From an uncultured Actinomycetota bacterium (GTDB taxonomy: Bacteria; Actinomycetota; Actinomycetes; Propionibacteriales; Propionibacteriaceae): a DNA stretch of 64,000 bases. The stretch spans positions 631,118 to 695,117 of the forward strand of contig CAVUGB010000004.1 in NCBI GenBank assembly GCA_963740705.1, read 5' to 3'. Below the pieces are notes generated by a model. That model saw only the letters and a program-made list of their open reading frames with translations. It did no database searches and was not told the DNA's origin. Of this stretch, positions 1-64,000 are shown piece after piece (the stretch's first letter is position 1; every line of letters starts with the position of its first letter). The position numbers and the translations under genes were made by a program.

Positions 1-4
1 GCCG

Positions 5-652
5 TTGGGCATCGACGAGCAGGGTCGGGAGGTGTTGTCCTTCCGGCCCGGTGTGGTCGCCGGCTATCCGCTGCCGGACTGGCTGTGGGCGCCGCGGATC
101 CTCACTGACGCGGGTCGGCTGCTCCGTCGGCTGCACGACGCGACGACGACGTTCGACCGGTCCGACGCCGTCTGGCAGCTTCCCGGCCACGAGCCGGCCG
201 AGGTGGTCTGCCACAACGACGTCGCCCCGTACAACCTGGTCTTCACCGACGGACGGCTGACCGGGCTGATCGACTTCGACACCGCATCGCCCGGTCCCCG
301 CATCTGGGACTTCGCCTACCTGGCCTACCGGCTGGTCCCCTTCGTCGGGGACGCCGGGCCGGCGGCGCCCCCGGACCCGGTGCGCGACGACCGGCTGGCC
401 GAGCTCACCGCGGCGTACGGCTGGCCGTTCCGCGCGGCCGAGGTCGGAGCCACCCTGGCGACCCGGCTGACCGACCTCGCCGCCTACACCGACCAGCGGG
501 CGAGCGAGACCGGGCGTCCGGAGTTCCTCGAGCACGCCGCGCTCTACCGGCGCGACGCGACGCTGATCAGCCGGCGCTGGCTGCCGCCGTCAACACCGCC
601 CGCCGGCCCAGCACCGAGACCAGATGGGTCCGGTACTCCGGATCACCGTTGA
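5..652 (+). CDS. Aminoglycoside phosphotransferase (APH)/choline kinase-like protein, probably 5'-truncated by the window edge
   Basis: Kinase motifs VCHNDVAPYN and LIDFD, followed by PRIWDFAY; 3' end overlaps the convergent coxM-like gene. Confidence 0.8.
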   Translation: MGIDEQGREVLSFRPGVVAGYPLPDWLWAPRILTDAGRLLRRLHDATTTFDRSDAVWQLPGHEPAEVVCHNDVAPYNLVFTDGRLTGLIDFDTASPGPRIWDFAYLAYRLVPFVGDAGPAAPPDPVRDDRLAELTAAYGWPFRAAEVGATLATRLTDLAAYTDQRASETGRPEFLEHAALYRRDATLISRRWLPPSTPPAGPAPRPDGSGTPDHR

Positions 653-1427
653 TGTCGGTCGGTGGGGAGGTGTTCTCGGCGATCGAGGTGATGGCCTGAG
701 CCACCGCGTCGGGCGTGGGCGCTACGCCGACCAGGGCCTGCTCGGCCGACCGCGCCCGGATCGGGGTGGACCCCATGTTGGTCAGCGCGATCCGCGCTTC
801 GGCGATCACCCCACCCTCGGTCCGTACGCTGGCAGCCACCCCGGCGATCGCCCACTGGTGGGCGACCCGGACGAACTTCTCGTACGCCGAGCCCCAGCCG
901 GTGTACTTGGGCACCCGGACCTCGACCAGGATCTCGTCCTCACCGATCGCGGTGGTGAAGAGATCTTGGAAGAACTCGGTCGCCGGCACCGTACGCCGAC
1001 CGGCCGGCCCGGCGATCACGAACTCGGCGTCCAGCGCCAGCGCGGGCCCCGGGATGTCGCTGGCCGGGTCGGCGTGGGCACAGGCCCCACCGAAGGTGCC
1101 GCGGTGGCGCACCTGCGGGTCGGCCACGGTCTCGACCGCGATCTTGATCAGCCCCGCGTGCGCGGCGATCAGCGGGTCCCGAGTGACCTCGAAGTGCGAG
1201 GTCATCGCCCCGATCACGATCGCGTCGCCGTCGTCGCGCACGCCGCGCAGCGAGTCGATCTTGGCCAGGTCGATGACCACCTCCGGTGCGGCCAGCCGCA
1301 GCTTGAGGACCGGCAGCAGGCTCTGCCCGCCGGCCATGATCTTGGCCTCGTCGCCGGCTTGGCCGAGCAACGACAGTGCCTCGTCGAGGCTGGTCGGTGC
1401 GTGGTAGTCGAATGCCGCGGGGATCAT
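567..1427 (-). CDS. coxM: FAD-binding medium subunit of a CO dehydrogenase/xanthine dehydrogenase family enzyme
   Basis: MIPAAFDY start, AGGQSLLPVLKLRLA and RHRGTFGG..AHADPASD motifs; ATGA overlap with the large-subunit gene. Confidence 0.9.
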   Translation of the reverse strand: MIPAAFDYHAPTSLDEALSLLGQAGDEAKIMAGGQSLLPVLKLRLAAPEVVIDLAKIDSLRGVRDDGDAIVIGAMTSHFEVTRDPLIAAHAGLIKIAVETVADPQVRHRGTFGGACAHADPASDIPGPALALDAEFVIAGPAGRRTVPATEFFQDLFTTAIGEDEILVEVRVPKYTGWGSAYEKFVRVAHQWAIAGVAASVRTEGGVIAEARIALTNMGSTPIRARSAEQALVGVAPTPDAVAQAITSIAENTSPPTDINGDPEYRTHLVSVLGRRAVLTAAASAG

Positions 1428-3907
1428 GCCTGACCGCCTTCGATCGTGCCCGGAGTGGTGGTGGACTGCTCGGTCGAGAAGTGTGGCTGGGTCTCCTCGG
1501 GTGTCTCGGACTCAGCGGTCCGGGGTTCGGCACCCTGGATCGCCTTCCACACCCGCATCGGGGTGCAGGGCATCTCGACATCGGTCACCCCGAGCGGCCG
1601 CAGCGCATCGATCACCGCGTTCACGATGGCCGGCGTCGATGCGATGGTGCCGGCCTCGCCGACGCCCTTGACGCCGAGGTCGTTGGTCAGTGACGGGGTC
1701 TCGGTCCGATCGGTGACGAACTCGACCAGGTCGGCCGCGGTCGGCACCAGGTAGTCCACGAACGATCCCGTGGTCAGCGTCCCGTTCTCGTCGTAGACCG
1801 CTTCCTCGAACAGGGCCTGGGCAATGCCTTGGACCAGCCCGCCGTGCACCTGGCCCTCGACGATCATCGGGTTGACCACCTTGCCGATGTCATCGACGCA
1901 GACGTACTTGCGGATCTTGACCTCGCCGGTCTCGGTGTCCACCTCCATGGCCGCGAGGTGGGTGCCGTGCGGGAAGGAGAAGTTGATCGGGTCGAACGTG
2001 GCGTCGGCGTCCAGGCTCGGTTCCATGCCCTCGGGCATGTCGTGCGCCGAGAAGACCGCGAACGCCAGCTCGCCGAGCGACTTGCCGGAGTCGGTGCCCT
2101 TGACCTGGAAGCGGCCGCCGGTGAACTCCAGGTCGTCGGCGCTGGCCTCGAGCAGGTGCGCGGCCAGCGGTCGGGCCTTCTCGATCACCTTGTCGGCGGC
2201 CTTGATCACCGCCATGCCACCGACGACCAGTGAGCGCGAGCCGTAGGTGTCCAGGCCCCGCTGGGAGACCTGGGTGTCACCGTGCAGGACCTCGACGTCG
2301 TCGAAGGGCACCCCGAGCCGGTCGGCGACGATCTGGCTCCACGCCGTCTCATGGCCCTGGCCGTGGGCGCTGACGCCGGTGACCACCTCGACCTTGCCGG
2401 TGGGCAGGATCCGCACCTGGGCATGCTCCCAGCCACCACCGGCATAGCTGAGCGCGCCCAGCACCCGCGACGGGGCCAGGCCGCACATCTCGGTGAAGGT
2501 CGAGACGCCGATGCCCAGCTGGACAGTGTCGTTGCGGGCTCGCCGTTCGGCCTGCTCGGCTCGGAGCTCGTCGTAGCCGAACAGCTCTTTGGCCTTGGCG
2601 GTCGCCGCTTCGTAGTTGCCGGAGTCGTACTCCATCCCGGAGATGGTCCCGAACGGGAACTCGTCGTGGGTGATCCAGTTCTTCTCCCGCAGCTCCAACG
2701 GGTCCATGTCCAGCTCGGCAGCCAGGTCGTCCATCAGCCGCTCGATGGCGAAGGTGGCCTCCGGCCGGCCGGCGCCGCGGTAGGCGTCGGTCCAGGTCTT
2801 GTTGGTGAAGACGTTGGTGCACTCGAACCGGTAGGCGTCGAACTTGTAGATCGAGTTGAACATGAACGCACCGAGGATCGGGACCCCGGAGGTGACCAAG
2901 CCCAGATAGGAACCCATGTCGGCGAGCAGGTCGACGTGCAGACCGGTGACCTTGCCCTCCTTGGTGGCTGACAGGGTGAGCCGCTGGACCTGGTCGCGGC
3001 CGTGGTGGGCAGCCAGCAGCGACTCGCTGCGGGTCTCGGTGTACTTGATCGGCTTGCCCAGCAGCTTGGCGATCACGAACGTCGCGATCTCCTCGGGCGT
3101 GACCTGCAGCTTGCCGCCGAAACCGCCACCGACATCGGGAGCGATCACCCGGACCTTGCTCTCGGGGGTGCTGGTGACCATGGCGGTGAAGATCCGCAGG
3201 AAGTGCGGCACCTGGGTGGCCGCGTACATCACGAACTGCTCCCCAGTCGGGTCGACGACCGTGGAGCGGGGCTCCATGAAGGCCGGGATCAACCGCTGCT
3301 GCCGGTAGGTCCGCTCGATCACGATGCCGTCGGCCCGGGCCGCGGCGATGGTGTCCTTGACGTCACCGCCGGTGCCGGTCTCGACCGAGTCGTAGACCCA
3401 GTGGGCCGAGACGTTGGTGCCCAGGTCGGGATGTGCGTACGGGGCGCCCGCGGCTGCGGTCTCGAGGTCCAAGACGACGGGCAGGTCCTCGTACTCGACG
3501 TCGACCAGCTCGGTGGCGTCGCGGGCGGCGGCCGGCGTACGAGCCACCACCACGGCCACGATCTCGCCGGCGAAGGCCACCCGGTCGACGGCGACCGCCT
3601 TGTGCTCGGGTGCCTTCTGGTCCGGGGTGACCGGCCAGGCGTTGGGCAGGCCGGCGTGCAGGTCGGCCAGGTCGGCGCCGGTGTAGACCGCGATCACGCC
3701 CGGCGACGCCTTCGCCTCGGACACGTCGATCGAGGTGATCGTCGCGTGGGCGAACGGGCTGCGGACCATACCCAGGTGCAACATGCCGGGCAGCTGGAAG
3801 TTGTCGGTGTAGCGGGACCGGCCGGTGATCAGCCGCTGGTCCTCCTTGCGCAGCCGGGACTTGCCGATCTCCAGGCTGGTGTCGGGCCGGTCGTCGATGA
3901 TCGTCAC
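1424..3907 (-). CDS. coxL: Molybdopterin-binding large subunit, form II CoxL-like
   Basis: DVGGGFGGK, active-site loop [10 protein letters not shown] (form II), GQVHGG and KGVGEAG; GTG at 3907 overlaps the coxS stop (GTGA). Confidence 0.88.
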
Positions 3908-4365
3908 AGGGTGCTCCCAGCGGCCTGGCGGACGGCTTTCACGATGTTCTGGTAGCCGGTGCACCGGCAGAGGTTGCCCTCCAGGCCCTCGCGGATCTCG
4001 GTGTCGCTCGGATGGGCGTTCTCGTTCAGCAGCGAGACGGACTGCATGATCATGCCCGGCGTACAGAACCCGCACTGCAGGGCGTGACATTCGTGGAAGG
4101 CCTGCTGCACTGGGTGCAGCTGGCCGTTGGTGGCCAGTCCCTCGATCGTCGTGACCTCGCGTCCATCGGCCTGCACGGCGAGGACGGTGCAGGACTTCAC
4201 GCTCTGCCCGTCCAGGTGCACGGTGCAGGCGCCGCAGTTGGTCGTGTCACACCCGACCAGCGTGCCCGTCTTGCCCAGACCCTCTCGCAGATACTGGACC
4301 AGCAACGTCCGAGGTTCGACCTCATCGGTGTAGCTGGTGCCGTCGACGGTGACCGAAATTCGCAT
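3904..4365 (-). CDS. coxS: 2Fe-2S small subunit, CoxS-like
   Basis: [20 protein letters not shown] and GNLCRCTGY motifs; ATG at 4365. Confidence 0.92.
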
Positions 4366-4467
4366 GCACGACTCACTTCCCTGGTGGCTCGTCGCCTTGG
4401 GCGTATGAAGAAAGGTCGCGCGGCAGGCTGGCGACGTCGCCGGCCGGGTAACCACAGCAAAACAAAC

Positions 4468-4483
4468 TGTGACACGCCCCACA
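4468..4483. promoter_or_regulatory. Putative CRP/GlxR-family binding site upstream of coxS
   Basis: TGTGA-CACGCC-CCACA is a 9/10 match to TGTGA-N6-TCACA, in an AT-richer intergenic stretch. Confidence 0.5.
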
Positions 4484-4626
4484 AGCGAATCAGGAAATTG
4501 GCCGTTCAACTTTCCGGCCACGTCGAGCCGGGTCCGCATCTGCGGAGATCGGAGGCCGATGTCGCCGAAGGTGGGAGTTCACCGGCGGTCGCTGTTCCTG
4601 TCAGAAGCAGATGCCAGGATGAGCAG

Positions 4627-5295
4627 ATGTACGCGGAACGTCGATCCGTCCTCGTGGACGCCGTGGTCTGGCGGAGTACGGGCGGGGAGGCCCTGGTGCT
4701 GCCCGACGGCTGCTCGGACCTGCTGTGGTCCGGCGGCCGGCTGGTCGTGGCCGGACCGGACACCGCCGCGCACCGCGACAGGTCGCCGGTCACCGGCATC
4801 GTCGGTGTTCGCTTCGCCTCCGGCGTTGGCCCAGCGGTCTTCGGCCTGCCGGCGGCCGAGCTGAAGGACCAACGGGTGCCGTTGGAGCACCTGTGGCCCC
4901 GAGCCGAGGTCGAGATGTGGACCGAGCGCGTTGCGATGGCGGCCAGCCCGGGTCGCGCACTCGAACAGGTGGCGGCGCGACGACTGATATCGGCTCAACC
5001 GGATCCGGTGATGCGGGTGGTGGCCGGGTTGTTGTCCGCCGGCTCCTCCGTGGCCCAGGCCGCCGCCTCGGTCTCACTCAGCGAGCGGCAGCTGCACCGG
5101 CGGTCGGCGTACGCGTTCGGCTATGGGCCCAAGACGTTGGCGCGCATCTTCCGACTGCACCGTGCCCTCGGCCTGGCCCGGTCCGGGGTGTCATTGGCCG
5201 ACTGCGCGCAGCGCAGTGGCTGTGCCGACCAGGCTCACCTGGCCCGCGAGGTCCGCAGCCTGACCGGCGTGACCTTGACCGAGCTGGTCAGCTGA
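4627..5295 (+). CDS. AraC-family transcriptional regulator
   Basis: VLPDGCSDLLW N-terminus; C-terminal HTH LSERQLHRR..FGYGPK..ADQAHLAREVR. Confidence 0.85.
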   Translation: MYAERRSVLVDAVVWRSTGGEALVLPDGCSDLLWSGGRLVVAGPDTAAHRDRSPVTGIVGVRFASGVGPAVFGLPAAELKDQRVPLEHLWPRAEVEMWTERVAMAASPGRALEQVAARRLISAQPDPVMRVVAGLLSAGSSVAQAAASVSLSERQLHRRSAYAFGYGPKTLARIFRLHRALGLARSGVSLADCAQRSGCADQAHLAREVRSLTGVTLTELVS

Positions 5296-5680
5296 GCGGC
5301 GCGTACAGATCGACGTGGTTGCCGTTCGGATCGGCGACCGTCGCGTAGCGCTGGCCCCAGGGAGCGTCGAACGGGTCGAGGCGGCTGGCGTGTCCGGCGC
5401 TGACCAGGTCGGCGTGCACCCGGTCGACCTCGGTCGGATCGTCGCAGACGAAGGCCAGGCTGCTGCCCCCCAGGTTGCCGTCTGGATCGAACGTCGGGTC
5501 GAAGCCAGCGATGGTCGCGGCCGGGTCGATCAACAGGCGCAGCCCACCGCCCAGAGCGATCTCCACGTGCTCAGTGGTGTCGGCGTCGGCCGGGATGTCC
5601 AGACCGAGCGGGCGATAGAAGGCGAGGGTGGCCGGCAGGTCCCGGGCCACCAGGCTGATGCAATCGAGTCGAGGCGTCAT
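5288..5680 (-). CDS. VOC/glyoxalase family protein
   Basis: TLAFYRPLG and PFDAPWGQRYATVADPNGNHVDL motifs. Confidence 0.87.
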   Translation of the reverse strand: MTPRLDCISLVARDLPATLAFYRPLGLDIPADADTTEHVEIALGGGLRLLIDPAATIAGFDPTFDPDGNLGGSSLAFVCDDPTEVDRVHADLVSAGHASRLDPFDAPWGQRYATVADPNGNHVDLYAPLS

Positions 5681-5856
5681 GTTCGAAACTCTAGGTCTGA
5701 GCGGCTTCCTCGGTCTTGAACGTTTCGGACGTCCGCGCCACGAGCTCGTCGAGCGGTTCCGGGGGTCGGGCTTGATTTTCCTGCTGCAGTTGGTCTGAAA
5801 CGCCGTTCCTGCCGCGTGTCTCGCCAACCAGAGTAGGAAAACCAGGGGGCATCGGG

Positions 5857-6979
5857 TCAGTGGTGGATGCGGCCGTCGAGCTCGGCCAGGCGGCGGCCCT
5901 GGCCGCCCCAGCGCTGGCCGACGATCTCGGCGGCGATCGAGATGGCGGTCTCTTCCGGCGTACGGGCGCCCAGGTCGAGGCCGATCGGGCTGGACAGGCG
6001 GCCGATCTCGTCCTCGGTCAGGCCGGCCTCGCGGAGCCGGGCCAACCGGTCGTCGTGCGTACGCCGCGAGCCCATGGCCCCGATGTAGCCGACCTCGGGC
6101 AGCCGCAGCGCGATCTCCAGCAGCGGGACGTCGAACTTGGGGTCGTGGGTGAGGACGCAGATGACCGTTCGCGAGTCGAGCAGTCCGGCGTCGGCCTGGC
6201 CGGTCAGATAGCGGTGTGGCCAGTCGACGACGACCTCGTCCGCGTCGGGGAAACGGGTGCGGGTGGCGAAGACGGGGCGGGCGTCACAGACGGTCACGAC
6301 GTAGCCCAGGAAGGTACCGAGCCGGGCGACTGCGGCGGCGAAGTCGATGGCCCCGAACACCAGCATCCGGGGGCGAGGCGCGAAGCTGGCCGCGAAGACC
6401 CGCATCCCGGCCCCCCGGCGCTCGCCGTCGGGACCGTAGGTGAGCAGCTCGCTCTGGCCGGCCGCGAGCAGGCCCCGTACGTCGTCGGCGATGGCGGCAT
6501 CGGCCCGCTCGCTGCCCAGCGAAGTCGTGCCGACGGTGTCGTCAGGGCGGACGATGAGCCGACGCCCGACCCAGCTCGGGGTCGGGGTGCTCGACCACCG
6601 TGGCCACGGCGACCGGCCGGCCGGCCTCGACGTCGGCGGCGATCTCGCCGAGCTCGGGGTAGGTCTCGCGCGAGACCTTTTCGACGAACACGTCGAGGAT
6701 CCCGCCGCAGGTCAGCCCGACGGCGAAGGCGTCGCTGTCGCTCACCCCGTACCGCTGCAGCACCGGGGTCCCGTCGGCGACGACCTCTTGCGCGAGGCCG
6801 TAGACCGCAGACTCGACGCAGCCGCCCGACACCGATCCCACGGCCGACTCGTCCGGTCCGACCAGCATGGCTGCGCCGGCCGGCCGGGGTGCTGATCGCC
6901 AGGTGCCCACGACGGTGGCCATCCCGACCGTCTCGCCCGAGCGCCACCACGTCAGCAGCGGTGCCAACACCTCACGCAT
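5857..6979 (-). CDS. xdhC: XdhC/CoxI-family molybdenum-cofactor chaperone; one frameshift near 6575
   Basis: SAPRPAGA, GSVSGGCVE and VGLTCGG in ORF 6542-6988; LTHDPKFD, YIGAMGS and SPIGLDLGARTPEETA in ORF 5857-6405; one frame switch joins them. Confidence 0.85.
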
Positions 6980-8087
6980 CAGCGACAACCTCCAGCAGCT
7001 CGGCGAACGCGGCGAGCGAATGGCCGGCCACCAGACGGTCGAGGTGCGGCAGGCTGGCCACGATCCCGCTCTGGATCGGAGCGTACCCCGCCTTTCCCCG
7101 GTGCGGGTTCATCCAGATCACGGCGTGCGCGAGCAGCCGCAGCTGGCGCATCTGATCACCGAGCAAGGCAGCGTCGCCGCGCTCCCAGCCGTCACTGGCC
7201 ACCACCAGCACCGCACCTCGGGCCAGGCCACGGCGGCCCCAGCGTTGCACGAACGCCTCGATCACCTCGCCGAGCCGGGTCCCGCCGGACCAGTCCGGCA
7301 CCAGCCGGCCGGCCGCCGCGAGGGCCTCGTCGGGCTGCCGGAGCCGCAGGGCGGTGGTGACCCGGGTCAGTCGCGTCCCGAGGGTGAAGACCTCCACCCG
7401 AGCCGGCAGGGCGTGCACGATGCGGTGGCTCAGCCGGAGCAGCGCGTCGGCGTAGGGCTGCATCGAGCCGGAGACGTCGACCAGCACGACGACCCGTCGG
7501 GGTCGTTGCTCGCGGCGGCGGTGGCGCAACCGGGTGATCTCACCGCCTGAGCGGAGCTGGTGCCGCAGCGTACGCCGCAGGTCCACCGAGCCTCGGTGAT
7601 GCGGCCGGCGGCGGAGCGCCCTCCGCCGGGGCGCGGTCACGACCAGCCGGTCGAACAGGTCGACCATCAGCGCTCGTTCGGTGTCGGACAAGGTGGCGAC
7701 GTCGCGGTGCCGCAGCACTTCCGCCTCACTGGCCCGGGCCGCGAGCAGGTCGTCACTGGCGGCGTCGCCGGACCCCTCGGAGGTCAACGAGGCCTGAGGC
7801 TGCGGGGGAGCAGGTGGCCGGGTCGAAGTCGAGGGGGCGGGCAGCTCGGAGCTGAACCAGGCGGCGAAGGCCTGGTCGTAGACCTCGATGTCGTCCGGGC
7901 TGGAGCACAGCGTTGCCCGCCCCGACCAGTAGGTCGCGGTGCGATGGTCGATCCCGGTCAGCGAGACTGCTCGTACGAAGGAGCGTGTCCGATCGGCGGT
8001 GATCGACAGGCCGGACCGCCGTAGCGCGGTGGCGAAGCCGACCAGGACCAGCTCGGCTGACGACTCCGGGGAGGCGCTGAGCGTCAC
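6972..8087 (-). CDS. coxE: CoxE-like vWA domain protein
   Basis: MIDAS motif DVSGSM, plus DWSGGTRLG, SDGWERGD and WMNPH. Confidence 0.87.
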   Translation of the reverse strand: MTLSASPESSAELVLVGFATALRRSGLSITADRTRSFVRAVSLTGIDHRTATYWSGRATLCSSPDDIEVYDQAFAAWFSSELPAPSTSTRPPAPPQPQASLTSEGSGDAASDDLLAARASEAEVLRHRDVATLSDTERALMVDLFDRLVVTAPRRRALRRRPHHRGSVDLRRTLRHQLRSGGEITRLRHRRREQRPRRVVVLVDVSGSMQPYADALLRLSHRIVHALPARVEVFTLGTRLTRVTTALRLRQPDEALAAAGRLVPDWSGGTRLGEVIEAFVQRWGRRGLARGAVLVVASDGWERGDAALLGDQMRQLRLLAHAVIWMNPHRGKAGYAPIQSGIVASLPHLDRLVAGHSLAAFAELLEVVADA

Positions 8088-8968
8088 GAGGTGGAGATGA
8101 TCTTGTCGAGGGCCCGGCGGACGCGGTCGGAGTCCTCTCTGTACTTGAGCACCACGCCCAGGGTCTGCGCCGCTGCCTCGAGGTCGAGCTGATCACGCCC
8201 GAGCCGGTGCAGGGCCCGGGCCCAGTCCAGGCTCTCGGCCACGCCGGGGGGTTTCAGGATGCCGTCGACCTCGCGCAGCCGCTGGGCGGCCCGGGCGACC
8301 TGGGTGGCCAGCTCCGCACTGACCTCGGGCAGCCGGCTGCGCACGATCTCGATCTCGCGGGCCAACGGCGGATGGTCGATCCAGTGGTAGAGGCAGCGCC
8401 GCTTCAGCGCGTCGTGCAGGTCACGGGTCCGGTTCGAGGTCAGCACGACCGTCGGCGGCGTCACCGCCCGGACCTCGCCGTACTCGGGGATGCTGACGGT
8501 GAAGGTCGACAACACCTCGAGCAGGAAGGCTTCGAACTCGTCATCGGCGCGGTCGATCTCGTCGATGAGCAGAACCGATCCGGGCGTTCGCAGTGCCCTC
8601 AGGATGGGTCGGGCGAGCAGGAACCGGTCGTCGAACAGGGATTGCTCGAGCACCTCGGCGTCCAGGCCGTCGCCACCGGCTGCCTCGACGGCACGGATGT
8701 GCAGGATCTGACGGGGGAAGTCCCAGTCGTAGAGCGCCTGGCTGGCCTCGATGCCCTCGTAGCACTGCAGCCGGATCAGCTCGGCGCCCTCGATCAGGGC
8801 CAGCGACTCGGCGAGCGCGGTCTTGCCGGTGCCGGGCTCGCCCTCCAGCAGCAGCGGTCGGCCCATGGCCTGAGCCAGGAAGACCACCGTCGCCAGTCCC
8901 TCGCTGGGCAGGTAGCCGGTGCCACGCAGGGCGCGGTCGACCTCGTCCGGGCTCACGTACGCCGCCAT
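8084..8968 (-). CDS. coxD: MoxR/CoxD-like AAA+ ATPase
   Basis: Walker A GEPGTGKT, RLQCYEG, Walker B LLIDEIDRAD, LHDALKRRCLY. Confidence 0.9.
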   Translation of the reverse strand: MAAYVSPDEVDRALRGTGYLPSEGLATVVFLAQAMGRPLLLEGEPGTGKTALAESLALIEGAELIRLQCYEGIEASQALYDWDFPRQILHIRAVEAAGGDGLDAEVLEQSLFDDRFLLARPILRALRTPGSVLLIDEIDRADDEFEAFLLEVLSTFTVSIPEYGEVRAVTPPTVVLTSNRTRDLHDALKRRCLYHWIDHPPLAREIEIVRSRLPEVSAELATQVARAAQRLREVDGILKPPGVAESLDWARALHRLGRDQLDLEAAAQTLGVVLKYREDSDRVRRALDKIISTS

Positions 8969-9588
8969 CAGTCACCTTTCCTCGGGCCGGTGTCCCCGGT
9001 GGCCGCCGGGGCCGACCAGTCGCGGTCCTGACCGGTGGCCAGGTCCCCACATTCCACACCCACGGCTCGATGGCGCTCCAGGTAGGCCCGGGCGCCCCGG
9101 TCCCCGTCGAGCTCCGCGATGACCGAGCCCAGATGATCATGGCCGATCAGCACCGGATGGCCCGGCTCACCGAGGTAGGTGGCCCGGGCCAGGGCAGTGG
9201 GCGCGGCGTAATCGAGCAGCCGGCGTACGACGTCGGCGGTGACGTCGGGCAGGTCGACCAGGTGCACGAGCACCGAAACCGCCGACCCGGTGGCCTGCAG
9301 GCCGGCTCGCAGCGACCGGCCCATGCCGTCGGCCCAGCCGGGCTCGACGGTGACCGCGAGCCGGTCGGCCACGCCGGCCGGCCAGCTGTGCTGCTCGAGG
9401 ATCGCGCGGGCGGCCCCAGCTCCGCTGCCCAGCACCACCACGACAGAATCGCATCCTCCGTCGATCAGCACCGACACAGACCGGACCAGCCAGGACGTGC
9501 CGTCGGGCTCGTGCCGCAGCGCCTTCGGCCCACCGGCCCGCCGGCCGGCACCCGCAGCCAGCAACACCCCAACGGCCGACGTCGCCAT
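8968..9588 (-). CDS. Molybdenum cofactor cytidylyltransferase (MocA-like NTP transferase)
   Basis: LLAAGAGRRAGGPKAL, LVDLPDV, GHPVLIG and GDRGAR motifs; lies in the cox accessory cluster. Confidence 0.82.
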   Translation of the reverse strand: MATSAVGVLLAAGAGRRAGGPKALRHEPDGTSWLVRSVSVLIDGGCDSVVVVLGSGAGAARAILEQHSWPAGVADRLAVTVEPGWADGMGRSLRAGLQATGSAVSVLVHLVDLPDVTADVVRRLLDYAAPTALARATYLGEPGHPVLIGHDHLGSVIAELDGDRGARAYLERHRAVGVECGDLATGQDRDWSAPAATGDTGPRKGD

Positions 9589-9591
9589 CGG

Positions 9592-10515
9592 CTAGTGCGG
9601 AACCGGCACCGTGTCGTCGGCGCCCGGTGCCTCACGATCATCAGCGTGATCATCACTTCCATGATCATCGTCGTCAAGATCATCTTCGTCAGATGCCGTT
9701 GCGAGCCGGGAAAGCAGCGCCTCGTGCAGCCGTCCGTTGCTGGCGTAGCCACCGACGCCGAGGGGGCCCGGTCGGCCGTCCAGGTCGGTGAACTTGCCGC
9801 CGGCCTCGGTGACGATGATCGAGCAGGCGGCCATGTCGTGCAGGGCCAGCTCGGGCTCGGCGGCGAGATCCACGCCACCTTCGGCCAGCAACATGTAGGA
9901 CCAGAAGTCGCCGTAGGCCCGGGTCCGCCAGCAGCTGCGCATCAGGTCGACGAACTGCTGCCCCTGGCCGGCGTCGACCCATTCAGAGATCTCGGCATAG
10001 CTGAGCGAGGCGTCCTCGATCGAGGACACGTCGGACACGTGGCACTCGGCGGCCGACATCAGCGACTTCCCCGCGTAGGCCCCGCCGCCCAGGCTGGCCC
10101 ACCAGCGCCGGTTCAGGGCGGGGGCGCTGACCACGCCGACCGCGACCTCGTCGTTGATCATCAAGGCGATCAGCGTCGCCCAGACCGGGACGCCACGGAC
10201 GTAGTTCTTGGTGCCGTCGATCGGGTCGACGACCCAGCGGCGCGGGCCCCAACCGGTGTCGGCCATCTCCTCACCGTGCACGGCGTCGCGGGGTCGGGCC
10301 CGCCCGAGTGTCCGGCGGATCGCCTCCTCGACAGCAGTGTCGGCGTCGGACACCGGGGTGAGGTCGGGCTTGGCGGTCACGTGCAGGTCGAGCGCCTTGA
10401 ACCGGCTCATGGTGATCGAGTCGGCGTCGTCGGCGAGCAGGTGGGCCAACCGCAGGTCGTCGGTGAGACCCCGGTGCAGTGCGTCGTCGCTACGTTGGCC
10501 AGGTTGAGCGGGCAT
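9592..10515 (-). CDS. hisN: Histidinol-phosphatase (inositol monophosphatase family)
   Basis: KPDLTPVSDAD, GEE, WVVDPIDGTKNYVRGVPVWATLI and RTRAYGDFWSY motifs; follows rsgA as in other actinobacteria. Confidence 0.9.
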   Translation of the reverse strand: MPAQPGQRSDDALHRGLTDDLRLAHLLADDADSITMSRFKALDLHVTAKPDLTPVSDADTAVEEAIRRTLGRARPRDAVHGEEMADTGWGPRRWVVDPIDGTKNYVRGVPVWATLIALMINDEVAVGVVSAPALNRRWWASLGGGAYAGKSLMSAAECHVSDVSSIEDASLSYAEISEWVDAGQGQQFVDLMRSCWRTRAYGDFWSYMLLAEGGVDLAAEPELALHDMAACSIIVTEAGGKFTDLDGRPGPLGVGGYASNGRLHEALLSRLATASDEDDLDDDDHGSDDHADDREAPGADDTVPVPH

Positions 10516-10525
10516 GCGCATCAAC

Positions 10526-11506
10526 CTAGCGGCCCGAGTCGAGCATTCGGCGAAACGACTCCAGCCGGGCGCGGGAGAGTTGGCCGCGGAGGACCGCGGT
10601 GTCCAGGGCGCACTCCGGGGCATCGGTCTCGTGGCTGCAGCCACGCGGGCAGTCGGCGGTGATCGCCTCGAGGTCGGGGAAGGCGCTGAGGATGCGTTCC
10701 CGCTTGACGTGGCTCAGGCCGAAGGACCGCACGCCGGGGGTGTCGATCACCCATGAGGCGGAGTCCGGCAGTCGCAGCGCGATGGCCGAGGTGGAGGTGT
10801 GCCGACCGCGACCGGTGACCTCGTTGACGTGCCCGATGGCTCGCATCGCCCCGGGGATCAAGGCGTTGACCAGCGTCGACTTGCCGACCCCGGAGTGGCC
10901 GACGAAGACGCTGCGGTGGCCCTCGAGGATGCTTCGCAGGATGGTCAGATCGGTTCCGGGCGACGTCACCGTGACCCGCACGCCGAGCGGCTCGTACTGG
11001 GCCAGCAGCTCGTCCGGAGAGGCCAGGTCGGACTTGGTCAGGCAGAGCAGCGGCTCCAGGCCCGCATCGAACGCGGCCACCAGGATGCGGTCGATCATCC
11101 CGGTCCGGGGTGGCGGGTCGGCCAGCGCCGTGACGATGACCAGCTGGTCGGCGTTGGCGACGATCGGACGCTCGTACGGGTCGTCGTCATCCGCCGTCCG
11201 TCGCAGCACGGTCTCCCGCTCCTCGACCTCGACGATCCGGGCCAGGGTGCCCTCCTCACCCGAAGTGTCGCCGACGATCCGGACCCGGTCGCCGACGATG
11301 ACCCCGGTCCGGCCGAGCTGACGAGCTTTGGTGGCGGTGACCTCACGCTCGTCGATCAGCGTCCGAAACCGGCCGCGGTCGACGGTGACGATCATGCCGA
11401 TCTCGGCCTTGGAGTAGTCGGGCCGGTCCTTGGTCCGGGGTTTGGTGTGCCGACGGGGGCGGTCGTACGCCTCGTGGTCGTCGGCCGTGAGACCCCGGAA
11501 GGTCAC
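10526..11506 (-). CDS. rsgA: Ribosome small subunit-dependent GTPase A
   Basis: Circularly permuted GTPase: [23 protein letters not shown], and a C-terminal CPRGCSH..C zinc motif. Confidence 0.93.
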
Positions 11507-12831
11507 CGGTCGGAGACCTCACCCGCGGGCGCAGACACCGCGGCGGTCGAGTCGTCGATCATCTTCGCCCACAGCTCGGCGAACTCGGGCATCGTCTTGC
11601 TGGTGCAGGAGATGTCGTCGAGCTCCACCTCGGGCACGATCAAGCCGAGCAAGGCCCCGGCGTGGGCCATCCGGTGGTCGGCGTAGGTGCGCCACACGTC
11701 GCCACCGAGCAGCTTCGGGTGGATGGTCAGACCGTCGTCGGTCTGGTTGACGTGCGCGCCGAGGCGCTCGAGCTCGGCCTCCAGGGCAGCCAGCCGGTCG
11801 GTCTCGTGGCCCCGGATGTGGGCCACCCCGTAGATGTGGGTGGTCGCGTCGGCGAGCGCGGCGACGGCGGCCACCACCGGGGTGAGCTCGCTGGCGTCCC
11901 GCAGCTCGAGGTCGACCCCGTGCAGGTGATCGGTGCCGTGCACGCTGAGCACGCCGTCACGCAGCTCGACGTCGGCACCGAAGCGCTGCAGGATGTCGCG
12001 GATCTGGTCACCGGGCTGGTTGGTGCGCGCGGGCCAGTGCGGCACTCGGACGGTGCCGCCGGTGATGGCCGCCGCGGCCAGGAACGGCGCCGCGTTGGAC
12101 AGGTCCGGCTCGATCGTCACGTCACGGGCCGCGATCGGGCCGGGCGCGACGACCCAGCGGTTGGGCTGGCTGTCGTCGACCTGCACGCCCCGGTCCCGAA
12201 GCATGGCCACGGTCATCTCGATGTGGGGGAGCGAGGGAATCGGGCCGCCGTGGTGCCGGACGTCCACTCCTCGGGCGTAGCGGGCCCCGGCCAGCAGCAG
12301 CCCGCTGACGAACTGGCTGGACGCGGACGCGTCCACGGTGACCTCACCGCCGCGCAACCCCGGGTCCCCCTCGAGCACGAAGGGCAGCGCCGTCCGGTCG
12401 TCCTCGACCCGCGCACCCAGATCGGCCAAAGCTGACAAGATCACCAGCATCGGCCGGGCGTACGCCGCCTCGTCGCCGTCGAAGGCAACCGGCCCTTCAG
12501 CCAGCGCGGCCACCGGGGGCACGAAGCGCATCACGGTGCCGGCCAGGCCGCAGTCGATCGGGCCGTCCGCACGGAAGGTCGACGGCGGCGTGACCAGCCA
12601 CTGGTCACCGGTCTCGGTGATCTCGACGCCCAGCCGGCGCAGCGCGTTGCGCATCAGCTCGGTGTCGCGGGCTTCGAGACCTCCGGTGATCGTGGACGGC
12701 CCGATCGACAAGGCGGCCAGGATCAGCGCGCGGTTGGTCTCGGACTTGGAACCGGGAACGGCGACGGTGGCATTGATCGGGGCCTCGGCCGTCGGCGCGG
12801 GCCAGGGCTTGAGAGACGACGTGGGCGACAC
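11503..12831 (-). CDS. aroA: 3-phosphoshikimate 1-carboxyvinyltransferase
   Basis: [36 protein letters not shown] and DHRMA motifs. Confidence 0.95.
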
Positions 12832-12860
12832 GGGACTGAGTCTACGGGTGGACGCAGGAA

Positions 12861-12886
12861 GAGCCGGGCCGAATCCGGCCCGGCTC
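12861..12886 (-). terminator. GC-rich hairpin downstream of the DoxX gene
   Basis: Perfect 11-bp inverted repeat GAGCCGGGCCG-AATC-CGGCCCGGCTC. Confidence 0.6.
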
Positions 12887-12896
12887 GTCCTCGACG

Positions 12897-13787
12897 TCAG
12901 TTGCTGCCGAGCTCGATGTTCTTGCCGACCTTCTTGGCTTCCTTCTTGGCCGCCTTGAGCTGCTTCGGCGCATCCTTCTTGGCCTGCTTGGCGGCCTTGC
13001 GGGCGGCCTCGGCCTGCACGGCAGCGAACTTCCGTGCGGCCTCAGCCTGTTCGGACGCCAGCTTCTTGGCGGCCCGCAACTGCTTCGGTGCGTCCTTCTT
13101 CGCCTGCTTGGCGGTCGCGGCGGCGATCTTGCGCGCCTCCTCGGCCTGCTTGGCCGCCGCCTTGCGCGCCTTGCGGGTCGATGCGACGACAGTACCCACC
13201 AGGGCGGCGCCGCCGGCCAGTGCGCTGTCGGCATAGTCGCTGATGCCGTGGCTGCCGCCGTCGGTCAGCTGCGACGCCTTCTTGGTCAGCTTGTCGGTCG
13301 CCTTGCCGGTGCTCTTGGCGATCGCGTGGCCGCCCTTCTGAGCCCGCCAGGCGAGACTCGGCTTGCCCTCGGTGTCGCCCGCGGCGAGCAGCACCCCGCC
13401 GAGCAAGCTGAGGTTCTTGATGAACTGGGACTTGTCCAGCGCCTTCTCCTCAGGATCTTCTCGGCTCCAGAACGGGTGCTTGGCGATCGTGCTCGGGATC
13501 AGCGACCCGGCGAGCAGCAGCGAGCCGACCCGGCGGCCCTTGCCGCTGGCCAGGGCCAGCCCACCGATGACCTGGGCGGCACCGTTCACCCGCACCAGGG
13601 TCTTCGCGTCTTCGGGAATGAAGCTGGCGACCTGGTCTGGCGCATACTGCTTGACCAGAGGCACGAAACGATCAGCGAGGGGTTCAGCCGCCGGCACCAG
13701 TGGGCCGGGGTCGCGGAGGGCTTTCACGCCGGAGGCCACGAAGTAGGAGGCGAGCAAGGTCCGAGCGGCGGCACGCAACAAGGTCAT
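12897..13787 (-). CDS. DoxX-family membrane protein with a Lys/Ala-rich C-terminal tail
   Basis: [17 protein letters not shown] and [27 protein letters not shown] motifs. Confidence 0.85.
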
Positions 13788-13876
13788 GGGACATTCCTAC
13801 CGTGCGCATCAACCCAGGCCAAGACCGACCCGCGGATGCCGGACGCTCGGTCGGGCTCTGAGATAGTTTCACCGGT

Positions 13877-14683
13877 ATGTGCGGACGCTACGCGGCCTCG
13901 GCCAGCCCCGAGAAGCTGGCAAGCGAGTTCGACGTCGACGACCTCTTCGCCGACCTGCCCGGGCCGGACTACAACGTGGCGCCGACCGTCGCCGTCCCGG
14001 CGGTGTTCGAACGCAAGGTCAAAGGCACGACCGACGTACGCCGCCGGCTCGCCCCCCTGGTCTGGGGCCTGGTGCCTTCGTGGGCCAAGGACGCCTCGAT
14101 CGGATCCCGGATGATCAACGCGCGGCTGGAGACGGTGGCGGAGAAGCCCGCCTTCCGCAAGGCCTTCAGCCAGCGGCGCTGCCTGCTGCCGGCCGACGGG
14201 TTCTACGAGTGGTACGCCCCAGCGGGCTCGGAGTCGCTGCCCAAGTCGAAAGTCAAGAAGCAGCCGTTCTTCATCCACCGCGGCGACGGCGGACTGCTGG
14301 TGATGGCCGGCATCTACGAGATCTGGCGGGATCCGACCAAGGACCGCGACGACGACACCGCGTGGCTGCGGACCTGCTCGGTGATCACCACCCAGGCCAC
14401 CGACGCAGCCGGCCACATCCACGACCGGATGCCGATGGTCGATCAGTCGCGAGGCCATCGACGCCTGGCTTGACCCGACGCTGACCGATCCGCAGGCGGC
14501 GTTGGACCTGCTGGCGGTGACCGAGGCCTCGTGCTCGAGGCGTACGCGGTGTCGACCGACGTGAACAGCGTCAAGAACAACGATCCGTCGCTCGTCGAAC
14601 CGCTGGCCGACCATCCGGAAGACGCTCGAGACCGGGGCGGACGCTCAGGACACGCTGCTGTGACCGGGCGGGACCGACAGTGA
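13877..14683 (+). CDS. SOS response-associated peptidase (SRAP/HMCES-like); frameshifted near 14440 and 14530, end approximate
   Basis: MCGRY N-terminus, YNVAPT, WGLVPSW, INARLET, GFYEW and HDRMP; the C-terminal AWLDP..YAVSTDVNSVKNN continues in other frames. Confidence 0.85.
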
Positions 14684-15463
14684 GCACCCAGGTCATCCCG
14701 GTGGACACGCCGCAGGGACCCGGTCGGTTCTTCCTCGATCCGGCCGACGACCCGAGCGCGATCCTGGTTCTCGGCCACGGGGCCGGCGGTGGCACGAATG
14801 CGGCCGACCTGGAGCTGCTGGCCCGGCGGTTGCCCGAGCGCGGAGTCACGGTGGCCCGCTTCGAGCAGCCCTGGCGCACGGCCGGTCGGAAGGTCGCGAT
14901 CGCGGCCACCCCAGCTCGATGACGCCTGGGTGCCGGCGCTGCGCTGGCTGCGGACCCAGCCCTGGGGTCAGCAGCAGCTGTTCGTCGGCGGACGCAGTGC
15001 CGGCGCCCGGGTGGCCTGCCGGACCGCGGACCAGGTCGATGCGGAAGGTGTCGTGTGCCTGGCGTTTCCACTGCACCTGCCCGGCCAGCCGGAGAAGTCG
15101 CGGCTGGTCGAGCTGCTGACGCCGACCGTGCCGCGGCTGGTCCTGCAGGGCAGCAACGACAGCTTCGGCGGATCGGCTGAGATCCGGACGGCCATCGGGA
15201 CAGCCGGCGGCATCACGGTGGTGGAGCTCCCCGGGGCCGACCACGGCTACCGGGTGGCCAAGGCCGTCGCGTTCACGCCGGCCGACCTGCGCGCCACCGT
15301 GGTCGACCAGGTCAGCCGCATCCTCGGCGGTTCGCTCGCTCCGATGGTCGATCACCGGGGAATATCGGCTCGCCGGCCGCGTTGCACTAGACATGCCGAT
15401 GTTCACCGACAGCCTGACCGAGGCCGCCGAGCCTCCGGCGCTCGCCGGTACTCTCGTACGTGA
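14680..15463 (+). CDS. Alpha/beta hydrolase family protein; frameshift near 14910, true end uncertain and probably earlier
   Basis: LGHGAGGG, nucleophile elbow GGRSAGARVACR, LAFPLH, QGSNDSFG and GADHG. Confidence 0.78.
15359..15384 (+). promoter_or_regulatory. SigR/SigH-type autoregulatory promoter
   Basis: GGAAT-N17-GTTG directly upstream of the sigR-like gene. Confidence 0.65.
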
Positions 15464-16093
15464 TGAGCATCCCCACGACTTCGCCCGCCGAGTCCTGACG
15501 AGGCCGGCCACGCTGAGACCCCGGCCGAGCGCACGCCGCGGTTCGAGGCCGACGCGCTGCAGTTCCTGGACCAGCTGTACGCCGCCGCCCTGCGGATGAC
15601 CCGCAACCCGTCCGATGCCGAGGACGTGGTGCAGGAGACGTACGCCAAGGCGTACGCGTCGTTCCACCAGTTCACGCCGGGCACCAACCTCAAGGCGTGG
15701 CTCTACCGGATCCTCACCAACACCTACATCAACTCCTACCGGAAGAAGCAGCGCGAGCCGCAGATCTCCGACGGCGAGAACATCGAGGACTGGCAGCTCG
15801 CCCGGGCCGAGTCGCACACGTCCAGCGGGCTCAAGTCGGCCGAGATGGTCGCGCTGGAGAACCTGCCGGACTCCGACGTGAAGGAGGCGCTGCAGGCGCT
15901 GGCCCCGGACTTCCGGCTGGCCGTGTTCCTGGCCGACGTCGAAGGATTCTCCTACAAGGAGATCGCCGAGATCATGGGCACGCCGATCGGCACGGTCATG
16001 TCGCGCCTCAACCGTGGCCGCACTCAGTTGCGGGCGCTGTTGGCCGACTATGCCCGCGACCGCGGCCTGGTGCGTGGGGGAGCAAAGGCATGA
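15393..16093 (+). CDS. sigR: ECF sigma factor SigR/SigH; frameshifted in the N-terminal region, start at 15393 or about 15460
   Basis: [53 protein letters not shown] and [11 protein letters not shown]; followed by an rsrA gene. Confidence 0.88.
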
Positions 16094-16392
16094 GCACCGA
16101 ATCGCCGACCGGCCGGGTGACCCCGGGCGCGAAGACCGACGACGACTGCGAGCACGTGCTCGAGCGGGTCTACGAGTTCTTGGACCACGAGCTCGACGAG
16201 GCCAGCGGCGACGCCATCCGTCAGCACCTGGTCGAGTGCGAGCCCTGCCTGGATCGCTTCGACGTCGAGCAGGCGGTGAAGTCCCTGGTCAACCGGTGCT
16301 GCGGCAACGACGTGGCTCCGGACCACCTGCGGGCCAAGGTGTTGACCCGGCTGACGGTGGTCCGTCAGAGCCAGACCTTCTCGATCGAGTGA
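16090..16392 (+). CDS. rsrA: Zinc-binding anti-sigma factor RsrA/RshA
   Basis: ZAS motif HLVECEPC; ATGA overlap with sigR. Confidence 0.9.
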
Positions 16393-16417
16393 CCGCTCTG
16401 ATTGCGGCCAGAAACGC

Positions 16418-16448
16418 CTGAACCCCACGGGACTCCCGTGGGGTTCAG
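16418..16448. terminator. Bidirectional intrinsic terminator between rsrA and the bL37 gene
   Basis: Perfect 15-bp inverted repeat CTGAACCCCACGGGA/TCCCGTGGGGTTCAG, with T-rich tracts after it on both strands. Confidence 0.8.
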
Positions 16449-16467
16449 TGTTTCTTCAGCACGAGCC

Positions 16468-16542
16468 TCAGGCGTTGGGGCGCTTGCCGTGGTTCGCGCC
16501 CTTCTTCCTGCGGGCGCGGCGCTTGCGGCCAGTCTTGCCCAT
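16468..16542 (-). CDS. 50S ribosomal protein bL37 (24 aa)
   Basis: MGKTGRKRRARRKKGANHGKRPNA with a GGAGGAGG Shine-Dalgarno; usual position next to rsrA. Confidence 0.9.
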   Translation of the reverse strand: MGKTGRKRRARRKKGANHGKRPNA

Positions 16543-16580
16543 CTGAGCCTCCTCCGTCGTTTCGTGGTCGGTTCCGTGCC

Positions 16581-17078
16581 TCAGGCACGAGGGCTCATTC
16601 TGCCACAGTTCCGCACCCCGCCCGCCGCGCCTCCTCGTCGACGGACGGCCGGCGCTCCGGAGCCGAACACGTGACGGGCGTCCGCAGCTACCGGTGTTGA
16701 TAGGCGCGCCAACCGCCATGGGCGGTGATGTCGGCCGCGCCCTCGAGCGCGCCAGGCTCGCAGCCGAAGCCGCAGACCACGCTGCCGTCGGCCAGAGAGA
16801 CCTTGCCGATGGTCATCGGTCGCGGCAGCATGGCGACGAAATGACCGAACGCGGCGCTCATCCAGCCGCCACACCTCCACCTCGATCGGCTGACCGGCCG
16901 AGGGCACCCGGACCAGCCCGGGCTTGGGCGGGGTCGTGGCCAGGGCGTAGAGCCGGTAGTCGGCCGACGTCGTGGTGGTGCGGACCAGCTCAGCCCCCAG
17001 GGCCGCCAGTTCTCCGTTCAGGGCCTCACCACTCAGGTGAGCTCCGGCGACGGCCAGCAGCACGGTCGGGCCGGTCAC
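16581..17078 (-). CDS. Stand-alone allophanate hydrolase C-terminal domain protein; frameshift near 16860, end approximate
   Basis: LAVAGAHLSGEALN, YRLYALATTPPKPGLVRV and IEVEVW; continues as LPRPMTIGKVSLADG..GFGCE..GGW in another frame. Confidence 0.75.
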   Translation of the reverse strand: MTGPTVLLAVAGAHLSGEALNGELAALGAELVRTTTTSADYRLYALATTPPKPGLVRVPSAGQPIEVEVWRLDERRVRSFRRHAAATDDHRQGLSGRRQRGLRLRLRAWRARGRGRHHRPWRLARLSTPVAADARHVFGSGAPAVRRRGGAAGGVRNCGRMSPRA

Positions 17079-17136
17079 CTTCGGTCCACGGGCGTGGCCG
17101 GGTGGGTTCGCGGGGCGCCGCGATCACCGTACGAGG

Positions 17137-19188
17137 TCATCGGTGCGCACCGGTGCGCTGCCAGGCCCGTCGCTCGTCGCCGAACGCCGAAGACTGGGTG
17201 TGCACGAACTCGGCGATGGCTTCGGTGTTCTGCTCCAGGAAGCTGTCGTGGTCAGCCATCGAGAAGGTGCCGTCGGTGATGCTCAGCTGCTGCTCGCCAG
17301 CCGCCACCGCCACCTGGATCGCGACCAGCTCCGCGGGTTCGACCGGGTACCAGCTGATCCGGTCGAAGCAGCGGAGCAGTCCAGCGTCCTCCGTGGCCAC
17401 GGACCCACCCGGCCCTGATGCACCCCAGATCGGCACGGTGCGGCCGATCAGCTGACAGGTACCGGGCCCGTCCAGGCTGTGGATCCCCAAATAGGACCCG
17501 CCGATCCCGACCGCACCGCGTGGGGTCCAGGTCCGAGCCGGATCGTACGTCGTGGTCACCAGCCGGTGCCGCGGGTCGATCGCCGTGGCCAGCGGCGCTC
17601 CCGGCGAACCGGCTCCGAGCCCGAGCACCAGGTACTCCGCCTGGAAGATCAGGTCGGCCACCTGATCGACCGTGTCCAACCCGTTGATCCGGCGCAGGAA
17701 GTCCAGGGTGCCCGGGCACCACGGCTTCTCGTCGCGACCATCGCCCCGGTCGCGGGCGATGGCGTCCCGGATGGCCGGGTCCTGCCAGGACAACGGCAGT
17801 CGCACCGTACGACTGGCCACCGTGAGCTCGCGGGTCGGTGGCAGGGCATCATCCAGAGCACGGACCACGCCGAGCAGGTCGCCGACCCGCACCTGGGCCG
17901 GATCGACGTGCAGCTGCAGCGACCGCACCCCCGGTGTCACATCGACCACGCCGATCAGCCCGCCGCTGTCGACCTGTCGGCTGATCGCCTCGGCCAAGGC
18001 GTGCACCCGCACCCGCAGGCCGAGGTCCAAGATCATCTCGCCGTACTCGACCAGCAGGTTGTCATCGCCGCTGCGCCGAAACGTCACCCGAGGTCGCCAC
18101 GCGGTGGCGCCCAGGCGTAGCAGCACACCGCCGTCGACGACCTCGGCCCGCCCGGCGACGAAGTCCCGCTGCGGTCGTCGTCGAAGATCATCGGCCTGCA
18201 GCTCGCCGACCGGCACGAACTCCACCCGGTCGCCGGCCCGCAGCTGACCGAGCTTCCAGCGATGAGCGGTGATCACCGTGGCCGGACTGAGTGAACCACC
18301 CAGGGTCGGCCCGTCCGGACCGTTCAGGACTGGCAGATCGCCGACGTAGCTCACCGCCCCGACCGCGTACGGGGTGTCGTGGATGGTGGACGGGTGCAGG
18401 CCGGCGTCGCCGCCGTCTCGTCGAGCCCAGCTCGGCTTCGGTCCGACCAGGCGTACGCCGCTCCTGGTCGGGTCGACGTGCACGGCCCAGGATGCGGCGA
18501 AGAATGCCTCGACGTCCTCGGTCGTGACGAAGTCCGGGGCACCGTGCGGACCCTCCAGCACCCCGATCCGCCAGTGCCGCTGGATCGTCGGCCGAAGGCT
18601 GATCGGCACCGAGGCAACGCCGCGCGGTCGGCCCGTGCCTCCGGCCATGGTCACGATGTCGCCACCCTGCAGCGGCCGCCCCGTCAGAACGCCGATCTGG
18701 TCGAAGGGGAGGGCCGTGGCGGATCCGACCTGGGTTCGGGCGTCGATCCCCCCGCGGATCAACACATAGGTTCGCGCTCCGGCCGACGGGGCTCCGATCT
18801 CGACGACGGCACCGGCGGGCACCGACAGCGGGTCCCACTGCGGCACGGGATGCGAGTCGACGAGAACCGCGGCCGGGGCGCCGGTGACCATGATCACGGC
18901 GTCGGCGAGGAAGCGCAGGGTCGGTCCGGAGCCGGTGATCTCGAGCCCGGCCACGCCCTCGTCGTTGCCCAGTGCTCGATTGCCGAGCAAGAAGGACAGG
19001 TCGTCCATCGGGCCGGACGGCGGGACACCCACCGATGCACACCCAGGACGACCCGGCCAGTGCTGGACCGTGCTGAGCGCACCAGGCTCGATGATCGTGA
19101 ACCGAGGGGGGTCGTCGGCGAGCGGGTCGGGAGCGTCGGCCCGGGACGTCTGGTCGGATCGGCCCTGCGCAGTCTGCTCGTCGAACAC
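17137..19188 (-). CDS. Urea/guanidine carboxylase-like carboxyltransferase domain protein lacking biotin-carboxylase and biotin-carrier domains
   Basis: GVPPSGPMDDLSF, GPHGAPDF, GVRLVGPKPSWARRDGGDAGLHPS, GDDNLLVEYG, TPGVRSLQ, LPLSWQDP and DPRHRLVT; no ATP-grasp domain and no AMKM motif. Confidence 0.8.
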   Translation of the reverse strand: MFDEQTAQGRSDQTSRADAPDPLADDPPRFTIIEPGALSTVQHWPGRPGCASVGVPPSGPMDDLSFLLGNRALGNDEGVAGLEITGSGPTLRFLADAVIMVTGAPAAVLVDSHPVPQWDPLSVPAGAVVEIGAPSAGARTYVLIRGGIDARTQVGSATALPFDQIGVLTGRPLQGGDIVTMAGGTGRPRGVASVPISLRPTIQRHWRIGVLEGPHGAPDFVTTEDVEAFFAASWAVHVDPTRSGVRLVGPKPSWARRDGGDAGLHPSTIHDTPYAVGAVSYVGDLPVLNGPDGPTLGGSLSPATVITAHRWKLGQLRAGDRVEFVPVGELQADDLRRRPQRDFVAGRAEVVDGGVLLRLGATAWRPRVTFRRSGDDNLLVEYGEMILDLGLRVRVHALAEAISRQVDSGGLIGVVDVTPGVRSLQLHVDPAQVRVGDLLGVVRALDDALPPTRELTVASRTVRLPLSWQDPAIRDAIARDRGDGRDEKPWCPGTLDFLRRINGLDTVDQVADLIFQAEYLVLGLGAGSPGAPLATAIDPRHRLVTTTYDPARTWTPRGAVGIGGSYLGIHSLDGPGTCQLIGRTVPIWGASGPGGSVATEDAGLLRCFDRISWYPVEPAELVAIQVAVAAGEQQLSITDGTFSMADHDSFLEQNTEAIAEFVHTQSSAFGDERRAWQRTGAHR

Positions 19189-19210
19189 CGGGGGACAGCT
19201 CCTGAGCTAG

Positions 19211-19230
19211 TTTCTGCCGAATGATAGAAA
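19211..19230. promoter_or_regulatory. Putative AmtR-type TetR operator
   Basis: Imperfect palindrome TTTCTGCC-GAAT-GATAGAAA just downstream of the minus-strand -10 hexamer TAGGTT (19230-19235). Confidence 0.6.
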
Positions 19231-19256
19231 ACCTAGCCTGGTCTGTCGGCCGCCCA

Positions 19257-19283
19257 GTTTCCCGCCGGTTACAACCGGGTAAC
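19257..19283 (-). promoter_or_regulatory. Putative GlnR box with three half-sites
   Basis: Minus strand GTTAC-N6-GTAAC-N6-GAAAC fits the actinobacterial GlnR consensus gTnAc-n6-GaAAc. Confidence 0.65.
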
Positions 19284-19328
19284 CGATTCGCTGTCAGGGG
19301 CTGATCAGGCGGTTTACTGGTGAAAACC

Positions 19329-20003
19329 ATGATCAGCCCGCGCGGACGCCCTCGAAAGAGTGGGTCGTCGTCAACCGGACACGGCACCGAGGCGGACATC
19401 TTGGCCGCATCCGCCCGGCTGTTCTGCACCCTGGGCTACGGCAGCACCTCGACGCACCGGATCGCCGAGGAGGCGGGCATCCGTCAGGCAACCATCTATC
19501 ACTACTTCGCCGGCAAGCACGCGATCCTGCTCGACCTGCTGCGGAGCACCGTGGCCCCGTCGCTCGCGGTGGCTGAGGAGCTCGCCACCCGGTCCGAGCC
19601 GGCTCCGGTCCGGCTCTGGGCGCTCTGCGTCTCCGATGTCCGACTGCTCAGCTCCGGCGGGCTCAACCTCGGAGCGCTCTATCTGCTGCCCGAGCTCACG
19701 GACCCGCGGTTCGCCGACTTCCATGATCAGCGGACCCATCTGCGCCAGGCCTACCGGCACCTGGTGTCCGCGTTCCCCGCGGTGTCCGCGGAGCAGGCCG
19801 ATCCGACCGCCGACCTGGTGCTCGCGCTGGTCGAGAGTGTGATCCTGCGCCGCCGGGTGGAGCCACGGCTGGAAGACGCAGACCTGGCCCCCCGGATCGC
19901 TGACGCGGCTCTGCGCATCCTCGAGGTGCCGACGGATTCAATCGGCACGGTCCGCGAACAGGGCTCGCGACTGCTGGCCCAGCTCAGTGCCCCCGGCCCC
20001 TGA
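19329..20003 (+). CDS. TetR-family regulator, AmtR-like
   Basis: GRPR N-terminus, GYGSTSTHRIAEEAGIRQATIYHYF and NLGALYLLPEL; divergent from the urea-carboxylase-like gene. Confidence 0.85.
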   Translation: MISPRGRPRKSGSSSTGHGTEADILAASARLFCTLGYGSTSTHRIAEEAGIRQATIYHYFAGKHAILLDLLRSTVAPSLAVAEELATRSEPAPVRLWALCVSDVRLLSSGGLNLGALYLLPELTDPRFADFHDQRTHLRQAYRHLVSAFPAVSAEQADPTADLVLALVESVILRRRVEPRLEDADLAPRIADAALRILEVPTDSIGTVREQGSRLLAQLSAPGP

Positions 20004-20076
20004 TTCTCTTGCACCGGCTGCCCCGCCGCGCCGTTGACGGAGCGAGTCGGAACAGCCAGCGCAAGAAAACCAGGGC

Positions 20077-21715
20077 TCAGTGGATCGGCCGCTCCTCGGT
20101 CACGACCTGCTGCACGCCCGGGTCGCCGATGTCGGCGAAGTAGTCCGCCTGCTGCGTCAGGTCGGTGCCGTTGTTGACCTTCATGGCGTTGAGCACCGCG
20201 GTCAGCACGACGGTCACGACGATGTTGAGAGCCAGCGACGTGAGCCCGATGTAGCCGGCGTTACCGAGCCCCGGCACGACGGCCAACGAGTTCGCGAACG
20301 GACGGGTGGAGCAGGCCGTGCAGCCGCCGAACGCGGTGATCGTGCCGTAGAGCATGCCCGCGGCCCAGCCGGCGAGCAACGCCCAGCGGTGGAACCAGCG
20401 GGTGAACAGCCCGAACACGATGGACGGCAGGGTCTGCAGGATCCAGATACCGCCGAGCAGCTGGAAGTTCAGCGCGTTCTGTTTGTCCAGGGTCAGCACG
20501 AAGATCAACGCGCCCACCTTGGTGATCAGCGAGACGATCTTGGAGACCTTGGCCTCCTGGGCGTCGTTCGCATCCGGCTTCAGGTAGGCCTTGTAGATGT
20601 TGCGGGTGAACAGGTTGGCCGCGGCGATCGACATGATCGCCGCCGGCACCAGCGCTCCGATGGCGATGGCACCGAAGGCGACACCGGTGAACCAGCTCGG
20701 GAAATGATCTTCGAAGAGCTGCGGAATGACCAGCTGTGGGTTGATCTTGCCGTCCAACCCCATCGGGATCGTGCCCGCCTTGATCGCGATGTAGCCGAGC
20801 AGGGCCAAGCAGGCCGAGCAACAACGAGTAGGCGGGCAGGATCGCTGCGTTGCGGCGGCCGGTGTTGCGGTCCTTGGAGCTCAGGGTGGCCGTCACCGAG
20901 TGGGGGTACATGAACAGGGCCAACGCCGACCCGAGGGCCAGCGACGCGTACGCCCAGTGCTGGAGCTGACTCGGGATGAAGACACCGGTCGGCACGGCCG
21001 GGTTGGCCGCCGAGGGGGTGGCCATCTTGGTCTGCGCCGCATCGAAGATGCCCGCCCAGCCGCCGAACTTCAGGGGCAGGTAGATGACGGCCACCCCGAT
21101 GACCAGATAGATCAAGATGTCCTTGACGAACGCGATCATCGCCGGCGCCCGCAGCCCGGAGGAGTAGGTGTACGCGGCGAGCACGGCGAAGGCGATCAGC
21201 AGCGGCAGGTCCCGGGCCAGCAGGCTCTCGCCACCGATCCCGATCACCTCGAGGACCGCCTGGATGCCGACCAGCTGCAAGGCGATGTAGGGCATGGTGG
21301 CCAAGATCCCGGTGACCGCGACGGCCAGGCTCAGGCTGCGGGTGCCATAGCGGCCCTGGACGATGTCGGCGGTGGTGATGTAGCCGTGCCGGTGGGCGAC
21401 CGACCACATCCGGCCCAGGAAGAAGAAGATCACCGGGTAGAGCACGATCGTGTACGGGACGGCGAAGAAGCCGGACACCGCACCGGTCGCCCACATGGCA
21501 GCCGGCACGGCGATGAACGTGTACGCCGTATAGAGGTCGCCACCCAGCAGGAACCAGGTCGTGATGGTGCCGAAGCTCTTACCGCCCAGACCCCACTCGT
21601 GCAGCGACTGCAGGTCCTTCGGCCGGCGCCAACGAGCCGCCTGGAACCCCATCACGGTGACGAGGGCGAACAGCACGACCAAGATGATCAAGGCCACCCA
21701 GTTGATGTCCATCAC
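20077..21715 (-). CDS. Sodium:solute symporter, MctP-like monocarboxylate permease; frameshift near 20810
   Basis: EWGLGG, WFLLGGDLYTAYTFIAVPA, ATMPYIALQL, FMYPHS and ALVPAAIMSIAAANLFTRN; two ORFs join. Confidence 0.87.
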
Positions 21716-21993
21716 CGATCACCGTGCTTCGGGGTGTGGTGCCGACGCCGGTAGGCGACCTGCTCGCGTCTGAGCAGCAGATAGCTCAACCCGCACAGAC
21801 CGGCCGCCAAGAACACCCAGAGCAGCTGGTACCAGTAGAAGAACGGGAAGCCGAACAACCGCGGGTTGATCTGGTCGTAGGTGCTGACCAGCAAGGGGAC
21901 GACGATGCCGATCAGCAGCAGACCGGCGACGACGTACTTGGTGGGGGTCAGCTTCCAGCGGGGATCTGTGTCCTGCGAGTCACGTGTGCTCAA
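21712..21993 (-). CDS. DUF3311-type small membrane protein, partner of the symporter
   Basis: PRLFGFPFFYWYQLLW motif, two TM segments, overlaps the symporter start. Confidence 0.85.
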   Translation of the reverse strand: MSTRDSQDTDPRWKLTPTKYVVAGLLLIGIVVPLLVSTYDQINPRLFGFPFFYWYQLLWVFLAAGLCGLSYLLLRREQVAYRRRHHTPKHGDR

Positions 21994-22105
21994 CGGGCCA
22001 GCCTTTCAGCCGTGGCCGCCTCGGCGCAGCCATCTCCGCAGCACGCTACTCCACGCCGGCTGGAACGAACCGTAACCTCGGCCGGGATCGCACTAGGGTG
22101 TCTGC

Positions 22106-23563
22106 ATGCCGTCGATGTCCGAGCTCATAGCCGAGCATTCCGACATCAGCGAGTCCGATCAACGCTGGCTGAAGCTGCTGGTCTCGGAGTGGCAGCTGCT
22201 GGCCGATCTGAGCTTCTCCGACCTCGTGCTCTGGGTGCCCGACCGTGACCCGAACGTCTTCTGGGCGGCCGCTCAGCTGCGGCCCACCACCGGCCCGACG
22301 GCCCTGTTCGACGACGTGGTCGGTGACCTGATCGCCTACTCGCCCGAGCACCTGGTGACCGAGGCGTTCCTCAGCGGTCAGATCACCCGGACCAGCGAGG
22401 CCAAGCTCCAAGCCGGACTTCCGGTGGACACCCACGCCGTGCCGGTCAAGCTCGGCGACCGGGTCATCGCCGTGGTCGAGCAGCACACCAGCCAGCTCGG
22501 TGTACGCGCTCCCAGCCTGCTCGAACGCTCCTACCTCGAGTCCGCCGCCGAGCTGGCCCGGATGATCACGGTCGGCTCCTTCCCGATGCCGGCCGACGTC
22601 ACCAACCTGGCCTTCAGCCCCCGCGTCGGAGACGGCTTCATCCGGATCGATGCCAGTGGGGACGTGGTCTACGCCAGCCCCAACGCCCTGAGCGCCTACC
22701 GCCGGCTCGGGCTGATCGGTGACCTGGTCGACGAGCACCTGCCGACCCTGACCGCCGAGCTGTTCCCCGCCGGCCCCGGCCCGGTCGACGACTCGGTTGC
22801 CTCGGTGCTGTCCGGGCGGTCGGCCCGGCGTACGGAGCTGGTCTCCGGAGACGCCCACCTGATGATCCGGGTGCTGCCGCTGACCAACGGAGCCACCCGG
22901 GTCGGGGCGATCGTGCTGTGCCGTGATGTCAGCGACCTGCGCAGCAAGGAGCGCCAGCTGGTCACCAAGGACGCGACCATCCGCGAGATCCACCATCGGG
23001 TGAAGAACAACCTGCAGACAGTCGCCGCGCTGCTGCGGATGCAGGCCCGGCGGATCGAGTCGGCGGAGGCGAAGGTGGCGCTGAACGACGCGATGTCACG
23101 GGTGGCATCCATCGCGATCGTGCACGAGACCCTGTCCCAGGCCTTCGACGAGACGGTCGAGTTCGACCGGGTGGCCGACGGCCTGCTGCGGATGGTCGGC
23201 GACGTCGCCGCCAGCTGGGGCGGCGTGACCGCCGTGCGCGAGGGCACCTTCGGCGTGCTGTCCGCGGACATGGCCACCAGCCTGGCCATGGTCGTCACCG
23301 AGCTCTGCCAGAATGCCGTCGAGCACGGGCTGGCCGATCGTTCCGGTCAGGTGCGGGTGCTGCCGAGCTTCCACGAGGACCGGCTGCGGGTCGAGATCAG
23401 CGATGACGGCGTCGGTCTGCCCGCCGACTTCGACTGGCGGCAGTCGCGCAGCCTCGGGCTCTCGATCGTCAACACGCTGGTCGCGGAGATGGAGGGCGTG
23501 TTCGAGCTGGGCCCCCAGCCGGAGGGCCCGGGCACCCGGGCGGTGGTGGACCTCCCGCTCTAG
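22106..23563 (+). CDS. pdtaS: Cytoplasmic sensor histidine kinase, PdtaS-like
   Basis: EWQLLADLSFSDLVLW, PAS domain, EIHHRVKNNLQTVAALLR and an HATPase domain; adjacent to whiB1. Confidence 0.9.
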   Translation: MPSMSELIAEHSDISESDQRWLKLLVSEWQLLADLSFSDLVLWVPDRDPNVFWAAAQLRPTTGPTALFDDVVGDLIAYSPEHLVTEAFLSGQITRTSEAKLQAGLPVDTHAVPVKLGDRVIAVVEQHTSQLGVRAPSLLERSYLESAAELARMITVGSFPMPADVTNLAFSPRVGDGFIRIDASGDVVYASPNALSAYRRLGLIGDLVDEHLPTLTAELFPAGPGPVDDSVASVLSGRSARRTELVSGDAHLMIRVLPLTNGATRVGAIVLCRDVSDLRSKERQLVTKDATIREIHHRVKNNLQTVAALLRMQARRIESAEAKVALNDAMSRVASIAIVHETLSQAFDETVEFDRVADGLLRMVGDVAASWGGVTAVREGTFGVLSADMATSLAMVVTELCQNAVEHGLADRSGQVRVLPSFHEDRLRVEISDDGVGLPADFDWRQSRSLGLSIVNTLVAEMEGVFELGPQPEGPGTRAVVDLPL

Positions 23564-23608
23564 CCGGCGGTTGGGAGCGGCCGACCCGATCTGCCTGGGC
23601 GCACAAAA

Positions 23609-23633
23609 CGCCGGGGAAGGTGTTCCCCCGGCG
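23609..23633. terminator. Intrinsic terminator between convergent pdtaS and whiB1
   Basis: CGCCGGGG..CCCCGGCG stem followed by TTTTGT on the minus strand. Confidence 0.7.
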
Positions 23634-23663
23634 CTTGTTGACTGACTGGTTGCTGGTCGTCGT

Positions 23664-23915
23664 TCAGGCGGTGCGAATACGTGCCCGAGCGGCCCGGCGC
23701 TTCAGCGCTCGCCGCTCGTCCTCGCTGAGACCGCCCCAGACCCCGTGGTCTTGACCAGCCTCCAGCGCCCACTGCAGACAGGCGTCGCGTACGTCGCACC
23801 GTCGGCAGACTTGCTTGGCCTCTTCGATCTGGAGAAGCGCGGGACCAGTGTTCCCGATCGGGAAGAACAGCTCCGGATCTTCATCCAGACAGGCGGCCTT
23901 GTGGCGCCAATCCAT
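23664..23915 (-). CDS. whiB1: WhiB-family Fe-S transcription factor (WhiB1/WblE)
   Basis: MDWRHKAACLDEDPELFFPIGNTGPA..CRRC..C..GVWGG. Confidence 0.93.
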   Translation of the reverse strand: MDWRHKAACLDEDPELFFPIGNTGPALLQIEEAKQVCRRCDVRDACLQWALEAGQDHGVWGGLSEDERRALKRRAARARIRTA

Positions 23916-24181
23916 GGCGTACACGCTCCTTACTTGTTGCTCAGAGTCCCTGGCGTGGGACCCCGCAGGCTGGGGGAAGCCGCGAGTCCTCTACACTGAG
24001 CGGCTCGACGAACCCAAGACTTTCAAGTATTGACGGGCAATACAAGAGTTTTCGAGCGTTGACTCGCTCACATTTCAGTTCTGTTACATCTCGTTCCGGC
24101 AACCAGGGTAGCCGCCAGCCGCACCGATCGGGCAGATCGGACGCCCTCGAGGACCGTGTTCTCAGACACTAGACTCGCCGC

Positions 24182-24595
24182 GTGCCACCAACGCCTGCCC
24201 CGAAGCGGCCGGCCCCGCTCGTCCTGGCCGGGGTGCTGCTGCTGGTGGAGGCCCTCGCGGCCTTCGTGTTCGGGGTGCTGGAGATCGGTCAGATCCGGTC
24301 CAGCCGGGCCGTGGTCGGTGTCGGGGTCTCGGCTGTGATGCTCGGCTACGGCCTGTTGTTGGTCGCCGTCGCCCGAGGCGTGCTGCGAGGGCGACGCTGG
24401 AGCCGTGCTCCGGCGGTGGCCACCCAGCTCATCGTGTTGCCGATCGCCTGGAGCTTCCGAGCCGCGCCGACCACGTCGGTCGGGCTGGCCATGGGGGTGG
24501 TGGCCGCTGCCGTGCTGATCGGTCTGCTGCACCCGCGCTCGACCGACGTGTTCGTCGGGCCCTCGGATCCGACCTCCCCGCGGGCCACCGACTAG
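24182..24595 (+). CDS. Conserved actinobacterial membrane protein with 4 TM segments
   Basis: Hydrophobic helices and a RGRRWSRAPAVATQL motif. Confidence 0.7.
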   Translation: MPPTPAPKRPAPLVLAGVLLLVEALAAFVFGVLEIGQIRSSRAVVGVGVSAVMLGYGLLLVAVARGVLRGRRWSRAPAVATQLIVLPIAWSFRAAPTTSVGLAMGVVAAAVLIGLLHPRSTDVFVGPSDPTSPRATD

Positions 24596-24633
24596 GGGTG
24601 GCCCGACCGGGTCGGCTGGGCTCGCCCGAGGGT

Positions 24634-25485
24634 CTAGCCGTCGAGCGCGGCCAAGGCTTGTGACACCTCGGCGTCATGGGCAGCTTCGGCGTCGGCCTCC
24701 TGCTTGACCCGGGAGAGGAACGACTTCGTACGCTCGTTCTGCGGGTTGAGCAGCACGTCGTTCGGGGGCCCCTCCTCGACGACCACGCCCTGGTCCATGA
24801 AGACGACGCGGTCGGCAACGCCTCGGGCGAAACCCATCTCGTGGGTGACCACGATCATCGTGGTGCCGCCCTCGGCCAGATCACGCATCACCTTGAGCAC
24901 CTCGCCGACCAGCTCCGGATCGAGCGCCGAGGTGGGCTCGTCGAAGAGCATCAGCTCGGGCTTCATGGCCAGCGCCCGGGCGATGGCCACTCGCTGCTGC
25001 TGACCGCCGGACAGCTGGGAGGGGTAGTAGTTGGCTCGGTCGGCCAGCCCCACCTTCTCCAGCAGCGCGAGGGCCTCGGCCTTGACCTGTGCCTTCGGCT
25101 GGCCCTTGACCTTGATCGGGGCCTCCATCACGTTCTCCAGCGCCGTCATGTGGGGAAACAGGTTGAAGCGTTGGAAGACCATGCCGATCCGCGAGCGCTG
25201 CCGGGCGATGTCCTTGTCGTTGCGGACGTGCAGCTTGCCCTTGCGCTCCTCGATCCCGATCAGCTCGCCACCGACCCAGATCCGGCCCCCGGTCAGGGTC
25301 TCCATCTGGTTGATCAGCCGCAGGAAGGTCGTCTTGCCCGAGCCGCTCGGCCCCAGCAGCGTGACGACCTCGCCCTGCTCGACCGTGAGGTCGACGCCCT
25401 TGAGCACCTCGTTGCTGCCGAAGGACTTGCTGACGTTGACCGCGCGCACCAGCGGGGTGGTCGGCGGTGTCGTCGTGGTGGTCAT
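24634..25485 (-). CDS. Polar amino acid ABC transporter ATP-binding protein
   Basis: [34 protein letters not shown] and VTHEMGFA. Confidence 0.93.
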
Positions 25486-26450
25486 TTCGCGCTCCCGATC
25501 GCCAGGCCCTTGGCCGCCTTCTCCTTGGTGCTCGGACCGCGTGTGCCGACCCCTCGACCGAACCGCCGCTCCAGGTACGCCTGGCCGATCATCAACACGC
25601 TCGAGGCGATCAGGTAGTAGATCGTCGCGGCGATCAGCACCGGGAACACCTGGTAGGTCCGGTTGCCGATGGCCTGCAGCTGGAAGAACACGTCGGTGGT
25701 GACCGGGATCGCGACCAGCAGTGAGGTGTCCTTCAGCATCGCGGTCGTCTCGTTGCCGGTCGGCGGCACGATCACCCGCATGGCTTGCGGCAGCACGACC
25801 CGGCGCATCGCCTTGCCCCGGCTCATGCCCAGGGCCTGGGCGGCTTCCATCTGACCGGGGTCGACGCTGAGGATGCCGGCCCGAGCGATCTCGGCCATGT
25901 AGGCGGCCTCCGAGGCGGCCAGCCCGATGATGCCGCCGACGAGGCCGCCGAACAGCTTGTTGGCGTCGATGGTCAGGAACCGCCAGTCGCCGCTGAGCCC
26001 CAGCCACTCGATGATCTTCCAGTCGAACGGCACCCCGAAGGACAGCCCGTCGAGGAAGAGCACCCCGAGACCGCCCATGATGACCAGCAGCACGTAACGC
26101 GGGATGGCCCGGAAGAACCAGGTGTAGAGCCAGGACACGCCGCGCAGCACCGGATTGTCCGACAGCCGCATCACCGCCAGCACCACGCCGAGGGCGACCC
26201 CGAAGATCATCGACAAGATGGTCACCGTGATGGTGCTGGTCCAGAAGCCGCGGATCACCGGCTTCTGGTACATCGCCTGGAAGACGAACGGCCAGTTGAA
26301 CGCCTCGTTGTTGATCAGCAGGTTGAGGAACATCGCGGCCAGCACGGCCAAGACGCCGATCGCCACCCACCGCCAGGGGTGGCGGACCGGCGTGGCCTTG
26401 ATCAGACCGGGCCGCTCGTCGGTGCCCTCACGGGCGGCCGTGACGGTCAC
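25482..26450 (-). CDS. Amino acid ABC transporter permease
   Basis: [22 protein letters not shown] and [11 protein letters not shown]. Confidence 0.92.
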
Positions 26451-27337
26451 GGGTTGACGGCGAAATCAGAGATGGCGCCCTGCTCGACGCCCCACTTCTC
26501 GAGCGCTGCCTTGTAGGCGCCGTCGGTCTCGATCGCTTTCAGCGCCTCGACGATCGCGGCGGCGAAGTCGGTCTGGTCCTTGGGCAGGACATAGCCGTAC
26601 GGTGCGGCCTCGTAGATGTCACCGAGCGTCTCGAGCTTGCCGGCGGACTGCTTCACCGCGTACGCGACGACGGGCGAGTCGGCGAGCATGGCATCGGCCT
26701 TGCCGGTGACGACGGCGTTGGTCGCCTGACCCTGGTCCTTGTAGGACAAGATGTTGATCTTGTCGGCGCCGCACTTCTTGCTGCGGGCCGGGAGGTCGGG
26801 GTCGGCCTGGACGGTGCCGGTCTGGACGGCGACGGTCTTGCCGCAGGCGTTGTCGGGGTCGATGCCCTTGGGGTTGCCGGCGGCGGTGGCCCACTGGGTG
26901 CCCGCGGAGAAATAGCTCACCATGTTGACCTGCTTCTTGCGCTCGTCGTTGATGGTGAACGAGGAGATGCCGACGTCGTACTTCTTGCCGTTGACGCCGT
27001 TGATGATCGAGGCGAAGTCGGCGGTCTGGAACTCGGCCTTGACCCCGAACTTGGCGGCCACCGCGTTGAACACGTCGATGTCGAAGCCCTGGATGGTCTT
27101 GCCGTCACCGGCCAGGAACTCGCTCGGGGCATAGCTGGAGTCGGTGCCGACCTTGATCACGCCGGCGTCCTTGATGCTCTGCGGCAGCTTGGCCGACAGG
27201 TCGGCATCCTGGCTGACCGAGACCGACGGGGCGCTGGAGCCGGCGGGCTCGCCACTGAGCGAGTCGGAGCCACAGGCGCTCAGGGCGAGTGCAGCCACCG
27301 AGACCGCGGCGAATCCGATTTTGGTTCTGACGTTCAC
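26447..27337 (-). CDS. Amino acid ABC transporter substrate-binding lipoprotein
   Basis: Lipobox LSAC and family-3 SBP motifs (GFDID, SSFTINDER); GTG at 27337 with an AGGAGG Shine-Dalgarno. Confidence 0.9.
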   Translation of the reverse strand: MNVRTKIGFAAVSVAALALSACGSDSLSGEPAGSSAPSVSVSQDADLSAKLPQSIKDAGVIKVGTDSSYAPSEFLAGDGKTIQGFDIDVFNAVAAKFGVKAEFQTADFASIINGVNGKKYDVGISSFTINDERKKQVNMVSYFSAGTQWATAAGNPKGIDPDNACGKTVAVQTGTVQADPDLPARSKKCGADKINILSYKDQGQATNAVVTGKADAMLADSPVVAYAVKQSAGKLETLGDIYEAAPYGYVLPKDQTDFAAAIVEALKAIETDGAYKAALEKWGVEQGAISDFAVNP

Positions 27338-27538
27338 AGAGTTCTTCCTCCTTTGACACCGGGTGGCATGGACCCCGGGTCGTGTTGCGCTCGACGCGCT
27401 CGGTCGTTGTCGCGCGCCCCGACGGGCACACGGTGTCGGGCCACCTCGCCCCGACAACTGTGAGAATACTGACACGCCGGTCTCGACGTTGCGCCCTTCG
27501 GAACCGGTTGCAACAGCGATTGGAACGAGATCTTGCCG

Positions 27539-28687
27539 TCAGCGCAGGCGCCTGGCCCCGGCCGACGGATGAGCGGCAAAGTGCTCCGGCGCACCGTGAC
27601 CGGCCGCGGCGAAGCGCTCCGCCACCGCCTGTCCCACCCGGTCAGCATCTCCGGCCGGGGTGAGGGCGATGATGCAACCACCGAAACCGCCACCGGTCAT
27701 CCGGGCTCCGAGCGCGCCGGCGTCGCGCGCCGCGTCGACGGCCAGATCGACGGTGGGCACGGTGATCTCGAAGTCGTCGCGCATGGAGGCGTGGGAGGCG
27801 TCCAGCAGCGGCGCCAGGTCGGCGATCCGACCGGTCCTCAAGACGTCGGCCGCCTCGAGCACCCGAGCATTCTCGGTGACCACATGGCGTACGCGACGTT
27901 GCATGACCGGATCGGGCAGCTGCTCGAGGGCCGCCTCGAGGTCATCGACGTCACGCAGGGCCGGCACCCCCAGCAGCCGGGAGGCCGCCTCGCAGGACTG
28001 CCGGCGGGTGGCGTACTCGCTGTCCACCAGGGCGTGCGGGGTCTTGGTGTCCAGCACCAGGAGGTCCAGCCCGGCGGCGGCGAGATCGAGACCGACCTGT
28101 TCGGTGGCGAAGGTGCGGCAGTCGAAGAACAGGGCGTGCTCGGCGGTGCAGAGGGTCGAGGCCGCCTGGTCCATCAGCCCCGTCGGCGCGCCGACGAACT
28201 CGTTCTCGCAGCGACGGGCCAGCTTGGCCCGTTCCAGCGGCTCGATCGAGAGGTTCGAGAGATCGGCCAGAGCGGTCAGCACGGCACACTCCAAGGCGGC
28301 GGACGAGGAGAGTCCGGCGCCGGTCGGCACGTCGGAGGTCAGCACCAGCTCGGCACCCGCGACCTCGTGGCCCGCCTGTTCGAGGGCCCAGACCACGCCC
28401 GCCACGTACGCCGCCCAGCCGGCCATACCCGGGTTCAGGTCGGCCCGGCCGAAGGTGACCGTCGAGCCGAGGTTGAGGGTGGTCACCCGCCAGGTGTCGT
28501 CAGCGCGAGCCGCCGCGGCCACCGTGACTGCTTGGTCGAGAGCGAACGGCATCACGAAACCGTCGTTGTAGTCGGTGTGCTCCCCGATCAGGTTGGCCCG
28601 ACCCGGTGCGGCCCAGATGCCTGTCGGTTGCTGTCCGACCTGGTCGGAATAGGCGCGGGCGACGGCGTCGAGGTCGGTGCTGGTCAC
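27539..28687 (-). CDS. galK: Galactokinase
   Basis: GRANLIGEHTDYNDG, GAGLSSSAA and GARMTGGGFGG. Confidence 0.95.
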   Translation of the reverse strand: MTSTDLDAVARAYSDQVGQQPTGIWAAPGRANLIGEHTDYNDGFVMPFALDQAVTVAAAARADDTWRVTTLNLGSTVTFGRADLNPGMAGWAAYVAGVVWALEQAGHEVAGAELVLTSDVPTGAGLSSSAALECAVLTALADLSNLSIEPLERAKLARRCENEFVGAPTGLMDQAASTLCTAEHALFFDCRTFATEQVGLDLAAAGLDLLVLDTKTPHALVDSEYATRRQSCEAASRLLGVPALRDVDDLEAALEQLPDPVMQRRVRHVVTENARVLEAADVLRTGRIADLAPLLDASHASMRDDFEITVPTVDLAVDAARDAGALGARMTGGGFGGCIIALTPAGDADRVGQAVAERFAAAGHGAPEHFAAHPSAGARRLR

Positions 28688-28736
28688 CCGAGCGACTCTA
28701 GTGCTGGCCGTCGGGTCGGAGCTCTAGGCTGGCTCC

Positions 28737-29708
28737 ATGCTTGCTGCCTACGCCGTCAGCGCCGACCCGGATCGGCCCCTCGACGCGCTTCGCGTGGCCG
28801 AGATCGACCCGCCGCCGACGCCCGAGGAGTGGGTGACCGTCACGGTCAAGGCGGCCGCTCTCAATCATCACGACGTCTGGTCGCTGTGCGGAGTCGGGCT
28901 GCCGTCCGAGCGGTTGCCGATGATTCTCGGCTGCGATGCCGCGGGGGTGACCGCTGATGGCCGCGAGGTGGTCGTGCACGCGGTCGTCAACGACCCGGCC
29001 TTCGATGGTGCGGACTCCACCTACGACCCGCGCCGGTCGTTGCTGTCGGAGCGCTATCCCGGCACGCTGGCCGAGCAGGTGCGGGTGCCGGCCGCCAATG
29101 TGGTGCCCAAACCTCCCGAGCTCAGCTTCGCTCAGGCGGCCTGCCTGCCGACGGCCTGGCTGACCGCGTACCGGATGCTCTTCGTGCAATCCGGGTTGCG
29201 GCCCGGCGAGACGGTCCTGATCCAGGGCGCGGGCGGGGGAGTGGCCACGGCCTGTGTGCTGCTGGCGCGGCAGGCGGGGCTGCGGGTCTGGGTGACGTCG
29301 CGCGACGAGGCTCGTGGGGCGCGGGCGGTTGATCTCGGCGCCCACCAGGCGTTTCCCTCCGGCGCACGACTGCCCGAGCGGGTGGACGCCGTGCTGGAGA
29401 CCGTCGGGGCCGCCACCTGGTCGCACTCGATCAATGCGCTGCGGCCCGGTGGCACGGTGGTCATCTGTGGCACCACCTCCGGCGCCGAGCCGGAGAAGGC
29501 CGAGCTGACCAAGATCTTCTTCAAGCCGTTGCGGGTGATCGGATCGACCATGGGCACCCGAGCCGAGCTGGTGGCGCTGACCCAGATGCTGGTCAGCACA
29601 GGGATTCGACCGGTGATCGACTCGACGCGGCCGCTGGCCGACGCCGCCGAAGGCTTCGCCGCCATGATCAGCGGCGAAGCCTTCGGCAAGATCGTCTTCG
29701 AGCTCTGA
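28737..29708 (+). CDS. MDR-superfamily NADPH:quinone oxidoreductase/zinc-binding dehydrogenase-like protein
   Basis: ALNHHDVW, LGCDAAG, PTAWLTAYRML, QGAGGGVA, GSTMG and FGKIV. Confidence 0.88.
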   Translation: MLAAYAVSADPDRPLDALRVAEIDPPPTPEEWVTVTVKAAALNHHDVWSLCGVGLPSERLPMILGCDAAGVTADGREVVVHAVVNDPAFDGADSTYDPRRSLLSERYPGTLAEQVRVPAANVVPKPPELSFAQAACLPTAWLTAYRMLFVQSGLRPGETVLIQGAGGGVATACVLLARQAGLRVWVTSRDEARGARAVDLGAHQAFPSGARLPERVDAVLETVGAATWSHSINALRPGGTVVICGTTSGAEPEKAELTKIFFKPLRVIGSTMGTRAELVALTQMLVSTGIRPVIDSTRPLADAAEGFAAMISGEAFGKIVFEL

Positions 29709-29711
29709 GCC

Positions 29712-30371
29712 TCAGTCCCCGGCGTGGTCGGAGACCCCGAAAACGATCTTGGTCCCGTAGGGCGCGGCCTGGATCATCCGCAGCTGGGCCAGTGCTGGAT
29801 GGTCGTCCAACAGCTTGGCGGCGTTGGCCATCGAGCGCAGCGCCGCAGTCTCGGCCCGCGCCGTCTCCAGCTGGGCCTGGGCTCGCTGCCGGGTGGTGAC
29901 GAGCTCGGCGTACGCGGCCCGCAGCTCCGTCGGGACGATCACGTCCTTGATCATCACCGAGTCGACCGAGATCCCGAGGGGCCGACCGGCCTCGCGGGCC
30001 GCGGCGGTGAGCGCTTCGATCACCGTACGCCGCGCCTCACGCAAGACCGCCGACACCTCGAGCTCGGCCAACAGCTCTCGCAGGGAGCCCTGGACGGCCA
30101 GATAGACGACTGACATCGGATCCTGGGTCCGTTCGAGGTAGGCGACCGGGTCGGCCACCGACCACAGCACGGTGGCGGTGACCCGCACCGAGACCCCATC
30201 GGCGGTCAGCACCTCCTGCGGCGCGACCGTGGTCAGCGTCGCGCGGCGGTCGACCCGTACGTAGCGGCCCCGGCGGACTCGCCGATGGCGGCCGGCGGTC
30301 AGAACCTTGACCAGGGCTCCGTCGCGGTAGACGACGACGTTCTCCGTCGTCTCGACTGTGATCTTCAACAT
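29712..30371 (-). CDS. SPFH/band-7 (slipin) family protein without an obvious membrane anchor
   Basis: PQEVLTADGVSVRV, IKDVIVP and ARAETAALRSMANAAKLLDDHPALAQLR; GGAGGTGA Shine-Dalgarno at 30378-30385. Confidence 0.88.
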   Translation of the reverse strand: MLKITVETTENVVVYRDGALVKVLTAGRHRRVRRGRYVRVDRRATLTTVAPQEVLTADGVSVRVTATVLWSVADPVAYLERTQDPMSVVYLAVQGSLRELLAELEVSAVLREARRTVIEALTAAAREAGRPLGISVDSVMIKDVIVPTELRAAYAELVTTRQRAQAQLETARAETAALRSMANAAKLLDDHPALAQLRMIQAAPYGTKIVFGVSDHAGD

Positions 30372-30429
30372 GGGTGCTCACCTCCGTGGTCGGAATCGTG
30401 CTGATTGGCGGGTGCTTGGCTGGACAGGG

Positions 30430-30645
30430 TGGACGTCGGCGAACGACACGACGACGTACGGGACCGAGGTCGGCCCGGCCGGAACCGGACGTCACCTGGT
30501 CGCAAGGTGCGTCACCGCTGATGTCGTCCGCCGACGCCGCTACTGGGAGTGGTGCCGTTGCCGGCGTAGCCGTTCAGGGCGGTGCCCCAGGTACGACGCG
30601 CGGAAGGTCTCTCGGCACACCGGGAGCCACCGCTGATCCGGGGCG
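30430..30645 (-). ncRNA. Candidate structured RNA upstream of the SPFH gene, with a degenerate tRNA-like domain
   Basis: -10 hexamer TAGAGT at 30652-30657; 18-bp stem 30538-30521/30449-30432 with G-U pairs valid only on the minus strand; GCAA tetraloop; T-arm-like hairpin. Confidence 0.6.
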
Positions 30646-30741
30646 AGGCCAACTCTAGGTTGCCGTGCCCGCCGCTGCCACTGGGTTTTCCGCACAACAA
30701 TCTGGGTGCGGGTGGGCGGTCGGCGGTCCTACAGTCAGGTC

Positions 30742-31236
30742 GTGGTGGAGATCCGGAGGCCGGTCGAGGCGGATGCCGCGGCGGCCACAGCCTGCCAGCT
30801 GGCGTGCTGGCGCGAGGCGTACGCAGGGTTGGTGCCGCCCGACCGCCTGACAGCGGCCATGGCCGATGTCGCTGCCCACACCGAACGTTGGCGAAGCCGC
30901 ATCCGCTCCGAGAACGAGCGCTGGCTCGCCGTCGACCAGGACGAGGTGGTGGGCTTCGCCCTGGCCGGGCCCAACCACGAAGTCGATGTCGAGGTCGACT
31001 GGCAGCTCTACGCGATCTACGTCCGCCAGGTCTACTGGGGCACGGGTCTGGGCCGTCGGCTGATCAAGGCGGCGATCCATGACCACGACGCCGTGCTCTG
31101 GGTATTCCGCGACAACCACCGAGCCCGACGCTTCTACGCCGCCCACGGCTTCGTCCCCGATGGCACCGAGCAGGAAGAGCCCACCTTCGGGGGCGTCGAG
31201 ATCCGCATGCTCCGCCGGTCCACCTACTCGGGCTGA
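30742..31236 (+). CDS. GNAT-family N-acetyltransferase
   Basis: WREAYAGLVP, LYAIYV..WGTGLGRRL and LWVFRDNHRARRFY. Confidence 0.88.
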   Translation: MVEIRRPVEADAAAATACQLACWREAYAGLVPPDRLTAAMADVAAHTERWRSRIRSENERWLAVDQDEVVGFALAGPNHEVDVEVDWQLYAIYVRQVYWGTGLGRRLIKAAIHDHDAVLWVFRDNHRARRFYAAHGFVPDGTEQEEPTFGGVEIRMLRRSTYSG

Positions 31237-31251
31237 GCTCAGGGGGCGGGG

Positions 31252-31428
31252 TCAGTCGTCTTCGTCGTCGAGGCGGGCGAGCCAGGTGGCGAGGCGCTCG
31301 ACGGGGATCTCGAAGTCGGGGTTGAGGTCGACGAAAGTCCGGAGTTGCTCAGCGAGCCACGCAAGGGTGACCTCGTCGTCACCCCTGCGTGTCTCGAGCT
31401 CTTCGATGCCTCGATCCGTGAAATACAT
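31252..31428 (-). CDS. DUF6104-like small acidic protein (58 aa, below the ORF-track cutoff)
   Basis: Manual translation MYFTDRGIEELETRRGDDEVTLAWLAEQLRTFVDLNPDFEIPVERLATWLARLDDEDD, immediately downstream of kgd. Confidence 0.85.
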   Translation of the reverse strand: MYFTDRGIEELETRRGDDEVTLAWLAEQLRTFVDLNPDFEIPVERLATWLARLDDEDD

Positions 31429-31443
31429 CCGGTCCCGTACGCC

Positions 31444-34400
31444 TCAGGCGAAGGCCGCGTCCATCAAGGCACGCTGCTGCGACTCGTGGACCTTGCCCGA
31501 ACCGACCGACGGCGCCGACGAGGCGGGCCGGGTGATCGGGGTCAGCTGCCACTGGCGACCGGGAACCTCCGCCGCCAGCGCACCAGGCAGGTTGAGGGCC
31601 ATGAACGGCCAGGCTCCCTGGTTGGTCGGCTCGTCCTGCACCCAGCGGACCTCTTTGACGTTGTCGTAGCGGGCGATCTCGTTGGCGATCTCCTTGCCGG
31701 GCAGCGGATACAGCCGCTCGACCGCGACGATCGCCACCTTGCCGACCTTGTCGGTCTGCTGGCGCCGGTTGACGAGGTCCCAGCGGACCTTGCCCGAGCA
31801 GAGGATGACCGACTCGACCTGGCTGGGGTCGGTCACCGTCGGGTCGGTCTGGATCGGCGTCCAGGTGCCTTCGGTGAAGTCGGCCGGCTGGGACACGGCC
31901 AGCTTGTTGCGCAGCATCGACTTCGGGGTCAAGACGATCAGCGGCCGGTGCTGCTCGCCCAGGGCCTGCGAGCGGAGCATGTGGAAGTGGCTCGCCGGGC
32001 TCGAGGGCTGGGCGACGGTGAAGGCGTTCTCGGCGGCCAGCGTCAAGAAGCGTTCGACCCGGGCCGACGAGTGGTCGGGTCCCTGGCCCTCGTAGCCGTG
32101 CGGCAGCAGCAGCACGACCCCCGACTTCTGGGTCCACTTGGCCTCACCCGAGGTGATGAACTCGTCGATGATGGTCTGTGCACCGTTGGCGAAGTCACCG
32201 AACTGGGCCTCCCACACGACCAGCGCCTCAGGCCGGGCCACGGAGTAGCCGTACTCGAAGCCCATCGCCGCGTACTCGCTGAGCAGCGAGTCGAAGACGT
32301 GGAACTTCCCCTGGTCCTCGTCGAGATGCTTCAGCGGCACCCAGGACTCGCCGGTGATCCGGTCGACGATGGCGGCGAACCGCTGCACGAAGGTGCCCCG
32401 CCGGCTGTCCTGGCCGGTCAGGCGTACGGTGCGGCCCTCGAGCAGTAGCGAACCCAGGGCCAAGATCTCGCCGGTGGCCCAGTCGATCGGGCCCTGGGTG
32501 ATGGCGGCGGCGCGGCGCTGCAGCTGCGGCATCACCTTCGGGTGCACGGTGAAGCCGTCAGGGAAGGTGGTGTGGGCGTCGGAGATCTTCTTGAGCGCCT
32601 CCGCCGTGATCGCCGTCCCGTGCTTGGCCCCAGCCTTCGCCGGATAGACCGGCACCCGGTTGAGGTCGACCTCGCGGGCCGGCAGCTCCGGATCGCGCAC
32701 CTCACGGAACACGCTCTCCAGGCGCTGCTGGAAGCGGGTCATCACTTCCTCGGCGTCCTCGACGCTGATGTCCCCGCGGCCGATCAGGGCCTCGGTGTAG
32801 AGCTTGCGGGTGGAGCGCTTCTTCTCGATCAGGTCATACATCTTGGGCTGGGTGAAGCTCGGGTCGTCGCCCTCGTTGTGCCCGCGCCGGCGGTAGCAGA
32901 TGAGGTCGATGACGACATCCTTGTTGAACTCCTGGCGGAACGCGAAGGCCAGCCGGGCGACCCGGATGCATGCCTCGGGGTCGTCGCCGTTCACGTGGAA
33001 GATCGGCGCGGCCACCATCCGAGCGACGTCGGTGCAGTAGATCGAGGAGCGCGACTCGGTCGGGGAGGTGGTGAAGCCGACCTGGTTGTTCACGATGATG
33101 TGGATGGTGCCACCCGTACGGTAGCCACGCAGCTGGCTGAGGTTGAGGGTCTCGGCCACCACACCCTGACCGGCGAACGCGGCGTCGCCGTGCATCAGCA
33201 CGGGGACCACCGGGAACTCGGTGCCCCGGTCGAGGATGTCCTGCTTGGCGCGGGCAATCCCTTCCAGGACAGGGTTGACGGCCTCGAGGTGGCTGGGGTT
33301 GGCGGCGACCGAGGTCTTGATCGTCGCCCCGGTCAGCGCGGTGAACTGGCCCTCCGAACCGAGGTGGTACTTGACGTCACCCGATCCCTGGACGGTCCGG
33401 GGATCGATGTTGCCCTCGAACTCGCGGAAGATCTGGGCGTACGACTTGCCCACGATGTTGGAGAGCACGTTCAGCCGGCCGCGGTGCGGCATGCCGATGC
33501 AGACCTCTTCCAGGCCGGCGTCGGCGGCCTGCTCGCAGACCTCGTCGAGCAGTGCGATGGCGGACTCGCCACCCTCGAGGCTGAAGCGCTTCTGTCCGAC
33601 GAACTTGGTCTGCAGGAAGGTCTCGAAGATCTCGGCCTCGTTGAGCTTGTCGAGGATCCGCAGGTGCTCCTCGCGAGGCAGCGACTCGTGCGGCCGCTCG
33701 ACCCGATCCTGGATCCACTTCCGCTGGGTGGGCTCGGAGATGTGCATGTACTCGATGCCGATGGTCCGGCAGTAGGAGTCGCGGAGGATGCCGAGGATCT
33801 TGCGCATCTTCATCAGGCCCTGCCCGCCGGCGAACGAGCCGGTGGCGAACTCACGGTCCAGGTCCCACAACGTCAGCCCGTGGCTCTGCACGTCGAGGTC
33901 GTAGTGCCGGCGCTGGCGGTACTCCAACGGGTCGGTGTCGGCCATCAGGTGGCCGCGGACCCGGTAGGCGTTGATCATCTCCATGATCCGCGCCTGCTTG
34001 GGGATCTGGTCCTCGTGGTCGGAGACGACGTCTTGAGCCCAGCGGATCGGCTCGTACGGGATCCTCAGCGAAGCGAAGACGTCGTCGTAGAAGCCGTCCT
34101 CGCCGAGCAGCAACGCGTGCAGCCGCTGCAGGTACTGCCCGGACTGCGCACCCTGGATGACCCGGTGGTCGTACGTCGAGGTGAGCGTCATGATCTTGCT
34201 GACGCCGTTCTCGGCCAGCCGGTCCGGGTTCGACCCCTGGAACTCCGGCGGGTAGTCCATCGAGCCGACGCCGATGATGGTGCCCTGGCCGGACATCAGC
34301 CGCGGCACCGAGTGGTTGGTGCCGATGGTGCCCGGGTTGGTCAACGTGATCGTGGTGCCCGCGAAGTCGGACACCTCGAGCTTGCCGGCGCGGGCCTTCT

Positions 34401-35295
34401 TCACCATCTGCTCGTACGCGGCCCAGAACTGGGCGAAGTCGAGCGTCTCGCAGCTCTTGATGCTCGGCACCAGCAGCTGGCGGGTGCCGTCCTCCTTGGG
34501 CAGGTCGATGGCCAGGCCGAGGTTGACGTGGGCCGGCACGACCATTGTCGGCTTGCCGTCGACGACCTCGTAGCCGGTGTTCATGGCGGGCACGTTCTTC
34601 AGCGCCTGCACCATGGCGTAGCCGATCAGGTGGGTGAAGGAGACCTTGCCGCCGCGGGCCCGGCGCAGGTGGTTGTTGATCACGACGCGCTGGTCGATCA
34701 GCAGCTTCACCGGCAGCGATCGGACGCTGGTCGCGGTGGGGACGGTCAGCGACACGTCCATGTTCTTCGCCGTCCGGGCGGGGGCACCACGCAAGGTGGT
34801 CCGCACCGGCTCCTCGAGCGAGACGTTCGGCCGGTTGGAGGGGTTGGGCGGATCAGCCGGGACGCCGCCGCGGGTGCCGGGCGTGGCGGGCCGGCCCTCC
34901 TTGTTCGGGCTGGCCTTCTCGACCGTCGGGGACCGGCGGCTGGTGCTGGCCGCGGCCACCGGAGCGGGCTTCACCTCAGGCGCCGGCGCGGGTGCCGGAG
35001 GCGCGGTCGTACGCGGTGTCTGCGCTGCGGGCTCGGCTGCCGGGGCCGGGGCTGGGGCCGACGCGGGCTTGGCTGGCACGGAGCCGTTGGGCTGGGCCGC
35101 GGGCGAACTGCCGTTCTCGGCTTCGCCGGGAGCGCCGTGGGTGGCGAAGTAGTTGGCCCACGCGGGGTCCACCGAGTCGGGATCTGCACTGAACTGCTCG
35201 TACATCTCCTCCAGCAGCCAGTCGTTGGCGCCGAAGTCGGTGTCTTCGGCGGCGGTCGCGGACTGGGTGGGTGATTGGTCGGGCACGATGGCCAC
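31444..35295 (-). CDS. kgd: Multifunctional 2-oxoglutarate decarboxylase/dehydrogenase with fused succinyltransferase
   Basis: FGANDWL N-terminus, acyltransferase [24 protein letters not shown] motif [10 protein letters not shown] and [14 protein letters not shown]. Confidence 0.95.
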
Positions 35296-35429
35296 TGTCC
35301 CCTTCTTCCTTCTACGAACGGTCGCGGGCTCGGACGCCCGCCTTTACGGTCTGTCCAGGCATCGCTGGCTGATCCCCCGCGCAGACCTTTTCCTAGGCTA
35401 CCGAAGGATTGAGACCAGCAGGCGACTGG

Positions 35430-36701
35430 TCACGTCCGCGAGTCGGACCCGACCGCGGGACGGCCCAGAAACCGCCAGGCGAAACGGCAGACCTCGACGG
35501 TGAAGGCGACCAGGGCGAGGTTGCGCAGCGCCGTGACCAGGGTGGACACGACCACCATGATCTGGCCCTGGCGGCCGAGGAAGCCGTCGTAGAGCAGGGG
35601 ATAGACCAGGTGGGTCAGCAACGCGAGCACGAGCAGCTGCCGGGCCAGGTGGACGATGGCCACCCGCTCCGGCCTGGCGGCGCCGCCTCGCATCAGGATC
35701 AGGGCAGCCATCGGCCCGCCCATCCACAGCAGGTACTGCGGGCTGAGCGTCTTGTTGGTGATGGTCATGATCGCGACGGTCGCCAAGATGACCAGGCCGA
35801 TCGCCACCGGGGTCGAGCCCGAGGCGCGGAACGCCCGGACGAACAAGGCGATGATCATCGCCAGGCCGAGCACGGTGGCCAGGTTGCTGAGCAGCAGCAG
35901 CGGGGGCACGCCGGCGCCGAACACCTCGTACGCCTGGTACTTCGACATGGCCACCGACCACCCGGCCGGGCTGAAGGCGCGGGCCACCATCAGCGGCGTC
36001 GCCCAGATCGACTCGATCTGCAGCCCCCGACCGGACTGCCAGGTGAGGGGAGAGATCAGCCGGGCGGCGCCTCCGAAGATCAGACTGATCGCCGCCAGAC
36101 CGAACCCGACCAGGACAAAAGCGAGCCCGGCCGGACGACGGTCGCGCTTGAAGGCCAGAAAGGACGGGATCAGCAGGGCCGGCCACAGCTTGATCGCGGC
36201 CCCCAGCCCGGTCAGCGCGCCGGTGATCCAGGGACGCTTACGCGCCGCGAGGAGCGCACCACCGGCCAGCACGGCCGGCAGGATGTCGAAGCGCACGTAG
36301 CACAGCGGACCGATCAACGCCACGAAGACCAGCCAGAAGTCGATCGCGCGGTCGTGCCGACGGCCGGCGCTCCGCCACAGGGCGAGGACGAAGAGCGCGT
36401 CCAGGACCACCATGAAGACGATGAATGCGACCAGGTAGCCGGTTCGCGAGCCGCCGGTGATGCCGTACGGCAGCCACAGGATCCAGGTCACCGGCGTCGG
36501 GTACTCGTTCAAGGTGCCGGCCAGGCCGGCTGCGGAGAGACCGTTGATCTTGCGCCAGTAGTAGAAGACGTCGCCGACGACCAACCGCTCCACGGTGGCA
36601 AGCACGACCAAGATCAACACCCGCGTGGCCAACCAGCTCAGCACGACCGATCGGCCGCCGCGGCGGGCGTCGTACCAGCGGGTCAGACTCTGCGTGCTCA
36701 A
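35430..36701 (-). CDS. GT-C membrane glycosyltransferase (GT87-like)
   Basis: GDVFYY, EYP, RFDILPA, IKLWP, RGLQIES and KTLSPQYLLW; multiple TM segments. Confidence 0.8.
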   Translation of the reverse strand: MSTQSLTRWYDARRGGRSVVLSWLATRVLILVVLATVERLVVGDVFYYWRKINGLSAAGLAGTLNEYPTPVTWILWLPYGITGGSRTGYLVAFIVFMVVLDALFVLALWRSAGRRHDRAIDFWLVFVALIGPLCYVRFDILPAVLAGGALLAARKRPWITGALTGLGAAIKLWPALLIPSFLAFKRDRRPAGLAFVLVGFGLAAISLIFGGAARLISPLTWQSGRGLQIESIWATPLMVARAFSPAGWSVAMSKYQAYEVFGAGVPPLLLLSNLATVLGLAMIIALFVRAFRASGSTPVAIGLVILATVAIMTITNKTLSPQYLLWMGGPMAALILMRGGAARPERVAIVHLARQLLVLALLTHLVYPLLYDGFLGRQGQIMVVVSTLVTALRNLALVAFTVEVCRFAWRFLGRPAVGSDSRT

Positions 36702-36842
36702 GCGTTGGAACCCCTCGACTCGGCCCGGCGGTCAGACGGATGTGAGGCCTTACCCGGAAAACGCACCACTGGTTCGACGGTCGTCCATGGGACACGTCAG
36801 GGATCCGCGAACCAGTGATGCGAAATCAGGGCCAGGCATCAG

Positions 36843-36914
36843 CGCCCCCGGCAGGATTCGAACCTGCGCTCCCGCCTCCGGAGGGCGGTGCTCTATCCCC
36901 TGAGCTACGGGGGC
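36843..36914 (-). tRNA. tRNA-Arg (anticodon CCG), CCA not encoded
   Basis: GCCCCCG/CGGGGGC acceptor stem, D arm, CCGCC-CT-CCG-GA-GGCGG anticodon arm and GGTTCGAATCC T loop. Confidence 0.97.
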
Positions 36915-37073
36915 CCGCCCCACGGTGACGCGGGACCGGGCCGAATGGACCGTGGAGAAATGTACCAGTGCGGCCGCACCCGCGTTGTCACATTCCACCC
37001 GCGTGGCGACTGAGGCTGTCCGCGCATCGGCTATTCCCGGGCGACGCCGGGCGGTCTGGCACAGTTCGACCTT

Positions 37074-38477
37074 GTGACGCACTCCCATGTCGCCGGCTCG
37101 ATCCACGCCGACGTTGCCTCGCGTGCGCCCGGCTGGCTGGCCGTGCCGCACGACGTCAACGCGCTGCTGCCGAGGCTGTGGAGCGCTGGGGTCAGCAAGG
37201 ATGACAGACGGGGTGCTCTCGGTGGCCGGTCTGAGCGTGCTGGACATCGCCGAGCAGGTCGGCACCCCGGCGTACGTGGTCGACGAGGCCGATCTGCGGT
37301 CTCGGGCGCGGGCCTTCGCCGACGGCGTTCGCGGGCTGGGACGTCTACTACGCCGCCAAGTCGTTCCTGTGCACGGCGGTCGCCCGTTGGGTGAGCGAGG
37401 AAGGCCTCGGCATCGACGTCTGCACCGGTGGCGAGCTCGCCGTGGTCCAGCGGGCCGGCGTCGACCTCAGCAAGGTCGGGTCTGCACGGCAACAACAAGA
37501 GCCTCGACGAGCTCCGCCAGGGCCTGACCGCCGGGGTGGGACGGATCATCGTCGACTCGTTCGACGAGATCGCCCGGCTGGGTCGGCTGGCCGACGAGCT
37601 CGGGCTGCGGCCGCGGGTGATGGTCCGGGTGACCACCGGCGTCGAGGCCCACACCCACGAGTACATCGCGACAGCGCACGAGGACCAGAAGTTCGGCTTC
37701 TCGATCGCCGGCGGAACCGCGGCGGCGGCCCTGCTCGCCTGTCACGAGCACCCGGCTCTGGACCTGGTTGGGATCCATTCCCACATCGGGTCGCAGATCT
37801 TCGACGCCGAGGGGTTCGAGGTCGCGGCCCGGCGCACCCTGCGGCTGCACGCCGACTTCGCCGCCCGGACCGGAGTCGAGATGGGCGAGCTGGACCTCGG
37901 CGGCGGCTTCGGCATCGCCTACACCAGTGCGGACTCCCCGTCCGAACCGCAGGTGCTGGCCGACGCGTTGCGGACGATCATCGACACCGAGTGCACAGCC
38001 CTGGACATCGCGGTACCGCATCTGTCGATCGAGCCGGGCCGGGCGATCAGCGGGCCGAGCGCCTTCGCGCTCTACCGGGTCGGCACGGTCAAGCCGGTGG
38101 CGCTGGACGGCGGGGCCAGCCGGCTCTACGTCGCCGTCGACGGCGGCATGAGCGACAACATCCGGACCGCCCTGTACGCCGCGGAGTACTCCGCGACCCT
38201 GGCCTCGCGGCGCTCGGATGCTCCACCGACGCTGGCTCGTGTCGTGGGCAAGCACTGCGAGGGAGGCGACATCTTGGTCCGGGACGAGTTCTTGCCGGCC
38301 GACATCGCCGACGACGACCTGGTTGCGGTGCCGGCATCAGGTGCCTACAGCCGCTCGATGGCCAGCAACTACAACCACGTGCCACGTCCACCGGTGGTGG
38401 CGGTCCGCGACGGGCGGCTGACCACGTTGATCCGTCGGGAGACCGTCGACGACCTGCTCGCTCTCGACGTGGGTTGA
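37074..38477 (+). CDS. lysA: Diaminopimelate decarboxylase; several frameshifts between about 37200 and 37480
   Basis: [51 protein letters not shown] and GAY..MASNYN spread over frames. Confidence 0.9.
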
Positions 38478-38561
38478 CCGTTTCGCGCGAACGCGCCCGA
38501 TGGGGAACAATAAATCCGCCGCGAACCCCAGTCAGCGGCAAGAGATGTAGGCGAGGTCTTC

Positions 38562-39905
38562 GTGACAGTGACAAGCGTGCAGCCTGAGGTCAGGCGGCTG
38601 GACGAGCAGGATGCCCCACTGCGGGTGGCTCTGCTCGGCTGCGGCACTGTCGGCTCCGAGGTGGCGCGGCTGATCACCGAGCAGGCGGCCGACCTGAAGG
38701 CTCGGATCGGGCGGCCGCTGGAGCTCATCGGCATCGCCGTCCGCCGCCCCAACCGCGACCGGCCGGGCATCGACCCCGCCCTGTTCACCGCCGACGCCGA
38801 GGCCCTGGTGGCCCGTGACGACGTCGACCTGGTGATCGAGGTGATCGGGGGCATCGAACCGGCCCGGTCGCTGATCCTCTCGGCCCTGGAGCACGGGGCG
38901 TCGGTGGTCACGGCCAACAAGGCTCTGCTGGCCGAGGACGGGGCCAGCCTGTTCGCTGCCGCCGAGCAGGCCCGCGCCGACCTCTACTTCGAGGCAGCGG
39001 TCGCCGGCGCGATCCCGATCATCCGTCCACTGCGCGAGTCGTTGGTCGGCGACGAGATCACCTCGGTGATCGGGATCGTCAACGGCACCACCAACTTCAT
39101 CCTCGACAAGATGGATGCGGCCGGCGCCGGCTTCGCCGAGACGCTGGCCGAGGCGCAGGAACTCGGCTACGCCGAGGCCGACCCGACGGCCGACGTCGAA
39201 GGCTTCGACGCGGCCGCCAAGGCGGCGATCCTGGCCAGCCTGGCCTTCCACACCCGGGTCACCGGGGCCGACGTCTACCGCGAGGGCATCACCGAGGTGA
39301 GCTCGTCCGACATCGCGTCGGCGCGCGACATCGGCTGCGTGGTCAAGCTGGTGGCGATCTGCCAGCTGTCCGACGCGGACCCGGCCGGCGAGCGTACGGT
39401 CTCGGTGCGGGTGCACCCGGCGATGATCCCGCGGAGCCATCCGCTGGCCAGCGTGGGCGGGGCCTACAACGCGGTGTTCGTGGAGTCCCGCTGGGCCGGT
39501 CGGCTGATGTTCTACGGCCCGGGCGCCGGGGGCTCGCCGACCGCCAGTGCCGTGCTCGGCGACCTGGTGACGGTGGCGCGCAACCGCGTACGCGGGGCGA
39601 TCGGACCGGGGGAGTCCAGCTACGCCGCCCGTCCGGTGGCCAAGATCGGCAGCGTCATGACCCGCTACCACCTCTCGCTCGAGGTGGCCGATGTCGCCGG
39701 TGTGCTGGCCACGATCGCCCAGGTGTTCGCCCGCCACGACGTGTCGATCCAGACCGTACGCCAGAACGGCCGCGGCGCCGACGCGCAGCTGGTGATCGTG
39801 ACCCACCGGGCGCTGGACCAGGACCTGAGCGCCACCGTGGAGTCGCTGCGCAACCTGGACGAGGTGCTCCAGGTGACCAGCGTGATGAGAGTCGAAGGTG
39901 AATGA
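38562..39905 (+). CDS. hom: Homoserine dehydrogenase with ACT domain
   Basis: [46 protein letters not shown] and GPGAG. Confidence 0.95.
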
Positions 39906-39909
39906 CGTG

Positions 39910-41001
39910 ATGCCCAGCTCCGCCGCCCAGCCGGTCGTCCGTCGGCCGTCCCGAGGGCTGATCGCGCGCTACCGCGACTGGCTCCCGCTGGCCGACTCCG
40001 ATCCCGTGGTCAGCCTCGGCGAAGGCAGCACGCCGCTCGTCGAGGCGGACGCCTTGTCCGAGATCGTCGGGTCTCAGGTGTGGGTCAAGGTCGAGGGCGC
40101 GAACCCGACCGGCTCGTTCAAGGACCGGGGCATGACCGTGGCCCTGAGCATCGCCGCTGGTGAGGGCGCACAAGCGGTGGTCTGCGCCTCGACCGGCAAC
40201 ACCTCCGCGTCAGCGGCCGCGTATGCCGCCAAAGCCGGTCTGCTGCCCATTGTGTTGCTGCCGGCCGGACGGATCGCCATGGGCAAGCTGGCCCAGGCCG
40301 TCGTCCACGGTGCCAAAGTCATCCAGGTCGACGGCAACTTCGACGACTGCCTCGAGCTGGCCCGGGCGCTGGCCGACCATCATCCGGTGGCCTTGGTCAA
40401 CTCGGTCAACCCGAACCGGATCGAGGGCCAGAAGACCGCGGCGTTCGAGATCGTCGACGACCTCGGCGATGCCCCGGACCTGCACGTCATCCCGGTCGGG
40501 AACGCCGGGAATATCTCGGCCTACTGGCGTGGTTACACCCAGTACGCGGCGGCCGGCAAGGCGTCGCACGCTCCTCGCATGTGGGGTTTCCAAGCGGCTG
40601 GGGCGGCGCCGTTGGTCCTCGGTCACCGCGTGCCCAGTCCGGAGACCGTGGCTACCGCGATCCGTATCGGCAACCCGGCCTCGGGGCATCTGGCGCTCGC
40701 TGCCCGCGACGAGTCGCACGGACTGATCGAGTCGGTCACCGACGAGCAGATCCTCAATGCCCAGGCGTTCCTGGCCAGCCGGGAAGGCATCTTCGTCGAG
40801 CCCGCTTCGGCCGCGGGGGTCGCTGGGCTGCTGCACAAGCACGAGCGTGGTGAGCTGGACACCGGCCTGAAGATCGCCATCACGGTGACCGGGCACGGGT
40901 TGAAGGACATCGACACCGCACTCCAGGGCCGTGGTCCGGTGCAGGCCGAGGTGGTGGCCGCCCAGCTGGACGCCGTCGCCGCCGCCTGCGGATTCGCCTG
41001 A
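39910..41001 (+). CDS. thrC: Threonine synthase
   Basis: [24 protein letters not shown] and PVGNAGN. Confidence 0.95.
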
Positions 41002-41011
41002 GGGTCGGCCG

Positions 41012-41935
41012 GTGACCAGCATCCTGCGACCCGGATCTTCGGTCACGGTCGAAGTGCCGGCGACCAGCGCCAACCTGGGCCCGGGGTTTGACTGCTTCGG
41101 ACTGGCCTTCGACTGGCGCGAACGGATCAAGCTGGCGGTGGTCGAGCAGGGCTTCCACCTGGACGTGACCGGTGAAGGTGCCGACGAGATCCCGCGGGAC
41201 GAGAGCCACCTCATCATCCGGTCCGCGCTGACCGGACTGGCCGATCTCGGTTTCGCCGCGCCAGGTCTGCGGCTGCAGTGCCGCAACACGATCCCGCACG
41301 GTCGCGGTCTGGGCTCGTCCTCGGCGGCGATCGTCGCGGGGCTGGCGGCAGCCTCGGCGCTGGCCGGCCGTGCGCTGGACCTCGGCTGGCTGCTGCAGCA
41401 CGCGAACGCGATCGAGGGCCATCCGGACAACGTGGCGGCAGCGATCCACGGGGGGTTCGTGCTGGCGTACGAAGGCCGCAACGGTGTGGCGGTCGCTGAA
41501 GGACGGGTGGATCCGTCGGTCAGCGGCGTGGTCTACGTCGCCGACACGCCGGTGCCGACCCAGTCCGCGCGGGGTTTGTTGCCGGAGATGGTGCCGCACG
41601 ACGAGGCCGCGGCCAATGCCGGTCGGGCTGCCGTGCTGGTCCACGCCTTGGCGTACGACCCCAGTCTGCTGTTCGACGGAACCCGTGACTGGCTGCACCA
41701 GGGTTACCGCTCCACCGCCATGCCCAGGTCGTACGAGCTGGTCAAATCGCTGCGTAGCAAGGGTTTCGCCGCCGTCATCAGTGGGGCGGGACCGAGCGTG
41801 GCGGTGCTCGGGCCCACGGCGCAGCTGGCTGGGCTGTTGGACGAGCCGGTGGCCGGTTTCTCCCTCCGTCCGGTCGCCATCGGCGGGCCGGTGTCAGTGA
41901 CGGTCGACCCGCTCAGTGAACTTTTGCCGAGTTGA
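41012..41935 (+). CDS. thrB: Homoserine kinase
   Basis: VPATSANLGPGFD, PHGRGLGSS, EGHPDN and SGAGPS. Confidence 0.95.
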   Translation: MTSILRPGSSVTVEVPATSANLGPGFDCFGLAFDWRERIKLAVVEQGFHLDVTGEGADEIPRDESHLIIRSALTGLADLGFAAPGLRLQCRNTIPHGRGLGSSSAAIVAGLAAASALAGRALDLGWLLQHANAIEGHPDNVAAAIHGGFVLAYEGRNGVAVAEGRVDPSVSGVVYVADTPVPTQSARGLLPEMVPHDEAAANAGRAAVLVHALAYDPSLLFDGTRDWLHQGYRSTAMPRSYELVKSLRSKGFAAVISGAGPSVAVLGPTAQLAGLLDEPVAGFSLRPVAIGGPVSVTVDPLSELLPS

Positions 41936-42246
41936 GATACGGCGGGTAGCACGGATCCGGCCCGGCTAGTGCTAGCCTGATCTCGCCAACAGGTCATCCG
42001 ATCTGCAGCGGCTCAGCTCCAGCCAGAGGCATCTGCCCAGGTGAGCCACCCCGCAGATCGACCAGGGCAGCGCCTCAAAGGTCAGGCGCGACGCCGAGAC
42101 TCCTCACCTGCGTCTCCCGTCATCCATATCTCAGTACCCGTCGCCGCAAAGCGGTGATGACCTTACGTAGAACGACTCCGGATCGGGGTGAAGTGCACTC
42201 CGATCCATTGGAAGGGTGGCCGAGACGGCGCCCACACCGATAAGGA

Positions 42247-44368
42247 ATGCAAACCTTGACTGATATCGCCGAAGTGACGAGCGCCCCCGCTGAAGGCGGA
42301 AGTGGCGTCGTCCGCAAGCGAAAGGGCTCTGGCCTGGACTCGATGGTCCTGCCCGAGCTCAAGCAGCTGGCCAGCTCGCTGGGCCTTCGCGGCACCGGCG
42401 CCATGCGCAAGGGCCAGCTGATCGACGCCATCCAGTCCGCGCAGAGCGGATCCAACCGGGGTGGGTCGAGCAACGGCGGCTCGGGCAGCGGAAACGCCTC
42501 CGGTCGCGACGGATCCGGTGGATCTGAACCTCGGTCAGAGACGTCCGCGCCGGCGGCTGCACCGGCCGTCGAGGCCCCGCAGCGTCGCAACGACGATGTG
42601 GCCAGTGCTCTCGACGAGCTCCAGCGAGCCCCCCGCGAGGAGGTGTCGCGCCGCGAGGAGGTCACTTCTCGGCCCAGCAGCGACGGCCCGCAGCCGGAGC
42701 TCGTCACCGCGCCGCAGCGTGACACCGAGTCCGATCGCAGCGAGGGCGGCGGCGACTCATCCGGCCGCGACGACGAACGCCCCGACCAGGGCGGCCAGAA
42801 CGAGCGGCGCAACCGTCGCAACGGCAACCAGAACCGCGACGGCAATCAGAACCAGAACCGCGACGGTAATCAGAACCAGAACCGCGACGGCAACCAGAAC
42901 CGCGACGGCAACCAGAACCGCGACGGTAACCAGAACCGGGACAACGTCGACCGGGGTAACCAGGGTCGCGACAACCAGAACCAGAACCGCGACAACGCCG
43001 ATCGCGGCAACCAGGACCGCGACAACCAGAACCAGAACCGCGACAACGCCGATCGTGGCAACCAGAACCGCGACACAGGTCCGACGCGGGAGAGCCAGAG
43101 CCGCGACTGGGACGACGACGGTGGCGGTCGCCGTGGCCGGCGTCGGCGCAGCCGGGACCGTCAGGGGCGGCGCAGCAACCGCACCTCCGGTGGCAACGTC
43201 GGCATGGAGCGCTACGAGGCTGACCCCACGGTGTCCGACGACGACGTGCTGGTGCCGGCCCGCGGCATCTTGGACGTGCTCGACAACTACGCCTTCGTCC
43301 GGACCTCCGGCTACCTGCCCGGTCCTGAGGACGCGTACGTCTCGCTCTCGATGGTCAAGAAGTTCGGCCTGCGCAAGGGCGACGTGATCACCGGTGTCAT
43401 CAAAGCGTCCAAGGACGGAGACCGGAAAGAGAAGTTCAACCCGCTGGTCCGGCTCGAGACCGTCAACGGCGGCGATCCGGAGCAGGCCAAGGGCCGGGTC
43501 GAGTTCGGCAAGCTGACCCCGCTCTACCCGCAGGAGCGGCTCAAGCTGGAGACCACCCCGACCAACATGACCGGTCGCATCATCGACCTCGTCTGCCCGG
43601 TGGGCAAAGGACAGCGTGGTCTGATCGTCTCGCCGTCCAAGGCCGGCAAGACGATGATCATGCAGTCGATCGCCAATGCCATCAGCACCAACAACCCAGA
43701 AGTCCACCTCATGGTCGTGCTGGTCGACGAGCGTCCGGAGGAGGTCACCGACTTCCAGCGAGCCGTCCAGGGCGAGGTCATCGCCTCGACCTTCGACCGT
43801 CCGGCCGACGATCACACCACGGTCGCCGAGCTGGCCATCGAGCGGGCCAAACGGCTGGTCGAGTCCGGCCGCGACGTCGTCGTGCTGCTCGACGGCATCA
43901 CCCGGCTGGGTCGCGCCTACAACATCGCAGCCCCGGCCAGTGGACGGATCCTGTCCGGTGGTGTCGACTCGGCTGCGCTCTATCCGCCGAAGAAGTTCTT
44001 CGGAGCTGCGCGCAACATCGAGGGCGGCGGCTCGCTGACGATCCTGGCCACGGCCTTGATCGAGACCGGCTCGAAGATGGACGAGGTGATCTTCGAGGAG
44101 TTCAAGGGCACCGGCAACATGGAGCTGCGGCTTGCGGCGGGAGTTCTCCGAGAAGCGCATCTTCCCGGCCATCGACGTCGACGCCTCCAGCACGCGCCGC
44201 GAGGAGCTGTTGATGAGCCGCGAGGAGTTGGCCATCGTGTGGAAGCTGCGACGCGTCCTCTCCGGCCTGGACAATCTCCAGGGCCTGGAGATGCTGCTCG
44301 ATCGGCTGCGCAAGACGCAGAGCAACCACGAGTTCCTGGCCGCGATCACCAAGAACATCCCGCAGTAG
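42247..44368 (+). CDS. rho: Transcription termination factor Rho with a large N-terminal insertion; frameshift near 44132
   Basis: Rho-N region [40 protein letters not shown] and [11 protein letters not shown]; C-terminus RIFPAID..TRREELL in ORF 44132-44368. Confidence 0.95.
42820..43075 (+). repeat. Coding tandem repeat, (NQNRDG)n and ([12 protein letters not shown])n, within the Rho insertion
   Basis: Repeated AACCAGAACCGCGAC units of 18, 24 and about 48 nt. Confidence 0.9.
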
Positions 44369-44499
44369 TCGGCGGCTGGCATAGCCGGTTCAGCAGCCCG
44401 GGCTGGTCGAAGGGCCGGCGCCGGGGCGGGACTAAATAGCCACCCGTAGTAGTTGTGAGTTTGGAGCCGTGGGGAGATCTGCGGCAAACTAACCCCTTG

Positions 44500-44545
44500 G
44501 TGCCGGTTCACGTCCGATACGCAATCCGCGTGGGCGACCCGGTGC
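44500..44545 (+). promoter_or_regulatory. Structured rpmE leader resembling the actinobacterial L31 ribosomal leader
   Basis: GTGCCGG-TTCA-CGTCC...GGGCG-ACC-CGGTGC stem just upstream of the rpmE Shine-Dalgarno. Confidence 0.65.
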
Positions 44546-44564
44546 AGAGATAAGAGGAGAGATC

Positions 44565-44783
44565 ATGAAGCCCGACATCCATCCCGCCTACGGCGAGACC
44601 CAGGTGACCTGCACCTGTGGCAACACGTTCACCACCCGCAGCACTGCCGCGAACGGTGTCATCCGTTCCGAAGTGTGCTCGGCCTGCCACCCGTTCTACA
44701 CGGGCAAGCAGAAGATCCTCGACACCGGCGGCCGCGTTGCCCGGTTCGAGAAGCGGTACGCCGCCAAGAAGGCTGCCAAGTAG
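44565..44783 (+). CDS. rpmE: 50S ribosomal protein L31, zinc-binding type
   Basis: MKPDIHP, CTCG and [13 protein letters not shown]. Confidence 0.97.
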
Positions 44784-44790
44784 CTTCAAC

Positions 44791-44840
44791 CAGCGCCGGG
44801 AGGCAGGGTTTCGATCCTGCCTCCCGGCGCTGTTGCTTGT
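44791..44840 (+). terminator. Hairpin downstream of rpmE
   Basis: 17-bp perfect stem CAGCGCCGGGAGGCAGG/CCTGCCTCCCGGCGCTG around a TTCG loop, followed by TTGCTTGT. Confidence 0.75.
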
Positions 44841-44937
44841 CAGGGGTCGAGGAGCAGACACGCTTTTTCGTCTGCGAGCGAGTGAGGAAGACAGCATCAC
44901 CAGGCCCGAACCGGGCGCGAACAGAGAGGAAGACACA

Positions 44938-46020
44938 GTGTTCGAGTCGGCGGCCCACCTGCGCGATGAGTTCGGCGAGCTCGAGAAGGCACTGTCCGAT
45001 CCGGCGGTGCACTCCGACATCGCTCGGGCCCGCAAGGTCGGCCGGCGGTATGCGGAGCTGACACCGATCGTCAAGGCCTTGGACGAGTACCACCGCCTGA
45101 CCGACGACCTGGCCGCGGCGCGTGAGCTGGCTGCCGACGACGAGACGTTCGCCGCCGAAGCCGACGATCTCCAGGCCCGGCTGGGACCGGTCGTCGAGCG
45201 GCTGACGAAGCTGCTCGCGCCCCGCGACCCCAATGACTCCTCCGACGCGTTGGTCGAGATCAAGTCGGGCGAGGGCGGCGAGGAGTCGGCCTTGTTCGCC
45301 GGGGACCTGCTCAAGATGTACAGCCGATATGCGGAGACCCGCGGCTGGAAGGTGGAGGTCCTGGACGCCCAGGAGACCGATCTCGGGGGCTACCGGTCGG
45401 TCACGGTGGCGATCAAGGCGTCGTCGGTCGGCGAGCCGGACCAGATGCCGTACGGGGTCTTGAAGTTCGAAGGTGGGGTGCACCGCGTGCAGCGGGTGCC
45501 GGTGACCGAGTCGCAGGGCCGAGTGCACACCTCCGCCGCCGGCGTGCTGGTGATGCCCGAGGTCGAGGAGACCGAGGTCGCGATCAACGACGACGACCTG
45601 CGGATCGACGTCTACCGGTCGTCCGGCCCGGGTGGTCAGGGCGTCAACACGACCGACTCGGCTGTGCGAATCACCCACCTGCCGACCGGCATCGTCGTCT
45701 CCATGCAGAACGAGCGCTCCCAGTTGCAGAACCGTGAGCAGGCCATGCGGATGTTGCGGTCCCGGTTGATCGCGGCGGCGGAGGAGGAGGCGGCCAGTGC
45801 GGCGTCCTCGGCCCGCCGCAGCCAGGTCCGTACGGTCGACCGCTCTGAGCGGATCCGCACCTACAACTTTCCCGAGAACCGGATCTCCGACCACCGGATC
45901 GGCTTCAAGGCCTACAACCTCGACCAGGTGCTCAACGGTGACCTGCAGGCGGTCGTCACCGCGTTGCAGGAGGCCGACACCGCCGAACGCCTCGATCAGG
46001 TCGGCGACACCCACCCGTGA
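44938..46020 (+). CDS. prfA: Peptide chain release factor 1
   Basis: RVQRVPVTE (PxT motif) and [14 protein letters not shown]. Confidence 0.96.
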
Positions 46021-46871
46021 ACGTGCGTCCACTGCTCGTCGATGCGGTCGCTCGGCTGCAGGCCGCGGGCGTCGAGACCCCGCAGTCGGACGCGCGGATC
46101 CTGCTGGCCCACGCGGCGGGGGTGGAGCTCGCGCGGCTGCCGTTGCTGGACCAGGTCGACGACGCTCAGGCGGACGAGTTCGAGCAGATGATCATGCTCC
46201 GGGAACGCCGCATCCCGGTCCAGCACCTGACCGGTCGGGCCCACTTCCGCTATCTCGACCTCGAGGTCGGCCCCGGGGTCTTCGTCCCGCGACCGGAGAC
46301 CGAGGTGATGACCGGCTGGGCGATCGAGCGGTTGAGGCCGATGATCACCCTGCACCACCGGCCGCTGGTCGTCGAGCTCTGTGCCGGCTCGGGCGCCATC
46401 TCGAAAGCGATCACCACCGAGCTGACCCGGGTCGACATCCATGCCGTCGAGCTGTCCGAGAACGCGGCGGCGTACGCCTTCCGCAACCTGGCTGACACCC
46501 TCGTCGAGCTGCACGTGCAGGACATGGCCACGTCGTTGCCCGAGCTCGACGGAACCGTCGACCTGGTGATCGCCAACCCGCCCTACATCCCGCTGGAAGC
46601 GTTCGAGTCCGTGGCTCCCGAGGCTCGTGATCATGATCCGACGCTGGCGTTGTTCTCCGGGCACGATGGTCTGGACGCGATCAAGGTCGTCGTCCAGGTT
46701 GCTGCGCGGTTGCTCCGTCCGGCCGGTCTGCTCTGCTTCGAGCACGCCGATGTGCAGGGCGAGTCGGCGCCGGCGGTGGTGGCCGCCACCGAGGCGTTCA
46801 CCGCCGTACGCGATCATCGCGACCTCGCCGGTCGACCGCGCTTCGTGACCGCTGTCCGTCGATCGCGCTGA
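46017..46871 (+). CDS. prmC: Release factor glutamine methyltransferase
   Basis: [18 protein letters not shown] and NPPY. Confidence 0.95.
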
Positions 46872-46927
46872 CTCGCTGCGGTGTCGAACGCGCGGTCGAG
46901 CCCGGCGACTCTGGCAGGATTGGCCGG

Positions 46928-47765
46928 GTGAGCGAAACGGCCGAGGAACCCGAGAACGAGGGCTATCAGCGTTTCGACTGCACGGTGGACGATCTCGACC
47001 TGATCGCGGCTGCTTCCGAGGCGGCGCGGGAGGCGATCGAGCGGGGCGAGTGCGTGGTGCTGCCCACCGACACCGTGTACGGCATCGGTGCCGATGCGTT
47101 CAACGCCGAGGCCGTGCAACGGTTGCTCGATGCCAAGCAGCGTGGCCGGGACATGCCGCCGCCGGTGCTGATCGGCGATGCCAGCCTGATCCGCGCGCTG
47201 GCCACCGAGGTGCCAGACCTGGCCCGGGAGCTGGTCGAGAAGCACTGGCCCGGACCGTTGACGGTGATCTGCAAGATCCAGCCCAGCCTGCGGATGGACC
47301 TCGGCGAGACCGAGGGATCGATCGCGCTGCGGGTCCCTGATCACGACCTGACCCGGGAGATCTTGCGGCGTACGGGCCCGATGGCCGTCAGCAGCGCCAA
47401 CCTCAGCGGCCAGTCCGCTGCCTTGACCTGTGACGAGGCCGTGGCTCAGCTCGGCGACAGTGTGGCGGTCTATCTGGACGGGGGAGCCGTCGGCGGCGCC
47501 ACCGGTGCCCCGTCCACGATCGTCGACTTCACCCAGAGCGACGACGGCGAGATCCGTGCGGCACGGCGCGCTGAGCGTCGAGGTGCTGCGCGAAACGCTG
47601 CCGGACGTCGAGGACCTCACCACGCCGCCGGCGGCGGATTCGACAAGCCAGAGGACGGCTCTCGACAAGCTCAGAGAGCGGCTCTTCGACAAGCTCAGAG
47701 GCGGGGACGGCTCTTCGACGAGCTCAGAGGACGAGCTCAGAGGACGGGGACGCGAGCGCGGCTGA
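46928..47765 (+). CDS. tsaC: L-threonylcarbamoyladenylate synthase (Sua5/YrdC); frameshift near 47555, 3' end uncertain
   Basis: PTDTVYG, KQRG, WPGPLT, SSANLSG and PSTIVD. Confidence 0.9.
47640..47742 (+). repeat. Five tandem copies of a TCGAC(A/G)AGCTCAGAG motif, REP-like
   Basis: Copies at about 47640, 47662, 47686, 47715 and 47730 (partial). Confidence 0.8.
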
Positions 47766-47809
47766 GGTTGATCCGAATCGAGCCGGACTTGTTCAGCGGG
47801 GACCGCTGA

Positions 47810-48943
47810 GTGCGCGAGTACCTCCTGGTCCTGCTGATCGCCGCCGCGGTCACCTACCTGGTCAGCGGGCTGTGCCGGCGACTGGCGCTCCGGCTGGGTG
47901 CGCTGGCCAAGGTTCGCGACCGGGACGTGCACACCATCGAGATGCCGTACTTCGGCGGAGTCGCGATGCTGGCCGGCGTCGTCGCCGCGGTGGTGATGGC
48001 GTGGCAGCTGCCGTTCCTGGGTGGTGACCCGATCGTGCAGCAGGACTCCCGGGGCGTCATCGCCGCTGCGGTGGTGATCTGTCTGGTCGGTGTGCTCGAC
48101 GACGTCTTCGACCTGCCCGCCTCGGCCAAGTTCGCCGGTCAGATCCTAGCGGCCGGCATCGCCGTGGCGCTCGGGGTCAAGATGCTGTGGATCTCGGTGC
48201 CCGGTGTGGTCATCTCGCTGAACAGCCCGGCATCGGTCGCCATCACCGTCTTCTTCATCGTGCTGTGCTCCAACGCGGTCAACTTCGTCGACGGACTCGA
48301 CGGGCTGGCCACCGGAGTGGTCGGGATCGGGGCCATGGCCTTCTTCGCCTACTCCTACCTGCTGACCGTGACCGAGGACCTCACCCGGGCCACCACGTCG
48401 AGCTTGATCACCGTGGCGATCGCCGGGGCCTGTCTGGGCTTCCTGCCCCACAACTTCTTCCCGGCGCGGATGTTCATGGGCGACTCGGGAGCCATGCTGC
48501 TCGGTCTGCTGCTGGCCACCTCGACGATCAGCCTGACCGGCCAGATCGACACCTCGCAGCTCGACGACCCCACCCGCGGGCTGGTCCCGACCGTGCTGCC
48601 GCTGGTCCTGCCCCTGGCCATCTTGGCCTTGCCCTTCCTCGACCTGGTGCTGGCCTTCGTCCGCCGGACCTACGCCGGCAAGTGGTGGTTCGTCGCTGAC
48701 AAGCAGCACCTGCACCACCGGCTGCTCGAACGCGGCCACAGCCAGCGCCGGGCCGTGATGCTGATGTACATCTGGTCGGCTCTGGTCTCCTTCGGGGTGA
48801 TCATCCTCGGGCTGGTGCGCACCGATCGGCAGTGGGCCGTCGTGGCGGTCGGGGCCGTCTGCGCCCTGGTGCTGCTGCTGGTCACGCTAGGGCGCCCGGT
48901 GAAGGAACGCGCACCCGTACGCCGCGGCGAATCCCTGCCCTGA
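47810..48943 (+). CDS. wecA: Polyprenyl-phosphate GlcNAc-1-phosphate transferase (WecA/MraY family)
   Basis: RDRDVH, GVLDD, NAVNFVDGLDGLA, FMGDSG and HLHHRL. Confidence 0.88.
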   Translation: MREYLLVLLIAAAVTYLVSGLCRRLALRLGALAKVRDRDVHTIEMPYFGGVAMLAGVVAAVVMAWQLPFLGGDPIVQQDSRGVIAAAVVICLVGVLDDVFDLPASAKFAGQILAAGIAVALGVKMLWISVPGVVISLNSPASVAITVFFIVLCSNAVNFVDGLDGLATGVVGIGAMAFFAYSYLLTVTEDLTRATTSSLITVAIAGACLGFLPHNFFPARMFMGDSGAMLLGLLLATSTISLTGQIDTSQLDDPTRGLVPTVLPLVLPLAILALPFLDLVLAFVRRTYAGKWWFVADKQHLHHRLLERGHSQRRAVMLMYIWSALVSFGVIILGLVRTDRQWAVVAVGAVCALVLLLVTLGRPVKERAPVRRGESLP

Positions 48944-49108
48944 CCCGACATCTGAGAATCCTCGGACACGGCAGACCTCCCGGCCACTGGTTCGTTCTTT
49001 TGTGCTAGTTTTCACAAACGCCTTCAGCCGTTACGACGACGTTTCACCTCGTCTTCGTGGGCAGAGGCCCGCCAGTTCCGACTCCCCACGAAGGACTGTT
49101 CCGCCCCC

Positions 49109-49602
49109 ATGACTGTCGACAGCCGATCTGAGCTCAGCGTGCCTGCGCCCGGACCCAGCGTGCACGTGGTGCGCGCCCGGAAGCTGTTGTTGGGTGGGCT
49201 CATCGGTGGCGTCGGGGCATCGGTGATCAGTGTGGTCATCTTGACCCTGGTCTACGGTCGCAGCGGCTTGGTGTCATCCCTGCTGGCGGCCGGCATGGTC
49301 TTGTTCTTCTACGGGGTCGGTCAGCTGGTGATGGTCGGTTCGCCGACGCCGGTGCGCGGACGTTGCTGATGGTCTCGCTGATGAGCTACACCACGCGGAT
49401 CGTCGTTCTCGGTCTGGTGCTGCTGTTCTACCAGCGCAACGCCGAGCGGTGGCCGTCGCTGACCCCGATCGCCGTCTTCATCACCACCATGGCGGTGGTG
49501 GCCGGATGGTTGGTGGTCGAGGTGCTGGTCTTCTCCCGGTTGCGAATCGGGGCCTACGACACCGAGTACGTGCCCCCGTCCACGTCGGAATCCGATCAGT
49601 GA
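49109..49602 (+). CDS. AtpI-like 4-TM membrane protein at the start of the atp operon; frameshift near 49340
   Basis: Two hydrophobic ORFs (49109-49369 and 49363-49602) join into one membrane protein upstream of atpB. Confidence 0.6.
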
Positions 49603-49651
49603 CCCAGACCACGAGGACTGCTAGCGTGTTCCACGCCATGACCGACGCAGG

Positions 49652-50035
49652 GTGATGTTGACCAAGGACAAGCCGGCTTCGCAGAGCAGCGACAAGCTCG
49701 CCGGCATGAACCAGGGCATGCGCGTCTTGTCGTACCTGATCTCCGGGGTCGCGGTCTACGGCTTCCTGGGTTGGCTGGGGGACCACTTCTTGAGGACCAG
49801 CTTCTTGCTGCCGATGGGCATCGTCCTCGGCGCTGCGCTGGGGATCTACATGATCATCCGCCGCTTCGGCCAGGTCGACGATCATGATCTGGTTCAGCTC
49901 GGCGCCGAGCGTCGGCGGCGGTCCGCGGGCTTGCGCCCTCGTGGCGTCAGCCGCTCGGCAGGGCAGGACCACGGTGACCAGGTGAGCACGGCACGGCCAG
50001 CACGTTCGATCGACATGACGGAGGGAGACCGGTGA
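49652..50035 (+). CDS. AtpZ/AtpI-family small membrane protein; boundaries uncertain
   Basis: SYLISGVAVYGFLGWLGDHFL..GIVLGAALGIY. Confidence 0.72.
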   Translation: MMLTKDKPASQSSDKLAGMNQGMRVLSYLISGVAVYGFLGWLGDHFLRTSFLLPMGIVLGAALGIYMIIRRFGQVDDHDLVQLGAERRRRSAGLRPRGVSRSAGQDHGDQVSTARPARSIDMTEGDR

Positions 50036-50825
50036 GCGGCCTGTTGAGCCTGATGCCGTTGGAGGGTTTCGAACCGCCCGGAGTAGGTAGCTTCGATCTG
50101 CCGCCGATCTTCGAGGGCGTGCCCTGGTTCGACAAGTACATGTTGCAGGCCACGGTCTCGGTGATCTTGATCCTCGCCTTCTGGTTGATCATGGCGCGCA
50201 AGAACGCGCTGGTGCCGAGCAAGTCCCAGTTCATCGGGGAGACGGCGTACTTCTTCGTCCGGAACTCGATCGCCCGGGACATGATCGGACACGACTTCCG
50301 GAAGTACCTGCCGCTGCTGATCGCCTTGTTCTCGTTCGTGCTGGTCAACAACCTGTGGGGCATCTTCCCGCTGACCCTGCTGCCGACCGCATCGCACGTC
50401 GGATGGGCGTACGGTCTGGCCGGTCTCGTCTGGATCATCTACAACGGGGTCGGCATCGCCAAGCACGGGCCGTTGGGCTACGTCAAGCACACCGTGCTTC
50501 CGGCTGGTGTGCCCAAGGCGATGTGGCCGTTGATCATCCCGCTGGAGTTCTTGTCCAACATCATCATCCGGCCGATGACCCTGTCCTTGCGACTCTTCGC
50601 CAACATGTTCGCCGGTCACCTCCTGGTGCTGGTCTTCGTGCTGGGCGGCGAGTACCTGGTGCTGCACAGCGACACGATCGTCAACAAGATCGCCGGCGGT
50701 CGCGGCCTGGATCTTCACGCATGGCGATCTTCGCCCTGGAGATCTTCGTCCAGTCCCTGCAGGCGTTCATCTTCGCCCTTCTGACCGCCCAATACATCTC
50801 GTCGGCTGCTGCCGAAGAGCACTGA
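50032..50825 (+). CDS. atpB: F0 ATP synthase subunit a; frameshift near 50710
   Basis: [17 protein letters not shown]; C-terminus [21 protein letters not shown] in the next frame. Confidence 0.93.
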
Positions 50826-50874
50826 TCCACACTTTTCCCTGAAACACAGCGGAAAGACTGAAAGGAAGCAGTTC

Positions 50875-51108
50875 ATGGTTCCAATGGAACTCGTCGGGTC
50901 GCTCGGCATCGTCGGCTACGGCCTCGGCGCGATCGGCCCCGGTATCGGCGTCGGTCTGATCTTCGCCTCGGTGATCCAGGGCACCGCCCGTCAGCCCGAG
51001 GCGCGGGGCGCCATGATGGGCACCGCCTGGATCGGCTTCGCGGTGACTGAGGCGCTGGCGATCATCGGTATCGCGCTCGCCTTCGTCTTCGGCTTCACCG
51101 GACAGTGA
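50875..51108 (+). CDS. atpE: F0 ATP synthase subunit c, H+-type
   Basis: GPGIGVG, ARQPE and essential Glu in VTEAL. Confidence 0.96.
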
Positions 51109-51121
51109 GCGAGCGGTCGCG

Positions 51122-51672
51122 ATGACCATCCTGTCTCATCCCGCTGGCCACGGAGAACCCGCTGGCGCCAGCACCGCTCGAGATCATCATGGCGGTGATC
51201 TTCGCTCTGCTGCTGACGTTGGTGATCGCCAAGGCGGTCGTGCCGCGCTTCGAGGCGACGTACGCCGAGCGTACGGCGGCGATCCAGGGCGGCATCGAGA
51301 AGGCGGAGAAGGCCCAGGAAGCGGCCGAAGCTGCGCTGCAGCAGTACAACGAGCAGCTTGCCGAGGCCCGCACCGAGGCGGCCCGGATCCGCGAGGACGC
51401 CAAGACCCAGGGCACCCAGATCCTGGCCGAGCTCCGTGAGCAGGCTCAGGCCGAAGCGGCTCGGATCAAGGCCCAGGGCGAGGCCCAGCTCGAGGCCGAG
51501 CGCGCGCAGGTGATGACCCAGCTGCGCAACGAGATCGGCGGCCTGGCGACCACCCTGGCCAGCCGGATCGTCGGAGAGTCGCTGACCGACGACGAGCGGG
51601 CCCGCCGCACGGTCGACCGTTTCCTCGCCGACCTGGAGAATGACGGACAGCCAGTCAGCGGGCGCCCGGTGA
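51122..51672 (+). CDS. atpF: F0 ATP synthase subunit b; frameshift near 51135, reads in frame into atpH as assembled
   Basis: TM helix, ERTAAIQGGIEKAE coiled coil and RIVGESL..TVDRFLADL. Confidence 0.88.
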
Positions 51673-52536
51673 GCGTCGCCAGCGAAGCACGCACCTCCGA
51701 GCTCGACCACGTGCTCGATCAGCTGATCGAGCGCGGTAACGCGGACCGCAACCTGGTCCAGAGCGTGGTCGACCGGCTGACCGGGGCTCCGACCGAGGCC
51801 GACGTGGCCAGCCTGGCCGGCGACCTGTTCGCTGTGGTCGACGCCTTGGACTCGTCGACGGCTCTGCGCCGGGCGTTGACCGATCCGGCCACACCGGCGT
51901 CGAACCGGCAGCAGCTGGCTCACAACGTGTTGGACGGAAAGGTCTCCGGTGCCGCCGTCCAGGTCGTGGCCGAGGCGGTCGAGCTCCGCTGGGGCGGCGG
52001 TCGCGCGATGGTCGACGGCGATCGAGCGGCAGGCGGTTCGCGCCGAGTTGATCGCGGCCGACCACGACGGCGGCCTGGAGGAGACCGAGGACGAGCTGTT
52101 CCGGTTCGCCCGGCTGGTCGAGTCCAACCCCGGCCTGCGCAACGCGTTGGCCGATCGGCGCGTCGCGGTCTCGGCTCGCCAGGACCTGGTCGGCGAGCTG
52201 CTCGCCGGTCGCGCGACCTCGGCGACCCTGGCCCTGGCCAAGCGGGCGGTGGCCGCGCGCGAGCGTACGTTCGCCCACACCATCGAGGGCTTCGTCACGC
52301 TGGCTGCGGCCCAGAAGAACCGGGTGGTTGCCACGGTGCGGGTGGCCAAGCCGCTGGAACCCGACCAACGAGACCGGTTGCGGGCCTCGTTGCGCACGCA
52401 GGTCGGCCGCGAGGTCGCCATCCAGGAGATCGTCGATCCCGGCGTCCTCGGTGGCATCCGGGTCGAGTTCGGCGACGACGTGATCGAAGGCACCGTAGCC
52501 GGCCGGCTCGAGTCCGCTCGACGCCTGTTCGGTTGA
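51669..52536 (+). CDS. atpH: F1 ATP synthase subunit delta; frameshift near 52015
   Basis: LRRALTDP, EDELFRFARLV and VDPGVLGGIRVEFGDDVIEGTV. Confidence 0.9.
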
Positions 52537-52626
52537 CCCGACCCGCAAGATCGTTTCACCCGCAACTGGTAGACCCAAGTAACTGACAGCTAAATCTCTT
52601 AGATACGAGAGCAGGAATCACAGGCG

Positions 52627-54261
52627 ATGGCAGAACTCACGATTCGTCCAGAGGACATCCGCGACGCGCTCGACCGGTTCGTTTCGAACTACGCGCCCGA
52701 CACCGCGACCCGCGAGGAGGTCGGCACGGTTGTCACCTCCGGTGACGGCATCGCCCGGGTCGAAGGTCTGCCCTCGGCCATGGCCAACGAGCTGCTCGAG
52801 TTCGAGAACGGCACCCTGGGCATCGCCTTGAACCTCGACGTCCGCGAGATCGGCGTCGTCGTGATGGGCGAGTCCGAAGGCATCGAGGAGGGCCAGACCG
52901 TACGCGGCACCGGCGACATCTTGTCGGTCCCGGTCGGTGACGGCTACCTCGGCCGCGTCGTCGACGCACTCGGCAACCCGATCGACGGTCTGGGCGACAT
53001 CACCGACATCGATGAGCGCCGACCGCTGGAGCTGCAGGCCGCCGGCGTGATGGACCGCCAGGAGGTCCGCCAGCCGCTGCAGACCGGCATCAAGGCCATC
53101 GACGCCATGATCCCGATGGGCCGTGGCCAGCGTCAGCTGATCATCGGTGACCGCAAGACCGGCAAGACGGCCATCGCCATCGACACGATCATGAACCAGA
53201 AGGCCGCCTGGGAGTCCGGCGACGTGGAGCAGCAGGTCCGCTGCATCTATGTGGCGATCGGCCAGAAGGGCTCGACCGTCGCGGCCATCCGGGGTCAGCT
53301 CGAAGAGGCCGGCGCTCTTCCCTACACCACGATCGTGCACGCTCCGGCTTCCGACCCGGCCGGCTTCAAGTACGTCGCGCCCTACACCGGCTCGGCCATC
53401 GGCCAGCACTGGATGTACCAGGGCAAGCACGTCCTGATCGTGTTCGACGACCTGACCAAGCAGGCCGAGGCGTACCGGGCGATGTCCCTGTTGCTCCGCC
53501 GGCCGCCGGGTCGCGAGGCCTATCCCGGGGACGTGTTCTACCTCCACTCGCGGCTGCTCGAGCGCTGCGCCAAGCTCTCCAAGGAGCTCGGCGGCGGGTC
53601 GATGACCGGTCTGCCGATCATCGAGACCAAGGCCAACGACGTGTCGGCCTACATCCCGACCAACGTCATCTCGATCACCGACGGACAGATCTTCCTGCAG
53701 TCGGACCTGTTCAACGCCAACCAGCGGCCGGCCATCGACGTCGGTGTCTCGGTCTCCCGGGTGGGTGGCGCTGCGCAGATCAAGGCCATGAAGAACGTGT
53801 CGGGCTCGCTGAAGCTGGAGCTGGCCCAGTTCCGCGACATGCAGGCCTTCGCCATGTTCGCCTCGGACCTCGACGCCACCACCCGCCGTCAGCTGGACCG
53901 TGGTAGCCGGTTGGTCGAGCTGCTGCGTCAGCCGCAGTACTCGCCGTACCCGGTCGAGGAGCAGGTCGTCTCGGTCTGGGCCGGTCTGCAGGGGCTGATG
54001 GACGAGGTGCCGGTCGATGACGTCCTCCGGTTCGAGCGCGAGCTGCTGGACTACCTGCGTCACAACGGCAGCGCCCTGCAGAACATCCGGGAGACGAAGG
54101 TCTTCGACGACGACACCGCCGCCGGTCTGCGCGCGCAGATCGCGGAGTTCAAGAAGGGCTTCCAGACCAGCGAGGGCAAGCTGCTGGCCGGTCGCGAGGA
54201 GCACCAGGCCACCGATCCGGACGATGTGAACCAAGAGCAGATCGTCAAGCAGAAGCGATGA
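52627..54261 (+). CDS. atpA: F1 ATP synthase subunit alpha
   Basis: [30 protein letters not shown] and SVSRVG. Confidence 0.98.
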
Positions 54262-54291
54262 CGAACCGCCCGAACACGCTAGGAGGGTCCC

Positions 54292-55203
54292 GTGCCGGCT
54301 AGCCTCAAGGAACTTCGCCAGCGCCGTTCCTCGGTGTCGACCATCAAGAAGGTCACCCGAGCGATGGAGCTGATCGCGGCCTCGCGGATCATCAAGGCTC
54401 AGCAGCGCGCGCAGTCCTCGGCACCGTACGCTCGTGAGCTGACCCGCGCAGTCTCGGCGGTCGCGACGTTCTCCAACGTCGACCACCCGTTGACCACCGA
54501 GGCGGACAACCCGAGCCGGGCGGCCGTGCTGCTGATCACCTCCGACCGCGGCCTGGCCGGGGCCTACTCCTCCTCGGTCATCAAGGAGGGGGAGCAGCTG
54601 ACCAAGCTGCTCAACGACGGCGGCAAAGACGTCGTCCCCTACCTGACCGGGCGCAAGGCCAGTGCCTTCTACGCCTTTCGGCGGCGGCAGGTCGGGGCCA
54701 AGTGGGACGGGTTCTCCGACTCGCCGACCTACGCCCAGGCCCGGGAGATCGCGGACGCGCTGATCGAGTCCTTCCTCACCCCGACCGCCGAGGGTGGGGT
54801 CGACGAGATCCACGTCGTCTACACCCGCTTCGTGTCCATGCTGACCCAGAAGCCCGAGGTCATCCGACTGCTGCCGCTCGAGGTCGTCGAAGGCGATGAG
54901 CCCCCCGCCGACAGCGAGATCCTGCCCCTGTACGAGTTCGAGCCGGACGCCGAGACCGTGCTGGACGAGCTGCTGCCGTTGTACGTGGCCAGCCGCATCC
55001 ACTACTGCCTGCTGCAGAGCGCGGCTTCGGAGCTGGCCAGTCGGCAGAAGGCCATGAAGTCGGCCACCGACAACGCCCAGCAGCTGATCGAACGCCTGAC
55101 CCGGGAAGCCAACCAGGCCCGGCAGGCCGAGATCACCCAGGAGATCTCCGAGATCGTGGGCGGTGCGTCGGCCCTGGCCGAGGCCAACGCGTCCGCGGAC
55201 TGA
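54292..55203 (+). CDS. atpG: F1 ATP synthase subunit gamma
   Basis: [15 protein letters not shown] and [16 protein letters not shown]. Confidence 0.97.
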
Positions 55204-56712
<1,509 letters not shown>

Positions 56713-56715
56713 CCC

Positions 56716-57117
56716 GTGGCTGAACCGATGCAGGTGGAGGTCGTCTCGGCCGACCGGGTCGTCTGGTCGGGCAAGTCGTCCAACGTCATCGCCAAGACCA
56801 CCGACGGTGACATCGGCATCCTGCCGGGGCACTCGCCGGTGCTGGCCGTGCTCGAACCGAGCGCCGTGGAGATTTTTTGCGACGACGGCACCCGCGAGAT
56901 CGTGGCGGTCGACGGCGGCTTCATCTCGGTGTCCCAGGGCCGGGTCTCGGTGCTCAGCGAGTACGCCCGGATGGCCAGCGAGGTGTCGATCGCCCAGGCG
57001 GAGAAGGAGCTGGCCGAGGCTCAGCGCGCGTTGGACACCGGCGACGGCACCGAGGAGGACCGCCAGCACTTCCTGCGCGCCACTGCCCAACTTCGTGCCG
57101 CGCAGAAAGCGCAGTAA
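56716..57117 (+). CDS. atpC: F1 ATP synthase subunit epsilon
   Basis: GDIGILPGHSP and VDGGF. Confidence 0.96.
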   Translation: MAEPMQVEVVSADRVVWSGKSSNVIAKTTDGDIGILPGHSPVLAVLEPSAVEIFCDDGTREIVAVDGGFISVSQGRVSVLSEYARMASEVSIAQAEKELAEAQRALDTGDGTEEDRQHFLRATAQLRAAQKAQ

Positions 57118-57167
57118 GGTCGCTCCCACCACATGGTGAGGGACGGCGCGAGGGAGCTGGTCGGAGC

Positions 57168-57620
57168 ATGCACGGTTGGCTGGGGATCATCGAGATCCTC
57201 GGGTTGCTCGTTCTGCTCGCTGCGCTCAGCCTCGTAGCCCTCGCCGTACGCCAGCGGTTGCTGGCCCGTCAGGGTGGCACGTTCGAATGCAGTCTGCGGT
57301 TGAAGAAGTCGACTCCGGGCGCCGGTTGGGCGCTCGGAGTCGCTCGTTACAACCAGGGTCTGCTCGAGTGGTACCGCTTCTTCTCCTACTCCTGGCGGCC
57401 GCGCCTGACCTTCCCCCGCGATGAGGTCCACGTGATCGAGACGCGCGATCCCGACATGGTCGAGTCGGTGGCCCTCGGGGCCGGGCAGCGGGTGATCCGG
57501 ATCCAGTCCGCCACGACCGAGCCCGTGTCGGACTGGGACCTGGCCATGAGCCCCGAGTCGATGACCGGGCTGCTGAGCTGGCTCGAAGCCGCCCCACCCG
57601 GAGTTCGTCGGGTCGAGTAG
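57168..57620 (+). CDS. DUF2550-family protein
   Basis: TM segment, GGTFECSLR, W.LGVARY, WYRFFS and SWLEAAPPG; usual position after atpC. Confidence 0.85.
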   Translation: MHGWLGIIEILGLLVLLAALSLVALAVRQRLLARQGGTFECSLRLKKSTPGAGWALGVARYNQGLLEWYRFFSYSWRPRLTFPRDEVHVIETRDPDMVESVALGAGQRVIRIQSATTEPVSDWDLAMSPESMTGLLSWLEAAPPGVRRVE

Positions 57621-57681
57621 CCCGCATCCGCGCCCTCCGCCCGGGCCCCCTGCGGTGCGGGTCGGTATCGTTTCGCCCACG

Positions 57682-59025
57682 ATGGACATAGGTCTGCAAT
57701 GGCTGCTGGTGGGCGTCGGTCTCGTGCTCACCGTCGGGACCGGCTTCTTCGTGGCCTCCGAGTTCGCGCTGGTCAACCTCGACCGCAACGAGCTGGAGAA
57801 CCGGGAGCGGCGGGGCGAGCTGGGCCTCACGTCGACGATCAAGGCGTTGCGGATCACCTCCACCCACCTTTCCGGGGCGCAGCTGGGGATCACGCTGACC
57901 ACCCTGCTCACCGGCTTCACCTTCGAGCCGGCGGTGAGCGCGCTGCTGACCGCACCGATGACCGGGCTGGGGATCCCGGACTCGGCGATCCCGATGGTCG
58001 GGAGCATCGTCGGGGTGGCGATCGCCACCGTGTTCTCGATGGTCATCGGTGAGCTGGTGCCCAAGAACCTGGCTCTGGCCCTGCCGGTGGCGACGGCCCG
58101 GATCGTCATCCCGTTCCAGACCGTGTTCACCACCGTGTTCAAGCCGCTCATCCTGTTGTTCAACAACACCGCCAACGCCGTGATCCGCGCGCTGGGCATC
58201 GAGCCCAAGGAGGAGCTGTCCGGTGCCCGCTCGGCCGAGGAGCTCAGCTCGTTGGTTCGGCGCTCGGCCATGGAGGGCATCCTCGACCAGGACCACGCGA
58301 CGCTGCTCAGCCGCACGTTGCGCTTCTCCGACCACACCGCGGCCGACGTGATGACCCCCCGGGTCCGGATGGCCCGGCTGGATGCCGCCGACAGCGCCGC
58401 CGAGGTCGTGCACCTGTCGCAACGTACGGGCTTCTCCCGGTTTCCGGTGCTCGGGGACGACGTCGACGACATCGTCGGCGTCGTGCACGTCAAGCACGCC
58501 TTCGGTCTGGAGCTCGACCGCCAGGCTCGGACCACCGCCGGGGAGCTGATGCTCGAGCCCCTGGTGGTGCCGGAGTCGATGGGCGTGGACACCCTGCTCG
58601 GGCTGCTGCGCCGCGGCAGTTTCCAGATCGCCATCGTCGCCGACGAGTACGGCGGCACCGCCGGCCTGGTCACCCTGGAGGACCTGGTCGAGGAGCTGGT
58701 CGGCGACCTGCAGGACGAGCACGACCGAGCGGCCGCCGGTCTCGTACGCCGCGGCCGCTCGATCACCTTCGACGCCGGTCTACGTCCTGACGAGCTGTTC
58801 GAACGGACCGGTATCAAGGTTCCTGACGACCGGGACTACGAGACACTGTCCGGCTTCGTCACCGACTGGCTGGACCGGATTCCCGAGGTCGGCGACGAGG
58901 TGCCGCTGGCCGAGGGGCGGCTCCGGGTCGAGCGGGTCGACGGCACCCGGGTGGACCGGCTGCGCTACACCCCGTCCGACCCCGACCCGACCCCGACCCC
59001 GACCCGACGCCGTACGGCCGGGTGA
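57682..59025 (+). CDS. Hemolysin/CNNM family protein (DUF21-CBS-CBS-CorC)
   Basis: GFFVASEFAL, AQLGIT, GELVPK, SRFPV and DEYGGTAGLVTLEDLVEELVG. Confidence 0.9.
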   Translation: MDIGLQWLLVGVGLVLTVGTGFFVASEFALVNLDRNELENRERRGELGLTSTIKALRITSTHLSGAQLGITLTTLLTGFTFEPAVSALLTAPMTGLGIPDSAIPMVGSIVGVAIATVFSMVIGELVPKNLALALPVATARIVIPFQTVFTTVFKPLILLFNNTANAVIRALGIEPKEELSGARSAEELSSLVRRSAMEGILDQDHATLLSRTLRFSDHTAADVMTPRVRMARLDAADSAAEVVHLSQRTGFSRFPVLGDDVDDIVGVVHVKHAFGLELDRQARTTAGELMLEPLVVPESMGVDTLLGLLRRGSFQIAIVADEYGGTAGLVTLEDLVEELVGDLQDEHDRAAAGLVRRGRSITFDAGLRPDELFERTGIKVPDDRDYETLSGFVTDWLDRIPEVGDEVPLAEGRLRVERVDGTRVDRLRYTPSDPDPTPTPTRRRTAG

Positions 59026-59099
59026 GGGTGGTCCGGACGAGCGCGATGACTCGGCCGGCGCGCCCGATGAGCAGGCCCCGGACGCCGGCGGTGGCCGGC

Positions 59100-60185
59100 A
59101 TGGGTGAGTACGTTCCCGGCCTGCTCTGGCTGATCGTGCTGTTGGCCGTGAACGCGTTCTTCGTCGGCGCCGAGTTCGCGGTCATCTCGGCCCGGCGCTC
59201 GCAGATCGAACCACGGGCCGAGGCGGGCAGCCAGGCGGCCCGGACCACGCTGTGGGCGATGGAGCACGCCACGCTGATGCTGGCGGCCAGCCAGCTGGGC
59301 ATCACCATCTGCTCGCTGCTCATCCTCAACGTGTCCGAGCCGGCCATCCACCATCTGCTGGAGATCCCGCTCGATCAGACCAGCCTGTCCGAGGACGCCA
59401 TCCGGGTGATCGCCTTTGTCGTGGCCCTGGTCCTGGTCACCTTCTTGCACGTGGTGTTCGGTGAGATGGTGCCCAAGAACCTGTCGTTCTCGGTACCTGA
59501 CCGGGCGGCCCTGGTCCTCGCCCCGGCACTGGTGTTCGTGGCCCGCATCTTCAAGCCGATCATCATCAGTCTCAACTGGCTGGCCAACTCCGTGCTCCGG
59601 GTGTTCCGGGTGGAGCCCAAGGACGAGGCCAACAGCGCCTTCACCTTGGACGAGGTGGCCGGCATCGTCGAGCAGTCCACCCGCGAGGGGGTTCTGGCCG
59701 ACCGCACCGGGACCTTGACGGCGGCGTTCGAGTTCACCGCCCGCAAGGTCAGCGACGTAGAGGTGCCTATCGCCGATGCGGTGCTGGTGCCCGACACCGT
59801 CACGCCCGAGCAGGTGCGGGTGGCGGTGTCGGAGCACGGCTACTCCCGCTACCTGGTGACCAACCCGCAGCAGGAGCCGTACGGGTATCTGCACCTGAAG
59901 GACGTGATGGACCTGGTCGGCACCGACGCGGCCGACCGGCCGGTGCCGCCGAAGCGAGTGAGACGGCTGACCTCGGTGCTGCGGACCGCCGATCTCGAGG
60001 ACGCTCTGGCGGCGATGCGGCGGTCGGGCTCCCACGTGGCCCGATCACTGGACAGCCGCGGCCAGGCCCAGGGCATCTTGTTCCTCGAGGACATCATCGA
60101 GGAGCTGGTCGGCGAGGTCGAGGACGTCACCAGCAGCCCGCACCATCCGGAGAGACCCTCGGACGGGGAGCGGTCGGCCGGCTAG
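59100..60185 (+). CDS. Second hemolysin/CNNM family protein (DUF21-CBS-CBS)
   Basis: [25 protein letters not shown] and [11 protein letters not shown]. Confidence 0.9.
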
Positions 60186-61249
60186 TCCTTCGTCGCGAAG
60201 GCGGCGTCGAAGGCGGCGGTGGGCGGGGTGATGCCGTTCAGGCCGCGGACGAACTGCAGAGCTTCTGGAGCTCCGGCCAGGCGGTCCATGCCCGCGTCCT
60301 CCCATTCGATGGAGATGGCACCGGCGTAACCGATGGAGTTCAGCATCCGGAAGATGTTCTCCCACTGGGTGTCGCCCCGCCCGGTGGAGATGAAGTCCCA
60401 GCCGCGCCGCGGGTCGGCCCAGGGCAGGTGTGAGCCGAGCCGGCCGTTGCGCCCGTTGTTCATCCGGACCTTGGTGTCCTTGCAGTCGACGTGGTAGATC
60501 CGGTCCCGGAAGTCCCACAGGAACCCGACGTAGTCCAGGTCCTGCCAGACCATGTGCGAGGGGTCGAAGTTGAGCCCGAAGCCGGGTCGGTGGCCGATGG
60601 CGTCCAAGGTGGCCACGGTCGACCAGTAGTCGTAGGCGATCTCGCTCGGATGCACCTCGTGGGCGAACCGGACCCCGACCTCGTCGAAGACGTCGATGAT
60701 GGGATTCCAGCGGTCGGCGAAGTCGGCGTAGCCGGCCTGGATCACCTCGTCGGCGACCGGCGGGAACATGGCGACGTAGTGCCAGATCGCCGAGCCGGTG
60801 AAGCCGACCACCGTGTCCACGCCGAATGCTGCGGCGGCCCGAGCGGTGGTCTTCATCTCCTCGGCCGCACGCCGGCGTACGCCCTCGGGATCCCCGTCGC
60901 CCCAGACCCGCGGGTTGACCATGTTCTGGTAGCGCTCGTCGATGATCGCCTCGCAGACGGCCTGGCCGTTCAGGTGGTTCGAGATCGCCCAGCAGCCCAG
61001 CCCGTACTTGGCCAGGGTGTCCTTCTTGTCCTGCACGTACGCCTCGTCCTCCGCCGCCCTGGCCACGTCGAAGTGGTCGCCCCAGCAGGCGATCTCCAGT
61101 CCGTCGTAGCCCCACTCCGAGGCCAACCGGCACATCTCCTCGAACGGCAGGTCGGCCCACTGGCCGGTGAACAAGGTGACCGGCCGGGTCTGTTGAGGGG
61201 AGGCTTGTCCGGTGGCCTCAGCCAGCGTGGTGCCGTTCTCACTGGTCAT
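60182..61249 (-). CDS. Sugar phosphate isomerase/epimerase (AP-endonuclease-2 TIM barrel)
   Basis: [43 protein letters not shown] and SIEWED. Confidence 0.88.
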
Positions 61250-61908
61250 GTCTGGTCCTTTCGGTCGTCCTCGACCGCACGCTTCTCGGGGGTCGGGCGG
61301 CGGCGTTGACCGCCGGGGATCCACAGCACGTCGCCGTCGCGACCGTTGACCACCCGGGTCAGGATGAACAACAGGTCGGACAGCCGGTTCAGGTAGGTGA
61401 TGGCGGCCGGGTTGACGCCACCGGGGGTGTCCGGGCCGGAGGGCTCGGTGCCGTACGCCTCGGCTGCCACCCAGGTGGTGCGTTCGGCGCGGCGGATGAT
61501 CGTCCGGGCCACGTGCAGCTGCGCGGCCGCGACCGAGCCGCCCGGCAGGATGAACGAGGTCAGCGCGGGCAACGTGTCGCTGAACCGGTCGCACTCGCCC
61601 TCGAGCCGGTCGATGTAGTCCTGGGTGATCCGCAGCTCCGGTCCCTTCTCCTCGCCGGTCGCTTCGTGCAGCGGGTTGGACAGGTCCGCGCCCAGGTCGA
61701 ACAGCTCGTTCTGGATGCTTCGGAGCACCGCCGCCACCTCGCCGGGCAGCTGTTTGGTGGCCAGCGCCACGCCGATCGCCGAGTTGGCCTCGTCGACATC
61801 GCCGTACGCGGACACCCGTGGATCGGTCTTGCTGGTCTCGGACATGTCGGACAGCCGGGTCTGGCCCGCGTCGCCCGTACGTGTGTAGATGCGGGTCAGT
61901 CGAACCAT
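61246..61908 (-). CDS. pduO: PduO-type ATP:cob(I)alamin adenosyltransferase
   Basis: [30 protein letters not shown] and [10 protein letters not shown]. Confidence 0.92.
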
Positions 61909-61981
61909 GACGCCACCCTACGCAGGCAGTTGCGGCCCGTCGCTGCCGGGCTCAGCGGGTCGGCTGTGACAAGGTTGGACG

Positions 61982-62732
61982 GTGAAACCAGGGCAGTGGC
62001 GCGACCATCAGGCCAAGGCGGCACTCGGGACCGGCGGGGCGTTGCTCAGCAGCGTGCTGCTGCTGGCCGGGTGTGGCACGGTGCCGCCGACGGCCGGCTC
62101 GTCGGGCGAGCCGAGCCTGGCGGCACCGACCACGACCTCGAGCAGCGCCGCCACCATGCCGGTCGACGGCGACACCTGCGACTACACCGAGACCGGGCAG
62201 GCGGCCAAGCCAGTCAACCCGCCGCGCGCGACCGGGGTGCCAGTCAGCGGCACGATCGCATTCGTGCTGAAGATGACCGAGGGCAACCTGACCATCACCA
62301 TGAACCGCAGCAAGGCACCGTGCACGGTGAACTCGTTCGAGTCGCTGGCCGATCAGGGCTACTTCAACCAGACCCGTTGCCACCGGCTGACGGAGCAGGG
62401 GATCTTCGTGCTCCAGTGCGGTGACCCCACGGGCACGGGGACCGGTGGCCCGGGGTACCAGTTCGCCGACGAGGTGGACGGCACCGAGACCTACGGCAAG
62501 GGGGCGGTGGCGATGGCCAACGCCGGCCCCAACACCAACGGCTCCCAGTTCTTCCTGGTCTGGGCCGACTCGACCGTTGCCGCCGAACTACACGGTGTTC
62601 GGTCAGCTGGACGACGCCTCGCTCGAGGTGCTGGCCGGGAAGATCGCCAGCCAAGGGCGCTCGACCGGCGGCAGCTCGGGCGACGGCAAGCCCATCGCCA
62701 CGGCCGAGATCGTCACCGTGACCCGGAAGTAG
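61982..62732 (+). CDS. Cyclophilin-type peptidyl-prolyl isomerase, probable lipoprotein; frameshift near 62575, start uncertain
   Basis: Lipobox LLAGC, CHRL, LQCGDPTGTGTGGPGY and AMANAGPNTNGSQFF; YTVFG in the next frame. Confidence 0.87.
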
Positions 62733-63661
62733 CCGGTCGAGCAGCGACCAGCGCGGGTGACATCAGCAGAGCCAGCAGCACCGGGAACTCCAGGTAGGCG
62801 TGGTAGGTCGCCAGCGCCCCGTACAGGGCCCGACCCTGGAAGTAGTCACTGAGGAAGAGCACGGCCAAGAAAGCGCCGCCGACCCCTCCGACCAACCAGG
62901 CTCGGCGACCGCGCAACCACGGCACCCGGGCATCGAACGCCGCGGCGGCCTCGGGGGCGAACCTGGGCAGGAAACCGACCCAGACGACGTAGTGCATGGT
63001 CTGCATGAAGGCGAACACGACGAGGAACCGGAGCCCCATCTGTGCCGCCGCATCCGGGGGCGCCGAGGTGGCGATGACCCGCGCACCGTCGCCCACGAAG
63101 CGCTGGACCGCCCCCGGGGTGGCCGCGATCCAGCGGTCGAGCGAACCGGCCAGGACGGACAGCGGCACGACGAGGATCCAGAGCACCTGGGTGAGTCGGA
63201 AGGCCAGTCGGGCGCGCGCCGACTGCAGTCCGGCGCGCCCAGTCCCACAAGAAGACCAGCGGCACCAGGTTGTGCAGGTGGGTGAGCACCACGAAGTGGT
63301 AGGCCGGCCAGGAGAACGAGGCTCCGGCGCCCAAGGCGAGCACCGCGAGGCCGATGGCCAGCCACCGGCCCCGCAGCCCGATCCAGCACCCCGCGGCCAG
63401 GATCAGGTAGCCGACGGCGACCTCGGCCAGCCGGGCTCCGTACGGCCAGGCGGCCGCGGTCAGCCGGCAGCCGGCGATCCCGGTGGTCAGCAGCAGGAGC
63501 AGGCCCAGAAAGCGTCCGGTGAGGATCGCGGCGAAGCGACCGGCGACGTAGCGGATCTCGAGCACGTTGTGCAGCACGCCGAAGATGATCAATCCCAGCA
63601 CAGTGACGGTGAGCGGGGCTCGAACCGCGATCGCGAGAGCAACGAGGGCCATCGCGAGCAT
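62713..63661 (-). CDS. Polytopic membrane protein with several His motifs, function unknown; frameshift near 63200-63230
   Basis: Two hydrophobic ORFs join; motifs FGVLHNVLE, THLHN, QTMHY and YHAYLEFP. Confidence 0.7.
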
Positions 63662-63701
63662 GCCGACGACCAGGCGCCGGACTGGGGGCAGACTGGGTCG
63701 C

Positions 63702-64000
63702 GTGCTGGCCGCAGACTCCCCGTTGCTGTGGTGGTACGGGTTTCCGGTCGCGTTCGCGCTGACCTGCGTCATCGAGGTGCCCGCCTACCTCGCCGCGTTC
63801 ACGGCGTTGGGCTGGTCCCGGGGTGCGGATCCCACGCCCCGGGGGCTCGGGCGGCGACGAGCGGTTGCGCTCGCGATGGCGGTCAACCTGGTCACCCATC
63901 CCGTGCTCTGGGCTCTGGTCCTGCGCTGGCCGGGCCTGGTCGAGCTGGTCGCGGCCGAGGGCGGGGTGGTGATTGTCGAGGGCCTGGTGATCTTCGCCGT
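63702..64000 (+). CDS. Membrane protein, 3'-truncated by the window edge and absent from the ORF track
   Basis: Open frame from GTG at 63702: ..FALTCVIEVPAY..AVNLVTHPVLW..AAEGGVVIVEGLVIFA; CAGACT hexamer just upstream. Confidence 0.65.
   Translation, partial: MLAADSPLLWWYGFPVAFALTCVIEVPAYLAAFTALGWSRGADPTPRGLGRRRAVALAMAVNLVTHPVLWALVLRWPGLVELVAAEGGVVIVEGLVIFA

What the first reader, a model, noticed from the sequence alone, without database searches (positions are those of the whole stretch)
29712..30660. Structured RNA with a degenerate tRNA-like domain upstream of a stand-alone soluble band-7/SPFH gene: candidate RNA-protein module
Seen in sequence: a -10 hexamer (TAGAGT, minus strand, 30652-30657) lies about 280 nt before the SPFH start, and the intervening minus-strand sequence folds almost throughout. 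Elements: (a) a stem 30635-30620/30591-30575 enclosing GAGAGACCUUCC; (b) GCUAC/GUAGC enclosing a GCCG-GCAA-CGGC GNRA hairpin (30570-30539); (c) an 18-bp helix 30538-30521/30449-30432 whose three non-Watson-Crick positions are all G-U on this strand (A-C on the other), arguing for selection on RNA structure; (d) inside it a CACCU/AGGUG hairpin (30509-30493), a T-arm-like GUCCGG-UUCCGG-CCGGGC (30490-30473) and a small GAC-CUCG-GUC hairpin (30471-30462). AUCAGCGGUG...ACCUU(C/G)CG occurs twice (30637-30601 and 30522-30501), suggesting two related domains. Established knowledge: a T arm followed by a loop-closed acceptor-like stem is the arrangement in YrlA-type Y RNAs. From memory (needs checking), band-7 genes with tRNA-like ncRNAs were noted computationally in RtcB/Ro RNA-repair loci. 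Inference: no rtcB or Ro/TROVE gene is in this window, so this may be a minimal two-part system (RNA plus cage-forming SPFH protein) or an unrecognised cis-regulatory element.
Basis: partly seen in the sequence, partly recalled or inferred. Interest (0 to 1): 0.85.

Follow-up and report, generated by a model that had tools for sequence, protein, structure and literature searches.

The report
WhiB7-type stress RNA heading slipin gene
A conserved folded RNA of about 215 bases sits directly in front of a small ring-forming (SPFH/slipin) protein gene behind a promoter of the type that actinobacteria switch on when antibiotics stall ribosomes, and it likely partners that protein as a stand-alone, reduced form of a tRNA-like RNA predicted earlier in RNA-repair operons.

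Summary
Window folding alone is unremarkable (z -0.6). Ortholog leaders show a conserved three-part RNA that is not in Rfam: 5' rod D1 (30584-30644), a tRNA remnant, and 3' rod D3 (30431-30538), both rods with compensatory changes. Most orthologs carry a true T arm (82 of 96). Genome-wide scans find D1 (17 of 17 hits) and D3 (8 of 8) only ahead of this slipin gene. New here: the promoter fits the published WhiB7/WblC consensus in 60 of 80 leaders (shuffles 2.4). A matrix from those promoters ranks whiB7, pheS and rtcB among this genome's top five sites. No rtcB lies within 6 kb in 80 loci, and Ro was found in 1 of 19 carriers. Best reading: a translation-stress RNA-slipin cassette, likely a ribonucleoprotein, descended from the predicted b7a-tRNA/band-7 module; it is not a YrlA. 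Binding, processing and expression are untested. The scan noted tRNA-mimic/slipin leaders in at least eight other genomes; the WhiB7 link was not found in those notes.

The parts
30685..30690 (-). AT-rich GAAAAC motif of the WhiB7/WblC type, 4 bp upstream of the -35 box (published spacing 3 bp)
   Evidence: Consensus GAAAWY from PMC7157823; A tract at a fixed place in ortholog promoters; coordinates
30675..30680 (-). -35 box TGGCAG (TKGMNN), 17 bp from the -10 box
   Evidence: Sequence; consensus; matrix score 18.2, rank 8 in the genome
30652..30657 (-). -10 box TAGAGT; start site predicted at about 30644-30645, the first base of D1
   Evidence: 7-8 nt spacing from PMC7157823; start site inferred
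30584..30644 (-). Domain D1: 5' rod with closing helix, conserved internal loop (AG / GYRU), covarying helix GYRG:CYRC and an apical hairpin
   Evidence: Alignment A2, pair counts, tree-based co-changes, model R1 59.6 bits with this copy in training
30539..30583 (-). tRNA remnant: small hairpin 30570-30582, GCCG-GCAA-CGGC hairpin and D-loop-like AACGGCA; the T arm that follows in orthologs is missing here
   Evidence: linker matches L105, L109 and L118 up to CACUCC, where their T arm begins
30431..30538 (-).
   Evidence: Alignment A3, pair counts, model R2 61.4 bits with this copy in training, z -3.6
30386..30430 (-). C-rich, G-poor linker without a U tract; candidate processing site
   Evidence: Ortholog linkers: median 44 nt, range 14-81, 44% C, 0 of 60 with a U tract; genome background 34% C; cleavage inferred
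30379..30385 (-). Shine-Dalgarno GGAGGUG
29712..30371 (-). 219-aa soluble band-7/SPFH (slipin) gene with an Arg-rich loop at residues 28-36
   Evidence: PF01145; model pLDDT 95, nearest solved folds are stomatin cages; self-association model 0.46 vs best control 0.00
30697..31236 (+). Divergent GNAT acetyltransferase gene (ORF from 30742) with its own WhiB7-type promoter; a neighbour, not a conserved part of the cassette
   Evidence: PF00583; matrix rank 15; no neighbour family shared widely across 80 loci

Best explanation
This is a two-part cassette in which a WhiB7/WblC-type promoter is predicted to drive, under ribosome stress, one transcript that begins with a conserved folded RNA (rod D1, tRNA remnant, rod D3) and continues into a slipin gene whose product likely forms a stomatin-like ring and likely binds that RNA. 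Shown: the conserved, covarying D1 and D3; their exclusive place ahead of this gene; the promoter consensus; the T arm in most orthologs and its repeated loss; the absence of adjacent rtcB or Ro. Inferred: induction by WhiB7; release of a stable RNA of about 215 nt by a cut in the C-rich linker; binding through the conserved internal loops of D1 and D3; and a role in holding damaged tRNA or rRNA, or in presenting a tRNA-elbow decoy, alongside an RtcB encoded elsewhere. Because this copy and other lineages lost the T arm but kept both rods, the rods and not the tRNA mimic are the likely functional core.
For: Covariation on structure-blind alignments. D1 pair 31:65 is AU in 47 and GC in 16 of 63; pair 30:66 is CG 57, UA 5, UG 1; 0 of 500 shuffles reach the score. 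On the protein tree all 4 changes at 31:65 hit both sides, and the crossed pairs 30:65 and 31:66 show 0. D3: 36 of 38 pairs have two-sided changes. RNA-first scans of 141 genomes: 17 of 17 D1 hits and 8 of 8 D3 hits are single-copy and directly upstream of this gene; 0 hits in 21 paralog loci. Promoter: 60 of 80 match the published consensus, shuffles mean 2.4, maximum 7. A matrix trained without this genome ranks pheS 2nd, the whiB7 leader 4th, rtcB 5th and this cassette 8th. pheS and rtcB are WblC targets in S. coelicolor (rtcB 320-fold). Relatives sit under translation-stress regulators elsewhere: rtcR next to tRNA-like RNA and slipin in Citrobacter and Burkholderia, and slipin alr0740 up 42-fold without TrcR. 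No expression platform was found: no U tract (0 of 60), no fixed frame (27/22/25), SD paired into D3 with mean probability 0.01. Four-copy model: score 0.46 vs best control 0.00, contacts agree at least 88%, pLDDT at least 72; this mark was reached by 20 of 30 solved pairs and 1 of 23 single chains, and the pass may come from likeness to solved stomatin.
Against: No expression, processing or binding data. Strict upstream position fits a cis element equally well. The RNA also precedes membrane-anchored members (L190, L191, L195 all have the T arm; L190 D1 E 3.5e-5), so the Arg-rich loop of the soluble clade (4.6 vs 2.1 basic residues of 9) is not required for the association. RtcB is only mildly more common in carriers (16 of 19 vs 13 intact plus 2 broken of 20), and WhiB7-type rtcB promoters were seen in only 5 of 22 other genomes. 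About half of the top 20 matrix hits are unrelated genes. D1 and D3 models do not match the three proteobacterial RtcR-type leaders, so descent from b7a-tRNA rests on protein homology (31% identity) and layout. The SD pairs upstream with P above 0.5 in 16 of 52 folds. T-arm loss in this copy was not checked in reads, and the genome's rtcB carries a frameshift.
Confidence: 0.5

Rival explanations
1. The RNA is a cis-regulatory leader: the slipin ring or a tRNA-elbow-binding factor binds it and sets translation or stability of the slipin message, for example by switching the T-arm 3' strand between the T stem and the Shine-Dalgarno sequence.
For: Always directly upstream, same strand, single copy. 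The T-arm 3' strand can pair with the SD (mean -10.6 kcal/mol), and the SD pairs upstream with P above 0.5 in 16 of 52 folds. This copy keeps CACUCC ahead of D3.
Against: Same-locus T-arm/SD pairing is no better than cross-locus (permutation p 0.75), and true tRNA T arms pair almost as well (-9.2). No terminator and no conserved upstream frame. The D3-SD distance varies from 14 to 81 nt. The T arm is lost repeatedly. The promoter already supplies a stress input.
Confidence: 0.3
2. The RNA acts in trans without the slipin, as a tRNA decoy or a guide or substrate for RtcB-type repair, and the two are only co-regulated.
For: Canonical T loop with a covarying 4-bp stem in 76-78 of 78; rtcB has the same promoter type in this genome; a guide or substrate role was proposed for the Pelobacter RNA.
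Against: No hit away from the slipin gene among 17 D1 and 8 D3 hits; T arm dispensable; no acceptor stem (20 of 67 vs 18.5 expected); 3 of 19 carriers had no RtcB match.
Confidence: 0.1
3. The rods only protect the transcript ends from nucleases, and the tRNA part is a decaying relic.
For: D1 starts at the predicted start site; the middle part is variable and often reduced.
Against: Loop nucleotides in D1 and D3 and the T-loop consensus are conserved across families and in membrane-anchored relatives, more than a stability hairpin needs.
Confidence: 0.1

Closest known systems
b7a-tRNA with band-7 protein in RtcB RNA-repair loci (Burroughs and Aravind 2016; not held, known here only through passages of 10.1101/312249 and of PMC3543383 on Pelobacter Pcar_R0061)
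   Same: tRNA-derived RNA directly upstream of a homologous band-7 gene (31% identity to the RtcB-adjacent Burkholderia slipin); T arm in most copies; control by a translation-stress regulator.
   Different: No adjacent rtcB or rtcR (0 of 80 loci for rtcB); no cloverleaf; two long rods that do not match the three proteobacterial leaders tested; WhiB7-type rather than sigma-54 promoter; short 219-aa protein; T arm dispensable.
YrlA Y RNA with Ro60/Rsr (10.1101/312249, passages)
   Same: Modular RNA with a tRNA T loop, encoded beside a ring-type protein, in a stress setting.
   Different: Order is D-loop-like motif then T arm, not T, closed acceptor, D; no enclosing Ro stem; no Rfam match; TROVE in 1 of 19 carriers.
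WblC/WhiB7 regulon of Streptomyces coelicolor (PMC7157823)
   Same: Promoter layout GAAAWY, -35, 16-19 bp, TANNNT; the regulon includes rtcB, pheS and noncoding RNAs.
   Different: No band-7, SPFH, stomatin or slipin entry by word search of its 10 supplements (many genes there are 'hypothetical'); no structured RNA of this kind in the passages read.
Stomatin/HflKC/major vault protein SPFH cages
   Same: Fold (Foldseek E 3e-17 to stomatin, 5e-8 to major vault protein) and predicted side-by-side self-association.
   Different: No membrane anchor, an Arg-rich loop where anchored relatives are hydrophobic, and a dedicated upstream RNA.

Membership tests
b7a-tRNA/band-7 module | RNA adjacent to a band-7 gene | tested here: met
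   17 of 17 D1 and 8 of 8 D3 hits
b7a-tRNA/band-7 module | RNA strongly resembles an authentic tRNA | tested here: not met
   ARAGORN finds none at the leader in 60 loci or the window; no acceptor stem; only a T arm in 82 of 96, none in this copy
b7a-tRNA/band-7 module | RtcB encoded adjacent | tested here: not met
   0 tblastn hits in 80 loci of up to 6 kb each side and in 28 metagenome loci; own rtcB on another contig
b7a-tRNA/band-7 module | Match to the original RNA alignment and band-7 clade of the 2016 paper | not testable with these tools
   Paper and supplements not held
YrlA Y RNA | Ro60/TROVE gene adjacent or in the genome | tested here: not met
   None found in own genome, 83% complete; 1 of 19 carriers, with weak partial matches
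YrlA Y RNA | Permuted order T arm, closed acceptor stem, D arm inside a Ro-binding stem | tested here: not met
   D1 closes before the T arm, a D-loop-like motif precedes it in 37 of 66 (no shuffle control), T-to-D3 spacer varies up to 17 nt
YrlA Y RNA | Rfam model match | tested here: not met
   No YrlA row at E up to 10 in the window or two ortholog leaders; no gathering hit in 13 loci
WhiB7/WblC regulon | AT motif, -35 and -10 with 16-19 bp spacer | tested here: met
   60 of 80 vs shuffles 2.4, one mismatch allowed per element
WhiB7/WblC regulon | whiB7 gene with AT hook and long leader in the genome | tested here: met
   L151: Pfam WhiB, GVWGG and RPRGRP, upstream ORF and same promoter type; the WhiB7 label rests on recalled motifs
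WhiB7/WblC regulon | WhiB7-dependent induction or binding | not testable with these tools
   No RNA run listed
Riboswitch or attenuator leader | Expression platform (terminator, SD sequestration or leader peptide) | tested here: inconclusive
   No U tract, no fixed frame, no locus-specific anti-SD covariation, but SD pairing is possible

The most novel reading that the evidence does not exclude
A bacterial vault-like particle: a soluble SPFH cage that captures its own co-transcribed RNA through two new RNA motifs and is built on demand by the WhiB7 antibiotic response to hold or sort damaged translation RNAs, with tRNA mimicry as an optional add-on.
Probability: 0.25. Interest if true: 0.9.

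Novelty: new variant of a known kind. Interest (0 to 1): 0.62.

Why it matters
The b7a-tRNA/band-7 pairing was described as unvalidated in the 2018 preprint read here. This variant gives a compact two-part version in culturable, harmless actinomycetes, with a predicted inducing condition (ribosome-targeting drugs via WhiB7), defined RNA domains, and natural deletion alleles that separate the rods from the tRNA mimic. That makes it directly testable whether an SPFH protein is an RNA-binding cage, and it adds a candidate structured RNA to the WhiB7 intrinsic-resistance regulon.

Tried and rejected
Single-sequence folding of the window leader: uninformative. A loose D1 pattern over 401 genomes gave 10 genomes against 7 control matches and was dropped. 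One search read the divergent ORF on the wrong strand; corrected. Rfam and ARAGORN: nothing at the leader. Phage collection: no protein match. Conserved neighbour genes: none beyond genus-level synteny; downstream gene orientation 45 same, 34 opposite. Coding leader: no fixed frame. Anti-SD switch: no covariation. Homology of D1 or D3 to three proteobacterial leaders and one Methylobacterium leader: no significant match; a chance R1 hit at E 0.0036 shows the E-values are rough. Phylum-wide R1 scan: 4 hits beyond own at E up to 0.01 in 150 genomes, only 1 before a slipin gene; one of the 3 negatives is from unpublished genome G148. Expression: no RNA holder listed. A shuffle control for the D-loop-like motif was not obtained. 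RNAalifold on A2 keeps only the P2 helix plus an alternative 2-bp pairing, so the D1 internal loop is unresolved. M. abscessus 'band 7' MAB_3777 is a much longer gene and is unchanged in the two rows shown.

Full report
Observation. Alone it is not unusual: z -0.60 against 200 shuffles, and no Rfam or ARAGORN match. The 18-bp helix with three G-U pairs is right. Stem (a) and the small hairpins in (d) lose to other pairings (probabilities 0.14, 0.02, 0.00). The 10-nt repeat is reached by 5% of unrelated D1/D3 pairs.

Comparative anatomy. I took 8 close ortholog loci from relatives and the best 80 of 432 from the species collection (Nocardioides, Knoellia, Microlunatus, Mycobacterium, Gordonia and others). 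Their leaders share one layout: promoter, rod D1, a short tRNA-like middle with a T arm, rod D3, a C-rich linker, SD and start. D1 was aligned without structure from 63 of 74 anchored copies after a 90% identity filter. Its core helix covaries with no unpaired case in 63 rows at two positions; on the protein tree these are 4 and 3 separate two-sided changes, and the crossed controls show none. D3 (60 rows, chosen by their own fold, so counts lean towards it) has two-sided changes at 36 of 38 pairs, far above shuffled and slid controls. Of the 80 loci, 55 were in the D1 training set, 21 of 23 held-out ones were hit (some are near copies of training rows), 2 duplicate other rows, and the 2 misses show degenerate D1 by eye. 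Twenty-one paralog loci gave no hit for either model.

Linkage. RNA-first scans of 141 genomes of the order gave 17 D1 hits and 8 D3 hits, one per genome, all directly before this gene; 8 of the 17 had no identical core among earlier loci. A phylum-wide scan of 150 genomes gave 4 weak further hits, 1 before a slipin gene and 3 not (one negative is from unpublished genome G148). In 20 of 28 more distant metagenome loci with upstream DNA, 19 have a T arm and 7 a D1 hit at E below 0.05; three encode membrane-anchored members, whose lineage I did not determine. One syntenic relative has a single deletion from the D1 tip into the middle of the gene.

The tRNA part. A strict T-arm pattern is in 82 of 96 loci. 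The 14 without it need 7 changes on a quick tree, at least 5 forced by strong branches; one of them (L072) has a variant T loop. The window is one of these, while its three nearest relatives on the tree keep the T arm. Its middle resembles L105, L109 and L118 up to CACUCC and then runs into D3. The T stem is 4 bp and covaries, but there is no acceptor stem, a 7-nt anticodon-like loop is seen in only 26 of 66, and ARAGORN finds no leader tRNA in the 60 of 80 loci scanned. The order is not that of YrlA.

Promoter. An A tract lies at a fixed distance upstream of the -10 box. The published WblC consensus (PMC7157823, passages), with one mismatch allowed per element, matches 60 of 80 promoters against 2.4 in shuffles. 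A matrix trained on 79 other loci, run on this genome, puts at its top a GNAT-like gene, pheS, the leader of a WhiB gene with AT hook and upstream ORF, rtcB, an ABC transporter, this cassette, an MFS pump, a helicase, the divergent GNAT and a phosphotransferase; the other 10 of the top 20 are unrelated or unclear. Only rtcB, WhiB and the divergent GNAT were confirmed by Pfam; the other names are from my recognition of the sequences. pheS and rtcB are WblC targets in S. coelicolor (Table S2, part 1 of 3 and a word search). In other genomes 5 of 22 rtcB promoters score 13 or more within 200 nt, against 0 of 72 controls; none of the 12 from one genus do.

Partners. No rtcB lies in 80 loci. RtcB is in 16 of 19 carriers and 13 (plus 2 broken) of 20 genomes without a hit; TROVE is in 1 of 19 carriers (with G472 moved to carriers). 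This genome has a frameshifted rtcB on another contig and no TROVE match at 83% completeness. Longer homologs in Citrobacter, E. coli and Burkholderia follow tRNA-like RNAs and lie with rtcR, rlaP or rtcB; the RNA models do not match those leaders.

Protein. PF01145, confident model, nearest to stomatin cages. A four-copy model passes its mark (0.46 vs best control 0.00; 20 of 30 solved pairs and 1 of 23 single chains reach it; agreement at least 88%, pLDDT at least 72), possibly from likeness to solved structures. Close soluble members have a basic loop (4.6 of 9 residues, n 116) where anchored ones are more hydrophobic (2.1 basic, n 46), but anchored members carry the RNA too.

Mechanism. 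The promoter accounts for a stress input, and I found no terminator, leader peptide or covarying anti-SD, so a structural RNA is favoured over a sensor. The linker is C-rich (44% vs 34%), and mycobacterial RNase E cuts before cytidines (PMC10641625, abstract), so release of the RNA is plausible but inferred. I put the RNA-protein particle at 0.5 and a cis leader at 0.3. That the RNA is a real conserved element behind a WhiB7-type promoter is much firmer, about 0.9.

Novelty. The pairing of a tRNA-like RNA with band-7 was predicted (10.1101/312249 passages; PMC3543383 passages). The 2016 source paper and its supplements were not held and could list these loci; bioRxiv supplements were closed. 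Searches of the held library found 1 paper for b7a-tRNA, 2 for slipin with rtcB (PMC10272220 passages read), and none for SPFH with RNA motif, covariation and intergenic, whiB7 with SPFH, or SPFH with tRNA-like and noncoding RNA. PMC11237479 passages did not bear on it; PMC10727445 was searched in supplements only. Earlier scan notes describe tRNA-mimic leaders before slipin in eight other genomes; none held WhiB7 in two word look-ups. Verdict: a new variant of a predicted kind, with a new RNA fold, a testable inducer and a natural T-arm deletion.

Noticed in passing
window 30697-31236 (+): Divergent GNAT acetyltransferase with its own WhiB7-type promoter back to back with the RNA promoter; a syntenic relative (L008) has the same layout.
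   Followed up: partly
L008:1090-1540 (G027): Syntenic cassette with one deletion from the D1 tip to about residue 100 of the slipin; promoter retained.
   Followed up: partly
G000:C1:1362386-1363632 (L122, L123): The genome's rtcB is in two frames (possible assembly error) and has a WhiB7-type promoter ranked 5th in the genome.
   Followed up: partly
L151:951-1770: Likely whiB7 with a long leader, an upstream ORF and its own WhiB7-type promoter.
   Followed up: partly
L005-L007, L133, L136, L141, L143, L144, L187: A whole clade lacks the T arm and has a distinct D3 tip (GGCUGCUCG...GAGCCGGUWCCUCCGCC), which contains CCUCC close to the start region.
   Followed up: no
L046, L049, L054, L055 and kin: Knoellia-type leaders carry an extra 5' extension and a mini tRNA with a CU-GUC-AA loop right before the T arm.
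   Followed up: no
P0164, P0175, P0210, P0266: Family members of 490-890 aa with up to 8 repeated matches to the SPFH N-terminal part.
   Followed up: no
L127:1985-2155: Two tandem tRNA-like elements between rtcR and slipin-rtcB in Burkholderia.
   Followed up: partly
L070: A contig labelled Sphingomonas groups with Nocardioides on the slipin tree; likely a binning error.
   Followed up: no
window 22106-23924 and 36842-36914: A sensor kinase next to a WhiB-family gene, and an ordinary tRNA-Arg(CCG).
   Followed up: no
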